DNA of 64,000 nucleotides from the NCBI GenBank assembly GCA_964016885.1, contig OZ024742.1:280860001-280924000 (forward strand). The letters are read 5' to 3'. Shown piece after piece: positions 1 to 64,000 of this stretch. The first letter of the stretch is position 1, and each line of letters opens with the position of its first letter. A program made the translations under genes and the position numbers. A model generated the notes under the pieces. It saw only the letters and a program-made list of their open reading frames with translations, did not search any database and had not been told where the DNA came from. The DNA comes from Eledone cirrhosa. Lineage: Eukaryota.

Positions 1-711
1 TTTTATGTTATTACATATTATTGTATGCTTTTGTTTTCGTAATTTCAGTGTAATTATGCTACCGTCTTACACACACACTCACATATATGGCCACTCCACA
101 CGCCAGTTCAGTGTCTTCAGGCTTACATATTATGCCGGACCCTCTCACTCGCGCTTGCCAAGTGTACAGGAACTTATATTTTCTTTACAATCATCTCATC
201 TCACTAGTCTTATTTCTCCAACCACCTTCCTATAATCCACTCTGCCATATACTCTGTAACATTCTAAACTCATTAAAACATACATACACACATACACACT
301 AATCACAGTTAGATACTTGATACGTACACAATATACACTTCAACATACATAGACATATTAAAATTTAATCATACACTCAAACCTCCATATCCACACACCT
401 CAAGGACATACTCAAACACTGACAGATACTTTACACACACAAATAAACTTCAACGTACATATAGAGTACACACATTCAAACTTACATTTACTCACATATA
501 GAAATTCACAACCACATACCACATGGATATATGCATACCCACACAGAAATATTGTTACTTTACATAATAAACCTTTAAAAAACATACTATTAAACACACA
601 CATACACTCACACATAATATCGACACTATTGCACACACATTTCACTTTGCGTTCCAAAATTATAACCAAGACTACCTAACGCTTTCTATTGTCTATCTTC
701 AGACACCATAC

Positions 712-860
712 TCAGCAGCATAGAGTTATGGCCCTTTATGTTCTGAGTCCAAATCCCTCCGAATTTAACTTTGCCATTCATCTTTACGGGGTCGGTAAAA
801 TAAAGCGATCGGTAATGCACTGTGGTGATTGCTAGCCTTGTGCCAAAAGAAGAAACAATT
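712..860 (+). mobile_element. tRNA-derived SINE, partial (family also at 15.3, 15.7, 21.3, 23.7 kb)
   Basis: B-box-like GAGTCCAAATCC, shared core AACTTTGCC..TCATC..TACGGGGTCG.TAAAATAAAG, 3' end CCTTGTGCCAAAAG.AGAAACAATTAT; matches the other copies in the window. Confidence 0.7.
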
Positions 861-1750
861 ATCATTATTATTTTTTTTTTTTACTGTGGACTACCTTTTA
901 TTCTTCTATATCTATCCTTTGTGATTCTCTCTCTATTTTTCTATACAGAAGGCCCGACACGCCGAACTTCTTTTCCCTTTTCCATATAAAGCATGAAACT
1001 AATAAGGCTTTTGTATCTTTGTTTCGTCGTTTCCTTCAACTATATACATATATGTGTGTGATGCCCGGAATAAATCGGGGATAAATACGGTTAGTAAAGT
1101 ACTCAATACATTAGTAGAAGCCATTATTTATTAAACTTGATATGTAAGTGTGTTTGACGGAGAGTAGCTGATGGCCAGTGTGGCAGCAAATATTGACCAG
1201 AATTTATGATGACGTAGAAAAACAACAGCTAATAGTAAGACAAGCGTGGAAGATGTTTTTTAAGGTGGTTTTTGAAGCTAACACCCCAGTGATAAAATTT
1301 GCTCCGAAATTTGCATGTGTCCGAAGAATCCGCAAATCTAGAATCAGACAGATCCATACAATGATCGTGTCTCGAGCTATCTGCCGGCGAAACAATTGTA
1401 ACACACAATAAACTGTGTCTAGATGCATCACTGATTTTTCGTTTTATATTATATATATATATATATTTATATACAGAGAATGTGAGGAACTCATACACTA
1501 TACATAGTAGCTTAGAAAATCGGATAAAATATCCTTATGTACGATAAACTTGGCAACCTTGTCCATTCATAGAGGTATTTTACCGGATTTACTAAACTAT
1601 TATTTACAACAATCGACTGCATTAACAGTTGTTTCTGCGTTTGAATTTCTGATATATTCTATGAACTACTTAATTCCTCAACAATTCGAAAGTCTTTATG
1701 TTATAGGTATATTTACATATTCATTCATACACAGGCACACAAGTATATAA

Positions 1751-1815
<65 letters not shown>

Positions 1816-2104
1816 ATATAACTGTGTGTATTTGTATATATGTTGAAAGCTTTGCTGCATGCAAATGTGCACCGGCTGACAGTGCAGCTGATCATAATTC
1901 AGTTTGACGACTCTTTAATTTCGTTGGATGGCATTTAGGATATTAAGATTATAATCTTAAAGTCTTGCCAGAGCATGGAGTGTACACACACGCATATACA
2001 CATATGCGCACAGACACAAGCACACAAACAGAAACACAAACTTATTCACATGCACAAACAGACACACACACACCCACACACACACCCACACATCCACACA
2101 TACA

Positions 2105-2155
<51 letters not shown>

Positions 2156-2391
2156 ACATATATATGTGTGTATATATATACAACTATACACGTATACACA
2201 TACACACACAAATATATGTATGTATACACGTATACTCAAACATTCATATATATGTAATATACATGCATACACACTTTGGATTTCTTTTGAAAGCTTCTTG
2301 ATGTGAAATTGTGTTTTGAAACAAATATCGTTAAACTTTAAGAATGACATGATGGGTGTAATTGTATTGGCATCTGATCTGAGCCTCCCAA

Positions 2392-2809
<418 letters not shown>

Positions 2810-2811
<2 letters not shown>

Positions 2812-3014
2812 ACGAGGAAATGTGGTGAGGAACCAGATGGACCATAACGCACCAAAGTACGCAATACTTAGGGTAGTAGAGTAGGTAATAGGAACGAATA
2901 GGACCCCGACGGCTGAGCTCAAGCCGTTTCGACGGCAAATTCTGGACTAAAATATTTTAGTCCAGAATTAGCCGTCGAAACGGCTTGAGCTCAGCCGTCG
3001 GGGTCCTACTCGTT

Positions 3015-3018
<4 letters not shown>
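2810..3018 (-). mobile_element. Fold-back mini-PLE end (family of the 9.5-13.5 kb element) in (TA)n
   Basis: Matches the reverse complement of ~13355-13495; inverted about ~2953; right arm ends GTTCCTA|TATA. Confidence 0.85.
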
Positions 3019-3064
<46 letters not shown>

Positions 3065-3299
3065 CATATACATATATATACACACACACATATATGTATA
3101 TATATATATATATATTGTAGACTACACGTGATATAAATATCGAAGGCTTTAGAACACTCAGAGCGTAGCTCGAGTTATGTATAATCAGCTACAACGATGA
3201 CATACAGGTACTTAAATTTTGTCGCGTTTTGTACCCCACTTTATTCAGCCAGTCATAATATCAATGATGTCCATCCTGCGAGATTCTGGAAAATATAGG

Positions 3300-4470
3300 A
3301 GAGATCGAAATGCAGGCAATTCCTAAATAAATCTTTAATTAGACAAATTACATAAATTTCATAAATGGAAAGGTAACTAACTCTAACAAGATAAAAATAT
3401 TACTTAACTCATGTTTCATAAAGAGAAGATTCGTCACCTCGAAAAGATTAATCTGCTCTAGACCATTTTCAGAAAGAACTTTGCTTCGTGCGGACAACGA
3501 TTGAAACATTTGAGCTGCCTATTTCAGCAACGTTTCCTTGATTACAGGTCTGAGAGTATATTCCACTATTCAAAGCCTTACAGCTGACAGGATTTTTTCC
3601 GATAGAAATAGGGGTGAATCTTTCCTAGATCCTCTTTTTATTAGAGTACGCTGTGCCGTTTTCCTTCAGGTTCTACACGAGGTATGCGAGCTGTGTATTC
3701 TGTCCTTTAGATTGCCTGAAGGTCGTTCCGTGCTTCAGGAAACGACTCTTGAACCGATTTACAGACATTCTTACATAATCCTATGCTTCTGTTTGATTGT
3801 TCTGGTTGATGGAGGTCACTTCCGCTTCATGTATCACCGCTGAAATGTTTCACTCGTGATCAAGGGAGCATGCCTCTGGTCTTCTTCTGCATGAGCATAT
3901 GTAAGATGGAAAATATTTGTATTCGTTGGTGATGTGATATTTCATGCATTTACCACAAGTGTAGCCTATTTTCAATGTGTGGCTGTTAAATATTGACCGG
4001 TACTTATGGCTTACGAGGAAGTGGGAATGTAACAATGCTAGGAATGTTCTCTCTATATTAGTCTTAACGTTGAGCGCGAATGGTGGAGGGAACAACACGG
4101 TGGTTTTATGTCTAGAGTTGTTCTTGCTAGATATAGGGCAGTGATCTTATAGTTGATCCTCTCGCAGTAATTGCTGTTGCTTAGGGCTGAGCTGTAGTAG
4201 ACGGCTGCACTGCCGATATAGCTTTGCAAGAAAAGAGGTTGGATACACTCATACGTATATTATTAATAAGATTTTTAAAACTATAGGGGTTAGCTAGATT
4301 CCTTAAGTTTTTCACTGGGTTTGTGAATGGGTTTACATGTGCGTGTACGTAAGTCTAAGTTAATATATAGGAAATTAACTTTGGTGAGGTCGGAAGGGAT
4401 ATTAAATGTTAGTCCCAGGTGATTAAAGGTGTTTATCATATCTTTCTAAACATGTTGAGGTCATGGCCAA
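3300..4470 (-). pseudogene. Decayed PLE fragment (RT thumb/linker toward GIY-YIG)
   Basis: ORF 3850-4098 FPPPFALNVKTNIERTFLALLHSHF..HKYRSIFNSHTLKIGY parallels WFNPPHNAEVTTPIGKLFFRLIEKHFP..HRYHNIINKNTIKLSY of the intact PLE; boundaries approximate. Confidence 0.7.
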
Positions 4471-5305
4471 TATATGGCTCGCTGGTGCCATATCGTCACC
4501 GCGGTATAGAGCCCTATGGAAGATAAGAAATGTGTTTGTTTTTTTTCTCAAAAGCCTTTTTGCCGTTGCTTCCTCTTCTCATTCTCTATCTCGTCTTTTA
4601 TTTCTTATTCTATATTCTGATATTTACAAAAAATTAGTACTCAAAGTGCGTGTGAGAGAGCAGCAGCAAATAGAGGAAGAGAAGAAAAATTGACTCCAGT
4701 ATTGGAAAAGAAATTTGAAATCCAAATTTGTCCTTGACAAGATTTGAACAGAAAAGGAAGGAAAAGCATAAAGTTTTCTATCCATCACCCTATCCACGCA
4801 ACCATTTCGTCGCACACGAGCCTAGTTGACAGACAAATAGCCTGAAGCATAGCAGAACAGCATTTCATATTTCCACAAATTGAAACCTTGTGCGATATGA
4901 CATAATAAACGTTGTGGTTGTATAGTATTTCAGATGAAACTATTGATATGAACTGTCCCCAATTTTCTCCGACATTCTATCTGGCGTCGTAACGACTTTG
5001 CCAGCCTTTAACATATGTATCTAAGTACATATAATAGAATTATATCATGCTGCTTCATGAAGCAGTTGCCAGCTTTTGATATCATTTGATATCATTTATA
5101 CCGTATGCCTCTCTATATTATCTGTAAAATTACTTCCAATGTTTATTTTATAAAATTATAGAGCTAGTCTGTGTCTATTTCAATAAACCTTCATTTACGT
5201 CTGTGTAAGGAATATGTCAGCAATGAAACAAAATCCTTTACTGCTTTATTAACGGGCCCGAACGAAAAACAGACATGGAATTCTCATACACACATATATG
5301 CACAC

Positions 5306-5338
<33 letters not shown>

Positions 5339-5357
5339 CACGCATACACACACACTT

Positions 5358-5398
<41 letters not shown>

Positions 5399-5415
5399 CA
5401 CATATATAGATATAT

Positions 5416-5616
5416 GGGAAAAGGGTCAGGATCCTTATGGCTGAGCTCCGGCCGTTTCGACAGCTAAATCCTACCTGTTCGGATCTAACTGTAGAAACGG
5501 CCGGAGCTCACCGTCGGGGTCCTGGCTCTTTTCTTATTACCCACTCTACTACCCTAAATATCGAGTACCCTGATACTTTATGGCCCACCTAGTTCCTTAC
5601 CACACTTTCTTTGTTA
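5416..5616 (+). mobile_element. Diverged fold-back mini-PLE end (sister subfamily)
   Basis: GAAACGGCCGGAGCTCACCGTCGGGGTCC and tail CCTTACCACACTTTCTTTGTTATATA, homologous to 13375-13495; inverted left arm. Confidence 0.75.
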
Positions 5617-5623
5617 TATATAT

Positions 5624-7314
<1,691 letters not shown>

Positions 7315-7343
7315 GCATATATATATGTATATACACACCCATA

Positions 7344-7378
<35 letters not shown>

Positions 7379-7434
7379 ATATATATATATATATACTAAC
7401 ATAGACACACACACAGACAGATGCATAGATACAC

Positions 7435-7516
<82 letters not shown>

Positions 7517-7518
<2 letters not shown>

Positions 7519-7689
7519 CGAAGGAAATGTGGTAAGGAAGCAGGTGGACCATAACGCACCAAAGTACTCAATACTTGAAGTAGTAGAGTGGGTAATAGGA
7601 ACCAGTAAGACCCCGACAGCTGAGCTCAAGCCGTTTCGACGGCTAGCCGTCGAAACGGCTTGAGCTCAGCTGTCGGGGTCTTACTGGTT

Positions 7690-7693
<4 letters not shown>
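7517..7693 (-). mobile_element. Fold-back mini-PLE end in (TA)n
   Basis: Perfect inversion GCCGTTTCGACGGCTAGCCGTCGAAACGGC; right arm ends GTTCCTA|TATA. Confidence 0.9.
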
Positions 7694-7727
<34 letters not shown>

Positions 7728-8294
7728 TATTTATACGCCGACTCAGCTTGAGCACTGGTTCAGACGTAATCTTACATTATATATTCATGCGGTTACTACG
7801 TGTCTTTCCCAACAATGGATCGACAACAACTTCGCTTTATACTAACTTTTTCTCTCTCGTTTTATTTTTCAATACATTTCATATCCAACTGATAGCAAAA
7901 ACAACATTCCAAAGATGAGAAACGGCAAAAACATAAATTAGAAAGTCTAAATAATGCTCTTTTGTTTAACTCCTCTATATTAGTGATGGATATATTGTTG
8001 TGTCTCTGTTCACTTTGGTAACTAGTCACAGTATATAGTCATTTTATTACATCTTCATTTTTCTTTAGATTCATCACTGGCTATTTGTTCTCACTCTTCC
8101 TCTTTCTATCTCATCTTGCATGATTTTCTGAACAAACATGCACACACATATAGCTACCATGGTCACACATACAAATATACTCACACTCAAACACACATGT
8201 GCAAACATGCATACACATACATAGATACACAAACACGGAGAAATACTCATATATATATAAACAGAAAGAGGGAAATTGAGCAAATGAGAGAGAG

Positions 8295-8342
<48 letters not shown>

Positions 8343-9393
8343 TGTAGTACAGCACTCTCCAACCTATTTCACACCTCTATACCGGCGCCACCCAGCAAGG
8401 TTTTACTCTGGTCCCAACACTATATTTTGTATTTATGTTATATGTACTAGCAGAAAAACCACCCTTCAGGTGGTTTTCTGCTAGCATGTATAGTGTGCAT
8501 ATTGATATTAGCCACGCCATCACCCGATTTAGCACTGCGAGTGTGCTGGCTTGCCTCAAAAATCATTAGAGCGGTTTCCCAGTACTCCTCGCTGCTATCT
8601 TTTGCTCTGGGCGTGGCTCAGTTGTTCACCCCTTCCTTTACATGTTCTTTTATAATGCAACATTAAAGGAATACATCCTTCTGACAGAATCGCGAGCAAT
8701 TCATAATGTTATCTAAGCATTTGTAATGTTATTTATGTATATATTTAAAACATATTTACGTTATCCAACTGTAAATTTATTTATATGCTTTGTATATACC
8801 ATATTTTCAATCCTATTTGTAACGTTATTTAATAAAATAAAAATATATATACATGTAGATTTACATCAAATAAATCGTAATTGACAATATACACAGAAAT
8901 TGAACGAAGACTGCGTTACACTCTCGTATGTAATCAGTAACGTAATTCATGATACATTAAAAAAAGACGATATTATATATAAACTGCATTAGGAGATAAT
9001 TAGTGACGGAAATATATGAATGTTTATTTAAGTAATCGCTAACCAGAAATGTTGACATTTGAAAATTTTAAAGAAGTGAATCTTTAAATATAAAATAAAA
9101 TATATCAAGTTAACAGCTACGGAAATTAGTAGATAAATTCATTATTTATTCAAAGTAATCCAACTTATTTTACTAACTGGATTAAAAGAAATAAACCGTA
9201 CGCAGTCCCGAACTCCTTACATTATTATCGTTTAGATAATTGGTCGGGTTCCTTGGTGTCACACTTTATTACTGTTGTGTTTACTCTGGACTTAATATTT
9301 GTTTTTAACTTTCGAACCATTGAGTGCTTCGTGATTGCCTCAAAACATTGAATAGTACTTGCTATACAACAGCTACATTTCGATAACAACTAT

Positions 9394-9462
<69 letters not shown>

Positions 9463-9472
9463 AACCAGTAAG

Positions 9473-9567
9473 ACCCCGACAGCTGAGCTCAAGCCGTTTC
9501 GACGGCTAATTATGGACTAAATGAAAATTTATCCTGGTATTTAAATAGCCGATCTTCTCAAGGGGGT
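9473..9567 (-). ncRNA. Same U3-A8 hammerhead in the inverted pLTR
   Basis: Reverse-complement copy of 13309-13402. Confidence 0.8.
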
Positions 9568-10503
9568 AATTCCATATATGGTCAAAGTGATTGTCAAAAA
9601 TCAGTAGTAATTCTGTGGTTGCAAATTAGTAGGGGAGATGGTGGCTAAACCAGCCAGTAGGAGAAAGAGGGGAGGGGGTGGAGTAGCCCCAATCAAGCGT
9701 TTGTAGTGCCAGCTACAGCTGGGCATGAGATCAAAGAAGATACAAGGGAGGGGGAAGGGGAGGAAGTCGGAACGGTAGGTAGAACAATGGGGGGTAGAAA
9801 TATATAGGAAAGAGAGTGAAGAAAAGCAAATAAGTGTAAAGAAAAACAAATGAGTGTAAAGAAAAAAGTAAAGTAAATTAAATTCTACGACCTAGGTCTC
9901 TAGCTATTGTTAGTCTGGAATAAATAAATAAATAAAGAAAGAAAGAAGTAAAGAAAGAAATAAAGAAATAACGAAATAAGTAAAAGAACTAGGTGGGACG
10001 GTATAGGCGAGGACCCTTTTAAGAGGTATAAGTACGTAAATGATACGGTGATGGGTCAACAAAAGGGGCCAAAATACTAAAGAGACTACCACGAAATAGA
10101 CAATAAAGGTTTCCATCCCGGGTACAATTCCAGCCACCACCCAGTGCAGCAAAGTGAACTAATACGAGATAATAATTCTGAGTCCCGAGAAAAATATATA
10201 CTAATGCTAACTCTAAAAGATCTAAAACAAGCTACATGAAAGTTCGTACGAAGTAAAGGTAGAATACGGAAGAATAAATTCAGAATCCACCCCGCCCAAA
10301 AGAAAAGCGAAGAAAGAAATACTGAAACGAAAAAATAAGGCATAAGTGCCACTAAGAAATATAGAGGGCACAGAGAATAGTGGGAGCGGTCGGAAAAAGG
10401 GGACAAGTATCCGGGGTCTAAACCAACTGCTATAAAGGGCGGAGTCCGCCAAATCTATCCTAGACTAGGGGAGGGGGTAGGGGTACTACCAGCTTCGGGG
10501 TAG

Positions 10504-12180
10504 AGGTACTCCAGCCTCGGGGTCGCCGACCGCACGGAACCTCTAGACCCACGGACACCATACTTCACACTGAAGGACCATAAATCCGATTTTGACCGTA
10601 AACCCTCTATCAGGCCTATTAACCCAACGAAGTCCGACATAGGGAGAATCAGCAAAAAAATCCTAGACCGCGTGATACCAAAAGTCAAGCAACACACCCG
10701 ACTTAGCCTATGGATCAACACCCAGGAAGTAATCTCCTGGTTCAGCAATATGGAGGATAAACGAGAAACTAAATTCATACAGTTCGACATAGAGAGCTAC
10801 TATGCTTCAATCACCTTACCGCTACTTACTGCCGCCTTGGACTTCGCCGAAACACTTGTGCCCATCACCGACCAGGAAAGAAAAATCATCCTCCACGCCA
10901 GGAAGACAGTCTTACTCTTTGACGACTCTAAATGGATAAAAAGAGCTCCCGACTCACCCTTCGACGTCAGCATGGGCGCCACGGATTCGGCGGAGGTCAC
11001 AGATCTTATAGGATTATTCCTAATAGCCAAACTCACTGATATGTTTCCTGCATTCGGTGGTGGATTGTACCTTGATGATGGGCTCCTTACCCTTAACGGG
11101 TACAACCCCAGTAGTACAGATCGGGTCCGGAAACAATTAATCAGATTCTTCCGCGACTGGGGATTTAAAATAACCATACAAACGTCCCTGACCAGAGTAA
11201 ACTTCCTGGACGTGACCCTCGACCTCGAAAACGACCTGTACTACCCATACAGGAAACCTAATGACAATCTGCACTACATCCACCGCAGATCAAACCATCC
11301 TAGGAACATCACAAACAACCTGGTCAAAAACATCTCCCTCCGCATATCCCGTTTGTCAGCTAATGAGCGGATATTCGATGAACATGCGCCTTATTACAAC
11401 CAGGCCCTCAAGCGGAGTGGTTTCCGGGAGGAAATATCCTACTGTCCAGCTCCCATTAGCGGAACCAGCAGGAGACACCGCTGCTCACGCAATGTAACAT
11501 GGTTCAATCCTCCCCACAACGCAGAGGTGACAACTCCCATCGGGAAACTATTCTTTAGGCTCATTGAAAAACACTTCCCATTACAACACCGCTACCACAA
11601 CATAATTAACAAAAATACCATCAAACTCTCTTACAGCACTACACCAAACTTCGCACAAAACATCGTCTCCTCTAACAACAAAAAACTCAACCCCGATGGC
11701 AGAAATAACCTAAATAGCAGTGGAGAACCGACCAGGAGGTGTAACTGCCCGGATAGATCTATCTGCCCACTCGACAATAGATGCAGAGACCGTAATGTGA
11801 TCTACCAGTGCAACGTGAGGACGGATACCTCCAACAAAGCCTATATAGGACTTACCGCATGTGACTTCAAGACCCGGCTATACCAACATAGACATACCTT
11901 CCGAAACCCGGCCCGGCGTCACGCCACTACACTCTCGGGCCACATATGGGACCTCAAGGACAACAACATCACCTATGATCTCACTTGGAGATTACTGTCC
12001 AGAGCCAATTCTGACACGGGAGGACGCCGTCCGTGCAATTTATGCTCGGAGGAAACTTTACAAATGCTGTTTTCGACGGACCAACTCCTAAACAAGAAAG
12101 ATGAACTGGTTACTGCATGTAAACATAGATTGCGTAGGACTTACCTCGCCCTCAAACCCCATAATGACCCGGGGGGGTAG
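10504..12180 (+). CDS. PLE reverse transcriptase + C-terminal GIY-YIG endonuclease (N-terminus truncated; probably Naiad-like clade)
   Basis: Stop-free from 10504. Motifs FTLKDHK, RPINP, FIQFDIESYY, SMGATDSAE, LYLDDGL, NFLDVTLDL, SNHP, WFNPP, CNC..CPL..RC, VIYQC..AYIGLT, CNLC..E. No native start codon; clade assignment from recalled motifs only. Confidence 0.92.
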   Translation, partial: RYSSLGVADRTEPLDPRTPYFTLKDHKSDFDRKPSIRPINPTKSDIGRISKKILDRVIPKVKQHTRLSLWINTQEVISWFSNMEDKRETKFIQFDIESYYASITLPLLTAALDFAETLVPITDQERKIILHARKTVLLFDDSKWIKRAPDSPFDVSMGATDSAEVTDLIGLFLIAKLTDMFPAFGGGLYLDDGLLTLNGYNPSSTDRVRKQLIRFFRDWGFKITIQTSLTRVNFLDVTLDLENDLYYPYRKPNDNLHYIHRRSNHPRNITNNLVKNISLRISRLSANERIFDEHAPYYNQALKRSGFREEISYCPAPISGTSRRHRCSRNVTWFNPPHNAEVTTPIGKLFFRLIEKHFPLQHRYHNIINKNTIKLSYSTTPNFAQNIVSSNNKKLNPDGRNNLNSSGEPTRRCNCPDRSICPLDNRCRDRNVIYQCNVRTDTSNKAYIGLTACDFKTRLYQHRHTFRNPARRHATTLSGHIWDLKDNNITYDLTWRLLSRANSDTGGRRPCNLCSEETLQMLFSTDQLLNKKDELVTACKHRLRRTYLALKPHNDPGG

Positions 12181-13308
12181 ACTAGGGCTATAACACCCCA
12201 CTTTCTGACTTTGCAATGGGTAATCCCTGCTTGCCAAGGGAGACGTAAGATCTTCTTTGTATTCTTTTATCGCTTCCTTTATTTCCTTCCTTCCCCCCTC
12301 TCTCCTTAGTCCTTCTACCCCAGCTCTTCTCCTTTGTCGACGTCTTTTCTCGCCCACCCGAGGCTGCCCTTTGGCCCCTTGTAGCCTTAGTACCCCTACC
12401 CCCTCCCCTAGTCTAGGATAGATTTGGCGGACTCCGCCCTTTATAGCAGTTGGTTTAGACCCCGGATACTTGTCCCCTTTTTCCGACCGCTCCCACTATT
12501 CTCTGTGCCCTCTATATTTCTTAGTGGCACTTATGCCTTATTTTTTCGTTTCAGTATTTCTTTCTTCGCTTTTCTTTTGGGCGGGGTGGATTCTGAATTT
12601 ATTCTTCCGTATTCTACCTTTACTTCGTACGAACTTTCATGTAGCTTGTTTTAGATCTTTTAGAGTTAGCATTAGTATATATTTTTCTCGGGACTCAGAA
12701 TTATTATCTCGTATTAGTTCACTTTGCTGCACTGGGTGGCGGCTGGAATTGTACCCGGGATGGAAACCTTTATTGTCTATTTCGTGGTAGTCTCTTTAGT
12801 ATTTTGGCCCCTTTTGTTGACCCATCACCGTATCATTTACGTACTTATACCTCTTAAAAGGGTCCTCGCCTATACCGTCCCACCTAGTTCTTTTACTTAT
12901 TTCGTTATTTCTTTATTTCTTTCTTTACTTCTTTCTTTCTTTATTTATTTATTTATTCCAGACTAACAATAGCTAGAGACCTAGGTCGTAGAATTTAATT
13001 TACTTTACTTTTTTCTTTACACTCATTTGTTTTTCTTTACACTTATTTGCTTTTCTTCACTCTCTTTCCTATATATTTCTACCCCCCATTGTTCTACCTA
13101 CCGTTCCGACTTCCTCCCCTTCCCCCTCCCTTGTATCTTCTTTGACCTCATGCCCAGCTGTAGCTGGCACTACAAACGCTTGATTGGGGCTACTCCACCC
13201 CCTCCCCTCTTTCTCCTACTGGCTGGTTTAGCCACCATCTCCCCTACTAATTTGCAACCACAGAATTACTACTGATTTTTGACAATCACTTTGACCATAT
13301 ATGGAATT

Positions 13309-13402
13309 ACCCCTTGAGAAGATCGGCTATTTAAATACCAGGATAAATTTTCATTTAGTCCATAATTAGCCGTCGAAACGGCTTGAGCTCAGCTGTCGGG
13401 GT
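13309..13402 (+). ncRNA. Type I hammerhead ribozyme, U3-A8 core variant
   Basis: ACCCC-UUGAGAA-GA(U)CGGCUA...UAGCCGUC-GAA-ACGGCU-UGAGCUC-AGCUGU-C^GGGGU; three stems formed; predicted cleavage after 13397. Confidence 0.8.
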
Positions 13403-13494
13403 CTTACTGGTTCCTATTATCCACTCTACTACCTCAAGTATTGAGTACTTTGGTGCGTTATGGTCCACCTGGTTCCTTACCACATTTCCTTAGT

Positions 13495-13554
<60 letters not shown>

Positions 13555-13799
13555 CCTGCGTGTATGTATGTGTGTGTGTATGTATGTGTGTGTGTATGTA
13601 TGTGTATGTGTGTATGTGTCTGTGTGTGTGTGTTTCTATGTGTATGTATGTGTGTGTGTGTATGTATATGTGTGTGTGCATGTGTGTGCGTGTGTGTGTT
13701 TGTGTGTGGTTGTATGTCATAGATCTTCATATATCTGCCTCACAGTGTGTGTGGGGAGCCTTCGATTTCGACAATTAGTGTTACAGTTGTTCAAACAAG

Positions 13800-14060
13800 G
13801 GTGAAGCCTGTTTGTAACATGAATGTACTAATAGATGAGCATTACAGACATAAGTGAATTTATCCTATTTTTCGAGGTGATCCACAATGACACACTATAT
13901 GAGAAAGTTGGCCTTTAGATTACAGGTACAACACATTTTGCAAACTAAGTGTACTGGATCAACGTGAGCAATAAAGTGACTTGCTCAAGGATACAAGCAC
14001 ATGTCGTCAGTAACCAAATTCTCGAAAATACGATCGTAAATTGAATAATTCTAACCTTAA
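13800..14060 (-). mobile_element. Degenerate tRNA-derived SINE (second family)
   Basis: GTGACTTGCTCAAGGATAC core is the reverse complement of the TTGAGCAAGACAC motif at 55375. Confidence 0.5.
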
Positions 14061-15227
14061 GGTAGTAAAGGTAGTGAAACTTTGTTATAATATATATTAT
14101 ACAACCTACGATTAATCCTTCTGATGTATTATATCATATCATACCCATAAAATGTATGGCCTTCTGCCCAAACTAGAAAATTACTGTTTGAACATGTTTA
14201 CCGAAATTTCCAATTTTGCTCTACTACCTATCAAGGAATCAGGTTTGCTGATTACATTATTAGTAGACATTTGCCAAAAACAATATTATCGATCAAATAT
14301 CAACAGAGATATATAAATATTTATATTACTAATAAGACGAAAAACATAATAGCTTTTGTTTGATTAGAAACTTATAATATACTATATACTGATTATAACT
14401 ATTGAGGTTTCGATTCACACACATCGATCGATGTCTCAGAATGATATAAAGTTAGACTGATATACAAAAGGAACTTCAGTTGTCTGGCTTCATAGAACGC
14501 TCAATGAAATTATGGAACTATTTTGGGGACTAATTCTTTTCAAGACATCGTGTAAGATGTTCCGTGTGTAAGACATAGACTTAATTTGGTATTTGTGAGA
14601 ATGGAGGTGGAAAGTGGGTTATGTGGGAGAAGTGGTAGAAGTGAAACTTTCCTGTTGGTTATCATACTGCTGAAGACGTTTTAGTATTCATAATTATGCT
14701 ATCTATATTGACTGCTGTGAGAAAGAAAGAGATATATATTGTCCAAGGTTATTTAACACTGTGCGATTTCCCATAAGCGTTAGGGCATCGGATAGACATG
14801 CTTTGCCAAATTATTTCTTGCCTCAAGTGTCTTATGTTCAAATCCAATGGCGTTGAATTTTGATTTCATCAGTTACATTTCAATACATAATGTACCAGTC
14901 TAGAGAAATCGACTGGCGTAACCATTTGATAACATTGACTTCAATACACAGCATGATAGTTAGAACTTGAATACCTTTAATCACATGAATGGTGTCAGAC
15001 CTTAAGAAGAAAAAGAAGAGGATTTCATTAAAATAAATACCAGTCAAATACTGGATTAAACACGAGTGCCCAGCAAATGACTGTTTCCTTGTACCTATAA
15101 TAAATATTATTATTCTGGTTGTTGTTGTTGTTATTGGCAGAGATGTCTAGAGGGCCTCTTGAAATAATTGAAATATTAACACGGTTTATTTCAAATAACA
15201 TTATTATAGATTTTATAATAATTGGCA

Positions 15228-15430
15228 AAAGGCCAGTCATTTCTAGGGAAGGAAAAATCCGATTAAATCAAACCCAGTGCGTTACCGGTACTTTATTTTA
15301 TCGCCCCCGTAAGGATAAAAAGTAAAGCAAGCATTGGCGGGATTTGAACTCAGAAGGTATATGACCGTAACTATATGTCGCAAAGCATGCTGTCCGATGC
15401 TCAAATGATACTACCAATCCACCACCATTA
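15228..15430 (-). mobile_element. tRNA-derived SINE
   Basis: GGCGGGATTTGAACTCAG (B-box, reverse) and GTACTTTATTTTATCG.CCCCGTAAGGAT core. Confidence 0.8.
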
Positions 15431-15494
15431 ATAATTATATTAATAATAATAATTCTTTCTTTATTGGCTACTTCGGTGAAACATAGGACAATAA

Positions 15495-15685
15495 AATACA
15501 TGGACCAGGTCACTTCCTGGTAATTTCCAATTCGGAATAGTTTTATGGACATTCTTCAACTTTTCTTCTGTTATTGCAGCATTCTGCTGCTCTGAGTTAT
15601 CTTCCGTTTCATCTCTGAGTGTCTGCAAACATTGGCCTACGCCCATCTTCACTCCAAAATTTCGTTGCTTCTTCTTTTTCTAGGA
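15495..15685 (-). pseudogene. Short R4/Dong-type RT N-terminal fragment
   Basis: ITEEKLKNVHKTIPNWKLPGSDLVH parallels ITVETLKGQAKKLTNWKSPGPDGVQ of the full elements. Confidence 0.55.
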
Positions 15686-15699
15686 TATTATTATTGTTG

Positions 15700-15880
15700 T
15701 GAATTGGCAGTATCGGTAGAGGGTAGCACATGCTTTCCAGCATAGAGTTACGTCCCTTTAATATTGAGTTCAAATCCCGCCGAGGTTAACTTTGCCTTTC
15801 ATCCATACTGGGTCGATAAAATAAAGTACCAGTAATATACTGGGTAATTGCTTGCCCTGTCCCAAAAGTAGAAACAATTA
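15700..15880 (+). mobile_element. tRNA-derived SINE
   Basis: A-box-like TGGCAGTATCGG, B-box GAGTTCAAATCC, shared core and 3' end. Confidence 0.85.
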
Positions 15881-16418
15881 TTATTGTTGTTCTTTACCTT
15901 TTCGTCTAATTTTAAAAATATATCTGGGGAAAGTTTTAACATGTTTTCAGGCTAGACGCACCGTGGTCCGCAGAATAGAACAATTAAAGGTTAACTCAAA
16001 AGTTTAGTTCAACCACTGTAGAGTTCAACAATGATAAATACTACTATTACCAATACAAACCACGTAAAGACACAGAACAATTCAAAATTGATTTTCTACC
16101 ATTGTACATATCTGACAATGCACCGCCAATACCACCACTACAACAAAGAAAGAAAAAAAACAATAAATGCACTGAGTCGACTACTCCCATCACAACTACA
16201 ACAACAAAGCGTATTCATGATTATAATGTTATCAACATCATAAACAGCAGCAACGACAGTATCAACATTATGAACAACAACGACATCGCCGGAAGGGACG
16301 AATACAACAAGGAGGGGGTCCAAACAATACCATGTTTGCGCAATGAAAGAATTAATAATAGAATTAGATTTTGGAAAATGTAAACGATGAGAAAAATCTT
16401 TACCTATTTACTTTGATG

Positions 16419-16486
16419 TCCCGACTGAGTGTTTCGCTGAGTAACCAAAGATTTTGAACACTGAACAGCCTCAGCTCATCAGAGAA
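16419..16486 (-). ncRNA. Canonical type I hammerhead ribozyme
   Basis: UUCU-CUGAUGA-GCUGAG...CUCAGC-GAA-AC-acuca-GU-C^GGGA; all core residues present, 6-bp stem II. Confidence 0.85.
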
Positions 16487-16634
16487 CTTCTCAATCAGGA
16501 AGAATTCTTCCGAGTTATCCGCTACCAGCGATAATTTCGAATGCACGTATTATCACATGATTACCGGTCAACAGCAGTAGCTTGACAATGGTTAGTGACG
16601 GGGCTGCTAGAAAAACCAGTCTTATTTAGCCAAA

Positions 16635-16679
<45 letters not shown>

Positions 16680-16681
<2 letters not shown>

Positions 16682-16884
16682 CGAAGGAAATGTGGTAAGG
16701 AACCAGGTGGACCATAACGCACCAAAGTACTCAATACTTAGGGTAGTAGAGTGGATAATTGGAACGAGTAGGACCCCGACGGCTGGGCTCAAGCCGTTTC
16801 GACGGCTAATTCTGGCCTAAATTTAGTCCAGAATTAGCCGTCGAAACGGCTTGAGCTCAGCCGTCGGGGTCCTACTCGTTCCTA
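16680..16884 (-). mobile_element. Fold-back mini-PLE end in (TA)n
   Basis: Same family and architecture as 2810-3018. Confidence 0.9.
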
Positions 16885-16946
16885 TATATATATTTATTAA
16901 AAAAACAGATTCAAGTTTGGATTTTACTCTTCAAATTTATTATTAT

Positions 16947-17775
<829 letters not shown>

Positions 17776-18170
17776 CCTTCCTGAACATGCAATCCCGTTC
17801 TTCCCCCAACCCTCACTTTCACATACAGACACACACACACACACACACACACGCACACTTAACCACACACACCACCTTCAGCCCTCCCCGCTCGGACACC
17901 CCGTCTCCCTCTCCCCACTCCACCCGCCACCACCCCTACTCACCCCACACCCTTCCACCACCTGTTTACCCCCCTTTTAATTTCAGTTTATTTTGATCAT
18001 GCCTTTATTTTCAAATTTTCTCCTTCCTTGTATTTTGATCATGCTTTATTTTTATTTATTATATTTTTTGTCTTTATTTGTTAATTTTTCATTCGCACCG
18101 TATCCTTTCGCTATATGTCTCTCCACCACTCCCCTACATACCTTTTGAACTCTGTTCCCACACACTTCAC

Positions 18171-18202
18171 ACCTGAAGAAGGGCCTATGCCCGAAACGTC
18201 GT
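18171..18202 (+). ncRNA. Minimal type I hammerhead (palindromic ACGU stem III)
   Basis: AC-CUGAAGA-A-GGGC-CUAU-GCCC-GAA-ACGU-C^GU; pyrimidine-rich pLTR-like context 17850-18295 ending in AATAAA and (TA)n. Confidence 0.8.
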
Positions 18203-18290
18203 CGTCCACCTACCCCCCACGCTCCTGAGCGTGAATTTAATAAACATTTATTGTACTGCCTCTCTGTTCTGTCCCTGTTCAATTTTTCAT

Positions 18291-18701
<411 letters not shown>

Positions 18702-18709
18702 CTATCTAT

Positions 18710-19800
18710 AGTGACGAAACATAAGTCAATTGCATGCACTCACAATCCTTTATTTACTGCTATATATATGTCGATGATACAATAAATTCCTGAACCAACA
18801 AATGGTATTACGTCGGATGTAGCGCAAAATCTTCAAAGCTCGCCTATACCAACATCGATCTTCGATCAGTCATGAGAAAATGCGCTCCGTAACAACCCTC
18901 GCAGATAAAGCCTTGCAGCTTCGGAGGAACAATCAAGCATTCTCCCTTGATTGGCAAATTATTGCTGGCGCCTGCATTAATGCTAAAATCATCGATTCTG
19001 TAAATTATGCAATATGGAGATATACTGCATTTTAACGTCAGAAAACAAACTTTTGAACAGCAAAATTGAACGTTCACTTTACTGTAACCATCGTTTGAAA
19101 ACGACTTTTTCTTTTTTTAAATGCATGTAATGTTACCTTTCACACCACCGTTTGCAAATTTCTGTTTTATATGTTTATACACACGATACGGATTTCTGTA
19201 ATAATAGTACTAAACACTGTTTTTTGGACCCCTTTAGAAATAACCTGCTACTATAATCGCCCCAATAACTTGTCTGTAATTCTGTACTACTTTGACCCCT
19301 TTAACTAAATTTTGTCCAAACAACACCACTAGAAGAATTTACTTCCCCCGCCAACCCTAACACGCCTCATTAAGCTAACTGGTGCCAAAACATTTTCTCC
19401 TTACAATCTCTACTACTCTGACAGTCTTAAATCCTAAGACTCCCTCCCCCTTACTCGCTTCCCTCTTCCTCTTCCCTTCCTACCTCCTTCTTTCTCTTAT
19501 ATCTAGTGTATAAAATATTTTCATATCATTCTACCACAAAGGTCTGACGACATGGTGTGTTTTCTTACGGTGTACCTACGATTAATGATAATATTTTTAT
19601 ATTATACAAATAGCGAGGTATAGGTAACCCATACACTATAGAAACAATTGTTACCTAATAAATTCTTTATACCCGCATTTCCGTTTCATAAACTTCTTCT
19701 TCATATTTTCTCCGGATTTTAAAACACACTTTATTATACGTTGAGCAATCTCCGACGTCGGTTGACTCCATCCAATGCGACTACTTAGTAACATTAGAAT
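18710..19800 (+). mobile_element. Decayed PLE 3' portion (GIY-YIG remnant + pLTR)
   Basis: Fragments WYYVG, FKARLYQHR, FSLDWQII, CKLCNME; HHR downstream. Confidence 0.75.
19540..19656 (+). ncRNA. Type I hammerhead with long stem II
   Basis: AGGU-CUGACGA-cAUGGUGUGU...AUACACUAUa-GAA-ACAAUUGU-U^ACCU; palindromic stem III, followed by AATAAA. Confidence 0.75.
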
Positions 19801-19819
19801 ACAGATTTATATATATATG

Positions 19820-19958
<139 letters not shown>

Positions 19959-19986
19959 TGTATATAGATGTATATTTTTATATTGT

Positions 19987-20024
<38 letters not shown>

Positions 20025-20052
20025 TGTATATAGATGTATATTTTTATATTGT

Positions 20053-20125
<73 letters not shown>

Positions 20126-20714
20126 TACATCACGATAAATTAAGGGACCCATAGACTCTCGCTATTCCCTGTCAATAATGTGCTCAAAGGAGACGGAATC
20201 CTGAGCTCTTTAAAATACAATATGTTGAAAAGGTAACACACTAGAGAGAGATGGTGCACCATCAATAAAACAAGGAGAAACCCACCAGTGTATGGAATCT
20301 ATAACCTATGAAAAGCAGGGTAGACATACGATAATTAAAAATATAAACTAGAGTGTAAATACGCACCTCAGATAAGTAACTAAAGTGAGTCATGGTAGTG
20401 ATGGTGACAACGATGATGACACTGTTACTGTTTCGCCGCGACTATGACTACTATTGTTATTTTTCTAGCAGAATACAAGAAAGTGGAAGCAACGCTGAGA
20501 GGTTCCAGCCGAAACTGTCGAAGAGGAATAGAATTCCCACGGGATTTAAATTAAATACATAAGAGATCTCCAATGTCCACGTAGCTAAAATATTTTAGCA
20601 GCAATGCACCCAGAAGTCATGACATTGATGTGGACTTGCTACCGTATAGTGAAAGGAGTTAATGGCTGGAATACTTGTAATTGCAAGAGAGGGCTTTTTG
20701 CTACGCAGACCTTC

Positions 20715-20761
<47 letters not shown>

Positions 20762-20892
20762 CATTGGCATTTTGAATGAACTAAAGCATTAAATGATTTA
20801 AGAACTCTTCTCTAATATCTGAATTTGTTATGTTATATATATATATAATTGAAAAAGTGGAGAATATAACGATATCTTGTTATCCTCTATAT

Positions 20893-20923
<31 letters not shown>

Positions 20924-21311
20924 CATAGGCGTACACACACACATATGTATATACAAACCAAATTAAACAAACCAAATGCACGTAAATTTTCTTGTTTTCC
21001 CAATTTGCCCTGGAACTCTTATAATTTAGTTATTCTATATCTACAAACCTAAAAAATCTAGGATTGTGAAACAACAGAACGAAACAAAGCCCCGCCAATT
21101 GAATACTATATAATTGCTATATATTGTTGGCTTATATATGTAAACACGAAGGAAAACAATGTTTTTGAAACAAATATGTATGACATTCTCTCAAAGTAAT
21201 TATTATTATTATTATTATTACTATTATTATTATTACTATTATTATTATTATCCACTCTCTTCTTCTTCTTCTTCTTCTTCTTCTTCTTCTTCTTCTCATC
21301 ATCATCATTTT

Positions 21312-21500
21312 TGTGGATTGGCAGTATCGGAAGAGAGTCTGACACCATGCTTTGAAGCATAGAGTTACGTCCCTTTATGATCTGAGTTCAAATCCCGCTG
21401 AGGTTAACTTTGCCTTTCATCCTTACGGGGTCGATAAAATAAAGTACCAGTAATACACTGAAATAATGTCTGGCCTTGTGCCAAAAGTAGAAACAATTAT
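21312..21500 (+). mobile_element. tRNA-derived SINE
   Basis: TGGCAGTATCGG / GAGTTCAAATCC, shared core, TTA tail. Confidence 0.85.
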
Positions 21501-22270
21501 TATTATTATTAATATATATATATCTAAAACAGAGAATGTCTGTCTGTCTATCTGCCTGTCTGTCTGACTCCCTAAAACTCGAGAACCACCCAACCGATTA
21601 TTTTCAAACTGTACATATGTAATAGTTATGGTCACGTGAGTGTTTGGAGTAAATAATATTTCAAATTTTCAATGCTCTAGGGACCGCATTAGGCGCCGTT
21701 TAGCGATCTCTCTATAATTCTTAGTCTGTCTTTTTAGATAGATACATAGCTATGACGTCGCAATCTTATAATATCTGTCTGTATGTCTGCTGTCTGAATT
21801 ACGACATTATGATGCTATCTATGGCTGTGTATATATGTATATATAGTGTGTGTATATATATATATAGTGTGTAACGTTTTTCAAAATATTTACTTCTGCG
21901 TTCACAGATTTATTTTTTATTTTCAGAAGATCCCGTTAAGGGTGAAAGCAGCGATTATTTGCATAAACTTTAATCTTTTATTTTAATATATATATATATA
22001 TCATAAAACATGTCTATAAAATCACAAGATAAAATATATACCATTTCCTCTCCCAATTAGCATAATTAACTATATAAAAAATCTAAAAGACCAGGCTAAA
22101 AGAATGAGGCTTCTATGAAGAAATCTCCAACAAATAACCGAAACTAGCTCTTCGCGTCGGCCGCAACGGAATATTTATCGAATATTTCGACAGCGTAATC
22201 GCCCAGATACAGTCAATTAAACAGAATTAGGTGTAAAATCCACTAGGAGAAAATAGAATACATTTAAATA

Positions 22271-22355
22271 CCTCCACCATGGTTTCGTCCGTATTTTGAG
22301 ATTTCCAATAATTATGTAATAATTATGTCACACGAGCACCGGATTCATCAGGAAG
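22271..22355 (-). ncRNA. Hammerhead copy 1; cleavage triplet GUG (predicted inactive)
   Basis: CUUC-CUGAUGA-aUCCG...CGGAc-GAA-ACCAUGGU-G-GAGG. Confidence 0.65.
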
Positions 22356-22575
22356 TTTGCTCTGATCTAGACACTAACATTTTCCAAAGTGATCGCGCCA
22401 AGAATTCATTCAAAATGGCTATGAATCGTGAGGTAGTCGCGGTCAGGTTGGAAGGGGTGTGGTAGTTGCTTACGGCTGGTGGCTTTTTTGCTAGAAAGCA
22501 CAGCACAATACAGCCAAATTTGTATCTCAACCTAATGGGAGATTATTACACATAAAATTTTACATATATATATAC

Positions 22576-22610
<35 letters not shown>

Positions 22611-22964
22611 CATATATATAAATATACGTGTTTTGCAACGGGTCACATTGTGGCTCAATGAAAATTTAATAAATTAAATAATCAGAGCTATATATCATAA
22701 AACATGTCTATAAAATCACAAGATAAAATATATACCATTTCCTCTCCCAATTAGCATAATTAACTCTATAAAAAATCGAATAGACAAGGCTATAAGAATG
22801 AGGCTTCTATGAAGAAATCTCCAACAAATAACCGAAACTAGCCCTTCGCGTCGGCCGCAACGGAATATTTATCGAATATTTCGACAGCGTAATCGCCCAG
22901 ATACAGTCAATTAAACAGAATTAGGTGTAAAATAAACTAGGAGAAAATAGAATACATTTAAATA

Positions 22965-23049
22965 CCTCTACCATGGTTTCGTCCGTATTTTGAGATTTCC
23001 AATAATTATGTAATAATTATGTCACTCGAGCACCGGATTCATCAGGAAG
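22965..23049 (-). ncRNA. Hammerhead copy 2; cleavage triplet GUA
   Basis: CUUC-CUGAUGA-aUCCG...CGGAc-GAA-ACCAUGGU-A^GAGG. Confidence 0.75.
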
Positions 23050-23279
23050 TTTGCTCTGATCTAGACACTAACATTTTCCAAAGTGATCGCGCCAAGAATT
23101 CATTCAAAATGGCTATGAATCGTGACGTAGTCGCGGTCAGGTTGGAAAGGGTGTGGTAGTTGCTTACGGCTGTTGGCTTTTTTGCTAGAAAGCACAGCAC
23201 GATACAGCCAAATTTGTATCTCAACCTAATGGGAGATTATTACATATAAAAGTTTACATATATATATACATATATATAT

Positions 23280-23418
<139 letters not shown>

Positions 23419-23737
23419 TATATTCGTGTACAGATGTTTTTGCATACACAATAACAAAATATAAACAAACGTATTTATTTCACGAGGCTCGACAGCAGCA
23501 AAAACAACAACAAACAAGAGAGGGAACGCAGTTACATGCTTTTGAAAAATCTTAATGAAAAATTATTTTGCCTATTCACCCAACGCGAATTCACTTTTTA
23601 TTAGGACTTCAGTATCAATTGGTGTGTATCATAAGACGAAACTGAAACTGATTCAGAAAGCAGGGATAGACATGCCAATCTATGTTTAAAATCCGGAGCA
23701 TCGCCGGGCGATTCTGTTAGTTATTATTATTATTATA

Positions 23738-23985
23738 GCCGAGGTTAACTTTGCCTTTCATCCTTACGGGGTCTATAAAATAAAGTACCAGTAATACACT
23801 GCGATAATTGCTGGCCTTGTGCCAAAAGTAGAAACAGTTATTAGATAAAATAAAGTACCAGTAATGCACTGGGAAATTGCTGGCTTTGTGCCTAAAGTAG
23901 AAACAATTATTATAGGTCGGTGGATTGGCAGTATCGGTAGAGGGTCGGCCGCCATGCTTTGCAGCTTAGATTTACGCCCCTTTAT
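23738..23985 (+). mobile_element. Rearranged/tandem SINE fragments
   Basis: SINE 3' core twice, then a SINE head cut off by (TTA)n and the LINE array. Confidence 0.75.
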
Positions 23986-23986
23986 G

Positions 23987-24047
<61 letters not shown>

Positions 24048-24048
<1 letters not shown>

Positions 24049-27000
24049 AGTTGGATTTATCTTGCTTTATGTTCATACGAGTTATCACCAAGTCACAACC
24101 AGTGACCTCAAGAGACAACAAGGTCCGCCATGTTCAAGAAGGAGCATACATACTCACACGTGAATCTTTAGTGTTTAGACTTGTGATGTACTTATATTGA
24201 CAGAATCTTCCTTAGTATATGGGCAGTTCCCATTAGTACTATCTTCTGTATTTCTCCTATACGCGGGTTTCCTGGGATTTGCGATAAGTAATCATTAGAC
24301 ACCTTAGGTATCATTCCAAGAGCGCCTACAACCACTGGTATTGTTTTAGTTCTCAATTTCCACATTTTTCCAATTTCTATCTCCAGGTCGTTATACTTGC
24401 TCAATTTTTCAAATGTTTTTATAGATACATTCTTGTCTATTGGAACAGACATATCAATTAGCAAGCATACCCTCTTTTTAAAGTCCTTCAATATTATATC
24501 AGGTCTATTTGCATCTATTTTTCGGTCTGTTTGGATGCTAAAGTTCCACAAGATTGAGATGTGATCTTTTTCAAGTATGGGTGGTGGTTGATGCTCCCAC
24601 CAATTCTTTTGATGGGGCAGGTCAAAATACTTACACATTATCCAATGTATGTATTGTGCAGCTCTGTCATGCCTGTTTAGGTCTTCGGTTGGAGCTATAG
24701 GACTGCACATTTAAATTATATGGTCAATGGTCTCTGGTTGTTTTTTACATACACGGCATAATGGGCTGCATCCATTTTTTATTATGTTGGCTTGGTAATT
24801 TTTTGTTGGCAGACACTGATCTTGTGCTGATATAATCAGTCATTCAGTCTCAGATTTCAGTCCAGAGGATGCCAACCTCTGATGGGTTAATGTTTTGTCA
24901 ACATCAGGATTGTTAGCTCGCTCTGGGTATTTTCCATACAGAGGCTTTTCTTGCCCTTTCTTAGCCAGTTTCTGTAGCAGTTCTTTCTTTGCAGTTACTT
25001 TTACCTGCTTTGCTTTTTCTGTGTTTTCCATTTCAGCAGTAAATGGGACTTCTGAAATGTGTAGTCCATTACTGTATCTTTGTGCATCTTTTGTAATGGA
25101 ATATGATCTTTTGGTGCTGTCGTGTTTCAAAACGAGTTTGATCATCCAATCATGTGATTCCCTTAGATATGTAGATAATCCAATTGTTGCAGTTTTCAAC
25201 GCAATGTCTAACTGGATTAACCCACGTCCTCCTTCTTTCCTAGAGAGATATATTCTATCTATATCTGCCTTAGGGTGATGCATTCTGTGCATGGTTAAGA
25301 ATTTTCGAATTTTTGTGTCGAGCCTAGAGATCTCTGTGCTTGACCAGTTGATGACATGACTGTAGGTTACTACTGGTATGGCAAGCGTGTTTATGGCATC
25401 GATCCTATTCCTTGCATTAAATTCCGTTCTTAAGATTGCTCTTACTCTGCGGTAACATTCCTTCCTTATCCTTTCCATCATTGTCGAGTGCTTGATTCCG
25501 TCTCCTTCACAAACACCTAGATATTTGTATGTTTTTTCGTGATCAAGTTCTCTTATCACGTTCCCCCGATCAAGATTAATGTCTGAACTCTTCAGCAGCT
25601 TTCCAAGTGTGAACGTTGCTTTGGCGCATTTATCTAGTCCAAACACCATTTTAATGTAATCACTGAACTGCACCACAGTGGATAATAACCCTTGCAATTG
25701 TTCATCATTTTTTGCAAATAGTTTCAGGTCATCCATGTAGAACAAGTGATTAATGGTTTTGTCATAGACTTTATATCCATGTTTTGTTTCATTGAGCATT
25801 TTACTTAATGGTATAAGTGCGATGCAGAATAAAAGCGGTGATAAAGAGTCACCCTGAAAAATTCCACAATTAATATTAACTTCTCCAGCTTCCAGTGATT
25901 TTGTTTCACTATTCAAAAGGAGTGTCGTTTTCCATGTCTTCATACTGAATGACAAAACCTCCTGACAACGGGGGATAATTTGAAAATCTCTAAACACTTT
26001 TCAATCCAACTGTGTGGCAAACTATCGAATGCTTTTTTATAATCTATCCAAGCAATCGATAGATTTTTGTGTCTATTATGACAATCTTCCAGTATCATTT
26101 TGTTAACCAAAAGCTGAACCTTACAGCCATATGAGCCTCGTTTACACCCTTTCTGCTCAAGGGGAAATAGGTCATTTGTTATCAGGTGGTCAAATGTGTA
26201 TTCAGTTAGGACTGATGTTAAAATTTTATACATTGTGGTCAAGCAAGTTATCGGTCTGTAATTTTTGGGATTATCATCCTTCGGAAGCAGGAATGTAATG
26301 CCGTTAACTAGCCATGATGGTATCTTTTCTGGCTCCTTAACTATTTCATTGTAAAGTTGGGCTAACAGCTCATGAGACTCTGTGAAGGCATTTATCCAAA
26401 AGTTTTGTATTTTGTCTTTTCCTGGGGATTTCCATTTGCTGGTTTTTCTTAGAGCCAAGCGCAACTGTTCAACTGTTATATTTTCCCATATTTGTTCCTC
26501 AAGGTGAGCTGTATCTTTCATTTGTCTGTCTATCCATGGGGCATGTATGTTATGAACTTTTCCTTCGGCCCAGATCTTTTCTCAGAATTATTGCACTTCC
26601 TCCTTGGGTGGTATTGATTTAGCAGTTATTGTTGACTTACCAATTTTTCTGTAGAAGTTTCTTTGGTTGTTTTTGAACATATTATTGTCCTTATAGAATC
26701 TAGATCGTTTTTCAAAGCGCCTTATACGAGTAGCTTTGGCCGACACTTTTTGCTTGATTATTTCTATCAGCATGTCTATGTCACTTGTTGATTTTATACT
26801 GTACTTTCTTTTCAATTTTCTAAGTTTAGTTTGTATAACATGTTCACCTACTTTATAGTTTGTTAATATTTCTATATCAGATCGGAGAAGGTTTATTTGG
26901 CGATTGATGTTCTCTTGCCAAGTAGATTTCTTGTGGGAATTCCTTTGTTTTTTCATCTTCAGTCCACATAAGTGAGTGGTGACTTTAGCCGGTGCATAAT

Positions 27001-27995
27001 AGAGATGATTTAAATCAGTAATGTTTAGCTTGTTTGTGATGATAATGTTTTTGAGAATTATGTTAGTCTTGTGTATTATCTTTTGGTTCTGTTTGGAGTT
27101 CTGGATCTTAGGGAGGGTGTCTCGTTGCCCCCATGTCAGATTCTTTCATTTTCATCCATTCGATCATAATTTCATCCTTCAAGTTGGCAAGTTCATTCTT
27201 ATTCATTTCTTTATCATTTACGATCTCATTATTTTCATTTGAAGTTTCATCCTGAGCATGCACTCCCTCCACTTGTTCGATCCTTTCTTTAATTTGTTCT
27301 GTTGCCAGTGATTCCGCCCCAAACCTGGGATTCGAAGTGTTACAATTTACCTCGTTTTCACTGACATATGTTTCATTTTCCCTTCGCTGACTTTGTGCTA
27401 ATAGCTTGATCTGATCAATTTCTATATCAGTTAGTAACTTTTTTTCTTACAATATTTCTTCGTATATTGGCTAGTTTGTTACTGTCAATATAGCCTCTGT
27501 TTTCGGGATGTTTCTTTTTCCAGTTGATATATGTTTCTTCTGTATTCGATGTATTTGATGGGTAGTACATGGCAGTGTAGAAATCCTCAAGGACTTCTTT
27601 ATTATCTTCCCTTGACCATTTTTCTTTCTTTTTCTTTGGATTTCTTGGTGGTGAGCATGGAGGGCCAACAGTAGGAGTATTCCGGTTATGGCAGGTCTCC
27701 AGCTCCGAAGTGATGGGAAGGTTTGAACCATTAGCTGATTTTTCGACCCCAGTCTGGTTCCCCTCTGAGGGACGCGGCCCTTTTTGAACCGGGTGACGGC
27801 CGATCCGGTATGAGATTTTATCATTAGACATTTACTTTATTTTGTCGCGTTTTATCCTTATCCGCCAAGGGGTAATCATTTCGTGTTACCACTTCTAGAA
27901 CGAGTGTCAACCAAGACTAGAGGGGTCGTTCTCCCCTAGAAACATGTCTATTCCCCGCCGGCCGCCATCCCGGTATTTCTTGGTCACGGGGTTTT
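24048..27995 (-). mobile_element. R4/Dong-type RT-REL non-LTR retrotransposon, family B; full ORF span but with frameshifts and stops
   Basis: Pieces 27831-24192: WSREDNKEVL, KWKSPGKD, NYRPITCL, WIDYKKAFD, GIFQGDSLSPLLF, LFYMDDLKL, RHD, RPDIILKD..LLIDMSVP; (TAA)n tail. Confidence 0.9.
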
Positions 27996-27999
27996 ATTT

Positions 28000-28973
28000 T
28001 TGTTGTTGCTTTTTTTTAATTGTTATTATCATGAGTGGTTCCTTAATGTAAGCATTGCGTGGCTTAAGAATGAAATTATTAATAATTGTCTCCACTCCAG
28101 GCACAAGGCCAGCAATCACCCAGTGCATTACAACAATATAATATACTTTTTGCTGAAGTTGCCTGTTATTGTTGTTGGCTATGTCGGTGGTGGTGCTGGG
28201 GCATTTTATATTGTTGGTGAGGAAGGGAGGAGCCAGCAGTGCCATAGTTGTTGATGATTGTTGACGTTTGGCCGGTGGCCAGGTCACTAAGCCAATCTAT
28301 TTATATCTTTTGCTAGCCTCTCCCTTTCTAATGATACCGCCACCTTCCCCTTTCTTAAGTTAACAGGGGAATAGTGGTGGTAGCAATGTAGGAGTGGTGG
28401 CGGCGGTGATAGGATAGTGGTAGCAATCATGGATGGAGTGGTGCCGGCGGTGGCGTTGTCGTTACTGAGTTTTGTGATATGTAGTATCTATGAGTTTGTG
28501 TCGCGTATGTTTAATATATATTGTGTTGACATATTCCCGTAAAATTGGAATTAAACATTTTGTTAAAACTTGAGACAATATTAATAGTAATTATTATTAT
28601 GATGCTGGGATTGGTGGTGGTGGTGGTGAAATTGCCGTTATCTGGCTGTTATATTTAGTGTGATAGCGGTGTATCAAGTTTCTGGTGTTGGTGAAATTGC
28701 TGTTATTTGGCTGTTCTATATAGTGTAGACAGAGGGTGTTTTCTTCCATTTATAACCATTTTCTTTTTTGAATACAAAATATATAATACAAAATTGAATA
28801 TTTGAGCGATATAACAATCTAATATGGATCCGAAATTTTATGGGACTTGATTCGGTGTTTTATGCATCATTTGTACTAAGAATTGTTATTTCACGATTGA
28901 TTTAAATATGTTAAAAATCAAAAACTTACGGGAGCGATTTCATGACCTTCTACCACCACGTGCGTCTTCTTCC
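28000..28973 (-). mobile_element. LINE 5' leader module homologous to the family A 5' UTR
   Basis: Starts GGGAAGAAGACGCACG..GGTCATGAAATCGCTCCCGTAAG, as at 33763 and 39552. Confidence 0.75.
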
Positions 28974-29203
28974 CATCAACAATCAGGCACAATATTTTTC
29001 CTTGTCCAAAACCACCAGGTCAGGTCTATTATGTTTCAGTTTCTTGTCCGTCTGTATCCTAAAATCCCACAGCACCTTCACCTGATCGTTTTCTGTCACC
29101 GTCTCTGGCTTATGTTCATATCACTTCTCAGAATGAGGTAAATAGTTTACTTTGCATAGGTACCAGTTGATCACACTGCCCATCACATCATGTCTCCAGG
29201 CTT
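28974..29203 (-). pseudogene. Internal REL-domain fragment of diverged family A'
   Basis: Matches ~39943-40170. Confidence 0.8.
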
Positions 29204-29234
29204 TATATTATTATTATTATTATTATTGTTGTTA

Positions 29235-32200
29235 TTCCTTGAATCTCAGTCATTGATGTTGGTTAACTGGAAAGTCCGTTGGAATGAATATCAAGCCACT
29301 ACCTGCAGCCTCAGATATTCAGGACGTATCGGAGGGTTCTTGCTGTTCCCAGCAAGCATGCCTTTTGAAGCGTTCCAAAAAGCGTGAAGGGACCGATTTT
29401 CTTTAACCATCCCTGGAAACTTTTGGAGATAGTCCCCAGTGCGCCTATGACAATCGGGATCACTTTGACTTCATGGCAGTTCCAAATCCTTTTCACCTCC
29501 CACTTTAGGTTCTGGTATCGGTTAATTTTCTCCCTCTCCTTCTCTTGCACACTCGTGTCGAAAGGGCAGGCCACATCCACAATCAGACACGATCTTTTTT
29601 CTTTGTCCACAACCACCAGGTCAGGTCTATTGTGTTCCAGTTTTTTGTCCGTCTGTATCCTAAAATCCCACAGCACATTCACCTGATTGTTCTCCATCAC
29701 CGCCTCTGGCCTATGCTCATACCATTTCTCAGAATGTGGTAAATTGTTTACTTTGCACAGGTGCCAGTGGATCACCCTGCCCATCACATCGTGTCTCCAG
29801 CCCTTATAGTGGATCTGGGCTAGGTGTTTACACTCGGACACAATGTGAGCCACAATCTCCTCTCTCTCTCCACAGATCCTGCACAGTGGGCTAGCCTCCT
29901 CCTTGTAAATATGGTGCTTCAACCACTTCGTTTTGAGGGCCTGCTCCTGCGCAGCCATTAGCATTCCTTCTGTAGCCTTTTTGAGGTCTCCTCTTCTACA
30001 CCAGTTACATGTCTGTGGATCTCTAAATTCAGTTTTCTCAAAGAAGGTACTACGAAGGGATTTTCCCTTAAGGCTGCTCTTCCTCCTTAATGTTATTTCC
30101 TCCTTGGACATCCCCTGGCCTACTGTCCCCTCCTTCAGTACAGTTCTGAGCATTGGCTCCTTACTATAGGTCACGTATTTGTATAGGTTGTTTTTCTCCA
30201 TCCGAACACAGTCCTCTATGCTGATAAGACCTCTTCCACCCTCAGATCTCCTTAGGTAGAATCTATCGACATCACTCCTCTTGTGGAACATGTAGATAGT
30301 CAATAGCTTCCTAGTCTTCCTATCCATTTCTTTTTGTTCAGCAACATTCCATCTCAGAATTCCCGCACTGTACCTAATAATAGACACAGCTCGGGAATTT
30401 ACTGCGCTTATGGCATTTCTGCTGTTCAGATGTGACATCAATACGCTCCTAACTCTCCGAATGTATTCAATTCTTAACAATTCCTTCATTTTTTTGTTCT
30501 TTATGCCATCAGCCTCCAGAACGCCCAAATACTTGTATCCTTCCTCAGAGTCAATTTCCTTTATCATCTCACCTGTTGATATCTGCATCCCGTTACTTCT
30601 GCTCAACGTACCCCTCCTCATCACAATGACTCCACATTTACTAATACCAAACTGCATACATATATCACTGCTGAAAATACGGACAGTGTCAACAAGCACA
30701 TCCAACTCCTTCTCACTTTTCCCGAAGAGTTTAAGATCGTCCATGAAGAGGAGGTGATTGATTGTAAGCTCTCCCTTTCCCAACTTGTATCCTGCTCTCA
30801 CTTTTCGCAGCATAATGGTCAAGGGCATCAGGGCAAGGACAAACAACAGAGGGGACAGGCTAACTCCCTGGAAGATACTTCTCTTGATCTTCACGCTTCC
30901 CAAGGATACTCCAGTTGATGTCAACTCTGTCTCCCAGGACCCCATACTCCTGCCCAGCAACTGTCTGATGTTATCTGCCACCCTGAAGATCTCCAGGCAT
31001 TTGGTGATCCAAGAATGAGGCACCATGTCAAATGCCTTTCTGAAGTCTATCCATCCCATGGCAAGATCAGTGTGTCTCCTCCTGCAATTCCCCATTACCA
31101 TCTTATCAATAAGTAACTGGTCCTTTGTACCACGTGACTTCTTTCGGCATCCTTTCTGTTCGTCCGGTAACAAGTTGTTTGTGTGGAGGTGATGGTAGAT
31201 TTCCTAAGATACAATGCTCGTCAACAGTTTCCACATTACGGACAGACATGTGATAGGTCTATAGTTGGTAACATCATTACCCTTCATTCGGTCTTTCATT
31301 ATCATAACTGTGGTACCTTTTGTCAACCACTCTGGCACCTCACTCGACACCAAGCAGTCATTGAACATGGCCGTCAGCTTCGGGTGGAGGGATGTTAAAT
31401 GTTTAATCCAATACCCCTGCACACCATCTGGGCCTGCTGATTTCCAGTTGGTTAGTTTTTTGGCCTGCCCCTTAAGAGTTTCAACTGTGATACTCAAATC
31501 AGTTTGTTGGTGTGCCTGCTCACCGAACTCCCTCTGCACTGTCTCAATCCACCCTGCCTGGACATTATGTCTAACATCCTGCTCCCATATTCCTCTCCAG
31601 AATGTTTTAGTTTGCTCCGCCCCAGGGATCAAGTCGTTGCTTCTTTCTTTCCCCTCAAGCTGTCCAAACAGCATCTTCTGGTTGTTGTCGAACATGCGGT
31701 TCTGTTTATACTGACTGACTCTGTTCTCGTATCGCCTGATTTTTGCACTCTTTGCTACAATGCGTTGCTTCAGTTCCTCTATGATAATATTTAGCTTTTT
31801 CCTCCTAGTTTTGTACTTTATTTCCAGTCTATTTTTAGTGCCTATGTTTTTTAGTGTCCCATTCAGTAGTGACTCAAGCTTTCCTATGTCATTTCTCATT
31901 TCCCCGATTTGACCACTCAGTCGTTTCTTCCACCACGGCTCTGTTCTTTCTTGTCTATTGTTTCCTCTCGCTTTTATACCAAGTAGTTTCCTCACCGTAT
32001 TTGCTGTTGCTTTGAGGATATTGTTGCACTGGTGAAGGCTCCTCGCCTCAAGGTATGGGATGACTTTGTTTACCTTAGCTGTTGTTACTTTTAACTTTTT
32101 CCTGTCTACAAATCTTAGGTTCATAGGTCTCCCACTATCATTGTTCAATTCATCTACCACTAAATTTAGGATGTCAACCGAATCTTGTCCTAGCCCGTCA

Positions 32201-33763
32201 GCATTTATCTCCTCAGTGGCCGTATCTCTGTTCCAGGTATTATTTATCTCAGTATTCAGATCATTGTCTGCTTCGGGTGGTTCCTCCGTTCTCAGGACCT
32301 CTTCACCTTCATTTCCTACTGGCTCGCTTGTCTGGCATACTACACCCGCCATCTCCAAGCCATTCTCTCTGCTCAGTTCCTCCAGTTCCAGCTCGCTTAT
32401 CCACCCATTAGTTCTTATTACCCGAGCCTGCCCGGCCAATTTTTGTTCATCTAATTTAAATAGACCAATCTCGTTCCAGATGTTATGCATCCGTCTCCTG
32501 TAGCCCCTCTCCTTGGGGTTACTTTTCAGGTAACATTGCATAACAGTTCTATTCAATTCTTTCGTCCAGTTGGTTCTGGCCCCTTTCCTTCTTCTTCTTC
32601 CTCCAACATCAGCAGTATTTGGTTGACAGTCAGGTTCCTGCTGCTGAGCCAGGGGGCACCTGTTGGGTGAGAGTCTGTCACATGACGTTCTATTCTCCAT
32701 TTCACCGTTATTCGAACTGTTTATGTTCGATATTTAAACACTCTTATCGAGGATTGGCGAATGTATGGTTACATAGCCATCTGTGGATTCGCCGTTCCAC
32801 TTGGCCCTTGTGTGGCATTATCACCACGCTATATACGAACACACATAAACAAACAAACACACAGGCAGAAAGGGCCCCAAAAATGAATAAGCATAAGTTT
32901 CATTGTAATGTAGTGTTCGAATGTCTGACTTAGTTTTTGTTTTTTTAGTTTTAGTTTTTCCCCCCTCTTCTCTGTCCGTCCACCTGCTTCTCTCTTCATT
33001 CTTATTTTCTTTACGTTTTTTGTTTTTTTTGTTTTTGTTTTTCTCTGTTTGTTTTTCTCGTTTGTTGATGTTGTTGCTGTGCTGCTTTGGTTTTGTTGTT
33101 TGTTTTTTCTTTTTTCTTTTGAGTCTATCTATATATTTTGATGCCTTCCTCTTTTTTAGTAGTAGGAATTCTATAATGTGGTGGCAGCAGCCATCTAAGT
33201 GAGGTGGGTAACTGGCGGCGGTAGCGATACTGAGACAGTGGTGGTGGGGATGTCGATACCGAGGCAGTGGTGGTCAGTGAAGGAGTGAAGAGTGGTGGCG
33301 GCGGTGATGGGATAGTGGTGGTAATGATGGCAGTAGTGAGCGGTGGTGGTGAAATTGCCGTTATCTGGCTGTTGTGTTTAGTGTACACAGGTGATGAGGT
33401 GGGTGGTGTATCTAGTTTCTGGTGTTGGTGAGTTTGGCTGTTTTATATAGTGTATCTAGTTTCTGGTGTTGGTGAGTTTGGCTGTTCTATATAGTGTAGA
33501 CAGAGGAGAGGGGGGGGGGGTTATTCTTCCATTTATAGCCATTTTCTTTTTTGGATATACAGTGTACAATACAAAGTTGAATATTTGAATATTTGAGCCT
33601 TATAACAATATATTTTGGGTCCGAATTTTTTGGGGCTCAAGCCGGGTGCTTTACGTAGCATTTGTACTAAGAGTTGTTATTTCACAAATGATTTAAATAT
33701 GTTAAAAATTCAAAACTTACGGGAGCGATTTCATGACCTCCGCCACCTCGTGCGTCCTCTTCC
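29235..33763 (-). mobile_element. Full-length R4/Dong-type retrotransposon, family A copy 1
   Basis: ~1-kb 5' UTR, single ORF, short 3' UTR, TAA repeats at both ends. Confidence 0.93.
29311..32700 (-). pseudogene. RT-REL polyprotein (~1130 aa) with one premature stop at 31204-31206
   Basis: [48 protein letters not shown] (CCHC), [23 protein letters not shown]; the codon is GAG in copy 2 and TAG here. Confidence 0.92.
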
Positions 33764-33821
<58 letters not shown>

Positions 33822-33822
<1 letters not shown>

Positions 33823-34363
33823 AGTTGCATTTATCTTGCTTTATGTTCATACGAGTTATCACCAAGTCACAACCAGTGACATCAAGAGACAACAAGGTCC
33901 GCCATGTTCAAGAAAGAACATACATACACACACATGTATTTTAGGTGTTTAGACCTGTGATGTACTTGTATTGACAGAATCTTCCTTAGTATATGGGCAG
34001 TTCCCATTAGTACTATCTTTTGTATTTCTCCTATAGGCGGATTTCTTCGGATTTGCGATAAGTAATCATTAGACACCTTAGGTATCATTATAGAGCGCCT
34101 ACAGCCACTGGTATTGTTTTAGTTCTCAATTTCCACCTTTTTTATCAATTTCTATCTCCAGGTCCTTATACTTGCTCATTTTTCAAATGTTTTTATACAT
34201 AGATTCTTGTCTATTGGAACGGACATATCAATTAGCAGGCATAGCCTTTTTTAAAAGTCCTTCAGTATTATATCAGGTCTATTTGCATCTATTTTTCGGT
34301 CTGTTTGGATGCTAAAGTTCCACAAGATTGAGATGTGATCTTTTTCAAGTATGGGAGGTGGTT
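33822..34363 (-). mobile_element. 5'-truncated family B copy (REL end + 3' UTR) between TAA runs
   Basis: Homologous to 24048-24590. Confidence 0.9.
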
Positions 34364-34464
34364 ATTATTATTATTATTATTATTATTATTCCTTGAATCT
34401 CAGTCATTGATGTTGGTTAACTGGAAAGTCCGTTGGATTGAATATCAAGCCACTACCTGCAGCC

Positions 34465-37400
34465 TCAGATATTCAGGACGTATCGGAGGGTTCTTGCCGT
34501 TCCAAGCAAGCATGCCTTTTGAAGCGTTCCAAAAAGCGTGAAGGGGCCGATGTTCTTTAACCATCCCTGGAAACCTTTGGAGATAGTCCCCAGTGCGCCT
34601 ATGACAATCGGGATCACTTTGACTTCATGGCAGTTCCAAATCCTTTTCACCTCCCACTTTAGGTCCTGGTATCGGTTAATTTTCTCCCTCTCCTTCTCTT
34701 GCACTCTCGTGTCGAATGGGCAGGCCACATCCACAATCAGGCACGATCTTTTTTCTTTGTCCACAACCACCAGGTCAGGTCTATTGTGTTCCAGTTTTTT
34801 GTCCGTCTGTATCCTAAAATCCCACAGCACCTTCACCTGACTGTTCTCCATCACCGCCTCTGGCCTATGCTCATACCATTTCTCAGAATGTGGTAGATTG
34901 TTTACTTTGCACAGGTGCCAGTGGATCACCCTGCCCATCACATCGTGTCTCCAGCCCTTATAGTGGGTCTGGGCTAGGTGTTTACACTCGGACACAATGT
35001 GAGCCACAGTCTCCTCTCTCTCTCCACAGATCCTGCACAGTGGGCTAGCCTCCTCCTTGTAGATATGGTGCTTCAACCACTTCGTTTTGAGGGCCTGCTC
35101 CTGCGCAGCCATTAGCATTCCTTCTGTAGCCTTTTTGAGGTCTCCTCTTCTCAACCAGTTCCATGTCTGTGGATCTCTAAATTCAGTTTTCTCAAAGAAG
35201 GTACTATGAAGGGATTTTCCCTTAAGGCTGCTCTTCCTCCTTGATGTTATTTCCTCCTTGGATATCCCCTGGCCTACTGTCCCCTCCTTCAGTACAGCTC
35301 TGAGCATTGGCTCCTTACTATAGGTCACGTATTTGTATAGGTTGTTTTTCTCCATCTGAACACAGTCCTCTATGCTGATAAGACCTCTTCCACCCTCAGA
35401 TCTCCTTAGGTAGAGTCTATCGACATCACTCCTCTTGTGGAACATGTTGTAGATAGTCAATAGCTTCCTAGTCTTCCTATCCATTTCTTTTTGTTCAGCA
35501 ACATTCCATCTCAGAATTCCCGCACTGTACCTAATAATAGACACAGCTCGGGAATTTACTGCGCTTATGGCATTTCTGCTGTTCAGATGTGACTTCAATA
35601 CGCTCCTTACTCTCCGAATGTATTCAGTTCTTAACAATTCCTTCATTTTTTGGTTCTTTATGCCGTCAGCCTCCAGAACGCCCAAATACTTGTATCCTTC
35701 CTCAGAGTCAATTTCCTTTATCATCTCACCTGTTGGTATCTGGATCCCGTTACTTCTGCTCAACCTACCCTCCTCATCACAATGACTCCACATTTACCAA
35801 TACCAAACTGCATACATATATCACTGCTGAAAATACGGACAGTGTCAACAAGCACATCCAACTCCTTCTCACTTTTCCCGAAGAGCTTAAGATCGTCCAT
35901 GAAGAGGAGGTGATTGATGGTAAGCTCTCCCCTTCCCAACTTGTATCCTGCTCTCACTTTACGCAGCATAATGGTCAAGGGCATCAGGGCAAGGACAAAC
36001 AACAGAGGGGACAGGCTATCTCCCTGGAAGATACCTCTCTTGATCTTCACGCTTCCCAAGGATACTCCAGTTGATGTCAACTCTGTCTCCCAGGACCCCA
36101 TACTCCTGCCCAGCAACTGTCTGATGTTATCTGCCACCCTGAAGATCTCCAGGCTTTTGGTGATCCAGGAATGAGGCACCATGTCAAATGCCTTTCTGTA
36201 GTCTATCCATCCCATGGCAAGATCAGTGTGTCTCCTCCTGCAATTCCCCATTACCATCTTATCAATAAGCAACTGGTCCTTTGTACCACGTGACTTCTTT
36301 CGGCATCCTTTCTGTTCGTCCGGCAACAAGTTGTTTGTGTGGAGGTGATGGTAGATTTCCTCAGACACAATGCTCGTCAACAGTTTCCACATTACGGGCA
36401 GACATGTGATAGGTCTATAGTTGGTAACATCATTACCCTTGATTCGGTCTTTCATTATCAGAACTGTGGTACCTTTTGTCAACCACTCTGGCACCTCACC
36501 CGACACCAAGCAGTCATTGAACATGGCCGTCAGCTTCGGGTGGAGGGATGTTAAATGTTTAATCCAATACCCCTGCACACCATCTGGGCCTGGTGATTTC
36601 CAGTTGGTTAGTTTTTTGGCTTGCCCCTTAAGAGTTTCAACTGTGATACTCAAATCAGTCTGTTGCTGTGCCTGCTCACCGATCTCCCTCTGTACTGTCT
36701 CAATCCACCCTGCCTGGGCATTGTGTCTAACATCCTGCTCCCATATTCCTCTCCAGAATGTTTTAGCTTGTTCCGCCCCAGGGATCAAGTCGTTGCCTCT
36801 TTCTTTCCCCTCAAGCTGTCCAAACAGCATCTTCTGGTTGTTGTCGAACATGCGGTTCTGTTTATACTGACTGACTCTGTTCTCGTATCGCCTGATTTTG
36901 GCACTCTTTGCTACAATGCGTTGCTTCAATTCCTCTATGATAATATTTAGCTTTTTACTCCTAGTTTTGTATTTTATTTCCAGTCTATTTTTAGTGCCTA
37001 TGTTTTTTAGTGTCCCATTCAGTAGTGACTCAAGCTTTCCTATGTCATTTCTCATTTCCTCGATTTGCCCACTCAGTCGCTTCTTCCACCACGGCTCTGC
37101 TCTTTCTTGTCTGTTGTTTCCTCTCGCTTTTATACCAAGTAGTTTCCTCACCGTATTTGCTGTTGCTTTGAGGATATTGTTGCACTGGTGAAGACTCCTC
37201 GCCTCAAGGTATGGGATGACTTTGTTTACCTTAGCTGTTGTTTCTTTTAACTTTTTCCTGTCTACAAATCTTAGGTTCATAGGTCTCCCACTATCATTGT
37301 TCAACTCATCTACCACTAAATTTAGGATGTCAACCGAATCTTGTCCTAGCCCGTCAGCATTCATCTCCTCAGTGGCCGTATCTCTGTTCCAGGTATTATT

Positions 37401-37856
37401 TATCTCAGTATTCAGATCATTGTCTGCTTCGGGTGGTTCCTCCGTTCTCAGGACCTCCTCACCTTCATTTCCCGCCGGCTCGCTTGTCTGGCATACTACA
37501 CCCGCCATCTCCAAGCCATTCTCTCTGCTCAGTTCCTCCAGTTCCAGCTCGCTTATCCACCCATTAGTTCTTATTACCCGAGCCTGCCCGGCCAATTTTT
37601 GTTCATCTAATTTAAATAAACCAATCTCGTTCCAGATGTTATGCATCCGTCTCCTGTAGCCCCTCTCCTTGGGGTTACTTTTCAGGTAGCATTGCATAAC
37701 AGTTCTATTCAATTCTTTCGTCCAGTTGGTTCTGGCCCCTTTCCTTCTTCTTCTTCCTCCAACATCAGCAGTATTTGGTTGACAGTCAGGCTCCTGCTGC
37801 TGAGCCAGGGGGCACCTGTTGGGTGAGAGTCTGTCACATGACGTTCTAGTCTCCAT
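34465..37856 (-). pseudogene. RT-REL polyprotein with a single frameshift near 35770
   Basis: ORFs 35760-37856 and 34465-35793 overlap; 1-nt loss relative to copy 1 (AACGTACCCCTCC vs AACCTACCCTCC). Confidence 0.92.
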
Positions 37857-38415
37857 TTCACCGTTATTCGAACTGTTTATGTTCGATATTTAAACACTCT
37901 TATCGAGGATTGGCGAATGTATGTTTACATAGCCATCTGTGGATCCGCCATCCCACTTGGCCCTTGTGTGGCATTATCACCACGCTGTATACGGACACAC
38001 ATAAACAAACAAACACACGGGCAGAAAGGGCCCCAAAAATGAATAAGCATAAGTTTCATTGTAATGTAGTATTCGAATGTCTGACTTAGTTTTTGTTTTT
38101 TAAGTTTTACTTTTTCCCCCCTCTTCTCTGTCCGTCCGCCTGCTTCTCTCTTCATTCTTATTTTCTTTACGTTTTGGGGGTGTCTTTTTTTGTTTTTGTT
38201 TTTCTCGTTTTTTGCTGTTGTTGCTGTGCTGCTTTTGTTGTTTGTTTTTTCTTTTTTCTTTTGAGTCTATCTATATATTTTGATGCCTTCCTCTTTGTTA
38301 GTAGTAGGAATTCTATAATGTGGAAGTGGCAGCCAGCAGAGACTGGCGGCGTTGGTGATACTGAGACAGTGGTGGTGGTGATGTCGATACCGAGGCAGTG
38401 GTGGCGGTGATGCGA

Positions 38416-39386
38416 CCGTATTACTGTAGTGATGGTGCTGTAGCGGTGGCAGCAGCAGTGAAGGAGTCAAGGGGTGGTGGCGGCGGTGATGGGATAGTGG
38501 TGGTAATGATGGCCGTAGTGAGCGGTGGCGGTGAAGGTGAAAATGCTGTTGTGTTTAGTGTACACAGATGATGGGGTGGGTGGTGTATCTAGTTTCTGGT
38601 GTTGGTGAGTTTCGCTGTCCTATATAGTGTAGCCAGAGGAGAGGATGGGGGGGGGGTCTTCTTCTTCCATTTATAGCCATTTTATTTTTTTTGGATATAC
38701 AGTGTACAATACAAAGTTGAATATTTGAATATTTGAGCCGTATTACTGTAGTGATGGTGCTGTAGCGGTGGCAGCAGCAGTGAAGGAGTCAAGGGGTGGT
38801 GGCGGCGGTGATGGGATAGTGGTGGTAATGATGGCCGTAGTGAGCGGTGGCGGTGAAGGTGAAAATGCTGTTGTGTTTAGTGTACACAGATGATGGGGTG
38901 GGTGGTGTATCTAGTTTCTGGTGTTGGTGAGTTTCGCTGTCCTATATAGTGTAGCCAGAGGAGAGGATGGGGGGGGGGGGTTCTTCTTCTTCCATTTATA
39001 GCCATTTTATTTTTTTTGGATATACAGTGTACAATACAAAGTTGAATATTTGAATATTTGAGCCGTATTACTGTAGTGATGGTGCTGTAGCGGTGGCAGC
39101 AGCAGTGAAGGAGTCAAGGGGTGGTGGCGGCGGTGATGGGATAGTGGTGGTAATGATGGCCGTAGTGAGCGGTGGCCGTGAAGGTGAAAATGCTGTTGTG
39201 TTTAGTGTACACAGATGATGGGGTGGGTGGTGTATCTAGTTTCTGGTGTTGGTGAGTTTAGCTGTCCTATATAGTGTAGCCAGAGGAGAGGAGGGGGGGG
39301 GGGTTCTTCTTCTTCCATTTATAGCCATTTTTTTTTTTTGGATATACAGTGTACAATACAAAGTTGAATATTTGAATATTTGAGCC
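38416..39386. repeat. Three tandem ~323-bp units in the 5' UTR of copy 2
   Basis: CCGTATTACTGTAGTGATGG at 38416, 38738 and 39063. Confidence 0.92.
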
Positions 39387-39552
39387 TTATAACAATATAT
39401 TTTGGGTCCGAATTTTTTTGGGGCTCAAGCCGGGTGCTTTACGTAGCATTTGTACTAAGAGTTGTTATTTCACAAATGATTTAAATATGTTAAAAATTCA
39501 AAACTTACGGGAGCGATTTCATGACCTCCGTCACCTCGTGCGTCTTCTTCCC

Positions 39553-39599
<47 letters not shown>

Positions 39600-40971
39600 G
39601 TTCTTTGAGTCTCAGTCATTGATGTTAGTTAACTGGAATGTTTGTTGAAATGAATATCAAGCCACTACCTGCAGTCTCAGATATTGATGACGTATCGGAG
39701 GGTTCTTGCTGTTCCCAGCAAGCCTGCCTTTTGAAGTGTTCCAAAAAGCGGGGCGGGGCCAATTTTCTTTAACAATCCTTGGAAATTATTTGAGATAGTA
39801 CCTAGTGCGCCTATGACTATCGAGAACACTTTGACTTCATGGCCGTTCCAAATCCATTTTACCTCCCACTTTAATTCCTGGTATCGGTTAATTTTCTCCC
39901 TCTCCTTCTCTTGCACTCTCGGGTCGAATGGGCAGGCCACATCAACAATCAGGCACAATATTTTTCCTTGACCAAAACCACCAGGTCAGGTATATTGTGT
40001 TTCAGTTTCTTGTCCGTCTATATCCTAAAATCCCACAGCACCTTCACCTGATCGTTTTCTGTCACCGACTCTGGCTTATGCTCATACCACATCTCAGAAT
40101 GTGGTAAATGGTTTACTTTGCATAGGTGCCAGGGGATCACCCTGCACATCACATCATGTCTCCAGCCCTTATAGTGAGTCTGGGCTAGGTGTTTACACTC
40201 GGATACAATGTGAGCCACAGTCTCCTCCCTCTATCCATAGATCCTGCACAGTGGGCTCGCCTACTCCTTGTAAATATGGTGTTTCAACCACTTCGTTTTG
40301 AGGACCTGCTCTTGCGCAGCCATTAGCATTCCTTCTGTAGCCTTTTTGAGGTCTCTTCTTTTCAACCAGTTCAATGTCTGTGGACCCCTGAATTCAGTTT
40401 TCTCAAAGAAGGTACTATGAAGGGATTTTTCATAAAGGCTGCTCTTTCTCCTTGTTGTTATTTCCTCCTTGGCCATCCCCTGGTCTATTGTCCTCACCTT
40501 CAGTACATTCTGAGCATTGGCTCCTTACTATCAGTCACGTATTTGTGTAGGTTGTTTTTCTCCATCTGAACACAGTCCTCTATGCTGATATTACATATCC
40601 CACCTTCAGATCTCCTTAAGCAGAGTCTATCGACATCACTCCTCTTGTGGAACATGTTGTAGATAGTCAATAGCTTCCTAGTCTTCCTATCCATTTCTTT
40701 TTGTTCAGCAACATTCCATCTCAGAATTCCCGCACTGTACCTAATAATAGACACAGCTCGGGAATTCGCTGTACTTATGACATTCCTATTATTTAGATGT
40801 GATTTTAATACACTCCTAACTCTCCCTATGTACTCAGATCTTATCAATTCCTTAATTTTATTTTTTTTGTTCTTGATGTCATCTGCGTCCAGAACACCTA
40901 TGTAATTGTATCCTTCTTCAGTGTCAATTTGCTTTATCATCTCACCTGTTGGTACCTGAATTCCGTTGCTT
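39600..40971 (-). mobile_element. Older 5'-truncated family A' copy (RT end + REL), decayed
   Basis: ORF pieces 39677-40940 homologous to the family A C-terminus; TAA at both ends. Confidence 0.9.
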
Positions 40972-40989
40972 ATTATTATTATTATTATT

Positions 40990-41090
40990 TTTTTTTTTTA
41001 CACGCAGAAATGCCCATTTGTACCGTCCTGTATTATCATGTACTGTCCTTAATGTCTACTTTGTGTAAACCCTTGTGGTTAATAAAGAAA

Positions 41091-41091
<1 letters not shown>
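40990..41091 (+). mobile_element. Isolated 3' end of a Tx1-type relative
   Basis: TTTACACGCA..GTACCGTCCTGT..CCCTTGTGG..AATAAAGAAA.C(ATT)n, as at 46948-47034. Confidence 0.8.
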
Positions 41092-41142
<51 letters not shown>

Positions 41143-41355
41143 GGTTGATGAAGCCACGCTTCTTATCGCCTCCAGTCTTTTTCAACGTTTTACCTCTTTT
41201 TCAACCGTTCTAGACCTTTTATCATGTTTTAAATTTGATAAAAGTTTAGAAGAAGTGACCCACCTAATACAGGGGTTCACTAGTAAATAATACGGCACCC
41301 CTTTACGGGGTGTCGTATTCGTATTTGTGTAAAAAATCTTTTGAAAAATTTCAAC

Positions 41356-43274
41356 ATGGATAACACAAAAAAGAGAGAGAGCGCTGTCAGACAAAACAGA
41401 GAGAGGGAGACTTTATCAGCATGTCAACAAGACAGCGTTCCAGCGGAGGTAAATATAAACGAAAATATTACAAAGGAAAAAAAGATTGTTACAGATTTAA
41501 AATTAACAAATATTTCTAACACAAACAACACCAACAATAATACCAACAACATCACCAACAACAACACCAAAAATAACAGCGATAAAGTTGAGAACGACAA
41601 TAACAAAAATAACAGCGGTAAGGTCGAGAACGACAATAACAATGACAATAACAACAGCCACAACAACAATAATAGTAGGAACAGTATCAACAAAAACAAC
41701 AATAATAACAACAGCCAAAATAACAGTAACAACAGCAACAGTATCAACGAAAACAACACCAACAACTGTACCAGCGAAAAGAACAACAATGACACCGATA
41801 CCTGTAATAGCGACCTCAGCACCACCAGTAAGACCAGTAACGGCAGCAATAGTGGTGCTGCTGAAAAAGGGACCACTTCCTTTGCAGGTGTCGCCCGAAA
41901 TATCGAGACAGTGTTAGTCACAGAGGAGGAGATGGCAGTCGCAAGGGCCATGGTGACAAGAAGCGCAAATAGAGTTTCCCTGAAACCTCCACCCGATTTT
42001 TTCAAGGACCAGCAGCTACGAACGGTGACTTACCGCACCGTAAGCAAAATCTCACATCGAGTGGAGAGAGCCACGGAGGCTCAAATCCAAAAGGCCTTGG
42101 GGTGCGTCTGGGCACGCAAAACCCACATCACCCGAGGCAGAAAGTACGCCACAGTAGACGTACTTTTCGCCACCTCCAGGAAGCAAAGTCTCACTCTTTG
42201 GAAACCCTAAAGAGTGAGGAGTTAGTCTTGGTGCCCTCCTACTGCGGGCAGAAAATTGTGAGGGTCAAAGTGACCCAGGTCCCACCCGACGTGCCCATAC
42301 CTTGGCTGGCTACGTCTGTCCTTGCTGGAATTGAGAACAGGGCGACCATGCTGCAAGTAGAAAAAATAGGGAGAGAGAACTGGTCAGGTATAGGCATGCA
42401 AATGCTTATACAAACTGACCAGGAATGTATCGAGGCTATCCCCGATATCATAGACTTTGAGGAAGGACTCCAACTCCCTATAAGTGTAGAAGGAAGACGG
42501 CCAAAATGTTATCTCTGTGGGTCGAAAGGTCACCTCAGGGCCTTTTGCCCGAAGAAGACACCGAAGAGGGCCCCTCTCCTTCCAATACCTGGTCCGCTGC
42601 TACCAAGAGCAGGACAGGCAACAAACGAAGAAGCCCCTTCCACGGTGAGTAGGAGGGCAACGTCCGTAGCACCCGTACCAAGGCCACGGATAACTAAAGC
42701 AGCATCATCAGTAGCGCCAACACCATTAGCTATATTTGAAATAGCTACACCAGCAACAACATTGCCGAAGAGGGCTCCACTACCACCACCAACATCCGTG
42801 GAGCACATACGCCTCCCAGACGCCACAGAATCCGACATGGAGTTTGAGGCGGGAGTGACGTGGCAAACAGTCTGCCACAAAAAACAAAAAAAACCTTAGA
42901 TTCACCCTCCAAAAGCGAAGGCATACAAAGAGGGGTAAAGGCAGCAAGGAAACTTGCAGCAACACCACCACAAACACCAACAACGCAAACACAACAAGAC
43001 ACACACACCAAACAGCAACAAGAAGAAAACGGCAACAAAATCACCGACCCTCAAAAAATACACAGCCATAAACATAGCAAAAAAAGAACTCATAAAATAT
43101 ATAAAGCAGCACACAGATATCACGGAAAAAAATTACTACACCAACACCAAGAACTCTCTCATCAAACATAAGCATCATCGAAATCTCATTAGAACAATAC
43201 AAACCTTTAAAACAAAAATTCCCCAACGCAGTTGGAGACTTCAGAGGGACGGTTACCAAGAGGATATACACTGA
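41356..43274 (+). pseudogene. ORF1 gag-like protein (Asn-rich N-terminus, CCHC knuckle), frameshifted
   Basis: CYLCGSKGHLRAFC; frameshifts near 42180 and 42890; end uncertain. Confidence 0.75.
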
Positions 43275-43382
43275 CATCTTCTTGGAAACACCCATGACCA
43301 GCGAAAGGGACGGTTCTACTGTCCCTTCACCACACGAACAAGGTAAGTGACCCTTTCTCATTTGCCCCATTTCTCATCCAAC

Positions 43383-46300
43383 ATGGCTGTACTCAGAATA
43401 GGAAGTATAAATGCACGTGGCCTGGGGTCATCTTGGAAGCAGGGTCACCTGCTCAATGACCTCAGGTCACTAAACATAGATGTGGTGGCCATCAGTGAAA
43501 CCAGAATCTCCGAGGCACGGGACTTCGCACCGATCTTCGGTGGCTACGATGTATACGCATCTCCCAGCTGTCCAGGATCGGGGGGAGGGGTTGCCGTCCT
43601 TTTTCGGAGAGGCTTGGATCTCGCGATACGGGCCATCTTCCTGGACCCAGAAGGTAAGTCGGTGGTGCTGGACGTGACCGGCAGCGGGGGCAGGACGGCC
43701 AGATTTCTTCAGACGTCTAGAGACCTTTCTTGGAACGTTCCGCTCTTTAGTGTTATTAGGCGACTGGAACGGTATCTTGGATGCACGCTGGGATCGTGTG
43801 GGGCTAGTGAATAGGGGAGGAGGATGCAAGAGCCTCATCAACCTGCTCAGACGTTTTGAACTGTCTGACAGGTATCGACTGGATCACCCGAATGTGCCAA
43901 TGTGGACATGGACAAACCTCATCGGGTCATCCAGATGGTATCTAGATAGGGTATTCTGTAGGGAACTAGATAAGGCTAGTATAAGTTGTCCACAATTTAA
44001 AATAGTCGACTACACAGACCACAAATTTGTGATCTGTGAGATCGACATAGACAGACTTCATAGACAAGGGCCTTGTTACTGGAAGCTGAACGCGTCTTTC
44101 CCAGCGCGCAAGGCCTACAGAGACAGGATTAGCGTATTAGTTAAGCGGGATTTGACGGGAGCGGTCATTAACAACAGGTGGTGTTTCGCCCTGAAAAGGG
44201 CAATTAAAGTACAGTCGATTAGGTTTAGCAAAGGAGTAGTGATAGAGGAAAATAGAGTAGAGGGAGAGCTAGTCAGACAGCTAGAAGAGGCGTTTAGGAC
44301 AGGCATCGCAGCCGACGTGCTTGCGGCGAGATTGGCACTCAACCAATTCTTCAACGCAAAACACGAAGTCTGCGTTGTCAGAGCTAGAGCGCGTGCTCTG
44401 AAACACGAGGGGACAAAAGCCGTCCAATGGGCCCGGGTGGCAGAGGCGCGACGTGGCAATAAAGCCACAATTCGGTCTTTGTCTGACCAAAACGGGTGCG
44501 TGATGCTCGAACCCGAGCGGATGTGTGAAGCTTTTCAGCAGCACTTTGCTGAACTGTTCGGGAGCGGCGGCGGCCCGGATCGGGACATGGACTTCAGTGC
44601 ATACCTCGTCGGACTGCCTCGGCTCTCGACGACCGCAGCACAGTGTTGCGAAAAGCCAATAACAGCCGGTGAAATACGGGAAGCGATGGCTAACTGCACA
44701 AGAGGTAAATCGCCAGGTTTAGATGGTCTGCCCTACGAGCTTTATGCATTTATGCCAGACTTGTTCGGTGACCTATTGGCAGACGTCTACTGCAACTGGC
44801 AGCAGAACGAGAGCATTCCCAGTTTTGTGAGCCGGGGAGCAGTGGCGCTGCTGAGAAAAGACCCGAACAAGGGGGATGTTATTGATAATTTCAGGCCCAC
44901 AACTCTGCTAAACGCAGAGTTCAAGATTTTGGCCAAGGTGATAGCAACGTGGTTGGCACTTGTCGTCAAGGGTCTGGTGGGAGAGGCGCAGACATGCGCC
45001 ATCCCGGACAGATCCATACACGACAACCTCCACCTCATGCGATACATCATAGAGAGGGTGGTTAAGGAACCTGGCAAGGGTGGGGCCCTGATCAACTTGG
45101 ATCAATCCAAAGCATTCGATAGGGTCGACCATCGGTACCTGGCGGTGGTCCTCGAGACAGCTGGATTTGGGACCGTTTTCAGGCGTTGGATCGGAGCAAT
45201 GTACAGCGACATCTGGTCAGTTGTGAGGGTGAACGGTCACCTGTTGCAGCCGTTCAGCATCATGCGCTCAGTCCGCCAGGGTTGTCCCCTCTCGTCCCTC
45301 TTGTACGTATTGGCTCTCGAGCTGTTACTGCACAAACTGGGGGCGATGAGGGGCGTCCCACGCGAACTAGGATGCGGGAAATCCGAGTCGGCTTACGCTG
45401 ACGACGTCACCGTGGTGGTGTCGAGCAGCAGACACGTCCAGATGCTCGGCACCGCTCTCAAAGAATACGAACCGATGACAGGAGAAAAGATAAACCAGGA
45501 AAAGTCGGTGGGCTTGCAGCTAGGCACATGAAGAGGCAAGTCCATGCCGTCCGACAGTGTCGTGGGGCGTTGGACGGACGGACCGGTTAAATTGCTCGGG
45601 GTCTGGTTCGGACCGGACCTCCAGATGGAGAAAAACTGGAACGAGGTGACGAGCAGGGTGGCCTCCCTCACCCAGAAATGGGCTGAGAGGAAGCTGTCCC
45701 TGAAAGGCCGGGCGGAAGTGGCGAATGCGTACATCGCATCCGTCATCTGCTACCGCCTCACCGTCGTCTCTTGCTACAGCCCAACTCTCCCCAAACTGGT
45801 GCGCCTCCTCTTCCGCTTTTTGTGGAAGGGACGCGCTCCCATGGTCAGACGATCCATCTGCTGTCAACACTCGTTGCGTGGAGGACAGGGCATGCCATGG
45901 CTGATGATGCGCAAACATGCGCTGAGGCTGCGACATCTCTGGTGCTTCCTTGATGGTGAACGGGTGTGGTCGCCGTTCGCCAGGCACATTTTCCCACAGC
46001 TCGTCTCCTTGACGGAGCTGCAGTCCTGGGTCAGAAAAAGACCGAGGGATAGCGCTTGGAAACTGGAATGTCTCCAGGCGCTCACTGCCCTCTCCCAGTT
46101 GGGCAGCAGTATCGGTGGAACATCCACCTCGACGTTCTATAGAGGACTAGTGGAGGGGAAGAGCGACGACGTTCTCGGAGAGATCCTGGGCGTCGAAGAA
46201 GATCAGCTGCTTGCTCTCTTCCGGAGAACTTTCAGCATGGGGCCTATGGATAACTTCCAAAAATCCCTGACCTGGCAGTGCTACCGGGGAGCGCTGCCGG

Positions 46301-46761
46301 TTCGAGATAAGCTCTACAGGCACGGAAGTGCTGTCAGCCGAGCCTGTCCGAGATGCGCGCATAGCGACGAAACCGTTGTGTACGCACTCGTTCAGTGCCC
46401 GAGCATTGCTGACTTGTGGAGCTATGTCGAACAGTTGCTGTCACGTGTGGGACTGATCCGGTTGTCGAGTGAGTCCATTGTGCAGATGGTCTCGCCGTCT
46501 TCCTTTGAGGAGGAAGGGCAGGCGGTTTTCATCTGCCTGGTGGCCATGGCGAAATAGATTGTGTGGTGGACAAGGCTAAAAGGATTAAAGACAAACACTT
46601 TCCTCTTCGGCAAATCCCTGATTAACTTTTTCAAGTTTCACTTGAAGAGGAAAGTCAGGGTGGAGAGGCAAGTGCTGCTTTCTAGAAAATTTGTTGAAAG
46701 GTGGGTGAATGTAGCGAGAATGGTCCGAGTGAACGGGACCACTCTGAATATACGTCTGTAG
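43383..46761 (+). pseudogene. ORF2 APE endonuclease-RT-Cys domain, disrupted
   Basis: IGSINARGL, VAISET, LGDWN, LDR, TDH, WKLN, KSPGLDGL, LDQSKAFDRV, VRQGCPLS, YADD, CPRC; deletion/frameshift near 43700, stops at 45529 and 46555. Confidence 0.92.
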
Positions 46762-47032
46762 TTTGAGAGAGGGCGCTTGCCCTGGTAGTCAGGGTGGCCG
46801 TGGTCTTTTGTATGGTTTTCGCCACGAGTAACCCTCGGAGGTTTCCCCCCTATTGGGGAATTTTTCATCGTTTCAATTTTCATTTTATTGTTTATATATA
46901 TATATGTTTTATGTCTTTTTTCTTTTCTTATATAAATAATAAAAATATTTACACGCACAAAACCCACATCGTACCGTCCTGTTCCGTCTGTGATGTTTTT
47001 CTTGATGTCAGCCCTTGTGGCCAATAAAGAAA

Positions 47033-47080
<48 letters not shown>

Positions 47081-47083
<3 letters not shown>

Positions 47084-47473
47084 CTTGAATCTCAGTCATT
47101 GATGTTGGTTAACTGGAAAGTCCGTTGGAATGAATATCAAGCCACTACCTGCAGCCTCAGATATTCAGGACGTATCGGAGGGTTCTTGCTGTTCCCAGCA
47201 AGCATGCCTTTTGAAGCGTTCCAAAAAGCGTGAAGGGGCCGATTTTCTTTAACCATCCCTGGAAACTTTTGGAGATAGTCCCCAGTGCGCCTATGACAAT
47301 CGAGATCACTTTGACTTCATGGCAGTTCCAAATCCTTTTTATCTCCCACTTTAAGTCCTGGTATCGGTTAATTTTCTCCCTCTCCTTCTCTTGCACTCTC
47401 GTGTCGAATGGGCAGGCCACATCCACGATCAGACACGCTCTTTTTTCTTTGTCCACAACCACCAGGTCAGGTC

Positions 47474-47476
<3 letters not shown>
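47081..47476 (-). mobile_element. 5'-truncated family A 3' fragment
   Basis: Homologous to 29235-29630; TAA at both ends. Confidence 0.9.
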
Positions 47477-47537
<61 letters not shown>

Positions 47538-47544
47538 TTAATTC

Positions 47545-47595
47545 GTAGTAGTAGTAGCAGTAGTAGTAGTATTTGTAGTAGTAGTAGTAGTAGTT

Positions 47596-47628
<33 letters not shown>

Positions 47629-47746
47629 ATATTATTATTAGTAAACGTACTAGCAGTAGTAGAATTAGTAGTAGTCGTTGTAGTAGTATAAGTAGTAGTA
47701 GTAGTAGTAGCAGTATTAGTAGTAGTAATAGTAGTAGTAGCAGTAA

Positions 47747-47808
<62 letters not shown>
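47545..47808. repeat. (AGT)n microsatellite
   Basis: Directly visible. Confidence 0.95.
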
Positions 47809-48632
47809 TTGTGGACGTCATCCACCCCAACCTCTACCTCCTCATCATTATCATTATTAGTGTCCTTACCAAAATTATATTTACTTTTACTTAAAATTCA
47901 ACTTAATATATAAATATGTAGATATAAATATAATACAGAAATATTTAAACAGAAATAACAGTTTTTAGATAAAATTAAACAAAAAGTGAATAAATATAAC
48001 ATCAGCTGCAGCAACATCAACAACAGCAACAATAAATAATAAAAATAAATAACTAAAAAGAATCTGATGTATGAAAGTCAAACTAAAAAGTGAAGACTGC
48101 TTAGTAATTGCTGTGAGCTGAACAAAAAATGTATATGAATGAAATATAAACAAATTTCTGCACTTAAATTCGGAAGCGAATAATGGCTGGAACTGCGGAA
48201 ATCATGTCTTCGGGAATTCATTTCGTCATTTGTTCAAAGAATTTCGAAATAATACAATGGGAATACAAATGGAATAAATCAAGTTTCGCGTAAATTGGAC
48301 CACGGTTTCCGAGGTATTGGTTTTTTCTGGGTACCTTCATAAAGACAGAGGGAGAAGAATGCAGAGAAAAGGATAGTGGTTGTGTGAGAGTAGATAGAAA
48401 GAGAGGGAGAAGAGAGACAGAGAGAGATCTGGTGGTGTTGTGTATATATATGTGTGTGTATCTATAACCAGTGAATAAATTCCACAGACACCCATGTATA
48501 TATATATATATATATATAATAAAACACACATATATATATATAAGTTTTAATTATCTAAAAATTATTTTGAAGTGAACATGATTTTAACAAATATTTTGAA
48601 GTGAACGGGTGGTCTAGTTTATATATATATGT

Positions 48633-49319
<687 letters not shown>

Positions 49320-49325
49320 CGGAAG

Positions 49326-49361
<36 letters not shown>

Positions 49362-49363
<2 letters not shown>

Positions 49364-49510
49364 CGGAAGAAATGTGGTAAGGAACCAGGTGGACCATAAC
49401 GCACCAAAGTACTCAATACTTAGGGTAGTAGAGTGGGTAATAGGAACGAGTTGGACCCCAGAATTAGCCGTTGAAACGGTTTGAGCTCAGCCGTCGGGGT
49501 CCAACTTGTT

Positions 49511-49585
<75 letters not shown>

Positions 49586-49745
49586 CGAAGGAAATGTGGT
49601 AAGGAACCAGGTGGACCATAACGCACCAAAGTACTCAATACTTACGGTAGTAGAGTGGGTAATAGGAACAAGTAAGACCCCGACGGCTGAGCTCAAGCCG
49701 TTTCGACGGCTAATTCCGGACTTAGCCGTCGGGGTCTTACTTGTT

Positions 49746-49749
<4 letters not shown>
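49362..49749 (-). mobile_element. Two adjacent fold-back mini-PLE ends (49362-49514 and 49584-49749)
   Basis: Same family as 2810, 7517 and 16680; both end GTTCCTA|TATA. Confidence 0.88.
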
Positions 49750-49810
<61 letters not shown>

Positions 49811-50440
49811 GAAACGTATCTTACCACATCCTCTTTGTTGTTATATATATATGTACGTATATATGTATATGGTGGGTGTCTGCAATGTTTCTCTCTACCA
49901 TATCCCACTTACGAGGCAATGCTCAATTCAAAGGTAGAATAGATGGTACTTCTGCAAAGTACCACACAGTTGGAATGAAGCCAAAACACGCGGTTTCGGA
50001 ACCAAGTGATATATTTAATCACACAACCAGACAGAATGCGGTGATTTGTCATGAACATTTATTTTTAAAAAAATAAAGAGTGCAGATTTTATTTAACATT
50101 TTTCAGATATACTTTTAGAACGCGCAGCCATAGATTTTTATATATCAGCCATCAACACATTGGGTTCAAAGGTAACAAACTATACAGTTTACAAGATAGC
50201 TAACTATAGCTGACTCTACACATGTTAAGAGGTGGGGCATATATTTACAATGTTATTAGATTTATGGACGAAATGTTTTAAGAACGCAACGAGATGGATC
50301 GGCAGTAAAGATACATATATTATAAAATATTGCACTCATCGTGCATCACACAGAATCATATATATAATTTAAACATACATTTGTTGACAGAAGTGCAAAT
50401 ACCTATACATGCAATGCATAACATCGTATATATATATATG

Positions 50441-50525
<85 letters not shown>

Positions 50526-50639
50526 TAATGTATATATACATACATATATATACATACACACACACACACACTCACAGACACACACACACACACACACATA
50601 CACACACACACACATATATATATATATTTATTAGTAAAA

Positions 50640-53234
50640 AGGAAAAGAAAATGCTGACAAATTTTTCCCAGTACAACGAGGATGAATCATTAGCCAGAAA
50701 TAGAAGCAACTACACCCCTTCAAAAGGTAGAAATAAAATCCTGGACGAATTCTATGAACACATCACAAACTTCCCTTAGCAATACCAACACTTGCACAGA
50801 CAAAAATCACAAGCCAGACCTCAACAAGAAAGAATGGGAAGAATTAAGTAGATTAAAAACCGACAGACCTATTACAATTAAAGAGGCTGATAAATGGAGT
50901 GCAGTAGTCTTAATGGAGACAGAATTCTATATCAACTTACTACGAAAAAGCTGAACACTACAATAAACAGAATATTATATGAGAAACCTAAAAATGCTGA
51001 TCAACCCATACAAAGAAGGACTCATTAACAAGGAATTCAGCTTCATCGCAGACTTTACAAATAAATCCAGCCTTTTCTACTGTATATCTAAAGTTCATAA
51101 AAGCGAATTAATAAGTAAGGCATGCAGAGAAGCCACAAACTTCGTCATCAATATTCCCCTGACATAATGATCTCAAAATAAGACCTATAATAGCAGGCCC
51201 GCCTGCGAAACCCACCGCCTTAGCAACTTCATTGATACACTTCTCAAGCTTTTTCTCAAACACATTAAAAGCTACATATGGGACGACCTAGATATGCTCA
51301 ACCACCTCCCTAATATACCCCTTACCGAACAAACCCTGCTAGTGACGTTCGATGTAGTCAACCTACTCTCCCACATCCCCCACAACCTAGGAATAGAAGC
51401 TATCCAATTCTGGCTGGACAATTAGCACAATGAACTTTCACAACGCATCAAAAAGGAATTCGTGATAGAAGGACTCAAATTTATCTTGCAGAACAATTAC
51501 TTCGTTTTCAATAACAAATTCGACAGGCAGAAATCTCGGACTGCTATGGTAACGAAAGCGGCTCTCACTTATGCCAACCTAGTCATGGGATACATGGAAA
51601 TCACCATCTACACTAAAGAACTAAACAAATTTGGAAACACACTCCACTTACACATAGAAAGGAACTGGAAGCGATATCTAGATGACTGCTTCATCCTTTG
51701 GCACGAAAACACCGAGAAACTTAAAGAATTTAACACCCTTATAAATGGGCTCAACACGAACATTAATTTTACAATGGAATAGAGCCATCAACAACTCCCC
51801 TTCCTCGACATGCTTATTAAGATTCATAGCAAAAACATAGAAACAAACATATACTACAAGCCCACAGACTCCAAGCAATTCATGCCACCCTAGATACGTT
51901 AAAATTAAAATTCCGTACAACTTAGCCAAGAGAATCTGCACTATAGTTTCCAATTAAAAAGCTTGTTACATACGTCTAAAAGAACTAAAGGACACACTCA
52001 TAAGCAGGGACTTCCTTGCATCACTAATTGACAATGGAATCCAACGTGCCCTAAAACTCACTACCCAGGACCTTAGACACCCTAAAGTTAATCAACCGGA
52101 ACTAAAAGCTATTCCATACATCTCCACACACAATCCCTCAACAATGAGGTTTTGACACCATCCTCCAGAACATCCCTGTGTTGAAAAAGGACCATATAAT
52201 GAACCAAATCCTACGAACACACGATATCATAAAGAGCAAAAGACAATCTGTCAATGAAAAACATCCTAACACATGCCAAAGTACTGCCAACCACAACAAC
52301 AAAACCAACAGTAAAAAAAATGTGATAAACCCAACTATGTTATATGCATCAACCTAATAGAGGGTTCGGAATTCTATTTCATACAAGGACAACGTTTTAT
52401 AGTAAAGCACGATTTCACATGCGCTTCAGAAAACCTAATATATGTATTAAGTTGCTCAGCTTGTCGAGAACAATACATAGGCCAGACTAAAAACAGCTTC
52501 CGCCAACGCATGACTGTCCATAGATCCCAAATCAAAATACGGGAATACAGAAAAATAGCACTGAATGAACACATTGATACCTGTGCCGCCCAAAATCATC
52601 CCAACTTTAGAATCTTTGCCCTCTACAAATTTAAAGATAATGCCACCCACACCCAGCGCATCAGCAAGGAATCTCACTTTATTAACAAATGCGGACCCCG
52701 TCTAAACACTTCTTCCTAAGACAAACCCTCAATATACACACGTTGACATACATACCTACATCAGCATACATTCTACATACATTTCTATCCACATTTAAAC
52801 AAAATGACATACGTAAACACACATGTTCTAGGGTGCAACACAAATATACATAAATTCGCCTACCTTTTGATGTTTATGTGTATGTATGCCGACACGCACA
52901 CATACACATACGCACACATGTATTGCACATTTATGGGTGCATACATATTTGTACACAAGTATCCCATACGGTAGGGCCTAATGGATTCCCCCTGCAGTAC
53001 GTACAATCTGGATTCACACACGCCCTGTTGTTATGACAATACTAAACATCATTTCACCTCTTTTATTATTGATGTTATTGGTGTTCTTTTGAGAGAATAG
53101 GTTTTGCAAATGACTGAAAATATCGAATAATGTACGCCATTTTTGCCAGTGCCACAAAAATACTGGTCCATCCACAGACACACACACACACACACGCATG
53201 CACACGCGAACACTAACATACAGACAAACACACA

Positions 53235-53323
<89 letters not shown>

Positions 53324-53860
53324 CACACACACATATTTGTCTTAATAAACACCTGAACTGTTGACCTCTCAACTTTACTGCAACTCGATCAAGCGGAAAA
53401 GGACACCCTTCGACAAACATACATTTGGCACGAAACCAGCTCGCGCTAAAATCAATTCAAACATTCACGTCACTTCTACCGACCAATCAAAATTGTTTTG
53501 ACTACAAGAATTATGCAACATGAATTGGCGCGAAATTTTTAGTGCTTATTCACGTGACATTCAACAACCAACCAAATCTTAATGCCTCCCAAGCCACTTT
53601 TTTCACATAAAACAGGAAGAATTTCCAACACTGATCAGATTGGAGCAAAAATCACGAGCTCTCAATCTCAAAATTACTTTTGAAAATTATGATAAATGCG
53701 CAACCGGTAAAAACTTAAAACTAAAAATGAATACTAAATAATACTTATTACTAATTTATATTTATTCCCAATTAAACTATTTTTCACGGGACAAATTTGT
53801 CAGCATTTTCTTTTCCTTTTTTCTAATATATCACAACTCGTGTGTCACACCTCTCTCCCT
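50640..53860 (+). mobile_element. Decayed PLE of a second clade (Neptune-like): RT + GIY-YIG (50650-52719) + 3' pLTR
   Basis: IKEADK, SKVHK, RPIIAG, FDV, TAM.TK.A.TYANL.MGY, RYLDDCF, PFLD, LIYVLSCSACREQYIGQT; many stops and frameshifts; clade tentative. Confidence 0.85.
53677..53712 (+). ncRNA. Degenerate U3-A8 hammerhead (third family)
   Basis: CUU-UUGAAAA-...UGC-GcA-ACCGGU-A^AAA; homologous to 62781-62816. Confidence 0.4.
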
Positions 53861-54059
53861 ATATATATATACATGGGGAGGGTCATATTGCTGTAATAAT
53901 ATTGCCAGAATTATTAACAGAACACACTCACTGTTTGGTTGGTTTTCGCTTCTGTATATTTTATATCTGTTGATTTAATTAATTCGGTCCTCAATGTTTA
54001 CCATTGATTGAGCAACGGTAAAAAATACAGATATAATATAGACACACACACATATATAT

Positions 54060-55140
<1,081 letters not shown>

Positions 55141-55201
55141 TTGTTATACTTTGGGACACACGATTGCAGATAAAGAATCTTGCTAAACAAATTCAGAAAC
55201 G

Positions 55202-55246
<45 letters not shown>

Positions 55247-55289
55247 CATACACATAGTATATATATATATAATTACATACACATAGTGA

Positions 55290-55415
55290 AACGCATGGCT
55301 TAGTTGTTAGAGCGTCGAGGTTAAAATACTGAGTTTGTGCGTTCAATTCTTGGAACGGGCTTTGCTTTGAGTTCTTGAGCAAGACACTTTATTTCAGGTT
55401 GTTCCACTTCAGTAA
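55290..55415 (+). mobile_element. tRNA-derived SINE head (second family)
   Basis: A-box TGGCTTAGTTG, B-box GTTCAATTC, TTGAGCAAGACAC. Confidence 0.65.
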
Positions 55416-55579
55416 GCGAAATCATTGGTTTCAAGTTGTATCGGCCTTTGCTTTTCCCTTGGACAACATTGTTGACGTGGTGAGACTCTTACCCTTCTTT
55501 GATGGCAGTGGGGCAAATACTCTGGTCGGTGGACCATACAGTGTATGCAGTCTGTGATATAATGATTTGGCATCTCGTC

Positions 55580-56250
55580 TATGTGTTGAGGCTTAATATG
55601 ATGTGCTTTATCGCGTAACCATGATTCTTTTGCTGCTCGGAGGTTGCACTGCTCTCGTGCTTTACATCCTGTTAAAGTCTTATCCAGCCGAGATTTTCCT
55701 GCACCTTCCTTGGACCATGGCAAGAGCTTGTTTAGACATTTAGAAGTTATTTTCCTTAGAATGTTTTCCACCAGTGATATATTTACAGTAAACCAGTCCT
55801 GATTTTTTTTCTCTGCATAGCCTAAAGTTGTGCCCGCTGCTTCAAAAATACAGACATGCATCATCACTGTTGGTAACTTCAGTTTGCTGAACTGCTTCTT
55901 TCCATTTCTTGCCATTTGCTCTCTGACACCACAATGCTTCATCTTTTTTTGCGAACACGACTACGGTGATTTGCTCTTAGGTGCCGGTGCTGTCCCGAAT
56001 ATTCTTCCGCTGTCATGCAACGGATTGATACATCTGACATCCCGTAAAAAGGAACGTTTCACAATGGAATAATGAATAATATGCCAATGACGTAAACGTG
56101 GGTGCATCAAGTTCCAATTGTAGTTGTTTTTCTCTGTGAACCATGTGTTTACTATGGCAAGATTGTGTTCCTGCCACACCAGTAAGAGTCCATTTTCATT
56201 GCATTTTCATAGCATTTTCCCTTTCCATAACGTCCTTTGCTGCTCCATGT
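55580..56250 (-). pseudogene. Old RTE-clade LINE fragment (end of APE domain, linker)
   Basis: EHNLAIVNTWF..MHPRLRHWHIIHY..RDV and KKNQDWF resemble RTE motifs. Confidence 0.65.
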
Positions 56251-56360
56251 AGTAATGACCCACCCGTCACACACTGTCTTTTCTCTAAAAAAATATTATT
56301 TTTTGCTTCTGCCATTGCCTGTCTCCCTAATTTTTCTATTTGTTCTTTAATTTATCATAT

Positions 56361-56395
56361 TTTCTGATGAAGGAATATTGTCCGAAACTGTAAGA
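56361..56395 (+). ncRNA. Minimal hammerhead motif
   Basis: UUU-CUGAUGA-A-GGA-auauug-UCC-GAA-AC-u-GU-A^AGA. Confidence 0.6.
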
Positions 56396-56561
56396 CCCTT
56401 TTCCTACTATATCAACTTTAAAACTAATATATATTTCTTTATTTTACTAAGTTATTTCTCTTTGCCCTTTGCATACATATATATATATAGAAGTTAGTTT
56501 ACAAACATATTTGACTGTGGAATGTAAGTAGATTTATAGATGTCTTTCTCTCTCACTCTCA

Positions 56562-56609
<48 letters not shown>

Positions 56610-56660
56610 TTATATGTATATAAAGAGAGAGAGAGAGAGAAATAAATAATAAATAAATGA

Positions 56661-56693
<33 letters not shown>

Positions 56694-57101
56694 CATACAA
56701 ACATGCATACTTAGAGAAGCTCACACACATGCAAAAGAAGAAATCCTAATCTCACAGAAGATGGATCATTGTGTGAAAACTAAGCAAACTAAAAGCTTTG
56801 AAGGAGCAACACAACACAGGCAAAATGAAATGATATTTTGGAGGCTGTAACAACAAGCCGGATCTATCAATGTATTTATTAATATGACAGAGCCATTATT
56901 TAGATAGATCGCTTGCAACATTTACATGGCTGCTTTTACACAAAATTAGCTGCCAGAAACAACGTCTTTTTCTCGCTTGTCAGCAATCTCTATCTATAGC
57001 TTAGATGATAAATCTTCATTTACAAGCAACATATTATGTACGCGCACGCACGCACAAAAGCACCGACAAACAGACAGAGACACACACACACACACACACA
57101 C

Positions 57102-57162
<61 letters not shown>

Positions 57163-58138
57163 TGTGTCTGTGTGTGTGTGTATATATATATATATTTATA
57201 TATATATATATACATACACATATGTGTCTTTGGGTGGGTGGATGTGTCCTCATGTATTGGTTTTCGTATATAGCTCTGTTCATAAATTCCTATAGAAGAA
57301 AATATATTTATAAAATTACACACACACACACACACATTTATATAGAGATAGATATTTATATATATTGTTCACCATCTTAAAATTAATGTTTTTATTGGTT
57401 CAGTTCTTATTTTATAAATATATAGAGAGATTCATAAAGAAAAGGGCAATAATTATTAGTAGTTAGGTGAGTTGTAGGTTTGAAAATCGGTGACGAAATT
57501 CTTTTTTTTTTCATTGAAATGACAGATAAAGTGATATAACGTATTCCTTATTTATAATCGAATTGTTAAGGAAATTAAGAAGCTACATGGGTTAGATCCA
57601 ATATGGTTGAGAGCTGTTGGCATGGGTCTGAGACTTGGAGATGAGCAAGTGGCTATTCCTGTGCCAAAAATATAAAATTCCCATACAAACACATGAGTTC
57701 TCCCACCCCTCGATGTTCATGCAGAAATCCAGACGCGTTCCTCATGACCTACAATTCAACATAACTACCTTGTTATATGAAACATAAATCACCTCAACTG
57801 AACCAAAACAACAGAAGAAACTCAGGACATATGCAGTAATACAAGAGTGTCATTTTCAAAATTGTTTCCTTTACCAGGAAATTGCCTATATGCACCCAGA
57901 AAAGAGATTTGCCACTAAATTCGCAAGCCGTGTGTCGACTCTCGATTGTAGCGGCAGAGATTTCTTCATTAGGATCGAAGCCTTACTAATCATTTTTCCA
58001 TAGACTGAAGATGCAACAGCCTAAAGCTGCACTCCATAAGTAACTCCAAAAATACGAGAGCATATTTCTTCAGCCGATGCACACCTGTCTAAATATATAC
58101 ATAAAACTGGAAAAACGTAGTAGACATATATACCCATA

Positions 58139-58900
58139 TGTCACGCTATTCAAGGTACTTATCGATTTATCGATATCTTCTTATTGAGTGCTTGGTGCAG
58201 AGCTCCGAATATTGTTTTCTTTGCTGGAAAACTTGCCGCTACTTCCACTCTTATTATTCTCTCCTGGCTTAAATAATTAATTAATTAATTTAACTACTTG
58301 ATTTTTATTTATTGACTAATTATTTGTATTAGTTTAATAACCTGGTTGAGAGCTTCAAAATTCGGTAGATGTTGAATTGAGTCAATTATTTTGTTCACAC
58401 TTTGAATTTGCCCATCAAAAACCCGGATGTGTTCCTTCCTCTGCTTGAGAATGAACACGTGACAGCTCCGCAGTGTGTGATACTACAGTCACTTATGGAG
58501 ACGGTTCACACAGAGTTTTAGGCATGGAACGTAAACCTGTTGATAACGTGAGTTCACGTTTCTGTCTACAAATGCCACAAACTTGCATATTGTGCAAGAT
58601 GGATTGTTGATTTTGATTTCACCGAAACCAATAGAGGATATTGTATATCCATCGATACGGTTTGTTATTTAACCTGATTGTGTTTTCGTTGTTGTGGTGA
58701 CTACTATGGCTTTGTTCCCTTAACCACAGTATTCAATTTGTCACGCTATTTAACGTATGTTTATTACTCTAAGATGTAACTTATCGATTTATCGTTATCT
58801 TCTTATTGAGTGCTTCGTGCAAATCTTCGAATATTGTTTTCTTTCGTGAATGCTGGCCGAGCGCCGCATCTTCGATTTTACTATCTTCCACTCTTAGTAT
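58139..58900 (+). repeat. Diverged direct repeats (58139-58258 and 58739-58900)
   Basis: TGTCACGCTATT..ACTTATCGATTTATCG.TATCTTCTTATTGAGTGCTT..CGAATATTGTTTTCTTT..CTTCCACTCTTA twice, 600-bp period. Confidence 0.8.
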
Positions 58901-58919
58901 AAATTGTTAATATATATAT

Positions 58920-61900
58920 ATGATACAGCGTCGAATCCGATGGAAGGCCTACCATTACGACAAAGGACACTCTAATACCACGGAGGAATTTACTAGGAAA
59001 AAATACGGATTCAAATCCTGCAAAAATCCACCAAATAACCCCCAGCTCGAGGCCTTCGAACTCGACCTCATGAAAATGATAAGTGGAACTAAATTAAAAA
59101 AACCGACACATCACAACAAATTGCAAAACTACATAATGGCACTACTAAAAAAAAATACGCAACATCAACGGTATTATAGTAAAAGCAGACAAAACATCAA
59201 ACATATAACACCATGAGCCTCATTACATACAATAATTTTATACGCCGTGAATTGCACAAAAAACAACAACATAATCTACACTCACTACCATTAATAAGGA
59301 AGGATTTATCATAGTAAAAAAACTGAAAATATCTGATAGAACTGTGCCTCTAACCCCTTGTAACCCCACATTTAACCTAAAATAATTTCGAAATAGACCC
59401 CACAATTAGATTAATATGACCATCTAAGTCGGATATAGAATTAGCAAGTATATACTAGATTGAGTAATCGCACAATTAAGGACAAACTAGTAATTAAGCT
59501 ATGGGGTAACACTAACGAAGCAATAGACTGGTTCAACAAAATAAATAGTAGAGAAACATCTAACTTCGTACAGTTCGACATTAATGACTACTATTCATCC
59601 ATATCCCCAGTCACCCTGGGTAAAGCGCTAATATTTGCCCAGAAAAATTCGGACCTTACCTCGGACAAAATTAAAATAATACTAGCTATTAGAAGGACTA
59701 TCATTAGATTCGAAAATAATTTCTGGGAACAAAAAACAGACAGAATAACTTCAATATCACAATGGGATCTAACAACTCAACTCAGGTAACGCACGTGGTG
59801 GAATATATATATAGCGCACACCATACATAAGGAATTAAAACCTCTAAGGAGGAATTTACAGAGATGATACACGCCTTTTAGCCAAAAGCTTAAATAACAA
59901 AAACATGGAAAAATTACGAAAAATCATTAGAGTATTATTCAACAAACTAGGCCTAGGTATCACTTTCGAACTTAACTCTAAAAAAGCAAATTTCTTAGAT
60001 GTAACACTCAACCTAAACACAGGATTAATAGAGCCCTTCCATAAGAATAACGAGAATCTAGCCTACATTAGTTATAACTGAAACCAACCCCGAACCATGA
60101 TTTACTCCCTAGCACATAGTATATTCTTCAGAATATCCCGCCTATCTTCGAACCTAGACATTTTTAACGAACACGCAAACTATTTAACATAGCTTTACAT
60201 ATGGCTGGACATAAGGAGAAGCTGGAATACATACTAGATAGGGACAACAGCAACAACCATAACGACAACAACACAACCCGGTCATATAGAAATAACAAGC
60301 ATAGGACTAAGCATAAAATTAGACAATGAGCACCAAAAATAACTGAACCAAACACTAATATAAGGACCCCCCAAAACTATTGAAGATCCAGAGCTAGTAA
60401 GTACCTATGGTTCAATCCAATATTCTACTCCTCTATAAAAACTGCACTACCTTCTACATTCTTTAAACTAATAGATAAGCACTTCGCTACTCTACACAAA
60501 TACAATAGAATGTTTAATAGAAAAATTATAAAACTATCCTACTCTACTGCAGCCAACATAGAATCATACATACGCAAAATCAACCACAAACATATATCTA
60601 ACGAAATTAACCTACCAACATACACCATAGCACCAAATACAAAATACAAACACATAACAACATCACAACCACAAACGCATCAGGACGCATCACAACAAAA
60701 CACTTACAGGCCTAAATCACAACCCACCCACAACAACTTACAAAACCGCAACGGTCAACCTGCACACATAAAAACCTCAAATTGTAATTGCCACCTACCG
60801 GATAAGTGCCCACTACAGAATAGATGCCTGGATTCGAGTATGGTATACCTGTGTACTGTAGGTTCAGGCAACTCTACTTCGCAACACATAGGTCCCACGG
60901 CTGAGGATTTCAAGAAAATATGGTACGTCCACAGACACTCCATGAAGAACCGTAGACTGGAGAACTCTACGACACTCGACAATACAATCTGGCAGCTTAA
61001 AAACAAAAACCTAGAATATAAGATTAGCTGGTCAAAATTATCGGTAGCAAGAGCCTACAGCAACGGAATGTCCCACTGCGGACTTTGAATTTAGAACTAC
61101 TACATATTTTACGGTACGTTGGGATGCTGCTTAACAGCAAAATAGAAAGATCAATTTTCTGTAGCCATAAAACAGCTACCAGATTCACAAACTTCAAACC
61201 ACCATGATTTGAACCAGCAATCCTAAAATTAGAACTGAACCACCTAGATTTTTGCATATAGAATACACACCATCGCACTGCTATTAGCTGTCAAACGGCC
61301 AACTGGTCACTGGATCATAAATCTCTGAACATCTCTTTCACCCACTCTCCCTGAAACAGCATCAACCCCAATAAGATAGAACAATCAGCAAAACATTCAC
61401 AACAAACGTTTGTCAAACGTCCCTTCACCCCTAGCCCGTAAATCCCAATTAATCTCTAATTTATTGTTTTTTCTTTTATCTGTCACTACATCAGACCCTC
61501 TACACCTAATCTATGTACATCTCGAATCCTTTTTTTTTACTATGTTAGCACTAAACCCACCAAGGAATCCTTCTAAGAACACTTACTAACCACTACTACA
61601 AACATAATCTGTACTTACATGCTCTCACTTACCCTTATTTATTTATTTATATTTCCCATTTTCTCAATTTCTTACTTTTATAATGTACCTTACCTTTTCT
61701 TTTACTTATTACGTTTTACATCTGTAACTTCTCTACCTATTTACCATATATGTTTTATTATTGATGTTATTGTTTTCATTATACGCTATTCTTCTATATA
61801 TGTCTTGCCTCGAGTGACGCAACTTCACGCGATTAGCAGCCTCTAGACTCACCTGATCAACGAAACAATTGTCAGTACATTAAATAAAGCCCCTTATTGT

Positions 61901-61926
61901 TCAGCCACACTGTGACTTTTCATCTT

Positions 61927-61930
<4 letters not shown>
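58920..61930 (+). mobile_element. Decayed long PLE of the same clade as the 10.5-12.2 kb ORF
   Basis: RIRWKA, YGFKS, VKADK, FVQFDINDYY, NFLDVTLNL, WFNP, CNC..KCPLQNRC, HIGPT; residual GAAACAATTGTC HHR half at 61862. Confidence 0.85.
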
Positions 61931-62000
<70 letters not shown>

Positions 62001-62023
62001 CATATATATACATATATATACAT

Positions 62024-62362
62024 ATAAAAGTAATATATATGAGTAATATATATGATGAAACAGATACCAACATATCTGTATTTATATTGCAAAAGAAAGT
62101 TAGCCATGTTTGGATTTTGAGGTTTAAACTTATCTACTGAACAGGTTTGACTTTGAAATTTAAATATGTATAAACATCATTGCCATTTGGCAGCACAGCT
62201 AGTTTTTGTCGATTTATTATTATTATTATTTTAAATCGATGTGGACGAACTGTGGTAAAATAATTAATATTCTTCAGTCTGGCTAACTTTCTTTTGCAAT
62301 ATAAATACAGATATGTTGGTATCTGTTTCATCATATATATTACTCATATATATTACTTTTAT
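62024..62362. repeat. ~83-bp inverted repeat (62024-62106 and 62280-62362) with a tail into (TA)n
   Basis: Direct reverse-complement match; architecture like the fold-back PLE ends. Confidence 0.85.
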
Positions 62363-62427
62363 ACACGGCTCAGGAATATTTCCTTTCGAGCTAATTCCAT
62401 TGTAAAAGAATTCCTTACACTTAATAT

Positions 62428-62511
<84 letters not shown>

Positions 62512-62780
62512 TATATATATATATCTCACTCATCTTCTTCCATTTCTCCGAGGGTTATAAACCACATTATCAGGCTAGAAATTTCTTTAGTCTAAAATAC
62601 GGTGAAAGCTTATAATTTCTAATTTCTAATAAATATATATATTAGAAAGTGAGGTTATTTTTTACAAAATGAGAAATAACCGAGGTGTCCTACACGAGTG
62701 AAAGTATAAAGAAAAAAAGATGAAATCAAAAATGCAACTGGAGTCTTATTTTTTTTAAAATATATATATTTATTTGGTTC

Positions 62781-62816
62781 CTTTAATGGTTTCGCAGTTC
62801 TTCTTCTTTTCAAAAG
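62781..62816 (-). ncRNA. Degenerate U3-A8 hammerhead (third family)
   Basis: CUU-UUGAAAA-G...C-GAA-ACCAUU-A^AAG. Confidence 0.45.
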
Positions 62817-62879
62817 TAGAGTTGAGATGGAGGGCCTGTAGTTTTTCTCACATCTGGTTGGTCTTTAAATGTTACTTGT

Positions 62880-63370
62880 TTTATATGGAAAAAAGTGGCT
62901 CGAAACGCCAGGTTTTTAGAGAAGTAATTTGATTGGTTGATCAATAAGTATGATACATTTCGCGCCAGTTCGTGTTACAAAGTTCTTCAAACATCGGGGG
63001 GGGGGGGGGGTGGCTCAGGTTGTTTTTTTCATATAAGTGTCTTTGAATTTCTTTTTACTTAAAAAAAGGGGCTTACGAAGGCTTTTTTTTTTAAATGTAA
63101 TTTGATTGGTTATAAATGAAATCATGGCTGTCACGTGAACAAGTTCATTAAATTTGGGGCCCGTATTTGGGAATTTATTTTGTAGCCGTTTAGAGAATTT
63201 TATGACAATAAAAAAATGGCTCACGAACGCTTTTTTATTTTAATGTAATTTGATTGGTTATAAATGAAATTATGGCTGTCACGTGAACAAGTTCATTAAA
63301 TTTCGCGCCTGTATTTGGGAATTTATTTTGTAGCCTTTTAGAGAATTTTATAACAAGCAAAAAATGGTCA
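62880..63370 (-). repeat. ~150-bp tandem units in a pLTR homologous to 53420-53610
   Basis: GTAATTTGATTGGTT..GTCACGTGAACAAG..TTTCGCGCC repeated. Confidence 0.75.
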
Positions 63371-64000
63371 AGAGAAATGGGATGGGAGAATTGTTCTGGT
63401 TCAGTGGATATGGCTAGTTCGCAGGGGTGTCAGAGTTCAGATTTTCTATTGAAATAAAGAAAGTAGACATATGTATTTTTATTTGTGTGTTTGTGTGTGT
63501 GTGTATGTGTGTGTGTGTGTATATGGAGATGATTCTATTGGTAGAAATGGGGGAGGGAGTTGTGTGTGTATATGGGTGTTATGTGTGTGTGTTTAGGAAT
63601 ATGTTAAGATGGAGAGAATATATATATATATATATCGTGTGTGTGTGTGTGTGTATAGAAAGATGATTCTATTTGTAGAAATGGGGGAGGGAGTTGTGTG
63701 TGTGTGTATATGGGTGCTGTGTGTGTGTGGGAGTATGTTAAGATGGAGAGAATATATATATTTTGTGTGTGTGTGTGTGTGGGAAAGTGATTCTATTAGT
63801 AGAAATGGGGGAGGGAGTTGTGTGTGGGGGGAGTTATATGTGCGTGTGTATGGGTGTTATGTGCGCGTGGGAGTATGGTTAGCATGTTAAGATGAAGAAG
63901 AGAATATATATTGGGGGGGGGGGGGTGATTCCGTGAGTAGGAATATTTTTGAATGAACATATTTTCCTTATTTATTCGTATTTGTTCTGTTGCATTGTCA

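Follow-up and report, generated by a model that had tools for sequence, protein, structure and literature searches.

A hammerhead motif with a likely internal start site in a Hydra-clade Penelope-like element of Eledone cirrhosa, and insertion junctions that may record its cleavage

A type I hammerhead motif in a Penelope-like element (PLE) of Eledone cirrhosa may leave a record of its own activity in the junctions of the element's insertions. We analysed the motif in a 64,000-nt stretch of contig OZ024742.1 (assembly GCA_964016885.1, positions 280,860,001 to 280,924,000, forward strand), called the window below and numbered from its first letter (Table 1), together with copies of the element across the 3.0-Gb genome. 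Most sampled insertions end inside loop II, where a capped Pol II start at about A13357 is very probable, and a rare class ends at the predicted scissile bond; judged from sequence, the hammerhead at 13309-13402 probably cleaves in vivo. That a minority of transcripts self-cut after C13397 while most begin at the capped start in loop II is, on the junction evidence, an evenly balanced proposition. Were it true, palindromic PLE insertions would show whether the RNA template began at a capped start or at a ribozyme cut, in a form readable in any assembled genome, and the junctions would amount to a fossil assay of in vivo activity, in elements for which in vivo cleavage is rarely evidenced. What is new is the long loop II, likely with a start site inside it, the drifting 3-8 pair and the junctions that plausibly record in vivo cleavage; the U3-A8 core alone would be ordinary.

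Table 1 Features of the hammerhead motif and its host element in the window
Feature	Position	Strand	Basis or remark
Type I hammerhead motif, 3′ pseudo-LTR of Hydra-clade PLE	13309..13402	+	Sequence, minimum-energy fold, descriptor scan, stem II covariation
Core 5′ strand, U3 U4 G5 A6 G7 A8 A9 (UUGAGAA)	13314..13320	+	Sequence
Stem I, ACCCC/GGGGU	13309-13313/13398-13402	+	Sequence
Stem II, then CGGCUA/UAGCCG	G13321-C13374, A13322-U13373, bulged U13323	+	Sequence
GAAA	13375-13378	+	Sequence
Stem III, ACGGCU/AGCUGU	13378-13383/13391-13396	+	Sequence
GAGCUC within loop III (UGAGCUC)	13385-13390	+	Sequence
Extended palindrome UGAGCUCA across loop III	13384..13391	+	GAGCUC kept while flanks change
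GUC triplet	13395-13397	+	Sequence
Predicted scissile bond C17/G1.1	13397..13398	+	Also end point of both arms in rare insertion class
Alternative hairpin AGCCGU-CGAA-ACGGCU	13368..13383	+	Fold prediction, ~0.09 in full motif
Conserved TTTAGT in loop II; likely capped start A13357	13354..13359	+	5/5 subfamily majorities, modal 5′ end, junction inserts
Inverted copy of 12388-13417	9458..10488	−	99.7% identical
Second complete hammerhead, in inverted copy	about 9473-9567	−	One additional C in stem I
5′-truncated RT-GIY-YIG ORF	10509..12180	+	Hydra motifs CxCX5C, CxxC, CxH
Long 3′ UTR	12181..13308	+	Strongly divergent among subfamilies
3′ segment with two inferred reverse-transcription start points	13403..13497	+	Tail logic from the available text of PMC11167929
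Short inverted insertion	49338..49515	.	Tail-bearing arm from 13398 equivalent (2-nt overlap); other arm from 13360 equivalent

The layout of the motif was confirmed as type I, with three helices around the core and the opening at stem I, and its unconstrained minimum-energy fold is a three-way junction with the core unpaired. Folded in a 131-nt context, the full hammerhead makes up about 0.57 of the ensemble, with pair probabilities of 0.73-0.98 for stems I, II and III; the 6-bp stem III has monomer pair probabilities of 0.74-0.89, and loop II is 37 nt long. Measured against shuffled sequences, the stability of the fold is not exceptional (z = −1.24). The window copy has U4, G5, A6, A9, G12, A13 and A14, the pairs A15.1-U16.1 and G10.1-C11.1 and a NUH triplet, and these positions are invariant in the majority sequences of five subfamilies, the 5′ half being partly imposed by the search pattern. 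The stems, core, GUC and GAGCUC described in a first-pass annotation of this DNA were all found where it had placed them, and its description of a young PLE with a type I hammerhead is borne out. It had also expected standard searches to miss the motif, and Rfam indeed returned no hammerhead match at the gathering threshold across the 64-kb window, the sole match being unrelated (E = 4.8). A hammerhead descriptor scan of the window gave four candidates. Two are the motif at 13309 and its inverted counterpart at 9561; the other two are canonical motifs unrelated to them.

The insertion that bears the motif spans 9458-13497 between (TA)n tracts and consists, in order, of the inverted copy of 12388-13417, the truncated ORF, a 1.1-kb 3′ UTR, the hammerhead and an 80-nt tail. 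Its ORF has lost its 5′ end and reads YLDD where intact copies have YRDD. The full element encodes a 719-aa ORF with the motifs RLRWR, SDKT, CNCPDRSIC, VIY..YIG, CNLC and CKH, and is, as assigned by motifs, a Hydra-clade PLE: it has a single ORF with RT followed by a C-terminal GIY-YIG, RWK-like and DKT motifs, a CxCX5C linker, CxxC and CxH (motif definition from the available text of PMC8557442), and inserts into (TA)n with a tail and an inverted arm. Visible similarity to Hydra-1_Obim was judged by eye against partial text of the published sequence; Pfam matched no family to the element ORF, and a protein search found 1,856 relatives among 8,000 candidates scored. Two traits typical of the clade are lacking, since the core is not CUGANGA and the unit, measured from a natural five-unit tandem with a spacing of 3,542-3,543 nt, exceeds the general size of <3 kb. 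Reverse transcription would start at 13417, where the inverted arm ends, and at ~13497, where the tail ends, with (TA)n after each. Genome-wide, a 22-nt tail motif has 37,228 exact matches, and we counted ~6,700 core-bearing copies, the flank-only core pattern giving 6,721 matches versus 107 for its control.

The main 5′ ends of these insertions lie in loop II. We scored 100 tail-bearing copies, those listed first for contig C1: 64 of them stop at 13353-13372, with a mode at 13357 (13 copies), 3 stop at 13395-13400 and 9 extend past 13300; of the inverted arms, 56 of 66 scorable ones end in the same 13353-13372 interval. All five subfamily majorities agree on TTTAGT, although loop II has otherwise diverged, and TTAGTC/TCAGTC in loop II is what we take to be an initiator-like sequence. 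Both arms extend to A13357 in 502 insertions of subfamilies C and E. Inspected by eye, the first 50 of these contain single inserts that are C/G in 23 cases versus A/T in 2, and an untemplated C stands at the cDNA end in 29; because the natural C13356 variant occurs in 2 of 44 copies of C and E, a templated origin of the extra C is unlikely. Reverse transcriptases can add an extra C opposite a cap. Since a review (PMC5888575) says no more, in the text available, than that MMLV enzymes favour untemplated C, the cap argument rests on the contrast with the 13398 site, where single inserts show the opposite preference (A/T 13 vs C/G 3, p = 3e-6). Modal copies include the AG and share no upstream sequence, and on these grounds we dropped the idea that the main stop marks an acceptor for splicing or trans-splicing. 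As to expression, runs X1 and X4 behaved as DNA contigs would and were set aside as evidence. All junction tallies, here and below, are hand counts of the first listed matches.

At the predicted scissile bond, a pattern with A replacing C17 gave 68 matches versus 30 for a control C six bases downstream, and the arm-A-arm arrangement lies exactly at G13398 in 10 of 30 loci versus 1 of 30 at the control position, this one being a perfect fold-back. Both-arm junctions within 13387-13402 number 600. We classified the first 50 by eye: 19 end at 13398-13400 (16 with untemplated letters, 3 without), 23 are fold-backs through stem III palindromes, 3 are ambiguous and 5 are of other kinds, and no single position besides the scissile site shows untemplated both-arm ends. 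Subfamily A has 122 junctions of the 13398 type per 7,543 tails; the first 50 comprise 21 with no insert, which could be CG microhomology joins, 13 with a single A/T, 9 with longer untemplated inserts, 3 with a single C/G and 4 that are read-through or ambiguous. The class, which we call cleavage fossils, makes up 0.4-1.6% of copies, and the sample of 100 copies shows no excess of it, with 3 of the 24 breaks between 13373 and 13411 (p = 1.0). Both-arm ends at 13398 are likely to be run-off from uncapped, ribozyme-cut RNA, pausing being the main rival. Judging from literature listings, we found no report of PLE insertion ends at a hammerhead cleavage site.

The rate of cleavage fossils differs among subfamilies: 122/7,543 in A (U-A), 46/8,204 in B (mostly C.A) and 20/5,133 in C (mostly U-A). 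The comparison of A with B (p ~1e-10) had suggested that the rate follows the 3-8 pair, a reading that then failed on a tail-SNP test and on subfamily C. The youngest U3-A8 group has the top rate, and yet the rate does not track the pair; B compared with C gives p = 0.2. A prediction set beforehand, that the cleavage junctions of B derive from its U3-A8 minority, also failed: of 32 cleavage-type B loci, 4 lacked the tail, and 22 of the 28 scored carry the C3.A8-linked tail letter, a link that itself rests on 3 U3-A8 and about 11 C3.A8 copies. The CC share was 6/28 in these tails versus 0/13 in the background of 13 copies (p = 0.15). This leaves two readings: in vivo cutting persists in mismatched cores, or the signal is in part not due to cleavage.

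The motif is not a product of chance. Copies were sorted into five subfamilies, labelled A-E in this analysis. Upstream of the motif, the 3′ UTR of B is about 65-80% identical to that of A and those of C, D and E are unalignable; the motif region is 70-94% alike between subfamilies where BLAST aligned it, 19 of 28 D copies giving a partial alignment or none. Across the subfamily majorities, the variable columns number 18 of 23 in the 5′ portion of loop II and 6 of 8 in the bulge of stem I; none varies in stem I (0/10), GAGCUC (0/6) or the 3′ half of the core (0/7), and the contrast between the invariant 3′-half core (7/7) and loop II plus the stem I bulge (24/31 variable) gives p = 3e-4. GAGCUC, the loop III palindrome singled out at first pass, is thus identical in 5/5 majorities. 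Because earlier patterns had fixed letters of the 5′ core, we rechecked that core with the flank-only pattern: 92 of the first 100 matches, out of 6,721, read YTGANRAG (counted by eye), and U4, G5, A6, A9 and G10.1 were each retained in at least 96 of the first 100 flank-anchored matches, with position 7 free.

Across 40 chosen copies, 90.3% of the cells of the consensus structure are paired, a figure that describes related sequences and is not a probability. Stem II has double-sided changes at three pairs (G-C to A-U in 11 of 40 rows) and stems I and III have none, counts that reflect few events because the 40 copies are related. The outermost stem III pair is broken in subfamilies C, D and E. 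The AGCCGU/AGCUGU variation noticed in stem III at first pass does occur, with T48/C47 in the main cluster; only one side changes, at a CpG, and this is not compensation. Examination of a candidate pairing across copies established no tertiary contact between loops I and II, and a pseudoknot of loop II with stem I (CCAG with CUGG) was rejected, CCAG being kept while its partner varies without covariation. We also rejected alternative core registers on the downstream GA, because that A varies (A/C/U) whereas A9 and G10.1 are constant. A perfect palindrome, CCATATATGG, lies at 13295-13304 just upstream of stem I. Four of five subfamily majorities keep it and C has one change, in contrast to the divergent UTR farther upstream. 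In subfamily D, the oldest (e.g. L314:1479-1611), stem II has been rebuilt as CAGCUAGAU/AUCUAGCUG and the loop II hairpin differs, yet TTAGT stays unpaired in its usual position.

The window copy and its subfamily have a Watson-Crick 3-8 pair (U-A), and for this young subfamily the proposed consensus of UUGAGAA with an ACCCC/GGGGU stem was upheld: its pattern gave 2,255 matches, with U3-A8 in 99 of the first 100. In the wider family the pair is absent from 1,780 C3.A8 copies. Position 3 is U or C, position 7 is free and position 8 is mostly A; by eye, the first 100 flank-only matches are U-A in 69 cases, C.A in 27, U.G in 3, G.A in 1 and C-G in none, and G8 occurs in 93 copies genome-wide, 17 of them C3-G8. 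The C3.A8 copies are a young group (22 copies, mean pairwise distance 0.048). The compensatory reading of U3-A8 proposed at first pass therefore fails as a strict rule: in the family the 3-8 pair is not strictly compensatory, and U3-A8 is one tolerated state of position 3-8, not a fixed requirement.

A tree of 25 ORF ends, which is independent of the motif and from which surplus A copies were dropped, forms a ladder of D, E (U.G), C (U-A), C3-bearing branches and then A (U-A), with starred support at the trunk nodes toward A, the window subfamily. Grouping all C3 rows was rejected and two position-3 changes are enough, the group having been named after the tree was seen. Since the C3 lineages lie on the trunk, the U3-A8 of the window was probably regained from a C3.A8 master. 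An ancestral C3-G8 was also considered and could not be established: the most divergent subfamily, D, is U-A in 92 of 100 copies, and its C-G copies are nested tips. In 12 representatives, one having a broken pair, the fraction predicted to fold actively was 0.48-0.55 in subfamily A; U-A copies of other subfamilies gave 0.10-0.36, and C.A copies 0.004-0.028. A single scaffold in this family thus offers the catalytic 3-8 pair in four natural states, U-A, C.A, U.G and C-G. As judged from literature listings, no report of C3.A8 lineages was found, a prior variant being possible in Lunse et al. or in supplements.

Long copies bear on the form of the template. Only 10 of 76 first-arrival copies read through the start site past 13345. 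A total of 301 copies continue beyond the tail into the 5′ UTR; among 30 examined, 18 continue at least 397 nt toward the ORF, and of these 16 reach the start zone, where all but one (15) read through; with a tandem collapsed the count is 12 of 13 loci. This read-through in long copies (12/13) argues for continuous templates, circular or tandem, and, set against 10/76, disfavours a retrovirus-like strand transfer at every pass.

Our working model joins these observations as follows. Pol II would start at ~A13357, so that of the ribozyme just the 3′ half would be present at the 5′ end of the RNA. With priming at (TA)n on each of the two strands, from points ~60 and ~140 nt downstream, reverse transcriptase would run off at the capped end and give the dominant short inverted insertions, and the complete ribozyme at the downstream repeat could cleave as a monomer. 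In what is the weakest step, the downstream ribozyme might also swap strands with the capped 5′ half via the GAGCUC palindrome and cut there, which would yield unit-length RNA with matching ends, ligatable to a circle that would serve as template for long and tandem copies. When natural fragments (a capped 5′ end and a cleaved downstream ribozyme) are folded together, the strand-swapped hammerhead is the unconstrained two-strand minimum (−50.5 vs −32.1 kcal/mol for separate strands). In the predicted fold the strands are joined via GAGCUC and the hairpin at 13368-13383 frees the substrate strand, so that the half-site at the capped 5′ end should be open to cutting by the downstream ribozyme. 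The loop dimerisation proposed at first pass thus survives as a predicted fold and is optional, because the monomer folds alone as its minimum-energy structure. We put forward the swap-and-circle route tentatively, the balance being somewhat against it, and a promoter role for GAGCTC is an alternative, since it lies at +29 to +34 relative to A13357, presumably the position where downstream promoter elements sit. Taken as one chain, with a promoter inside the hammerhead, a palindrome swap that removes the cap and leads to a circle, junctions that record both ends and C3.A8 cores that still cut, the model is possible and, as a whole, doubtful.

A leaner account would have the ribozyme cleave only in cis as a monomer, with GAGCTC acting as a DNA promoter element and long copies coming from tandem read-through transcripts, without circles. 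The monomer is the minimum-energy fold, about 0.57 of it fully formed, and tandem arrays do exist, both the five units spaced 3,542-3,543 nt and others; moreover, Penelope of D. virilis has an internal promoter with a downstream element, as described in the available text of PMC2377424. However, GAGCTC mismatches the RGACGTGY element given in that text, 12 of 13 long-copy loci pass the start site while long tandem arrays are apparently a minority among the matches listed, and the swapped fold is strongly favoured in silico, so that we consider purely cis cleavage rather unlikely.

That the motif no longer cleaves meaningfully, being kept as a structure, promoter or protein platform while the 13398 stops are RT pauses at the three-way junction or after the G-run, seems to us improbable. 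It would fit the C3.A8 lineages, which expanded to 1,780 core-bearing copies, sit on the trunk of the ORF tree and still show stops at 13398, as well as the read-through of the 13398 site by at least about 85% of copies and the finding, in the available text of PMC11167929, that Poseidon hammerhead mutants were not blocked for insertion in vitro. Yet a pause before stem III should stop at C13397, templated single C/G letters occur in 3 of 50 junctions, and 22 of 50 A junctions have untemplated letters after G13398; the retention of U4, G5, A6, A9 and G10.1, each in at least 96 of 100 matches listed, around a free position 7 likewise speaks against a dead structure. At the other extreme stands a fully active family with a compensatory U3-A8 pair and an obligatory loop III dimer. 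For it one may cite U-A as the majority state (69 of 100 matches listed), regained in the youngest subfamily, the top cleavage-fossil rate of that subfamily and the conserved GAGCUC palindrome; but C.A (27 of 100 matches listed) and U.G lineages transposed, the 5-6-bp stem III folds as a monomer, and subfamily C is mostly U-A yet has a low cleavage-fossil rate, which leaves this strict form very improbable indeed.

Several of the components of our working model have precedents, which we compare here on the basis of the excerpts available of each cited paper. The U3-A8 core and the palindromic loop III in PLEs are already published. Natural U3-A8 cores were first reported by Perreault et al. 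2011 (PMC3088659), who state that earlier work found the U3-A8 covariation active in vitro; the available portion of that paper makes no mention of expanded C3.A8-mismatch or U3.G8-wobble lineages such as those of the Eledone family. Cervera and De la Pena 2014 (PMC4209133) described U3-A8 hammerheads in Schistosoma Cercyon PLEs, with about 1,300 matches to a new descriptor, the standard one missing the Cercyon motifs; they also described a palindromic loop III, action as a dimer and weak activity in vitro. Because both papers report U3-A8 cores, the headline of the first-pass annotation is real and not new. Cercyon shares with the Eledone motif the U3-A8 core in a terminal repeat, the type I layout, the palindromic loop III and the dimer idea (PMC4209133). 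By contrast, the Cercyon motifs are minimal, without a stable stem III, whereas the Eledone motif has a stem III of 5-6 bp, a 37-nt loop II with a likely start and no extra base from A9 to G10.1; with a stem III that is neither absent nor very short and no extra base after A9, the motif at 13309-13402 falls outside the min-HHR class.

Hydra PLEs of Craig et al. 2021 (PMC8557442) are alike in their sense-strand type I hammerhead near the 3′ end, their (TA)n targets, their tail and inverted arm and their clade motifs; in the excerpts available, they are generally <3 kb, versus 3.54 kb for the Eledone unit, and all 26 Hydra rows of File S2 have CUGANGA, a loop II of 3-10 nt and a stem III of 3-4 bp. 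In Anolis Poseidon (PAc) the hammerhead is protein-assisted, and elements with a mutated hammerhead remained able to insert in vitro (Frangieh et al. 2024, PMC11167929, as excerpted). PAc resembles the Eledone element in having two internal RT start points downstream of the hammerhead that define the tail, in the extension of both target strands and in templates that are mostly uncleaved (PMC11167929). It differs in its C3-G8 core, unlike the U3-A8 of the Eledone motif, and in that the available text of PMC11167929 reports no RNA ends at the cleavage site, where the Eledone genomic junctions cluster. Eledone tandem units carry an intact RT-EN ORF, which sets them apart from non-LTR retrozymes. 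Short tandem arrays at G000:C2:356030082-356031006 and L267/L268, with spacings of 299 and 257 nt, contain the tail/5′ UTR junction; the L267/L268 unit begins in the region of the start site, extends as far as the start of the ORF and lacks the 5′ core, and the arrays are retrozyme-like in layout.

The window holds further elements of the same and other families. Six short inverted insertions of the PLE family lie in (TA)n, at 2787-3019, 5440-5624, 7493-7694, 16656-16885, 49338-49515 and 49560-49750, and contain only the 3′ half of the hammerhead. A canonical CUGAUGA type I hammerhead candidate at ~22962-23052 (−) has a long loop II and a short stem III (ACCAUGGU) and is unrelated in sequence to the PLE hammerhead family of 13309-13402; a second canonical CUGAUGA candidate, at ~16416-16489 (−), has a GUC site and a long stem II. 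Other non-LTR retroelement ORFs, with RVT_1 matches in a domain scan of the window ORFs that left out 34465-35793, are found at 24840-26000, 29311-32733, 34465-37889 (−) and 43678-45531 (+), and several of them share 300-nt blocks that are 89-98% identical.
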